A stretch of DNA of 51,022 nucleotides from Octopus bimaculoides (Eukaryota), in assembly GCF_001194135.2 (NCBI RefSeq), contig NC_068982.1, forward strand, positions 138,030,258 to 138,081,279, written 5' to 3'. The translations under genes and the position numbers were made by a program. The notes beneath the pieces were generated by a model, which saw nothing but the letters and a program-made list of their open reading frames with translations, had not been told where the DNA came from and searched no databases. This document shows, piece by piece, positions 1-51,022 of this stretch (position 1 is its first letter; each line of letters begins with the position of its first letter).

Positions 1-11009: not shown

Positions 11010-11880
11010 ACCAAAAATATAAGTATTTTAAAAAAATGTTTTAATATTAACTAGATTATGGTTGGGTGATAACAGCTTACTCAAAGTAGTTGCCCTCAGC
11101 TTCCACCATGACCTCAAGATGGCTTTGGAACCTGACACATGCATTCCTTGCTGTGTCCCTGGGAAGATCTTTGAACACCTCCTTAAACTTGGTCACCAGC
11201 TTGGCCTTGGTATTGCAGGTAGAGTGATTGATGTCTTTTGCAACCATGCTCCACACACAGTAATCAATGTGTTATATCGCAATACTACACAGTGGCTGTG
11301 TGAGCTGCAAATCCTCCACTGTTATGTCTCAAGCTACTGCTATCTAGCACCTTCAGATGATCTCTACTCAACCGCTACACAACTGCTACTTAACACTCCT
11401 ACCACAGCCAGATTACCTCTATTTATATGTCTTGGGAGATCCTAGTTCTTCGCCTGGGGGCGTCGACACAACACAATGGGTTTTTCAATCAAGGGAATTA
11501 GGAATCCAGAAACTGGGGCGAAGTTGAAATTCTCCAACCACCACTTCCGACTATTTCCAGAGGTACGGCAAGGAGCCAAATCTTGCTGCTACACATATGG
11601 CCCCCTAGTGGCAAGCTTCTTCAGCCAGGGATTGACTACAGTCTCCAGCAGCTTCATATGACCTAAATCCCTGTTCAGAAATGTGGGGATGAATTCTAGC
11701 ATGCATGCGCAGTGAGAGCGTCTGTCACATTCATTTCCTGTTGGTCAGAGCTTTGTTGTCAGCATTACAGTTGCATACCATGCCTTACAACCTTTCCAAC
11801 ATTCACAGAGCATTGATCAGTAGCAGTCATGATGTCAGCATTTTCATACCTGGCAAGAATCATCATGATACAGGTAAATC
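11010..11880 (-). mobile_element. internally deleted Tc1/mariner transposase remnant (probably DD37D/maT type)
   Basis: Minus-strand fragments RRSHC..EFI, KLLETVVNPWLKKLATRGPYV*QQDLAPC and DYCVWSMVAKD..CNTKAKLV..LEVMVEAEGNYFE*. The family call is inferred from motif similarity. Confidence 0.8.
11270..11473 (-). mobile_element. 204-bp solo LTR inserted in the mariner transposase
   Basis: TGTTATATCG...CGACACAACA termini (TG...CA with imperfect inverted repeat), 5-bp TSD CAATG at 11265-11269 and 11474-11478, minus-strand TATAAATAG. Confidence 0.8.
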
Positions 11881-11891
11881 TTTCCCAATAT

Positions 11892-11953
<62 letters not shown>

Positions 11954-11984
11954 ACATACATACATACATATATGTATATACAGG

Positions 11985-12310
11985 AGCACTCCGTCGGTTA
12001 TGACAATGAGGGTCCCAGCTGATGTGATCAACGGAACAGCTTGCTCATGAAACTAACATGCAAGTAGCTGAGTGCTCCACAGACATGTGTACCCCTAACG
12101 TAGTTCTCAGGGAGACTCAGCGTGACACAGAATGTGACAAGGCTGGCCCTTTGAAATACAGGTACTGCTCATTTTTGCCAGCTGAGTGGACTGGAGCAAT
12201 GTGAAAAATAACGTGTCTTGCTCAAGGACACAACGCATCGCCGGGAATTAAACTCACGACCTTACGATTGTGAGCCGAATGCCCTACCCACTAAACCACC
12301 TGCCTTCACA
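11985..12310 (-). mobile_element. tRNA-derived SINE sharing its 3' half with 6085-6479
   Basis: Reverse complement of ggaacagc..ctgagtgctccacagac..cgtgacacaga; tRNA-like head at 12230-12305. Confidence 0.8.
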
Positions 12311-12319
12311 TGTATATAT

Positions 12320-13110
12320 ATGGTTGTGTGGTGTGTGGTAAGAAGTTTGCTTCCCAACCACATAGTTCTGGGTTCAGTCCAATTGCACGGTACCTTGGGC
12401 AAGTGTCTTCTACTTGGGCCAACAAAAACCTTGAGTGAATTAGCTAGATGGAAATTGAAAAATGTCCATCATCCTCATCATTGTTTAATGTCTGCTTTCC
12501 ATGCTGGCATGGGTTGGACAGTCAGTTTGACTGAGGACTGGTAAGCCAGGAGGCTGCACCAGGCTCCAATCTGATTTGGTAAAGTTTTTACAGCTGGATG
12601 CTTTTCTTAATGCCAACCACTCCGAGAGTGTAGTGGGAGCTTTTTACGTGCCACCAGCAAGGGTGCCAATCAGGCGGCACTGGCATCGGTCATGCTCAAA
12701 TGGTGCTTTTTATGTGCCACCGGCATGGGTGCCAGCCGGGTGACACTGGCATCGCCCATACTCGAATGGTGCTTTATACGTTCCACTAGCATGGGTGCCA
12801 GTCAGGCAGCACTGGCATCGGCCATGACTACAATTTCACTCGGTTTGACTGCGATTTCACATATATGTACACACACACACACACATATCTGTGTGTCTTT
12901 GTGCCTGTGCTTGTTCCCCATCATCACTTGACAACCAGTGTTGGTGTGTTTACGTCCCCATAACTTAGCAGTTCAGGAAAAGAGACCAATAGAATAAGTA
13001 CTAGGGTTTAAAGAAAAAAAAATGTATTGGGGTCAATTCATTCAATTAAAATCCTTCAAGGTGGTGCCCCAGCATGGCCACAGTCTAATGAGTGAAACAA
13101 ATAAAAGATA
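12320..13110. mobile_element. family B SINE (+) split by an inverted RTE-tail element carrying three 66-bp units
   Basis: SINE head at 12320-12470, inverted RTE tail at 12470-12635, 66-bp units at 12648, 12714 and 12780, SINE 3' part at 12895-13110. Confidence 0.7.
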
Positions 13111-13416
13111 AAAGGGAAAAAAAATAGACACCAAAATAAGCAAACAGAAAACTTGATTTCAAAAAATTTTTACTTTATTTTCTAGATTTTCAACTTGTTA
13201 ACAATAGAAGCAGAACATAACCAAAACAATTTTTTATCACACATCACTTTTTTTTACCAACTAAAATTACAATAGTTAAAATTATCAGAAAGTGAATACA
13301 CATACACACACACACACAGCCTTGTATTCTTCTTGTAGCCAATGCAGCCTGAAGGCTGTGGGCATATATGTACATGTATGAATACACATATATAAATGTG
13401 TATATATATATACAAT

Positions 13417-13454
<38 letters not shown>

Positions 13455-13615
13455 TAGATATATATATGTATACATAGACATACACAAATATATATATATG
13501 TCTATGTATATATACATACAACATATATATATATATATAGTTGAAATTTATAGAAAAACAAAAGACGAAGACAGGTGTATGAATATATACACATATATAT
13601 ATATACAAATGAATA

Positions 13616-13667
<52 letters not shown>

Positions 13668-14164
13668 AATGAATATGCATATATATATATATATATATAC
13701 TCACACACACATGAGAACGCTTACAAATATTTGCTATGTTAGCAAAAAGTTTTGTCATAATAGGCACATTGGAGATGAAAAGCTAATACCTAACAGAAGA
13801 AAAAAAAAAGTGAAATAAAATATACTACAAAACAATCCTGTTTGATTTTATATATAATTCTGATTTAATATTGCGAGATTTTTGTTTTTATGTGAATATT
13901 AAAAAAAGGGGGGGGGTAAAAAATATGAAATTATTTTGAAACTTATTAAAGAAAAACAAACTGTTATATTGTTCAATATATGGCTCAATAAAAATTAGAA
14001 CTTAGAATTGGATATTTCAAATGGACTGATTCAACTACATCTTACAACAATAATAATATTGAGCATTTCCATGTGATGTTTGTTTTGCGCATTTCAAAAA
14101 AGAAAAACAGTATATATATATATACATCTATATATATATATTTATTTAGTTGTACTTTATTTAA

Positions 14165-14404
14165 CCCGTTTGATACCAACCTATTCAAGATTACTGCTGG
14201 TGCTTTGATACAAACTTCCTGTTTTTAAGTGATCTAAATTAAAATCTCCCATCAAATTTTCATGTTAATAATTTATGTACCAATATGTTACAAACACCAG
14301 TTTAATAATGACAAAGTTATTTTACTAAACACTTGATTATTTTTTTTAAAATTAATTGAAACACAAAAGTAGTGTATTTCAGTAGAAATATGGTAACAAG
14401 TGGG
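14165..14404. mobile_element. piggyBac-type MITE
   Basis: TTAA|CCCGTTTGATACCA ... TGGTAACAAGTGGG|TTAG imperfect TIRs. Confidence 0.6.
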
Positions 14405-14419
14405 TTAGGTTCAAAATTA

Positions 14420-14545
14420 TAGTGTCCACAAGGTCTGGGTACAAGGAGTAAATAAAAATCATAACATAAACAATTAAATATAAGAAATAATAATTCTTTC
14501 ACGTATGTGTTGATCCCCGTGTACCCAGACTTTGTGGACACCCTG
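14420..14545. mobile_element. Tc1/mariner-type MITE
   Basis: GTGTCCACAAGGTCTGGGTACA and TGTACCCAGACTTTGTGGACACCCTG|TA are inverted repeats. Confidence 0.7.
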
Positions 14546-15235
14546 TACATCTTTTAATGCTTATAAACTTTTGAATTGCATAAACATTTCGTACTGATAG
14601 GACAGCAATAACTTTACTCTCAGTAAAATGGGGTCTAATATATTTAACATGATGGACCAAGAAATATTAATTAGATATAATTACATCAGAGATGGAAAGA
14701 ACGAACGAAGTCTTGTCTTGATGATTCACTCTGATCAAAATAGTCTGCAGATACACCACCACATTTGAAATTTATTACAATCCAGCAAGTGTTATATAGC
14801 TTTACATTTATTTTTCACTCTTGCTAGTATGTTTGGTCGGAGCAATCCCTACCATTTGTGATATATGATGAGTACACTTGTTAAACGTGGCAGCAACATC
14901 GAAAGTAAACTGCACACTCTCTCGCTTATCTACTGGCGGTCAAGCAGAGTTATCTACCTTGATTTGGTGTACAAAGTCACATTCGAACACATGTCTAAGT
15001 TGTCAGCAGCCCAGTATTAAACCTCACAGCCATTGTACTCTGTGTATGTGTGTGTGTGTTATGCGTGCGTGTATGTGTGTGCTGCATTTTTCCAGGTTTA
15101 AAACAGAAAAAAAAAAACAATCTGAGCTGGTATATAAATACCTATAAAATTAGTTGTAGATTTCATATACATACATACATACATATAATTTATATATATA
15201 TCTTATTTCTATATCATATAAATATACTTTATATC

Positions 15236-15284
<49 letters not shown>

Positions 15285-16089
15285 GTAGTATATTGCCACT
15301 TAAGTGTGGCTGACCCCTAGGGGTGGATGTTNNNNNNNNNNNNNNNNNNNNNNNNNNNNNNNNNNNNNNNNNNNNNNNNNNNNNNNNNNNNNNNNNNNNN
15401 NNNNNNNNNNNNNNNNNNNNNNNNNNNNNNNNNNNNNNNNNNNNNNNNNNNNNNNNNNNNNNNNNNNNNNNNNNNNNNNNNNNNNNNNNNNNNNNNNNNN
15501 NNNNNNNNNNNNNNNNNNNNNNNNNNNNNNNNNNNNNNNNNNNNNNNNNNNNNNNNNNNNNNNNNNNNNNNNNNNNNNTAGGGAAAAGAACCAAGGTTCA
15601 TGAACTCATCGATGAAAATCCACTATCACATATAGAAAAATTAATAAGTAAAAGCAATTTTAATTTTTAATAAATTGAATTTAATTGAGTTTTTACCTGT
15701 AAATTTGGATTTTTATCCCTAATAACATTATATATATATATGTATATATGTATGTATGTATATTATACACACACAAGCACATACATACACACACATACTG
15801 ACATACAAATACACAAACACACACATAAAATATACACATCAAGATAATTAACTAAAAATATTTAATTGGTAAGACAAAATATTAGAATATTTGTGACAAT
15901 TAAAAATTACAGTTCATTTCTTTTGAAACTTATTTCTTAAAAAAAAAAAAGAAACATTACAATTAATTGAAAAATCATATTTTAAATATTACTATTATAA
16001 CCAAGAAAAAATATTCATTTGATTAATCAATGTATAGAAAAAAAAATAGATACTGATTGAAATTTTCAATGAATACAAAATGAATATTG

Positions 16090-16714
16090 ATTTCTAATTT
16101 CGGCACAAAGCCAGCAGTTTTGAGAGAAGAGGTGGTTAATCAATACTATCAATCCAGTATTTGACTGGTACTTTATTTTATCAACCCCTGAAAGGATGAA
16201 AGGCAAAGTTAACCTTGGCAGGATTTGAACTCAGAATGTAAAAAGCCAGAAAAAAAAAAAAAACCCCACTTGCAAAGCATTTTTTCTGGCAATTTAACAA
16301 TTCAGCCAAAATTATAATAATAATAATAATAATAATAATAAGTGGGGCTAAGGTACAAATATACAAGGCCCGATATGCCCATCACGATAAGACACCAGAT
16401 AGGTAGATGCATGTGCCTTGCGTACCCTTATCAGATGTGTAGGCATGATGGGTATATAGGGATTTGTATATTTGTACCCTAGAGTCACCTTTATGTCGTG
16501 CGTTGCTCTCTCACTCAATAATAACAATAATAATACTAACCCTTTCTACAAATGGCACAAGGCCTGAAATTTCGGGGGAGGGGACTAGTTGATTAAATCA
16601 ACTTCGGTGTTTCACTGGTACTTTGGTTATCGACCCCCAAAAGGATGAAAGGCAAAGTTGACCTCAGCAGAATTTGAATTCAGAACATGCTAACGATTCT
16701 GCCCATTCACCACC

Positions 16715-16749
<35 letters not shown>

Positions 16750-18075
16750 CCTTTCTACTGGAAGCTCAAGGCCTCGAATTTGGGGGAAGGGATTAAGTCG
16801 ATTAGATCGACACCAGTGCGTAACTGGTACTAATTTTATCGAGCCACAAAAGGATGACATATTTAGAAATATCTATGCAGTATGGAAAACAGCATTACAT
16901 CAATCTTGAAAATTTTTCTCATTCTGGCAAATACAGGAGACAACTCTGGACATGTTTTGATCTTATTAGACCTCCTCAGTAAAGCTATGCATACACTTCC
17001 AAATACTTATTCTTTCCTACTCTAGGCACACGGCCCGAAATTTTGGGGGAGAGGGCCCAGTCAATTAGATCAACCCCAGTATGCAACTGGTACTTAATTT
17101 ATCAACCCCGAAAAGATGAAAGGCAAAGTCAACCTCAGTGGAATTTGAACTCGGAACGTACAGGCAGACGAAATACCGCCAAGCATTTCGCCCGGCATGC
17201 TAACAATTCTACTAGCTCACCACCTTAATAATAATAATAGTAGTAGTAATAACTTGTTTCTACTATAGGCACAGGGCCTGAAATTTTGGAGGAGAGTGCT
17301 AGATAATTATATTAACCCCACTGCTCAACTTGTATTTATTTTATTGATCCTCAAAAAAGGACGATAGGCAAAGCTGGATTTGAAATCAGAACTTGGGGGA
17401 AATGCAGTTAAGCATTTCGTCTAACGCTTTAACAATTCTGCCAGCTAATTACCAGAATAACTAATAATAATAATCGTTTCTACCATAAACACAAGGCTTG
17501 AAATTAATGAGGGAAGGGACTAGTCGATTCCACTGACTCCCAGTATTTGACTGGAACCTAATTTATTGCCCCCACTAAAGGATGAAAGACAAAGTTGACC
17601 TCGGCAGAATTATATAATAAGGGTTTCAAATTTTGGCACCAGGCCAGCAATTTGGGGGGAGAGGGTAAGTTGATTACATCGACCTGAGTGCTCAACTGGT
17701 ACTTTATTTTATCAACCCTGAAAGGATGAAAGGCAAAGTCAACCTCGGCAGCATTTGAACTCATGGTGTAAAGACATGAAATGCTGTTAAACATGTGTCC
17801 AGTGTGCTAACGATTCGGCTAGCTCACCGCCTTAATAATAATAATAATAATCCTTTCTACTATATAGGCACAAGGCCTAAAAAATTTTTTTTTTGTAGGA
17901 GGAGCTAGTTGATTACACCAGCCCCAGTATTTCATTGGTAGTTAATTTATCGACCCCGAAAGGATGAAAGGCAAAGTCGACCTTGGCAGAACTTGAACTC
18001 AGAACATAGCAATGGGCAAAATATTTTTAGGCATTTCATCCAGCATGCTAACGACTCTGCCAGCTTGCCATCTAA
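16090..18075 (-). mobile_element. array of about eight family A SINE copies separated by (AAT)n, with one partial family T element
   Basis: Core ggatgaaag(g/a)caaagt..acct.ggca, or its flanks, at about 16195, 16642, 16850 (partial), 17115, 17365, 17580, 17723 and 17962. Confidence 0.85.
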
Positions 18076-20811
18076 TTAATATTAATAATAATAATAATAA
18101 TAATAATAAATTCATTACATATACCTTAATTTATCTAAACTTTAGAAGACACTTATCTCACCTGAAGCATTTATGTTGTTTTCTTACTCAAATGTTGAGG
18201 CCGGAGAAAAAGAAAAAAAAGAAAGCTTTCCTTCACTAACAACATACAAAGCTAATGCTTAAAATTCAGAATATATTTGAAAACATGACTTTTCATTCAT
18301 AAATAATAATTTTTTTTTTCCCAAAGAAAATAGTCCTACAGAAGGGAAAACGAGTAGTACAAGAGACACAACGGAAGTGAGCGCCATGCCCACCCCCTAG
18401 CAGTATATAATGGAACATGAATATTATATATCTTCTCTTGAGGCATTGCTTAGTTTAAATGAGTATGAAATCAAAATCAATGGTAAAAATCTATAATCTA
18501 ACTCCATGACATGCTTAAGACACTGCTGATAGCACCCCATTTGAAAAATAACCAAACCAGCAAAATGATGATAAATATGGTCAATAATTTATATTATCAT
18601 TTCCGATGCTTTCTTTCTTTAAGTTTTGTTTTTGAGCCTTTTTGAGCATTCACACATAAGAATATACACACAAACACTCACATACAAATTTGAAATTTTT
18701 TTCAAAGTCCCATCCCATTTTTTTTTTTTTTTTGACTTTCAACTTAAAGTTGTCTTTCTTGAAATGACTGAGGAAAAAAAATATGAATAGTTTTTCAAAA
18801 ATTTACTGGAATTGGTTAAATCAATTAAATATAGAATTATCCTAGCAGCAAAATGAATATATTTTAATTTCAATTTTTTAATTTTTTTTTTATCTAATTG
18901 GCTTATTAATATAAACAAATTGTTATATCAGCAAGCTGTAAAATAGCCAAGAATAATTTCATGATGGGGTTTCTAAAATAGTGTCATATATAAATATTGT
19001 CAAAATTATTCTGGGTCTATTTACATATGAATTCAGATTTNNNNNNNNNNNNNNNNNNNNNNNNNNNNNNNNNNNNNNNNNNNNNNNNNNNNNNNNNNNN
19101 NNNNNNNNNNNNNNNNNNNNNNNNNNNNNNNNNNNNNNNNNNNNNNNNNNNNNNNNNNNNNNNNNNNNNNNNNNNNNNNNNNNNNNNNNNNNNNNNNNNN
19201 NNNNNNNNNNNNNNNNNNNNNNNNNNNNNNNNNNNNNNNNNNNNNNNNNNNNNNNNNNNNNNNNNNNNNNNNNNNNNNNNNNNNNNNNNNNNNNNNNNNN
19301 NNNNNNNNNNNNNNNNNNNNNNNNNNNNNNNNNNNNNNNNNNNNNNNNNNNNNNNNNNNNNNNNNNNNNNTATATATATATATATATATATATCATTTAA
19401 TATACACAATTTAGAAAAGAGCTACTAATAGTTTTATGCCGTAGAGGTACACTTTTTTGCATCAACCTTCTTTGTGATTTTCTTCTCATTTTTTCCCCTT
19501 ATGTTTTTCCATAGACCAGCATCCTGGTTTTTTAAATACATCTAACAATATGCACTGAACCTGAAAGATCTCTTAGAGATACATAGCATGTTATATAAAT
19601 CAGCCAAATTATTGTATCACAACAGCATGAAACTATTAGCAGCTCTTTTGTAAATTGTATTAAATGATATTTATCTCTCACTGGACGAAGCAGTTTTTCT
19701 GTTGATCCTACCTACAATGGAACAGTAAATATGTGTGTGTGTTTGTGTGTAGTCTCTGTTCCACTTTCAGTTACTCTGATATGTCCATCATCTATCATAC
19801 AGGTACCTTGTTTCTACTTTTCTTGTACTTTTATTTTTTTCAAGGAGAAAAGAGAAAACATCTAAAACTTCCATTTTTCATTCCAGCATGAAACTGATAT
19901 TCCAACTTTGTATGTTCATTATCTATTTTCTTGTGGTGTACTTTTAAAGATACATTTTTAGATTTTCACCATGTTGACACAGAATAGTGATCTGGTCNNN
20001 NNNNNNNNNNNNNNNNNNNNNNNNNNNNNNNNNNNNNNNNNNNNNNNNNNNNNNNNNNNNNNNNNNNNNNNNNNNNNNNNNNNNNNNNNNNNNNNNNNNN
20101 NNNNNNNNNNNNNNNNNNNNNNNNNNNNNNNNNNNNNNNNNNNNNNNNNNNNNNNNNNNNNNNNNNNNNNNNNNNNNNNNNNNNNNNNNNNNNNNNNNNN
20201 NNNNNNNNNNNNNNNNNNNNNNNNNNNNNNNNNNNNNNNNNNNNNNNNNNNNNNNNNNNNNNNNNNNNNNNNNNNNNNNNNNNNNNNNNNNNNNNNNNNN
20301 NNNNNNNNNNNNNNNNNNNNNNNNNNNNNNNNNNNNNNNNNNNNNNNNNNNNNNNNNNNNNNNNNNNNNNNNNNNNNNNNNNNNNNNNNNNNNNNNNNNN
20401 NNNNNNNNNNNNNNNNNNNNNNNNNNNNNNNNNNNNNNNNNNNNNNNNNNNNNNNNNNNNNNNNNNNNNNNNNNNNNNNNNNNNNNNNNNNNNNNNNNNN
20501 NNNNNNNNNNNNNNNNNNNNNNNNNNNNNNNNNNNNNNNNNNNNNNNNNNNNNNNNNNNNNNNNNNNNNNNNNNNNNNNNNNNNNNNNNNNNNNNNNNNN
20601 NNNNNNNNNNNNNNNNNNNNNNNNNNNNNNNNNNNNNNNNNNNNNNNNNNNNNNNNNNNNNNNNNNNNNNNNNNNNNNNNNNNNNNNNNNNNNNNNNNNN
20701 NNNNNNNNNNNNNNNNNNNNNNTATATATATATGTATATATATATATATATAATATATTCAGTGTAATACAAATGAACATACACACACACGCATATGTGT
20801 GTAGTGATGAA

Positions 20812-21035
20812 AATTAGTTTCAAATTTTGGGACAAAACCAGCAAGTTTTGGGGGAGGGGCTTAGTCAATTCACATCAACCCTAGTACTCGACTGGAACTT
20901 ATTTTAACGACTCCAAAAGGATGAAAGGCAAAGTCAACCATGGCAGAGTTTGAACTCAGACTGGAAAGGGTGGACAAAACGCCACTAAGCATTTCACCCA
21001 GGGTGCTGACGATTCTGCCAGTTCGCTGCCTTATG
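20812..21035 (-). mobile_element. family A SINE
   Basis: Same core, with the tttcaaattttgg tail type. Confidence 0.8.
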
Positions 21036-21893
21036 TGCAGTGATAATATTAAAGGATGAAAGGTAGTAAAGTTAAGCTGTTGGAGAATTTGAATTGTTTT
21101 AAATTAAGGAATGGGACCATATGCATTAATCTTCCTATCAGTTCACACCCCCACCCCATCAGCCATTACACCACTGTGTTAAAATTGTGATAGAAATAGT
21201 ATATGGTTATGATAAAAATTTTGCAACTTCCATCTCTGCTAGGAATATAAATGAGAGCTACACCCGAAGAAGACTGAAAATACAGCCAATGTAGTTCTGA
21301 AAATGAGTAAAAATGGAAATCCTCAATCGTTCACATTTTCAATACACAGAAATATAATCACCATGTATTATTAAATATTATTTTAAACAATATTTTTTCT
21401 TTCAACAAATATATAATTGTGGCTGTATATAAATTATTTAATATTCTTTCATGAATTTATTTATGTTCAGTGGAATCAACTTTTTAAAAATAATAATAAT
21501 AAAAGAAACAAATTTGAAACTGGCTTAATTGAAATGTAATTTTTTTTTTTTTTTACTGTTAATGTAATTAAAAAACAAATTACATCTACAGGCAGCAGCT
21601 ATAACAAATGCTGCCAGTAACTATGGTGTTAAAAACATTAATTAATGACAACATACTTAAATGATTATTTTTGAAATTGTACTAAACATTTAGCTTATAA
21701 ATATACTAATGCCAAAATATATTTTAAATAAAATTAAATAAATAAAAACTCAATCAAAGTAAGGGATTTTCATTTTAGAACACATTTTCATTTTACAATA
21801 ATTGGAATGTTTCTTTTCATGAAAATGTAAAATAAATACTTATGTTTATCATTTGATGCATTCTAAAGCATAATTAAAGGCTATTACTATTTG

Positions 21894-21939
<46 letters not shown>

Positions 21940-22620
21940 ATTATATATATATAATATATATATATATAAAGTTAGGCAATCAATTTGTTTCTTATTTGGC
22001 TAGTGTTTATTTGTTTTTCTTATAAATGTCATTGCAAAATTGGCTCTAAATTTGACAGAAAACTAGATCACTGTTCCAACATTCAATCAAAGAAAAAAAA
22101 AATGAAATGAACAAAAATTCATTATACATTTTCTATACAAAATTATTCCCACTCGTTTTCACAAATAACTTAGTTTCTTTGTGCATTTTCCTTCCTTCTT
22201 CTCTTGTAATCAGCACTGTTCAGGATGGGGAGATAAATGGCAGTGTATGGAAAATAATCCTGAAAGCGATAACTTTCACTGGAATTTAAATTATTTTCCC
22301 TCCCCTCTTCATGTATGCTTTTTCTTTTGAATGTTATCAATTAAAATAAATTGCATTTTTTTTCCAGAATTTTAAACATCCAGCCATTAAACTTGCATGA
22401 TCAGCAAGCAATATTACCACTTTTATGAGGTAACTTCCCTTCCAAACAAATAATTGTGGCAGTGATGTTTTTGTTAAGAGGAATTCGTTCCTGCTTCCTT
22501 TTCATTCACAGCTGGGTTTGTGCAAAGTCCCACAACTCAGTGAAAAATCTGATGAAGCTATGTGAGATCAGTTAAGCTAAATATTTGTTAACACAGTCAT
22601 TACCCTGTCACATAATTATA

Positions 22621-22665
22621 TCACTCTCCTTTAGGTTCTTCATCTGTGTCTTCGAGAACTGAATC
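22621..22665 (-). CDS. Bcl-G-like final coding exon F (DSVLEDTDEEPKGE*)
   Basis: ttttctgcccacag|GAT TCA GTT CTC...GAG TGA; phase 0. Confidence 0.8.
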   Translation of the reverse strand, partial: DSVLEDTDEEPKGE

Positions 22666-25600
22666 CTGTGGGCAGAAAATAAGTAAATAAGTAAATAAAT
22701 AAATAAAAACATATGCATGGTCCAAATACTGAACTACTAATCCATCCCCTATTGAAGTTAGTTACTGCAGGAAAAAGGGTTGGTGCACTTTTTCCTGCAG
22801 AAGACTGGTCTGAAACCCAAACAACTGAAGAAAGCCACTAAGGAGATAGGCATAACAATCGAAACCAGCTTGAGGTAGCTGTGGTTGATAAGAAACTGCA
22901 GGTGGAACCCTTCTGCAGGTGAAGACTAATTCAGTCCTTTGCTGCCTCATTCAGGTGAAGCATATAAGCTAAAGGGCAAAACGCTTGTGTCCCTGAAATC
23001 CCTCCTGATTATACGGAAGAGTTTCCAACATTGCAACAGATTCAAAAGAAGAGCCTGCAACATTTCTGAGTAAATCCTACAGTTTCTGTAGGGTACAAAG
23101 CATATCTGATGTTTATTAAATAAATCATTTGGTGAAATAAACATTTTCACCAAGCGATTTCAAAATCAAATTATATTACTAAAGATAACATGTACCTCTT
23201 GGCATGGTACATAAAATAATTCTGTCATATTCAATTTGCCTGACTCACAGTCAAGTGGTAGAAAATGGGAAGAGCAGTAAATGTGACTTTCAACAATAAT
23301 TAACAGAATCTATCATCAACATGTGAAAGATACTTATCTATTTTACTGACCCAGGAGGAATGGAAGTCAAAAATAAAATATGATGATGCTGTTAATATAA
23401 TATTCCAGTTTTGAACATTCTATTGTGTTTTATAATTATAAAATAGTGACTTTTAACATTGGTACTTATAAATATATTTTAGGATAGTACAAGTCAACTA
23501 ATTTGACTGGTACATATTTTATTGCTCTTTACGGCACCAAAAAATCAAAAACAGAAATCAGTATTTTCTCTCCAAATGTAAAAAGGATATTAATATCACC
23601 ATCCTTGTTAACCTCTGGATATTTACTATCCCAAGTCCCCAAGGACTCATAGGGTCAGTCACCTGGCTTCCATGGTGATAAGTGACTGAGATTGTTGAGT
23701 GGGCTGGGGCAATGTTGGATGAAGTGTTTTACTCGAGAACGCAACATACCACCCAGTATGAGAATTGAAACCATGGTCTTGCAACTGTGAGTGCAACACC
23801 CTAACCACATAGCTATGTACCTTGGCAATTCGTATCGATTTCAAATTTTGGCAAGAGGCCAGCAATTTCAAGGAGGGCGATAGTTGATAACATCGACACC
23901 ACCGCTCCACTGGTTCTTATTTAATAAACCCCAAAAGAGTGAAAGGCAAAGTCGACCTCAGTGAAATTTGAACTCAGAACATAAAGACAGATGAAATGCA
24001 GATGAGCATTTTACCTGGTGTGTTAATGATTCTGCCAGCTTAGCACCTTACCTTCACAATCACTATCACATCACATTTAACTGATCTGACACTCTAACAC
24101 AGTGCTTCACATGCTAATTAAAAAGATGCAGAATAATTGATAGCACAATGTTTAACCCTATCTCACCAATACATTACAAACTATGCTCCTTTATACCCAG
24201 TTTAATTGTCTTCAGTCAAACATATATGATTTAGAAGCAATATATAGAATATAGAAATAATTCAAACAAGAAAAAATCTCTGTGGTTATACCTTAGTACT
24301 GACTACTATGATATTTCATCATCATCCATCATTTTAAATCCGGGTTTTGACCCTGTTAACAAGGGTGGTTGGATCTACCTCAATGCCATACCAACCGCCC
24401 TCACACCATCTCGCCCAGTGTTGGGCATCCTTCCTTCTCAAACCAACCCTCCCAATCTCCTCCTCCACCAGTCCCCTCCACATTTTTCTTGGTCAACCTA
24501 GCTGTCGCTGTCCTAAAACTCTAGCATCTTCTTCAGAACATGCTCCTCATCCCTCCCCAACATATGCCCATACCACCACACTCCATTCGCCCTTGTTAGC
24601 CGTTCCACTGATTCCTCCAACCCCAGTGTCCCCATCAAGCCGTCAGTCCTCTCCTTATCAAACAGCATCATGATAAAATGATATTTATGAGGTGAAAATG
24701 TCAAACATCTTTAAAATATTCCAACAAAGACTAAACATACGTACCCAACCACCTTTCTCCACAATGAATGCTGCACACTTATCCTCAAAGTATCGCAGAG
24801 TTAGTTCTTTTATCTGGGAAGCCATTGCACGAAAAGGTCCAACAAGGTTGATAGCTGCCTTGGAAAGGAAGAAGAGAGCTGCCACCTCTTGTAATCCACT
24901 CTTGTCTTTAGAGTATGCTTCAAAAGTCTCTTTGAAATTCTGATAGGTAAGTTGTTTAAGTATGTCTATGACAGCTTCACTTGGGAACTGACTCTGCAAA
25001 ACAATACATTTCACTTTTTATAATTTCTTTTTTTCTTAAAAGTAAATTCTAAATTAAAAATAAACAACATAAAAAGTAAAAAGATATTCAAGTTCTAATG
25101 ACTAAGCAGTTTAGTATATATTTGTTTCAGTCATTTGACTGCGGCCATGCTGGAGCACCGCCTTTAGTCGAACAAATCAACCCCAGGACTTATTCTTTGT
25201 AAGCCTAGTACTTATTCTATCAGCTTCTTTTGCTGAACTGCTAAGTTACAGGGACATAGACATGCCACCATCGATTGTCAAGCGATGGTGGGGGACAAAT
25301 ACAGACACACACACACACCTATATATATATATATATATATNNNNNNNNNNNNNNNNNNNNNNNNNNNNNNNNNNNNNNNNNNNNNNNNNNNNNATATATA
25401 TGGCTTCTTTCAGTTTCCGTCTACCAAATCCACTCACAAGGCTTTGGTCGGTCCGAGGCTATAGTAGAAAACACTTGCCCAAGGTGCTACGCAGTGGGAC
25501 TTAACCCGGAATCATGTGGCTGGTAAGCAAACTACTTACCACACAGCCACTCCTGCACCTATACAAATACATATAATATCAGCAGAATGACAGTGTATTT

Positions 25601-27686
25601 CATTATCTTTGCTTCTTTCTTCAATTTTTTCCTTTTATAATTTACAGCTGTAACAACTGGTATGTCAATGAGTAAAATGTAGAATTTATTATGCCTTTAT
25701 AGCACAACGGACATTTATATAGGCATAGACATTTAATGCATTTCAAAGCTGGACATAAGAAAATAACTTTTGTAGGTTTTCAGCTTCCACTTTCTCATGG
25801 TTATATGGCTCAGACGGAATTTGTTGAGACAGATTTTCTACAGCCAGATGCCCTTCCTGTCACTAACCCTCACCAGTTTTCAGTCAGATATTTCCCAGAC
25901 ACATCTACATAGAAAACTGGAAATGAAGGGCACTGTTTGGGTGACAGTAACACTTATTTTACAACTATGACACAATGTCAAAAACAAGGAAACATTAACA
26001 CACACACACCAGGCTTCTTTTCAGTTTCTGTCAATGAAATTCACTTACAAAACTTTGCTCAGCCCAGAATTATCATACAAGACACTTGCCCAATATATAA
26101 TACAGTGGGACTGAACCTGAAACCATGTGGTTGGGAAACAAGCTTCTTAACCACAGAGCCATGATGCACACACATATACACACACGTTACACATTCCTTT
26201 TATCACTCCTTTGTCTATCATTCCTGCCACTATCACCCAGTCTCTATTGCCCATAACATTATTATTATAACCTCTAACACTCATACTCCCACAGTCATCT
26301 CTCTTCTCATTGTATTATGCTACCAATGTGACTAAGGATAGCAGTGAATCTCTAACGTTCGCTACATATTGCATCCAATATCACTAGGGATTCTGTTGAA
26401 CTTGTTAGATTTTTATTTCCAACAGTCCTCCCTTCCCTTGCCTATCTTGTGGGATATACTTAAACATCCTCATCAGATTTGTATACACCCCATACACTAC
26501 CTATACTTTCTATACCCTGGCCATTTGGTATCAACATCCATCATCCACTCCCACCATGTATCCATCTCTTACAATCCATCACTCTCTCACCCCTGTCTTC
26601 TGGTGTGCTGGTGTCACAATAAAATTGCACCTAGTACATTCAGTTAAGTATAGGGCTGGAAGGACCCCTTTGTTTTGTTAAAAACAACTAAAGCTTTTCT
26701 AATGCAAGGGGTCACAATAAAATGCATGCCCCATACACTCTGCAAAGTGGGTGCTGTTAGGAAACCAAGCCAAAAGTGGAACTTATAAGCAAGATGCAGT
26801 CAGCTGATCCATTGAGGAGAGCAACCCATACCAGCATTGAAAGCAGACATAAAATAACAAGGTTGAAAGATACAGAAAATTGTGCCTGTCTTACATCAAA
26901 ATATTAGCCACCTACTGAATTTCAATGAATTTTGAGCTTTAAATTAACATTTTTATAATGAATTATAGATCATTTACTTTTCATATTTAAAATGATTAAT
27001 ATTTAGATTTTTAATTAGGGTAGGCACAACTTACAGAGGTTTTTATAGAAAGAATGTACTCCACAAGTTCTTTCTCTAAGTCACTCAGTTCTGGTGCTGT
27101 AAAATAATTGTAATTTGTATATAATTTCATCCATGTTTATCCTTATCATCACTATTATTATTATTATTATTATTATTGCTATTATTATTATTATTTTTAT
27201 TATTATTAATATTTTTAATGCTGTCATAATAATAATTGCTTCAAATTTTGGCACATGGCTAGCAATTTTTGAGGATAGAGTTAGTTGATATCACTGATTC
27301 TAGTACTTGGCAGCTACTTTATTTGTTGACCCCAGTGCATAACTGGTACTCATTTCATCGACCCCAAAAGGATGAAAGGCAAAGTTGGCCTCAGCAGAAT
27401 TTGAACTCAGAACATAAAGATGGATTAAATGCCACTAAGCATTTTTCTTGGCGTGCTAATGATTCTGCCAGCTCACCGCCTTAGTAATGGTAATAATCCT
27501 TTCTTCCTTTCAAGCACAAGGCCTGATATCTGGGGGGGAAGGGGATAGTCAATTACATCAACTTATTTTACTGACTCCAGGAGGATGAAAGGCAAAGTCG
27601 CTCTCAGCAGAATTTTGAAGTCAGAACATAAAGACAGACTAAGCATTTTGCCCAGAATGTTAACGATTCTGCCAGCTCACTGCCAT

Positions 27687-27730
<44 letters not shown>

Positions 27731-28518
27731 GCAATAACAACAACAGCAATAATAATAAAAACAATATTAATAATCATACTTTAATATCTTTACTTTGAAT
27801 TTTTAGAAAAGAAACTCTTAGAAAGTAGTTGACGATCAAATATAGTAATGGAGGTGCACATTTGATTAATTTTTAGGAGTTTAAATATTTGAGATGGAAA
27901 TTCAAATTATGCATACATAGGCATATATTAGAGTTAAATAATAAGTTTTTCATTCAAATTTGATGTTAATAAGTTCGATAAAAAAAAAAAACAGAAATTG
28001 TAATCATATTGATTGAGTTTTGTTTTACACAATATAAATTAACAACTAATTCGAATATTGTGATGACAGATGTAACATGAAACAGATACATTAAAATTTT
28101 GGGTAATTTAGTTTGAATGTAACATAAACACATGACGAATCATAATCAAATTAATTGCTTGTGCCAGAATGTAAGAACTTGAACTGAGAAGTAAAAAAGA
28201 CAATAATTACATTGGATTCCATCAATTGGACGTGGTCTAGCACAAGCACCTTCTGAATCAGATGCTGATGTCTGTGTATCAGCGAGAGTCATCAGTTTAT
28301 CAGCCACTCGTTTAAACATATCAGTTTTCGATTGCTCATCGCTAGGTTCAGAAGACATAACTCCACCGACAGCACCATCAATTTCATCAAGTTCTCTATC
28401 TGTTTATAACAAGAAAAATGGGGAAAATACATTCATTAAAATTTGAGTTTTTAACATAAAATACATCAAAACAAACACCCCACACCATTCACTATTTATA
28501 TAATTTGAGCAAGATGTA

Positions 28519-28549
<31 letters not shown>

Positions 28550-29257
28550 GGAGCCTGGTGTTGCCATCCGGTTTCACCAGTCCTCAGTCAAATCGTCCAA
28601 CCCATGCTAGCATGGAAAGCGGACGTTAAACGACGATGATGATGATGATGATATATATATATACATATATATGGGTGACACCCTTCAGTCATGACTGACC
28701 ATGGGATTGCACCTAGAAAGTTACCCTCTGAGGCACATGTCCAGGCAAGGTTGTTTATGGAAGACCAGCAGTCGTCCATGCATACCGGTCTCCCCTCTCC
28801 ACGCCACCAATGTTATCCAAGGGAAAGGCAAAGGCCGATGCAGCTTGGCACCAGTGACATCACAACTCATTTCTACAGCTGAGTGAACTGGAGCAATGTG
28901 AAATAAAGTGTCTTGTTCAAGAACACAACACACAGCCCAGTCCAGGATTTGAACTCACAACCTCACGATTGTAAGCTCAATGCTCTAACCACTGAGCTAT
29001 GTGCCTTCACATACATATATACATCATCTATGCCATTTTGTTTCTTATAGAAAGTCTGAGTATCTCAACTTGTAAAAGTCTTCCAAGCCACAAACCAGGG
29101 CAAGTATTTTCAAGGAGGATGAGCAATTGGCCATGCATGCAAGACACCCTTCTACATGCCAAATAGTGTCCTATGGAAGGTGGGAGTCTTACACCTTGGC
29201 ACCAGTATCACTGCAAGGCACTTCATCTAATATTCTAAGAATCATGCCAGTTCACAG

Positions 29258-29289
<32 letters not shown>

Positions 29290-30216
29290 CTATACAATTA
29301 AAACTATAACAAGTTTTCACTGAGATACCTAAATATATATCAACAAACCGGAGAAAATGATGTGAAACAATAACCAATTTTACCACATGCAATATATATC
29401 AAGCTGTGGCCATGCTGGGGCACTGCCTTGAAGGATTTTAGTTGAATGAATTGACTACTCCAGTACTCATATTTTTAAAGTCTGGTAATTATTTTATTGA
29501 TTTCTTTTGCCAAACTGCTAACTTATGAGGATGTAAACACATCAACACCAGTTGTCGAGCAGTGCTGGGGAACAAAAGATATATATATATGTATGTATAT
29601 ATATATATATATATATATATAGACAGAGAGAGAGAGAGAGAGAGAGAGGGTGGCCCAAAAGTAGGTTTACAATTATTCAACTATCTCTTTCACATTCATA
29701 TATTAACAGTTTAGATCTTAATTATAAAACAACATGAAACCATTATTTAGCAAGATGGAGCACCTCCACATTATGTGTTGACAGTAAGGGACTACCTTAA
29801 CCAAGCCTTTCCACAGTGTTGGTTTGGAAGACAGGGCAGCATTGAATGGCCACCACGTTCACCTGATCTGACACCAATGGATTTCTTTTTTGAGGATGGT
29901 GTAAAGACAAGGTTTATGAGAAGAATTTCAAAACAGTAAATGAATTAAAAGATTATATTTCTGAGGCATTCACTGAAATTGATGGAGATCGGAATTTGTG
30001 TTGCACTGTGTGTCAGAGTGTTCTAAAGAGGTTTGAAGAATGTTGGAATGTTGAAAGAGGATATTTTGAGCATCTGAGAGATTAAACATTGTCTGTTTAA
30101 GATGTGCAATAAACAATATGATTGTAAGATAGAAATTTAAATGTAATAAACTGTTTTAAAAGAGATTTAAAGTGCCTATGTGATAACTGTAAACCTACTT
30201 TTGAGTCACCCTGTAT

Positions 30217-30260
<44 letters not shown>

Positions 30261-33200
30261 CAATTGTGAGCAGCATATTTTATTGTCCTCAAAAGGAACT
30301 GCTACATTTTAAACAAAGGGAAAACATTGATGCCAAACTACCCATTTCCTCCCTCTGTAAAAAAATCTAAGTAATTTTCTGACCAGCAAGGGACTCATTT
30401 TATATTTGTGTAGATTTAAAAATATAATTACGACTTAGTTTTGGAAAACCTTTCAACAAGTTTATAACATATCACTATCATAATTCTTGTATTGGTCTCT
30501 TTAGTAATTTTGATGTAGAAAATCGAAAATGACAGCGAATACAAGCCAGTAAACATATCTACTCTCACCCCACTAACACCATTTCCCTGTTATCTCAAAA
30601 ATCGCACGTTTGTTCCCCACCACTTACCTAATAGAATGATTTATACACTCTATGCTATCTTATCAGTACAGAAATCGTCAGAGCTTAAAATAAAACGATT
30701 GTAGTTTGATAATTTCTTGACAAACCAAGTCAGAAATGAAATTTCACTTGAAACCATTTCACTTCACTTACATCACTATTACGTTAGAAAGAGCATGAAC
30801 ATCACAACTACCACTCCCCTTCTGTTAGGCAATAGACCTGTGTTTGAAACAATAACATGTAATAAAATAATTGTTTCTAATATAAGCAAAGAGCTGAAAT
30901 TTAGGAGGAGAGGCTTAGTCAATTAAATTAATCCCAGTATTTGATTGATATTTTATTTTGTCAACCTCGAGAGGATGAAACGCAAAGCTGATCTAGGTGA
31001 GAGTGAACCGATAATGTTAGTATGTGTTGATGCCATGTAAACAGCATCCAGTATACTCCATAAAGTGGCTGGTGTTAGGAAGGGCATCCAGCTGTAGAAA
31101 CCGGGCCAAAACAGACTATGGAAAATGGTGCAGCTCCAGTCAAACCATCCAACCAGCATGGAAAAAAGACATTACATGATGATGATTTCATACTGTAACA
31201 AATCTGCTAATCCAGTGGCCTTATCTAATAAAATAATTGCTTCCGATTTGGTAAAAAAAAGCAAACAATTCTGAAAGGAAGGAATTAGCTAATGCCATCG
31301 GCTCCTCATATTTCACTGCTACTTTATTTTATTGCTACAGAGAGATGAAAGGCAAAGTTGGCCTCAGTAGATTTTAAACTCACAATGTAAGGAGCCAGAA
31401 GCAATTTTTCTAGGGCTCTAACAACCCAACCAGCTTGCCACCTTGTCTAATGAAATAAGAGTTTCAGATTCTGGCACAAGGCCAGTAATGTTGCAGGAGG
31501 GAGTAAGTCATTTACATCAACCCCAGTACACAATTACACTTATTTTGTCAACCCCAAAAGATGAAAGGCAAAGTTGACCTCGGTGGAATTTGAACTCAGA
31601 ACATAAAGACAGACAAAATATTGTCAATCATTTTACCCACCATGCTAAGACTCCTGCCAGCTCACCATCTTGTATTTAATAAAATAATGGCAACAATAAA
31701 TGATTGCTAAATAAATTACTTTAAATAATAAACCTTTTTTTTTTTTTTTGAAAGAGTATGATTTAGTCAATTAAACAGAAATATGTATATTAGTTCTTAA
31801 CCCTAGGGAGATAAAGAAATAGAGCTTAGTGGTGAGACTGTTTTACAGAAAATTAGTAGAAGGTAAGTGCACGTAAGGTGGACAGAAAAAGGACTTCAAG
31901 GATACACTCAAAGCCTCACTGAAGAGCTTTGAGATCAACCCAGACACTGACCACCCTGCCAGGTGAAGTTGCATCAATAGGGGTGCTACCTCCTACAAAC
32001 TGAACAAGATTGTAGGGACACAAGTGTGCAAGTTCAGGGCCAATTCCTTGCCTTCAGTCGCAGCAGACCACTAGGGCCTGATCTGTTGCAGAGCCTTCCA
32101 AGCACACATTGGACTAATTGGCCACAGCCAGACACACCATGACCTGTCCTCTTCTCCATGTGATGTCCTTGGTCACCATTGGCAACAACAGACGAACTAA
32201 TAGTGAGACATTAAACTGGATCAGTTGGTATGCTGCTATCTTGGCCATTTTAATCATCATCATCATCATCACAGGAAAGAAACTAAATATTTTAACTGTC
32301 AATATAATAAAAAAAAGTGATTGTGTGATGTTCATGCCTTTCTCTGAGAACAATGACATTGGGAATTGATTCACCATTACTTTGGGATTAAAATCAACTC
32401 ATAGATTTCATTCACAGAATGTTGGACCTTATTTCTTCACTGATTTTAAACAAAAATCAAAAGTCCCCGCAGTCAATTCAGTGTGTTTATTAACTTCATT
32501 AACCCCAGAAGGACAAAAGACAAAGTCAAACTCAAAAGTACTCAAAATAAGAACATAAAATTTAGTAACTAAATACTGCAAAACATTCAAAACATTTTGT
32601 CCTTTGTGATTGTACCTGGTTGAGTCAAACCACCACCTTTATATATTGCTTGCCAATAAACTAGTAAGTTAATAAAGACAACAACAACATATACGAGAGG
32701 TGCAACAAAAGATAAATACATAGCTTAACTATAAGAATGAAAAAAAAAAACCATTTACCAGCTGTGTAGTACTGATGAAGACAATGAGTGATGAGTGAGT
32801 ACATAAAATACATTATTTTAGTTTGAGAAAGACAGAGAAACAGAAACTGAGATGTAGAAATATTCATGATACTATCAAGTCATTTAATCTGAACTAGTGT
32901 TTTCAGAGATAGCCAGGCCCATAGTAGTTGGGACAAGCTAGGGTTTGATAAAACAATTACATGAACAGGACACATAGGGTGCACTTAATTTTGATTTTTT
33001 AAAAAGGTTTTATTTTTACTAATTTGACCCTTTAGTATTTAAATTGGTCATATAAGGTCCAAATATTTTACCTATTTTGCTTTCAAATTGGCTAGATCTG
33101 GCCTCTCAAACATACCTTACAATGTCATTCTAAAAATAATCACATCATTGAAATTTTGAAGCTACAAGATTAATGCATGATTAATTCAAAATATTGCGAA

Positions 33201-33480
33201 TAAATAAGCATTACATTTTGACAGAGTAATCAATGCTAAAGGGTTAAGAGATTGCTTCAGAGTTTATTCTAAAACATATGTATATATACACCTATATACA
33301 CACATGCATGCTGCATAATTTATAACCGATCATAAACATGATTATGCGTTGTAGTGAGGAATTGCAAGCGTGCATGTGCTTTTAAATAACCCAAACAGTA
33401 TCAAAAATATTTCAACAGCTTTCCCAAAAAGTACATTAGACAGAGCAGTAAGAGAATACAAAATATGTATGCATATCTAC

Positions 33481-33513
<33 letters not shown>

Positions 33514-35799
33514 TATAGAGATACAAATACATTCATGCAAAGTATGAGAAACTTAAATATTAAAATGATAATCAGTTGAAATCAAGCAAGAAGCAGTGAA
33601 TTTTTAGTATTACATTTCCATAGGTCATAACAGAGGCTTACATTAATTTATGTGGCCTTTGCTATGATCTATGTAATGTACAGCAGTTAAGAATTAAATT
33701 TAAAAGAAAGTAAAAATTAAAATATATATATATTGTATTATTATTTTCACTAAACTAACTGTAAGCCCTGAAAGAACAATCGTTAAAGAGGTCATCATGC
33801 TCTTGTAGCACTTGTAAGCAAGGTGCTTTTTTTTTCTTTTTCTATTTATTTATTTTTTTTTAATATGGAAAGTTTGTAAGCTTCCAATGATTTTCGATAA
33901 AGAAAATTTTAGCTTGAAATACTTCCTGGACGATAACTTACCATTATTAACTTCAGTATTATCACAGTCACTGAGATGCTCATAATGCTCAACAGATGAT
34001 CTGCGTTGAGTCAGACCATCTGGTGTACAAACAGTCGTTACTTTCTCAACGTGTTCAGCCTTAAATTCAAAATTTCCTCGATCTGGAAGATCACTGGTAA
34101 AAACTGGATTAATGTTCAGATGCAAATTTTTTCGTGGAGCCGAAGTCTCAATAAGTGGATAGTCGTTCCCAGTTTCATTTTCTAATGCTATAATCTCATT
34201 GAGAACATTTGTGGTAGTGCTATCTTTATTATCCTTACTTTCTTCTTTGATTACATGTATAGCTTTATCATTGCCTTCAGATGCTGTTCGGCGATGGATG
34301 TTTTGAATAATATCCTTCTGCTCAGTGCTTTCTGTTCAATCAATAAAAATATGGTGGTAGTAATAGTGGTAGTAGTTGTTGTTGTAGTAGTAGTAGTAGT
34401 AGTACTAGTGGTTGAGCTTTTTCATTTAATTGTAAGATGTTCAATGCAGAGAATTTGGTAGTGAATGGGTATATAACTTTATCAATGCATGTTTGTAAAT
34501 GTGTAAACATGTTTATCAAAATCTTGCATGTCAATAGAATAAATTTCATTTGAAAAAAACCAGAAGCATGTGTGCTTGTGCTTATTATTTTAGGCCTCTT
34601 ATGATATATTAATGCAACAGGTAGCACAGTAATATAGCTAATACAACAGGTAGCATAGGAATGCATCCAATTTATTTTCTTGATTAAATGGACAAGTTAT
34701 ATCAATAGTCTCATTATCATTTATAATATAGAATAATTACTTTCTGAATTTAAACATAAAACGCATACACATATGCTTATATACACACACGTAGACAAAT
34801 ATAAATATTTATATAAGGGCATCCTATTTGTAATGTCATTTTTAGCACATAGAATGTTTTAATGTGCCTGGTTCTCTTTAATCTTATATACTTTGTAAAA
34901 GTTATCCATCCCATTCACCCAGCCAGAAACACATCAGGCCTAACAACATACTTTTTACACATAATGCCTAAGTGTCAGATCAGTGTTGCTGTGTATCAAA
35001 AACTGCACCTTGTTGGGGTTAGAGAAATGCATATACTACATACAGTACTATTCTGTTTCAAAAACAGAAGTGGTATTATAGAACTCAGATGAAACAGGAA
35101 TTTTGTCACAGATATATTTGTATGTGAAAAAGTAGATTAAAATATTTATTCCAAAGTAATTTAACAGAAGCAGGACTACTATTGTAAATGAATTACGTTT
35201 CATAATGATTTATCAAAAACTACTCTTTGAAAAAATTATTGAATGACAGTCAAAAACTTGACCTATGATTCTCTTTGACTCTTCTTTTAAATTGGCTGAC
35301 ATTTTACGAACAGAGCCAAGTGTCTAAATTAAAAAAAAAAAACAGGTGTCATGAATAAATTATCTAAATGACTGTGTAAAAGTTTATACAGCATTTCTTA
35401 CTGATGGATTTGAATTTCAATCACGGAGTAACTGGAGATAAAATATGCTTTTAATGTTGTTGTTGTTGCTGTTTGTTACAAATTCTGACCTGATTGGACA
35501 GATGAATAATCAGTATTTCTAGTCACGATTATCCAATAATTTCTTATTGTTCTGGTTTTGTAACCAATGTACCTTCTTTTCTTTGTTTTGAAGGAAAAAC
35601 AGAAAATAGTAAGGTGTGATTTGGGTGACAGAGATTCAGAGATTTGACAGTTATTTCTAGCAATGCTGAAGGTTATACGTTGACTCAATGATATTGGTGG
35701 TAATGAAGCCAGACATAACTATAGTTGCAGTAGTGTTTATTGCCATTTAGCATCAAGTCCAAACCAATGAGCAAAAGCATTCCAGCCATGAGCATTCCT

Positions 35800-35842
<43 letters not shown>

Positions 35843-37086
35843 AATGTCTAAGACTACATTGTTCTGCAAAGTGTTTTTACATTTTTTATTTTAAAGATGA
35901 TGGGTAAGGTGTAATGAGGGACATTTGGCTGCTATTTCTGGTACGTTGAGCCACTTTGACCGTTTACAAATGGGTCTATGTAAAGTGTTTGTGGGCAGTG
36001 TTATGCTTATGAAGGAGAACGAGACAAAAGTTACTATTATGCCATTACAGTAATCCCTCCACTTTCCTGGGAGTTAGTTTCCAAAACACCAAGCGATAGG
36101 TGAAAATCCGCAAAGTAGAAACAGTACTGTATTGTATATTTTTAAAAATTATTTTTACAATTTGTATATATTTATTTTATTATAAATGCCAAACAACATC
36201 ATGGAGGAATTGATGGAAGCTTAAATAATAAACCGTGATAGGTGACTCATGATATGGCGAGGGATTATTGTATTATAATAGACACCAGTTTAATGTCTTG
36301 ATAGGGTACAGGAAATGTTTGAAACACTGCCCGGCTATGAAGCTGCCACTGCCACTATCACTGTTAATAAATGAGCCAAGACAGAAACTGCTATGTCATC
36401 ACTCGACATGCTAGAAATAGCAGCCCAAACTCCTTCAAACCACAACCTACCTTAACTTGTTAGGAACAGCAGCCAAATATCTCTCAAATTACACCCTGGA
36501 GTTTAAAACAAAGGGGTACCCCTGACCCAGCAATACGTTCAGGTTATGACAGCTTAACAGAAAGAATGATGCGCCAGTACTCAGCTGGTGCTCATTACAA
36601 ATGAGTAGACTAGAACAAAGTAAACTAATGTGTCTTACTGAACGACACAAGGTGCTGCCTGATCCAGGAGTTGAACTAATGGCCTTACACTTATGAGCTG
36701 AACACTTTAACCACTAGGCCACAAACATCCACTGGAATCCTGTAAGATGATTTAAATAGATTTATAATATTTTTCAAGGAATATGTTATAATGAGAAACT
36801 GGGAAACTGGCTCTAAGGTCCTTACGGATTAATGTGGACTAACCCCTAACATTGGTTTCAGAAGATGTTTTCTTTCTTTCTTTTTTTGTTTTTTTGTAGC
36901 ACTATGTATTTCCAGTCACATTCTAACAAGGTGAATTGTGTGTAACGACAATAATTTTTGTGCAGTTAAATCTTAATCTAAGAAATGACACTACTTTACA
37001 GGGTGTGTGTATGTATATACATATATAACAACATATATAAGATATACATACATACATACATTAATATATGCACAAACACAAACATA

Positions 37087-37133
<47 letters not shown>

Positions 37134-39663
37134 TGTATATTATACCCAAAACACGTGAAAAATGGTTACTGGTGAACAGAAACAAGAAAGACCATGTTTA
37201 CAAAATTTAGAGAAGTGCTCAATTAGGATTTTAGGATTGTTCATTTTATTTCTAATGAAGACATTTCATTTGCTCAAGTGAAAAAAAAGAAGCTAATGTT
37301 TCCAAATTTTGTGAATTTGGTAAAAGGAAAGACCATTAAGAATTAATTATAGAATTTGTATATGATTAGTGCATTTTATAATTACAAGTAACATAATAAT
37401 AAATATGGTCTTCAACAATGTTACAAATAAACATCAAACTTCTTAAAACAATACACAGCATTTCTATAAACGTCTGTTTTTTTTTGTAAGTTTGTTAGTA
37501 GAAATAGTTATTGATAAACACAGATTCTGTCAATGAATTTAAACGATGTGCTAAAATTTCTAACTTCAAATATGTAAACATTATTATATGGCTAAAATAA
37601 TCTTCAGTTAAATCCCAAATCCACTTTCTTCAATTTAAGATATTTTTATATCATTCGATTTTGGAATTGGTAAATAAATAAATGTTATATGTGAAAAACA
37701 TTTAGTCATTATTGTAAAGGAATTTTGAATTTAAACTCAAAACTTAATGGAGGTAAAAATGCCTACAAACTGAATGATTACAATTTCAATTCCTTTTTTC
37801 TAAAGTTTAGCTAAATTTAGAGCAAAATGGAAAACAATTAGGAATTTCCTCTCATTAAATTTGGGATTTAACAAGGCATATATTTACATGAGAAAATATA
37901 TTTTCATACATAATATTTATCAACTAAGTCAGAAATCCCCAAAGTATCAATGACCAAGTAAAAGAAACAGTGTTGATTCAAACAGAAAACAAACACAACA
38001 TTTTTATGTAACCAAGCACAACATATTCTGTAAAATGCCACTATGACTTATAGTTTTATATCATGCAATTTGTAAATAGTAGATAGCATCATTGGTAATA
38101 TTCTAATCTGATATCAGGAGTGACAGTGCAACTCAGTTGAAATAAACACCACAAGGTATTTTTGTTTGAAAGCACAGGTTTATCAGTTATCTCACCAATA
38201 TGTACATTTTTCATCAATATACATATTGGAGAAATAGATACATATGTACAGCACTTGAAACATATTTTTTTACTGAGAAAATCAGACATTTCTTATTCAG
38301 AAGAGCAACAAATTAGCTCCAACTTCCTATTTTGCAAGTTTTCATTAAAAATTTTCAGGGTTTGCTAAGAGATATTTAAAAAAGGAAGAACTATAAATAA
38401 GAATACAAGTTTTGGCTTCATCTGATTTTCTCTAATCATCATCCACACTGTGTCAGAAGGTCACCACTCTGAAATGTTTTCCTCATCCATGTTCTTCCTG
38501 CAGACAAGGAGGGGAGAAGTTGCAACTGTTCAAGAACTGCATACATGTCAGGGGTTATGGGAAGCCTATGAAGGCCTTGGAACAGACCATTTTTTCAGAA
38601 CCCGTCGAGGGGAGGAGTTGCAACTGTTCAAGAACTGCATACATGTCAGGGGTTATGGGAGGCCTATGAAGGCCTTGGACACAGACCATTTCTTCAGAAC
38701 CCGTCATGATTAAAAAACACAGATTTATATAGCAAAATAAGATTTATATGAAATATATTGATGAGTGATAAAAGTGAGATAATAAATGAATAAAAACTAA
38801 CCTTTTCTCCCAAGAGAGAGCGTTTTCTTCCCATTTCTGTGAAGGGATTTTAATTTATTAAGAGATGATGGCAGTCCTTTCGAGCTTGAATTGTCTGAAC
38901 TTTCCTTAATGCTAAGATGGGATTCAATATGACGTGACTCACCATTCTTCTCTTTTATTTTCTTTGACTCCCAGATCTCCCCTTCACGAAGGGTAATCTC
39001 AGTTTTTTGGCAAGGAATATCTGATATTGTAGACGATTGACGAATGTGCGTCCTTGTATAGGTTGTCACTTCCTTCAGTACTTTATCTTTTGTCTTCACC
39101 TTCTTCTTTGTTTTCTTATCTTTCTTCTTTATGAAAACATTGTCATTGTTCGCCTCCTTTTCAGCTTGAATCTTTTTAAACTTTCTCGATATGTTGAACG
39201 ACATTCTCAGTCGTTCTTTCGCCCGTTTAAACAAGCTCTTCTTACGACGTACTCTCGAGTCATTATCAGAGCTAGACGACGATGAATTACTTGAGGAATG
39301 CCGAAGTTTAGAAGAATTACAAAGAAAGCCAGGAGCCGACGATGGTGACTCAATACTCGAACTACATTCCTCATCGCTTGCAAGAGGAGCAGTATTTTCA
39401 TAAGTAATTTCAGTTTTTGTCATTGAATGGAAACTGTCATCACTTAAAATGGATTCTTGTGATGCTTTTCTGTAACTGGCTCGGCGCTTGAAATTTGGTT
39501 TCTCCTCAAAGACTTCGAGTTCTGAAACTTTTTGGTAAACTGAGTTCATTGGAGTTATAGATGTGAGGCTTTCTTGATGCCTCTTCAAGAACTCTTCCAA
39601 GATAGCATTAGCTTCTTGTTTAACCATAGGAATGGTTGACTGCCTACGCCTTTTCCCAACCAT
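22621..39663 (-). CDS. BCL2L14: Bcl-2 family protein, Bcl-G (BCL2L14/BCL2L12)-like; 6 coding exons, 598 aa
   Basis: Exons 39663-38802, 34331-33942, 28399-28211, 27096-27035, 24993-24745 and 22665-22621 join in one open frame (intron phases 1,1,1,0,0; 1797 nt). C-terminal RYFEDKCAAFIVEKGGW|DSVLEDTDEEPKGE* resembles the Bcl-G BH2 and acidic tail, and the intron right after GGW is typical of the family. Family membership is firm; exact orthology is tentative. Confidence 0.85.
23660..24055 (-). mobile_element. tRNA-SINE head remnant plus family A SINE in intron 5
   Basis: gaattgaaacc...ctaaccac head, then tttcaaattttggc...gaaaggcaaagtcgacctc. Confidence 0.75.
24310..24680 (-). mobile_element. 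RTE-like LINE 3' fragment
   Basis: Minus ORF LERLTRANGVWWYGHMLGRDEEHVLKK, an RPRK-like motif and a (GAT)n tail. Confidence 0.7.
24745..24993 (-). CDS. Bcl-G-like coding exon E (aa 502-584): Bcl-2 core helices through BH2 GGW
   Basis: ttttgcag|AGT CAG TTC...GGT GGT TGG|gtacgt; 249 nt. Confidence 0.9.
25125..25560 (-). mobile_element. near full-length family B tRNA-SINE with internal microsatellite and gap
   Basis: Head aggtgcaggagtggctgtgtggtaag...ccgggttaagtccc at 25400-25560; 3' part at 25125-25320. Confidence 0.85.
25800..26620 (-). mobile_element. mixed degraded RTE-tail, SINE head and RTE ORF2 remnants
   Basis: ttctacagccagatgcccttcct (25835), SINE head at 26010-26165, decayed RT C-terminal similarity at 26200-26600. 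Confidence 0.55.
27035..27096 (-). CDS. Bcl-G-like coding exon D (aa 481-501), 62 nt
   Basis: attattttacag|CA CCA GAA...ACC TCT|gtaagt = SPELSDLEKELVEYILSIKTS; supplies the required change from phase 1 to phase 0. Confidence 0.8.
27238..27690 (-). mobile_element. two family A SINE copies between (ATT)n/(AAT)n tracts
   Basis: Core at about 27370 and 27583. Confidence 0.8.
28211..28399 (-). CDS. Bcl-G-like coding exon C (aa 418-480): DEID/G site and BH3-like helix
   Basis: ttataaacag|AT AGA GAA...; DRELDEIDGAVGG...MFKRVADKLMTLAD...PIDGIQ; donor T|gtaatt; 189 nt, phase 1-1. Confidence 0.8.
28552..29010. mobile_element. RTE-tail element (+) with (GAT)n, followed by a tRNA-SINE (-)
   Basis: ggagcctggtg...ccagtcctcagtcaaatcgtccaacccatgc..(gat)n; SINE head at 28880-29010. 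Confidence 0.7.
29647..30213 (+). mobile_element. Tc1/mariner deletion derivative with both TIRs and a DD41D (rosa-type) catalytic remnant
   Basis: TIRs GGGTGGCCCAAAAGTAGGTTTACAAT and ACTGTAAACCTACTTTTGAGTCACCCTG|TA; QDGAPPH...WPPRSPDLTPMD has 41 residues between the two aspartates. Confidence 0.85.
30905..31680. mobile_element. family A SINE copies (-) with an RTE-tail insertion (+)
   Basis: SINE cores near 30970, 31345 and 31560; ttaggaagggcatccagctgtag at 31075. Confidence 0.7.
31830..32200 (+). mobile_element. RTE-1/BovB-like LINE 3' fragment, degraded
   Basis: LFYRKLVEGK..GGQKKDFKDTLKASLKSFEINPDT...CCRAFQAHIGLIGHSQTH, ending in a C2H2-like motif. Confidence 0.75.
33028..33243. mobile_element. 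piggyBac-type MITE
   Basis: TTGA|CCCTTTAGTATT ... AATGCTAAAGGG|TTAA. Confidence 0.65.
33942..34331 (-). CDS. Bcl-G-like coding exon B (aa 288-417), 390 nt, phase 1-1
   Basis: ttgaacag|AA AGC ACT GAG...; open frame ESTEQKDIIQNIHRRTASEG...DNTEVNN; donor G|gtaagt. Confidence 0.8.
36048..36270. mobile_element. pogo/Tigger-type MITE
   Basis: TA|CAGTAATCCCTC ... GAGGGATTATTG|TA. Confidence 0.75.
38509..38705. repeat. 98/99-bp tandem duplication in the intron after exon A
   Basis: Units start at 38509 and 38607 and differ by only a few substitutions and one indel. Confidence 0.9.
38802..39663 (-). CDS. Bcl-G-like coding exon A (aa 1-287): BH4-like helix, Ser-rich and Lys-rich regions
   Basis: 288-aa ORF; acceptor ttttctatag|ctccaagATG (exon starts at 39670); donor AAAG|gttagt. 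Confidence 0.85.
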
Positions 39664-39811
39664 CTTGGAGCTATAGAAAAAGAAAATGAAACAACTGTGA
39701 AAATCAACATATAAGCTAATAAGTTAATAAATTACATCCATATTTAGATTTTTAAAATGTACAATACAGTTATGGCTCCATTCCTTTACTCACTAAAATA
39801 GTATCTACACA

Positions 39812-40103
39812 CAGTGGCAGACTGGCCAGGTTGCCAGCTTGCCCAAAGGCAAGTGGGCCCCTGAGCCATTAGAATCCATATATGGGGGCCCATGTTAGTA
39901 TCTAAGGGGCCCATCCACTCAAGTTTGATAGTTTTTTATTTACGCCTGGAAGAATGCATTGATTATTTCAGCCTGGTTATGTTTATAGACAGTTGAAAAG
40001 AATACTTTTAACAAAAAACAAAAATTAAATGACAGCATTGCAGTTGCGGGTGGGCTGCCTCAGTCTCCTGGCAACCAATATTTTTAGACCAAGTCTGCCA
40101 CTG
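39812..40103. mobile_element. hAT-type MITE with perfect 8-bp TSD
   Basis: TIRs CAGTGGCAGACT and AGTCTGCCACTG; TSD TCTACACA at 39804-39811 and 40104-40111. Confidence 0.9.
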
Positions 40104-41013
40104 TCTACACACTACCCTCATTAATGACAAAACCAAATCTTTTCTCCATAGAATGTCATACTTTTGGAATTACCAATTGCCAGTCTTATAAGGCCTGCAA
40201 AAACCTCCTGTTTTCACCTATTAAATTCTAGTATAGCCATAATTAATCAGAGATTAACTTAATTTTTTTTTTTTTTTTTTTTTTTACTATGTTATTTTTA
40301 TTAACTACATTCCAGTCATTGCAATTAATGGACAATCATATTCTAATAGCAAGTTTGAATTATATATAAATATACACTGGTATAGTTCCCATGTACTTAA
40401 TCATGACTTCACGATTACAGCTGTCAACAGTCAAAGTTACACAATACAGGTAACATGCAATGATTGTTACTGGCAACTTGTACACAATTGATCAACTTGC
40501 CATGGAGTGCAACCAAATCTCCCTCAAATGACACCCTACTGTTTTATCTAAGTATGAGCCAACTCGGAAGTCTCTACATAGTTGCTTGACCTGGAAGAAA
40601 TACAAGCCAAATCTTTCTCAAACCACACCTTACTTTCTTAAGTAAATATGAACCAACAAGAAGTGACATGGTCACTTGGCCTGCAACAAATCTCCCTCAA
40701 ATCACATTTAAACACTGAAAGGGTTGGTGCTTCTTTCATTGTTTCATAGTATAAAGGGGATCAGAGATCTTTCAACCCCTGGATGGCCCAATAGCCAGAA
40801 TGGATCTAAAATCAATGTTAGGAGTCGATAGTCCAATAATTTATCTACACAGACAAAACATTCCACCTTCTCTGCTCATCGAGATCTCACAACAAAGACC
40901 TCTACACACTTTACAAATACCAGGCCTTATAATTACCCACGAAGACCAATGTATAGCGATTATAACAATGCCAGAATTGCATCTCAAAGACTGGGCCATG
41001 TTTTTATACTCAC

Positions 41014-41073
41014 AGGAAGCAACAGTTCCTTAACCTTTGTAAGGTACATGTGTACTCTGCACTAGAGCCATTC
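41014..41073 (-). other. candidate upstream exon of the Bcl-G-like gene (60 nt, phase 2-2, open frame)
   Basis: ttctatttatgtag|G...TTC CT|gtgagt; may instead be the end of one UTR exon spanning 41281-41014. Confidence 0.3.
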
Positions 41074-41170
41074 CTACATAAATAGAAGTGATCAGTTGCT
41101 AAGCAGACTCGACGACATCAAAAATAGAAGGAAAGTTACCCAACTGGTTGGTAAGAGATCATCTACTAAC

Positions 41171-41281
41171 CCACTTTTGTCCAGTAATATCCTCCTCATC
41201 TCGTTGTTACTGCTTTGCTGAACTAGCAGACTGCGTGCACGACCATCTGATTCACTTCCATTTTTCAAATTAACCTTTGTT
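41171..41281 (-). other. candidate upstream exon of the Bcl-G-like gene (111 nt, phase 2-2, open frame)
   Basis: ttttgtcccttactag|A ACA AAG...AGT GG|gttagt; joins exon A in frame (GG|C TCC AAG ATG). Confidence 0.35.
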
Positions 41282-43365
41282 CTAGTAAGGGACAAAACTC
41301 AACAACACTCTTCTTACCCACATTTTTTTTTTGCCTTGACTCCTAACTTCAATGGCCCCACCAGCTGAGGAGATCGAAGCAATTTCCCCTCCTTTTCGAG
41401 TTACAATGTAAAAGAAAAAGGAAACAAAATGAAATCAACCCTCAAGTATTACTCCCATTGAGTTAATGGTTTATGGGAAAAGTTTTTAACTCAAATTTCA
41501 GAAAACGAAACCCTACCAAACAATCTTCAGCTGTCAGACAAATGATCCTGTATGTAGATGATGTACTCAATATCGCTGTAGGTTTCTTTATTAAACCTGC
41601 TCTCCGAGGATCGCAATGATTTCTACATCTTTATCACAACCATGCAACGAGACACGACACACTATTTCTAATTGTGGTGGAGTAGACTGAATTATTTCAT
41701 TACCCAACATAGTTATTGTTTTAGTCGCCGTATACAAGTGTTACTCTTCATATATATNNNNNNNNNNNNNNNNNNNNNNNNNNNNNNNNNNNNNNNNNNN
41801 NNNNNNNNNNNNNNNNNNNNATATAAAGAGAGAGAGATGTGTGTGTGTGTGTGTGTACGTATGTGTGAGTGTTTTGTTATTTCCAGCTCTTTGTCTCTTC
41901 AAAAGCATTATGGGCGAACTGTTTTCTAACATAGGTATAAACATCTCGATAACAGGACAGAGAAATGGCAAATTGTGACGTTTTATACTTTCCCTTAAGA
42001 ACATTAAGAAGCATACAGGAATCAGGGACGTTTTTGTTTTTACTAGGAATCGAAATCGGGTTGGGTTCGACGAGGACTTGTGTCACATCACAGTGAGTGT
42101 CACAAAAGGTAAATGTCTGTTGGTAAATAAGTACTGAAATTTCTGAAAACAATAAAGCTACGCTTGTTGAATTGAATAACGACAAACTTGACCAAACAAG
42201 CAGAGCGACTGACGAGGGTGGAAAAAGGTTTGAAAATAAAAAAGAAAGAAAGAAAGAATGATTAAAAGAAAAAGAAATGGGATCGTCTTGTGATCGTTTT
42301 TAGTTCAATGACTCATGTACAACAAATCTATCAAGTTTACGAATTTGACGTTTCATCAAGTTTTAGAGGAAGAAGAAAAACAAACAAACCAAGAAGCAAT
42401 GGAAAAAAAAGAAAACATATTAAACGTAAAAAAACAGTCCCCTACCTCTTGTATTACGTGATCGATTATAGATGTATAATAAAGCAACTGTAACACGTGT
42501 CTTGTCTTATATTAATGATAGACAGGCAGACAGACAGACTTGAGATATTTATCTCTCAATGCAAATTCCGATTTACTGATCACAACACTAATCGGTCAAC
42601 TAATATACCTTCACACACACACACACATATATATATATATACATATATATATGTGTGTGTGTCTGTGTGCGTAAGCGTGTGTGATTTTAGTCAGCAGTAA
42701 ACTTCCGAAATAACTTAGGCTCTACGTTCAACGAAATAATATATATATATTTTTTTATCATGCTTTCCTCGTTTTGTTCCTTATCTAATGTTGTCAGCAA
42801 TATATCTAACCACACACAGACACACATACACATACATACATATACACACAGTCACAGTGCGTGTACGATGCTATGTTACCAAGACCACCTCCACCACTAT
42901 CAATCACCTGGCGAGTCCGGATACCTTCCGACGCTGGGAAGAGCGAATCTACCGAAAATAGCCACCAATACCCAATGACTTAATCGAAATGCTTTCGTCA
43001 TTTAAAACAACCCCAGACTCCAATTTATGCTTTTTAGGCTTCCAATGATAACAGACTGACAACATACGGTAATTATAGAGTATGTAGAGAGATATGCACT
43101 TTCAGTAGCCCTCATACAGGTTTTATAACCTACACACAGTCTATGTACCAGGGAGACTGGCACTGGTCTGCCGTATATATATTTATTGGTATAAGGGTAA
43201 ACTTACTTTTTCGTTGGTATATCGCGGTAAAACTGTTTCCGTTATTTCAAAATCCTATGTACATTCGTGTCCCTATTAGCCACCACCACACTTGCATTAC
43301 ATCTACCGCATACAAGTAACATATATTACATAGCTATTCCATAACAAATTACACACATACACACA

Positions 43366-43412
<47 letters not shown>

Positions 43413-44020
43413 GATATGTACACACACATACATATTACATAAGCAAACACACTTCCGAACAAAATGGTCAAGTGGTTCACGAAAACTAACCATGGTGATT
43501 GAGAAATGGTGAGCAAACAATAAAATATAATGCAGCTTTGAACACAGTCGACATATAAAAAAAAAACAAAAATGAAAAAAATCTAAATATTAGATTATCT
43601 AATTAATTAAATAGACAGACTTGGTGTCTTCTCTGCATACATTACGGCTTAGCCTTTTTCCCGTAAAAAGTCCGTAGCACTTGTCAGTACATGTATTATT
43701 TAAGGAATAACAGTCGATGTAAACAAATAACTGAACGAAAAGTAATTAAGTATGAAGCTAATTTCTAGAGAAACAAAATATGTTTATCAGATGGAAGAAG
43801 AAGAAGACGGAAGAAATGAAAAATCGCAGTATGTTTAGTATTTGAATAGACAAAGAGACCACCAAGGAGTATTTTGTATGTGTGTGTCAGTGTGTACATA
43901 TGTATGTGGTGCTCTTTAAATATGAATATAAATGTTATAGTATCAATTAAAATATTCATGCAGTTGGTGTTGTCGCCAGCATTGAAATATCAATGTTGAG
44001 GAAAATGTCCATTTTTACAT

Positions 44021-44063
<43 letters not shown>

Positions 44064-44221
44064 GAAAGAGAAAGAGAGAGATATACTAAAGGGGTTGTTG
44101 GAAGATTGAGAAGAGGAAAATTATGGTTAACAAGCGAAAGGTTAATGATTTAGATAAACATCATGTTACTGGAATGTTTTAGAAACGAATTTAAACTGCG
44201 GTTGTTTTGTTTGTTTAGGCA

Positions 44222-44245
44222 CGTGTGTGTGTGTATGTATGTGTG

Positions 44246-44317
<72 letters not shown>
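44222..44317. repeat. (TG)n(AG)n compound microsatellite
   Basis: Seen directly. Confidence 0.95.
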
Positions 44318-44322
<5 letters not shown>

Positions 44323-47300
44323 TTAATAAAGCGAAGGCCAAAGTGTGTGAAAATAGGGAGGAAAAAAACTGCGAAATCAACTTTAGTATACAAGCACTTA
44401 CGCACAGACGCAGATAGCTACACATACACACATAGCAACACACACACACACACANNNNNNNNNNNNNNNNNNNNNNNNNNNNNNNNNNNNNNNNNNNNNN
44501 NNNNNNNNNNNNNNNNNNNNNNNNNNNNNNNNNNNNNNNNNNNNNNNNNNNNNNNNNNNNNNNNNNNNNNNNNNNNNNNNNNNNNNNNNNNNNNNNNNNN
44601 NNNNNNNNNNNNNNNNNNNNNNNNNNNNNNNNNNNNNNNNNNNNNNNNNNNNNNNNNNNNNNNNNNNNNNNNNNNNNNNNNNNNNNNNNNNNNNNNNNNN
44701 NNNNNNNNNNNNNNNNNNNNNNNNNNNNNNNNNNNNNNNNNNNNNNNNNNNNNNNNNNNNNNNNNNNNNNNNNNNNNNNNNNNNNNNNNNNNNNNNNNNN
44801 NNNNNNNNNNNNNNNNNNNNTATATATATATATATATCTTAAAATCTACATACAATATTTATACAGTATAGATTCATACACAATGTATTATAACCTCGAT
44901 TAAGGAGCGAAGTTCTGATTAGATAATATAGTCTAAGAGATAGAAAAAGACAGGGTGGTCATGGTTTGGAAAGTCCTTGGTCCAACAGAGCTTAGGGCCA
45001 AACGACGATGACAAAAAAAAGGAGGAAGGGAAATCATTTCTTTCGTAGTTTAGGCAAGTAACTATGTGCCCCAGGACAGAGAGATGTGATAGTGATGACG
45101 ATTATAATAACTATACGAGACAAGAGGTCTGACAGTTATAACTAATTAGTTACATCGCATAATTAACAGTTCACTCTTGAAAGAGATGAGAGAATAAAAG
45201 AGGTTTGTTTGTTTGGAAACATGGTAAAACAATTTTTAAAAAATGGTCATTAAAGTGTTTAACTTACTCGCTTTCACTGGAATTTGAACTCATTTTGTGC
45301 TTTTGTTATCGTAGCGCTTTTTGAAGGACTTCAATAAAATGTGGGTCACCATAGACCAATAGAGTGAGAAATCTGTTACTTGTGAGTGTTGTTCTTAATG
45401 TTAGGGCGGGTATCTTTTGTTTTTTCTTCTCACAGATTTCACTAAGTTTCAGATACATACTTCTAGGTTTAGGGCGATGTGTAATAATATGCCTTTCGTA
45501 GTTTTCAGTAGTAGTTCTGACTTGATAGAGGGCAAAACTAAAGCCGATTGGCTCCGACACAGATAGACAGGTTCATACTATATGTATGTAAAAACTCACG
45601 ATGCATACCTGTGTAGTGGAGCCAAACGGACAAGCAAATAGTTGAAAAGATTCGTGAAATATGACCCGAAGTTGACAGCTCGACACTGAATCTCAAATGA
45701 CTGGACTACTTGATGTTTTAAGGACTATATATAAACGAGAAAGCCAACTGGCAGAAGCAATGTAGTGAACTATTATCTTTACATTGCTGAGTGACAAACC
45801 AACGAATGATCTGGGATAACAGAGGCACAAAAACACAAAACAGAACCTACAGTATGAATAATGTAGCATTAGTGTTGGACTGCAGGCATAGCAGTCCCAC
45901 CGGGGTCTGTTTTGCCTTCCATCTTTCCAAGGGGAGGGACTAATTAAGTAAAGTACCAGTAATACTACTATTCGGTTCAGTTCGCTAGCTTTGTGGCTAA
46001 TTACAAGGAAAATTTAATTTCATAAAATATATTTTTACTAAGTCATACACAGATAGATAAATAGGAAGAAAGGAAAACAATGTAAGTGTACTGTAATTAG
46101 TATTTGTAAAAGTTGTATAACTACTTAAAAACTACTCCATGTAAAGATGTGAATATAGATAAATGTGCGCGTGTGTCTGTGTGTATAGTGAGTAGAGAGG
46201 AAGCTACTAATACAAAATAGCAGTCTGCATTTGTTAGAGTTAAGTAGCCGGTAAGCTAGGTTTTAAGATGATTCATCGCTGCCCTTCTTTCCATGGTGAA
46301 TATGTCCATCAAACACCACAAGACCTGTGCATTAAACAATAGCTTAAAGAGAAGCTTATGTTTTTGTCTTCTATTTTTCTTTCTGTTATAATCGTTCCCA
46401 ACAATACTTCTAGAGATTTTCCATTCCGCAACATTCGAAGGGGCTCGTATTTTTAAATCCCTTACAGTTTACAATTCCCCCGGATTTTTAATTTCAATGT
46501 CAGGATCTTTTTTTCTGTATGAATATTTATCTACTTCCCGTAGTTACATATATATATATATATATATATATANNNNNNNNNNNNNNNNNNNNNNNNNNNN
46601 NNNNNNNNNNNNNNNNNNNNNNNNNNNNNNNNNNNNNNNNNNNNNNNNNNNNNNNNNNNNNNNNNNNNNNNNNNNNNNNNNNNNNNNNNNNNNNNNNNNN
46701 NNNNNNNNNNNNNNNNNNNNNNNNNNNNNNNNNNNNNNNNNNNNNNNNNNNNNNNNNNNNNNNNNNNNNNNNNNNNNNNNNNNNNNNNNNNNNNNNNNNN
46801 NNNNNNNNNNNNNNNNNNNNNNNNNNNNNNNNNNNNNNNNNNNNNNNNNNNNNNNNNNNNNNNNNNNNNNNNNNNNNNNNNNNNNNNNNNNNNNNNNNNN
46901 NNNNNNNNNNNNNNNNNNNNNNNNNNNNNNNNNNNNNNNNNNNNNNNNNNNNNNNNNNNNNNNNNNNNNNNNNNNNNNNNNNNNNNNNNNNNNNNNNNNN
47001 NNNNNNNNNNNNNNNNNNNNNNNNNNNNNNNNNNNNNNNNNNNNNNNNNNNNNNNNNNNNNNNNNNNNNNNNNNNNNNNNNNNNNNNNNNNNNNNNNNNN
47101 NNNNNNNNNNNNNNNNNNNNNNNNNNNNNNNNNNNNNNNNNNNNNNNNNNNNNNNNNNNNNNNNNNNNNNNNNNNNNNNNNNNNNNNNNNNNNNNNNNNN
47201 NNNNNNNNNNNNNNNNNNNNNNNNNNNNNNNNNNNNNNNNNNNNNNNNNNNNNNNNNNNNNNNNNNNNNNNNNNNNNNNNNNNNNNNNNNNNNNNNTATT

Positions 47301-47413
47301 TATGTATGTAATAGTGTATTGTATATTACAAACGGTCTCCTTTTCCGCATCATGCAACAAAGACACGCATAATTGAACATTTCTGAATAAACACTGTGAT
47401 GCGTGAATACACG

Positions 47414-47464
<51 letters not shown>

Positions 47465-47630
47465 GAATCCAGGTTGTTAAGTGAACTCGCGAAAGTTCGT
47501 TTCGCAGTCACGGGGGTGTGAAAAGCTAATTTCCGGCATTATCTCACATACACTATGTCCCACTAATTCGGCATACATAACATTAAGGTTACATGTATCT
47601 GGAATACGCAGCCGTATACAAAGTACTTAC

Positions 47631-47662
47631 ATGTTCATCTTCGAAACCGACGGAGGATCCAT
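47631..47662 (-). CDS. candidate first coding exon of the Bcl-G-like gene (MDPPSVSKMN, phase 2)
   Basis: gccATGG context, CpG-rich, perfect donor AT|gtaagt; phase 2 matches the acceptor at 39670. No homology support. Confidence 0.4.
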
Positions 47663-47784
47663 GGCATTTTTTTTTTTGTCTCCGTTCTTTTTTATTATTA
47701 TTTTACTGAATCTCAATCTACGATGCTTAAAACATACATCGGAAGATTTCAACTGGTTTTGGCGCACTAATTTCCGACAACAGA

Positions 47785-47860
47785 CACACACATACAAACA
47801 CATACACATAAAAACACATACAAACACATACACATAAAAACACATACAAACACATACACA
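47785..47860. repeat. 26-bp CA-rich minisatellite (~2.7 units)
   Basis: catacaaacacatacacataaaaaca repeated from 47791. Confidence 0.85.

Positions 47861-51022: not shown

What the first reader, a model, noticed from the sequence alone, without database searches (positions are those of the whole stretch)
28211..39663. Giant-loop Bcl-G-like protein with a caspase-3-type site just before its BH3 helix: possible protease-activated death switch
Seen: the spliced 598-aa protein has a BH4-like helix at the N-terminus (EANAILEEFLKRH), then ~420 aa of Ser/Lys/acidic low-complexity sequence, then ELDEID425/G, followed 28 residues later by L453-MTLA-D458 (BH3-like LxxxAD) and the Bcl-2 core. Established: DxxD/G is the preferred effector-caspase site; cleavage in the alpha1-alpha2 loop converts Bcl-2 and Bcl-xL to pro-death forms, and Bid is activated by cleavage; human Bcl-G is only ~327 aa. 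Inference: cleavage at D425 would release a 173-aa BH3-exposing fragment, giving a Bid-like amplifier built on a Bcl-G scaffold in a cephalopod.
Basis: partly seen in the sequence, partly recalled or inferred. Interest (0 to 1): 0.7.

Follow-up and report, generated by a model that had tools for sequence, protein, structure and literature searches.

The report
Octopus Bcl-2 relative with conserved caspase-type site
An octopus gene encodes a long, so far unnamed relative of the Bcl-2 cell-death regulators, in which a caspase-type cutting motif just before a Bid-like BH3 "death helix" is kept across cephalopods and, in looser form, in most relatives from other phyla, making it a testable candidate for the Bid-like switch reported missing in molluscs.

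Summary
An Octopus sinensis protein annotated "uncharacterized" is 95.7% identical and collinear.

The site is DEID/G here, DEVD/G in O. sinensis and DQVD/G in cuttlefish. It is a 70%-identical island between 17%-identical flanks. An Asp-Gly motif lies 18-60 residues before the helix in 18 of 22 homologs from molluscs, a brachiopod, a nemertean and a starfish (about 5 expected; 0 of 2000 shuffles reach 18).

Three corrections:
- LMTLAD is not the counterpart of Bcl-G's BH3. It is an extra upstream helix whose best match among all PDB sequences is the Bid BH3. The canonical BH3 position, on a small exon, is degenerate in cephalopods.
- The "loop" holds conserved motifs, a predicted basic helix and a confidently predicted beta module.
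- Cutting at D425 would release the helix together with a complete TM-less Bcl-2 fold.

Cleavage and killing activity are untested, and mammalian Bcl-G is not pro-apoptotic. I rate it a new variant of the Bid/Bfk kind, interest 0.66.

The parts
38802..39663 (-). Exon A: ATG, residues 1-287 plus the first base of codon 288. Holds the N-terminal helix, disordered Ser-rich stretches, the basic helix and beta module part 1.
   Evidence: Donor AAAG|gttagt. tblastn with O. sinensis P0071 gives 98.6% identity.
39562..39633 (-). Conserved N-terminal helix, residues 11-34 (IPMVKQEANAILEEFLKRHQESLT).
   Evidence: Family consensus TxPEVxxDAxxILEEFL in 18 long homologs. AF2 helix 26-49 of P0002 with pLDDT about 92. 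BH4 identity was not shown.
39148..39234 (-). Conserved basic helix, residues 144-172 (RRKKSLFKRAKERLRMSF...).
   Evidence: The motif RKKKSxFKRAxERL is seen in most long homologs. AF2 helix 159-187 of P0002, pLDDT about 84.
38893..39084 (-). Predicted beta module, part 1 (residues 194-257): three long strands.
   Evidence: AF2 strands 209-231, 234-253 and 258-272 of P0002, pLDDT 84-95. No significant structural match.
33942..34331 (-). Exon B: residues 288-417.
   Evidence: Acceptor ttgattgaacag|, donor AATG|gtaagt.
33967..34071 (-). Predicted beta module, part 2 (residues 375-409): a hairpin around the conserved T-P-D-G turn.
   Evidence: AF2 strands 390-404 and 410-424 of P0002, pLDDT about 94. 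The xTPDG motif is conserved.
28211..28399 (-). Exon C: residues 418-480 plus the first base of codon 481. Holds the linker with DEID/G and the Bid-type BH3 helix.
28374..28388 (-). D422-E-I-D425 | G426: the candidate caspase-type cleavage site.
   Evidence: DEVD/G in O. sinensis and DQVD/G in Sepia pharaonis. The site block is 70% identical between flanks at 17%. It lies in a segment with pLDDT below 50. D|G is present in 18 of 22 homologs against 4.9 expected.
28266..28340 (-). BH3-A helix, residues 438-462. It contains L453-MTLA-D458 (window 28295-28278).
   Evidence: Family consensus EKExxYxKIAxKLxxI[GA]DxY, with A, L and D nearly invariant. Best PDB hit is the Bid BH3. AF2 helix.
27035..27096 (-). 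Exon C2: completes codon 481 (S) and encodes residues 482-501 (PELSDLEKELVEYILSIKTS). This is the canonical BH3 (alpha-2) position, degenerate in cephalopods.
   Evidence: It aligns with the Bcl-xL BH3 and the Bcl-G BH3.
24745..24993 (-). Exon D: residues 502-584, the Bcl-2 core from alpha-3/4 to the BH2 motif (GGW).
22621..22665 (-). Exon E: acidic tail DSVLEDTDEEPKGE plus the stop codon. No transmembrane segment.
   Evidence: 100% identical to O. sinensis.
45302..45352 (-). Possible alternative first coding exon, like that of O. sinensis isoform X1.
   Evidence: tblastn with P0071 residues 1-17: 88% identity, E 0.001. O. sinensis has four isoforms that differ only at the first exon.

Best explanation
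The gene encodes the cephalopod member of an old, unannotated branch of the Bcl-2 family.

Shown:
- The branch occurs in molluscs, a brachiopod, a nemertean and a starfish.
- Its layout resembles Bcl-G. It has a conserved N-terminal helix and a long N-terminal region that is partly disordered. That region also holds a basic helix and a predicted beta module. Then come a short disordered linker, a Bid-type BH3 helix, a Bcl-2 fold without a transmembrane segment, and an acidic tail.
- The linker carries a conserved Asp-Gly motif of caspase type.

Inferred mechanism:
- A caspase cuts after D425 in the linker.
- This separates the 425-residue N-terminal part from a 173-residue fragment. That part may keep the protein inert or tethered.
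- The fragment begins 13 residues before the Bid-type BH3 helix and contains the whole core.
- As with Bid and Bfk, the freed fragment would then engage other Bcl-2 family proteins or membranes and amplify the death signal.
- The new N-terminus, GAVGGV, fits the N-myristoylation pattern, as the new N-terminus of cut Bid does. That could supply the membrane anchor the protein otherwise lacks.
For: Gene model.

Family and fold:
- 68 homologs, all "uncharacterized" or misnamed.
- The family profile hits Bcl-xL, Bax and Bcl-2 in the PDB at E 1e-11 to 1e-9.
- All 21 members hit Pfam Bcl-2.
- Foldseek probability 1.0 to Bcl-xL.
- hhalign to mammalian BCL2L14: probability 92%, E 6e-7.

Site:
- DEID/G, DEVD/G and DQVD/G in three cephalopods.
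- The site block is 70% identical against 17% in both flanks.
- D|G lies 18-60 residues before the helix in 18 of 22 proteins, against 4.9 expected; 0 of 2000 shuffles reach that.
- P4 is mostly D, L or I; P3 mostly E; P2 mostly V, P or I (the P comes mainly from the separate upstream xTPDG turn, which falls in the same scan window). Examples are LETD, IETD, LEID and DEVD.
- The site sits in a segment predicted disordered.

Bid likeness:
- The best PDB hit of the helix profile is the Bid BH3, E 0.01. Five of 13 hits are Bid.
- Pfam BID positions 43-106 align to the site-plus-helix stretch of the starfish homolog, E 7e-4.
- Spacing from site to BH3 Leu is 28 residues here and about 30 in Bid (Bid figure from my own knowledge).

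Precedent and context:
- Bfk and Bid carry caspase sites in the loop before the BH3 and are activated by cutting (PMC8814693).
- Oyster caspases cut DEVD substrates (PMC3923871).
- GAVGG[VA] fits PROSITE pattern PS00008 in all three cephalopods.
Against: - There is no biochemical evidence of cleavage, binding or killing.
- Mammalian Bcl-G, the nearest named relative by layout, is not pro-apoptotic in knock-out and cell studies (PMC3481120, PMC6985252). Mammalian Bcl-G has no D|G at the matching place (EAVD-P).
- Four of 22 homologs, including oyster, lack D|G in the window.
- The octopus helix has Gln instead of the aromatic fourth hydrophobic residue. In cephalopods the canonical BH3 and the BH1-type Trp are degenerate.
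- The Bid and BID matches are weak and below curated thresholds.
- Strict Gly at P1' is more than caspases need.
- The models are of the O. sinensis ortholog. No coordinates were available, so how the N-terminal helix or the BH3 helix pack is unknown.
- The 22 sequences are related, so the shuffle test overstates independence.
Confidence: 0.42

Rival explanations
1. The conserved Asp-Gly block is not a protease site. It would be a short binding or structural motif, for example an acidic docking or turn element. The protein would have a non-apoptotic job, as reported for mammalian Bcl-G (trafficking, secretion, inflammation control).
For: Bcl-G is dispensable for apoptosis (PMC3481120, PMC6985252, PMC10244440). 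Gly at P1' is invariant, stricter than caspases need. A second conserved D-G (xTPDG) about 33 residues upstream lies in a predicted beta hairpin and is clearly structural. Acidic residues cluster around the site in many homologs.
Against: P4-P2 vary in the way caspase sites do (D, L or I at P4; E at P3; aliphatic at P2) while only P1 and P1' are fixed. The site lies in predicted disorder, not in a fold. Its place just before a Bid-type BH3 mirrors Bid and Bfk.
Confidence: 0.28
2. The site is cut by a caspase, but the result is not a death switch. Cutting would inactivate the protein or simply release it from a tether formed by the basic helix and beta module, changing its location or turnover.
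For: Cutting would leave the whole Bcl-2 fold intact rather than open it. The N-terminal part has its own conserved structured modules. Many caspase substrates are bystanders or are inactivated (general knowledge).
Against: Conservation over several phyla argues for a selected function of the cut. The Bid-type BH3 next to the site suggests a signalling output.
Confidence: 0.17
3. A different protease that cuts between Asp and Gly uses the site, for example Taspase1. Its recognition core is Q-[FILV]-D|G-x-D-D (from my own knowledge of that enzyme).
For: P2 aliphatic, P1 Asp and P1' Gly are the fixed features. The cuttlefish site QVD|G fits the Taspase1 core, and several gastropod sites have G-D-x-D after the cut.
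Against: P3 is Gln in only 2 of the listed sites, and is Glu in the octopuses. The octopus P2'-P4' is A-V-G, not x-D-D. Known Taspase1 substrates are nuclear factors (own knowledge).
Confidence: 0.07
4. The DEID/G motif is a chance match in an acidic, low-complexity protein.
For: There are three DxxD motifs in 598 residues, against about two expected from 6% Asp.
Against: The other two (DNKD/S, DLPD/R) are not kept in cuttlefish, while DxxD/G is. D|G enrichment across the family: 0 of 2000 shuffles reach the observed count.
Confidence: 0.03

Closest known systems
Bid (BH3-interacting domain death agonist), vertebrates
   Same: A structured BH3-bearing protein with an N-terminal helix. An Asp|Gly caspase site (LQTD|G in Bid; LETD|G, IETD|G, DEVD|G, DEID|G here) lies in a flexible stretch about 30 residues before the BH3. 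The BH3 sequences are alike: the family profile's best PDB hit is the Bid BH3, and Pfam BID aligns to the site-plus-helix stretch. The new N-terminal Gly fits the myristoylation pattern.
   Different: Bid is about 195 aa and has no BH1 or BH2. This protein is 598 aa with a 425-aa N-terminal region that has its own modules. It keeps BH2 (GGW) and an acidic tail. Its Bid-like helix lies upstream of the canonical BH3 position. The matches are below Pfam's threshold.
Bfk (BCL2L15)
   Same: A BH3 plus BH2 protein without a transmembrane segment. It has a pseudo-BH4 N-terminal helix and a DEVD site in the loop before the BH3. Caspase cutting gives a stronger pro-apoptotic fragment (PMC8814693).
   Different: Bfk is small, with a loop of about 20 residues. 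No sequence or fold match to Bfk appeared among the listed top hits.
Bcl-G (BCL2L14), vertebrates
   Same: Profile-profile match over BH3 to BH2 and the tail, to the last residue (probability 92%, E 6e-7). No transmembrane segment. A long N-terminal region with a K-K-K-S motif. By eye, there is also an N-terminal I-P-L...I-E-F-K-I-L helix and an S-I-A-N-R-V-A-E-I helix where BH3-A sits.
   Different: Mammalian Bcl-G is about 327 aa. It has no D|G site there (EAVD-P). Its upstream helix has lost the [GA]-D signature, and it is not pro-apoptotic in vivo. The invertebrate family mostly keeps a BH1-type Trp and scores better against Bcl-xL than against Bcl-G. N-terminal homology was not significant.
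Bcl-xL / Bcl-2 (multi-motif members cut by caspases in the alpha1-alpha2 loop)
   Same: These are the best sequence and structure matches for the core. They have a long flexible stretch before the BH3 helix that holds caspase sites.
   Different: They have a transmembrane anchor, an NWGR BH1 and a BH4. Their loop is about 60 residues and unstructured.

Membership tests
Bcl-2 family (Bcl-2 fold) | Helical-bundle Bcl-2 fold | tested here: met
   AF2 of the O. sinensis ortholog has core pLDDT 92-97. Foldseek probability 1.0 to Bcl-xL, TM 0.57 over 108 columns at rmsd 3.6. The family profile hits Bcl-xL in the PDB at E 1e-11.
Bcl-2 family (Bcl-2 fold) | Pfam PF00452 at or above its gathering score (31.4 bits) | tested here: not met
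   Octopus protein: 18-21 bits, E 5e-4 to 4e-3. The best of ten full-length homologs reaches 29.8 bits. All 21 members match below threshold.
Bcl-2 family (Bcl-2 fold) | BH2 motif (GGW) | tested here: met
   K-G-G-W at residues 581-584. G-G is invariant and W nearly so in the family.
Bcl-2 family (Bcl-2 fold) | BH1 motif (NWGR-type Trp on alpha-5) | tested here: not met
   The octopus has S-G-L-Q-E-V where most homologs have G-W-x-Q and Bcl-xL has N-W-G-R.
Bcl-2 family (Bcl-2 fold) | BH3 signature L-x-x-x-[GA]-D at the canonical alpha-2 position | tested here: not met
   The exon C2 helix reads L-E-K-E-L-V-E-Y-I-L-S-I-K-T-S, with no G-D. Other phyla have L-R-x-x-G-D there.
Bcl-G (BCL2L14) orthologs | Significant similarity to verified BCL2L14 over BH3 to BH2 and the tail | tested here: met
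   hhalign of A2 against an alignment of 15 named mammalian BCL2L14 proteins: probability 92%, E 6e-7, 111 columns.
Bcl-G (BCL2L14) orthologs | Reciprocal-best or phylogenetic orthology (closer to BCL2L14 than to other Bcl-2 members) | tested here: inconclusive
   The family profile scores higher against Bcl-xL and Bax. No vertebrate BCL2L14 was among the 68 hits of the single-exon search. No tree was made.
Bcl-G (BCL2L14) orthologs | Shared N-terminal architecture (N-helix, KKKS motif) | tested here: inconclusive
   Similar by eye. hhalign of the N-helix profile against BCL2L14 was not significant.
Caspase-activated BH3 proteins (Bid / Bfk type) | Asp-X caspase-type motif in a flexible stretch just N-terminal to the BH3 helix | tested here: met
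   DEID425|G lies 13 residues before the helix start, in a segment with pLDDT below 50, and is conserved.
Caspase-activated BH3 proteins (Bid / Bfk type) | Actual cleavage by a caspase, and gain of activity on cleavage | not testable with these tools
   Needs biochemistry.
Caspase-activated BH3 proteins (Bid / Bfk type) | Bid-type BH3 sequence, or Pfam BID at its gathering score | tested here: inconclusive
   The Bid BH3 is the top PDB hit but only at E 0.01. Pfam BID scores 19.7 bits against a cut-off of 25, in the starfish homolog only; the octopus protein has no hit.
Caspase-activated BH3 proteins (Bid / Bfk type) | N-terminal helix packs on the core and masks it until cleavage | not testable with these tools
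   The full-length model has pTM 0.34 and no coordinates were returned.
Taspase1 substrates | Q-[FILV]-D|G-x-D-D motif | tested here: not met
   The octopus has E-I-D|G-A-V-G. Only the cuttlefish has Q-V-D|G.

The most novel reading that the evidence does not exclude
This protein family is the functional equivalent of Bid, and perhaps its ancestral form, in molluscs and other invertebrate phyla. It would be a caspase-cut, possibly myristoylated, BH3 donor linking caspase activity to mitochondrial permeabilisation. The literature states that no BH3-only protein or Bid has been found in these groups.
Probability: 0.22. Interest if true: 0.85.

Novelty: new variant of a known kind. Interest (0 to 1): 0.66.

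Why it matters
Published surveys state that no BH3-only homolog has been found in the whole phylum Mollusca (PMC5550854). They also state that Bid is "conspicuously absent" from a bobtail squid transcriptome (PMC9389742). How Bax and Bak are triggered in these animals is therefore unexplained.

A 2023 review lists whether Bcl-G is evolutionarily conserved as an open question (PMC10244440).

This locus points to a widespread family that databases label "uncharacterized". The family joins three things: a Bcl-G-like layout, a Bid-type BH3, and a conserved caspase-type site. That gives a concrete candidate, with a defined residue (D425) and a defined fragment (426-598), for direct testing.

If the hypothesis fails, the family still extends Bcl-G-like proteins to invertebrates. 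It also reveals new conserved modules in what looked like a loop.

Tried and rejected
- The first word-indexed protein search with exons C+D found only one 85-aa exon-D fragment (P0001). Its contigs (L001-L007) hold exon D only, with no exon C, so they could not test site conservation.
- Joining exon C directly to exon D gives a stop codon. A weak alternative acceptor was considered, then dropped once exon C2 was found through the O. sinensis protein.
- Single-sequence search of the PDB found nothing. Only the family profile did.
- The second word-indexed search, with the family profile, was capped at 8000 candidates. It gave 10 hits and no vertebrates.
The 95.7%-identical O. sinensis ortholog was folded instead.
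- The N-helix profile against mammalian Bcl-G was not significant.
- The full-length family alignment against human Bcl-G recovered only the C-terminal match.
- The beta module had no meaningful structural match: TolC, C9 and pneumolysin at probability below 0.2.
- Pfam scans of other window ORFs gave only a sub-threshold PHD finger.
- A calcium-binding DxDxDG loop was considered for the acidic cluster and rejected. The spacing does not fit and cephalopods lack the cluster.

Full report
**What is in the sequence**

The window is AT-rich animal DNA with assembly gaps and microsatellites. The finding lies on the minus strand. I rebuilt the gene by hand and by script.

| Exon | Window coordinates |
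|---|---|
| A | 39663-38802 |
| B | 34331-33942 |
| C | 28399-28211 |
| C2 | 27096-27035 |
| D | 24993-24745 |
| E | 22665-22621 |

- All exons have canonical AG/GT borders and matching phases.
- Joining C straight to D would make a TAG codon. The 62-nt exon C2 solves this.

An exhaustive HMMER search with exon D found a 606-aa Octopus sinensis protein, XP_029658016.1, labelled "uncharacterized protein LOC115232331". It is collinear with the model and 95.7% identical over all 598 residues. This independently supports every junction. O. sinensis has four isoforms that differ only in the first exon. One starts at the same MVGKRRR, and another first exon matches window 45352-45302. The window therefore comes from an Octopus species close to O. 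sinensis. That is an inference.

**What the protein is**

The same search returned 68 relatives. The full-length ones are 500-930 aa. They come from the following groups:
- cuttlefish
- gastropods
- bivalves
- the brachiopod Lingula
- the nemertean Tubulanus
- the starfish Acanthaster

Every source name is "uncharacterized", "hypothetical" or an evident misnomer.

Evidence for a Bcl-2 core:
- A profile of the C-terminal 160-200 residues (A2, 21 sequences) hits Bcl-xL, Bax and Bcl-2 in the PDB at E 1e-11 to 1e-9.
- All 21 members hit Pfam Bcl-2, but below its curated cut-off. The octopus protein scores only 18-21 bits against 31.4.
- AlphaFold2 models of the O. sinensis ortholog give a core at pLDDT 92-97.
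- Foldseek matches the models to Bcl-xL with probability 1.0, TM 0.57 over 108 columns at rmsd 3.6.
- There is no transmembrane segment. The protein ends in an acidic tail.

Relationship to Bcl-G:
- I recalled the human BCL2L14 sequence and verified it. It is 100% identical to a database protein, and its close relatives are named "apoptosis facilitator Bcl-2-like protein 14".
- Profile-profile comparison of the family with 15 mammalian BCL2L14 proteins gives probability 92%, E 6e-7, over BH3 to BH2 and to the very last residue.
- The layout is Bcl-G-like. Strict orthology is unsettled, because the profile scores better against Bcl-xL.

**Two BH3-like helices**

The alignments show that the BH3 of Bcl-xL (LREAGDEF) and of Bcl-G (LLKYSGDQL) pair with a second family motif, LExxIxxxLRxxGD. 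In octopus that motif is the exon-C2 helix LEKELVEYILSIKTS, which has lost the G-D.

- Its family consensus is EKExxYxKIAxKLxxI[GA]DxY, with Ala, Leu and Asp nearly invariant.
- Its pattern is a full BH3 signature.
- A 30-column profile of it, searched against 177,635 PDB sequences, finds the Bid BH3 peptide as best hit (E 0.01) and full-length Bid residues 75-96 next. Five of 13 hits are Bid.
- Pfam BID positions 43-106 (the cleavage loop plus BH3) align to residues 514-586 of the starfish homolog at E 7e-4, below threshold.
- In octopus the fourth hydrophobic position is Gln, so the motif is somewhat eroded.

**The site**

In cephalopods:
- The site reads DEID/G here, DEVD/G in O. sinensis and DQVD/G in Sepia pharaonis. 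All three are followed by AVGG.
- In a global alignment with the cuttlefish protein, residues 422-431 are 70% identical. The flanks 410-421 and 432-437 are 17% identical.
- The two other DxxD motifs of the octopus protein are not kept in cuttlefish.

Across the family:
- An Asp-Gly lies 18-60 residues before BH3-A in 18 of 22 proteins. Residue shuffles give 4.9 on average, and 0 of 2000 reach 18. The sequences are related, so this overstates independence. The surrounding sequence is otherwise unalignable.
- Many homologs have two adjacent sites, S-[LI]-x-[IV]-D|G and D-x-x-D|G. Examples are LETD|G, IETD|G, LEID|G plus DEVD|G, and LCID|G.
- The cephalopod site aligns with the second of the two. 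At the first, cuttlefish keeps LETD|Q and octopus has TEVN|N.

Accessibility: the site lies in a stretch with pLDDT below 50, between the last beta strand and the helix, 13 residues before the helix starts.

**The "loop" is not only a loop**

Residues 31-417 are rich in Ser, Lys and Glu, but they contain motifs kept across phyla.
- RKKKSxFKRAxERL is predicted as a helix.
- A K-H-T-H/E-[IV]-W-E region and a T-P-D-G region are predicted as five long strands at pLDDT 84-95.
- No known fold or Pfam family matches this beta module.
- The N-terminal helix is conserved in 18 long homologs (consensus TxPEVxxDAxxILEEFL) and predicted at pLDDT about 92.
- Whether that helix is a true BH4 and packs on the core could not be tested.

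**How it most likely works**

Shown:
- the architecture
- the conserved Asp-Gly site in a disordered linker
- the Bid-type helix right after it
- an intact Bcl-2 fold with no membrane anchor

Established for relatives:
- Bid and Bfk carry caspase sites in the flexible stretch before their BH3. Cutting activates them (PMC8814693).
- Oyster caspases cut DEVD substrates (PMC3923871).

Inferred:
- A caspase cuts after D425 and frees a 173-aa fragment made of BH3-A plus the core.
- The 425-aa N-terminal part acts as an inhibitor or a tether.
- The new N-terminus GAVGGV fits the N-myristoylation pattern in all three cephalopods, as in cut Bid. That pattern is permissive, so this is only a lead.

I put about 0.4 on this mechanism.

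Main rivals:
- A non-proteolytic motif in a protein with non-apoptotic work. Mammalian Bcl-G is not pro-apoptotic (PMC3481120, PMC6985252).
- Cleavage that only relocates or inactivates the protein.
- Another Asp|Gly protease such as Taspase1. Only the cuttlefish QVD|G fits its core.

**Comparison and novelty**

The logic is that of Bid and Bfk. The layout is that of Bcl-G. The core is closest to Bcl-xL. What differs:
- the size
- the structured modules in the N-terminal region
- the tandem BH3 helices
- the position of the site relative to a complete fold

The literature says that no BH3-only protein has been found in Mollusca (PMC5550854). It also says that Bid is absent from a squid transcriptome (PMC9389742). 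A survey of lophotrochozoan apoptosis genes does not mention this family (PMC11463336). I therefore rate it a new variant of a known kind. It has moderate-to-high interest, because it gives a defined, testable candidate for a recognised gap. All functional claims remain computational.

Noticed in passing
window 38893-39084 and 33967-34071 (-); residues 194-257 and 375-409: Inside the supposed loop, AlphaFold predicts five long beta strands (15-23 residues each) at pLDDT 84-95. They are built from motifs conserved across phyla (K-H-T-H, E-[IV]-W-E, T-P-D-G). No Pfam family or solved structure matches, so this may be an undescribed module.
   Followed up: partly
window 39148-39234 (-); residues 144-172: A strongly conserved basic helix, RKKKSLFKRAKERL, is present from starfish to octopus. 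Mammalian Bcl-G has an invariant K-K-K-S-S-W at a comparable place. Its function is unknown; membrane or nucleic-acid binding is possible.
   Followed up: partly
window 27035-27096 (-) and 24745-24993 (-): In cephalopods the canonical BH3 (L-R-x-x-G-D in other phyla) and the BH1-type Trp (G-W-x-Q) are both lost, while the upstream Bid-type helix is kept. This suggests a shift of function within the family.
   Followed up: partly
window 22621-22665 (-); C-termini of the homologs: Most homologs end in G-G-W-D-S-x-x-x-E-x-D-S-E-L-D, and mammalian Bcl-G ends in H-E-E-V-D. The acidic C-terminus ending in Asp is thus conserved from starfish to mammals. Octopus instead ends in D-E-E-P-K-G-E. The meaning is unknown.
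   Followed up: no
window 45302-45352 (-): Likely alternative first coding exon. O. sinensis has four isoforms that differ only in the first exon.
   Followed up: partly
L001:434-2296 (minus strand of the locus): In another cephalopod (Logan run ERR12945500), an intronless 620-aa MFS-type transporter gene lies about 0.8 kb upstream of the exon-D ortholog on the opposite strand. It is probably nested in the intron. The octopus window has no counterpart.
   Followed up: partly
P0003 (Sepia pharaonis CAE1311249.1) against window residues 152-265: The cuttlefish prediction lacks the part equivalent to most of the basic helix and all of beta module part 1. This is either a real deletion or an annotation gap.
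   Followed up: no
window 2631-3302 (+), 24516-24704 (-), 29775-29939 (+): These ORF fragments look like mobile-element remnants. One has a sub-threshold PHD finger (E 9e-5). One has reverse-transcriptase-tail-like text just downstream of exon D. One, in the B-C intron, has a mariner-type W-P-P-R-S-P-D-L-T-P motif. The last two are judged by eye only.
   Followed up: partly
P0003 residues 325-331 (Sepia pharaonis): The cuttlefish site E-G-D-Q-V-D|G-A resembles the Taspase1 recognition core (Q-[FILV]-D|G, from my own knowledge). The octopus sites do not.
   Followed up: partly
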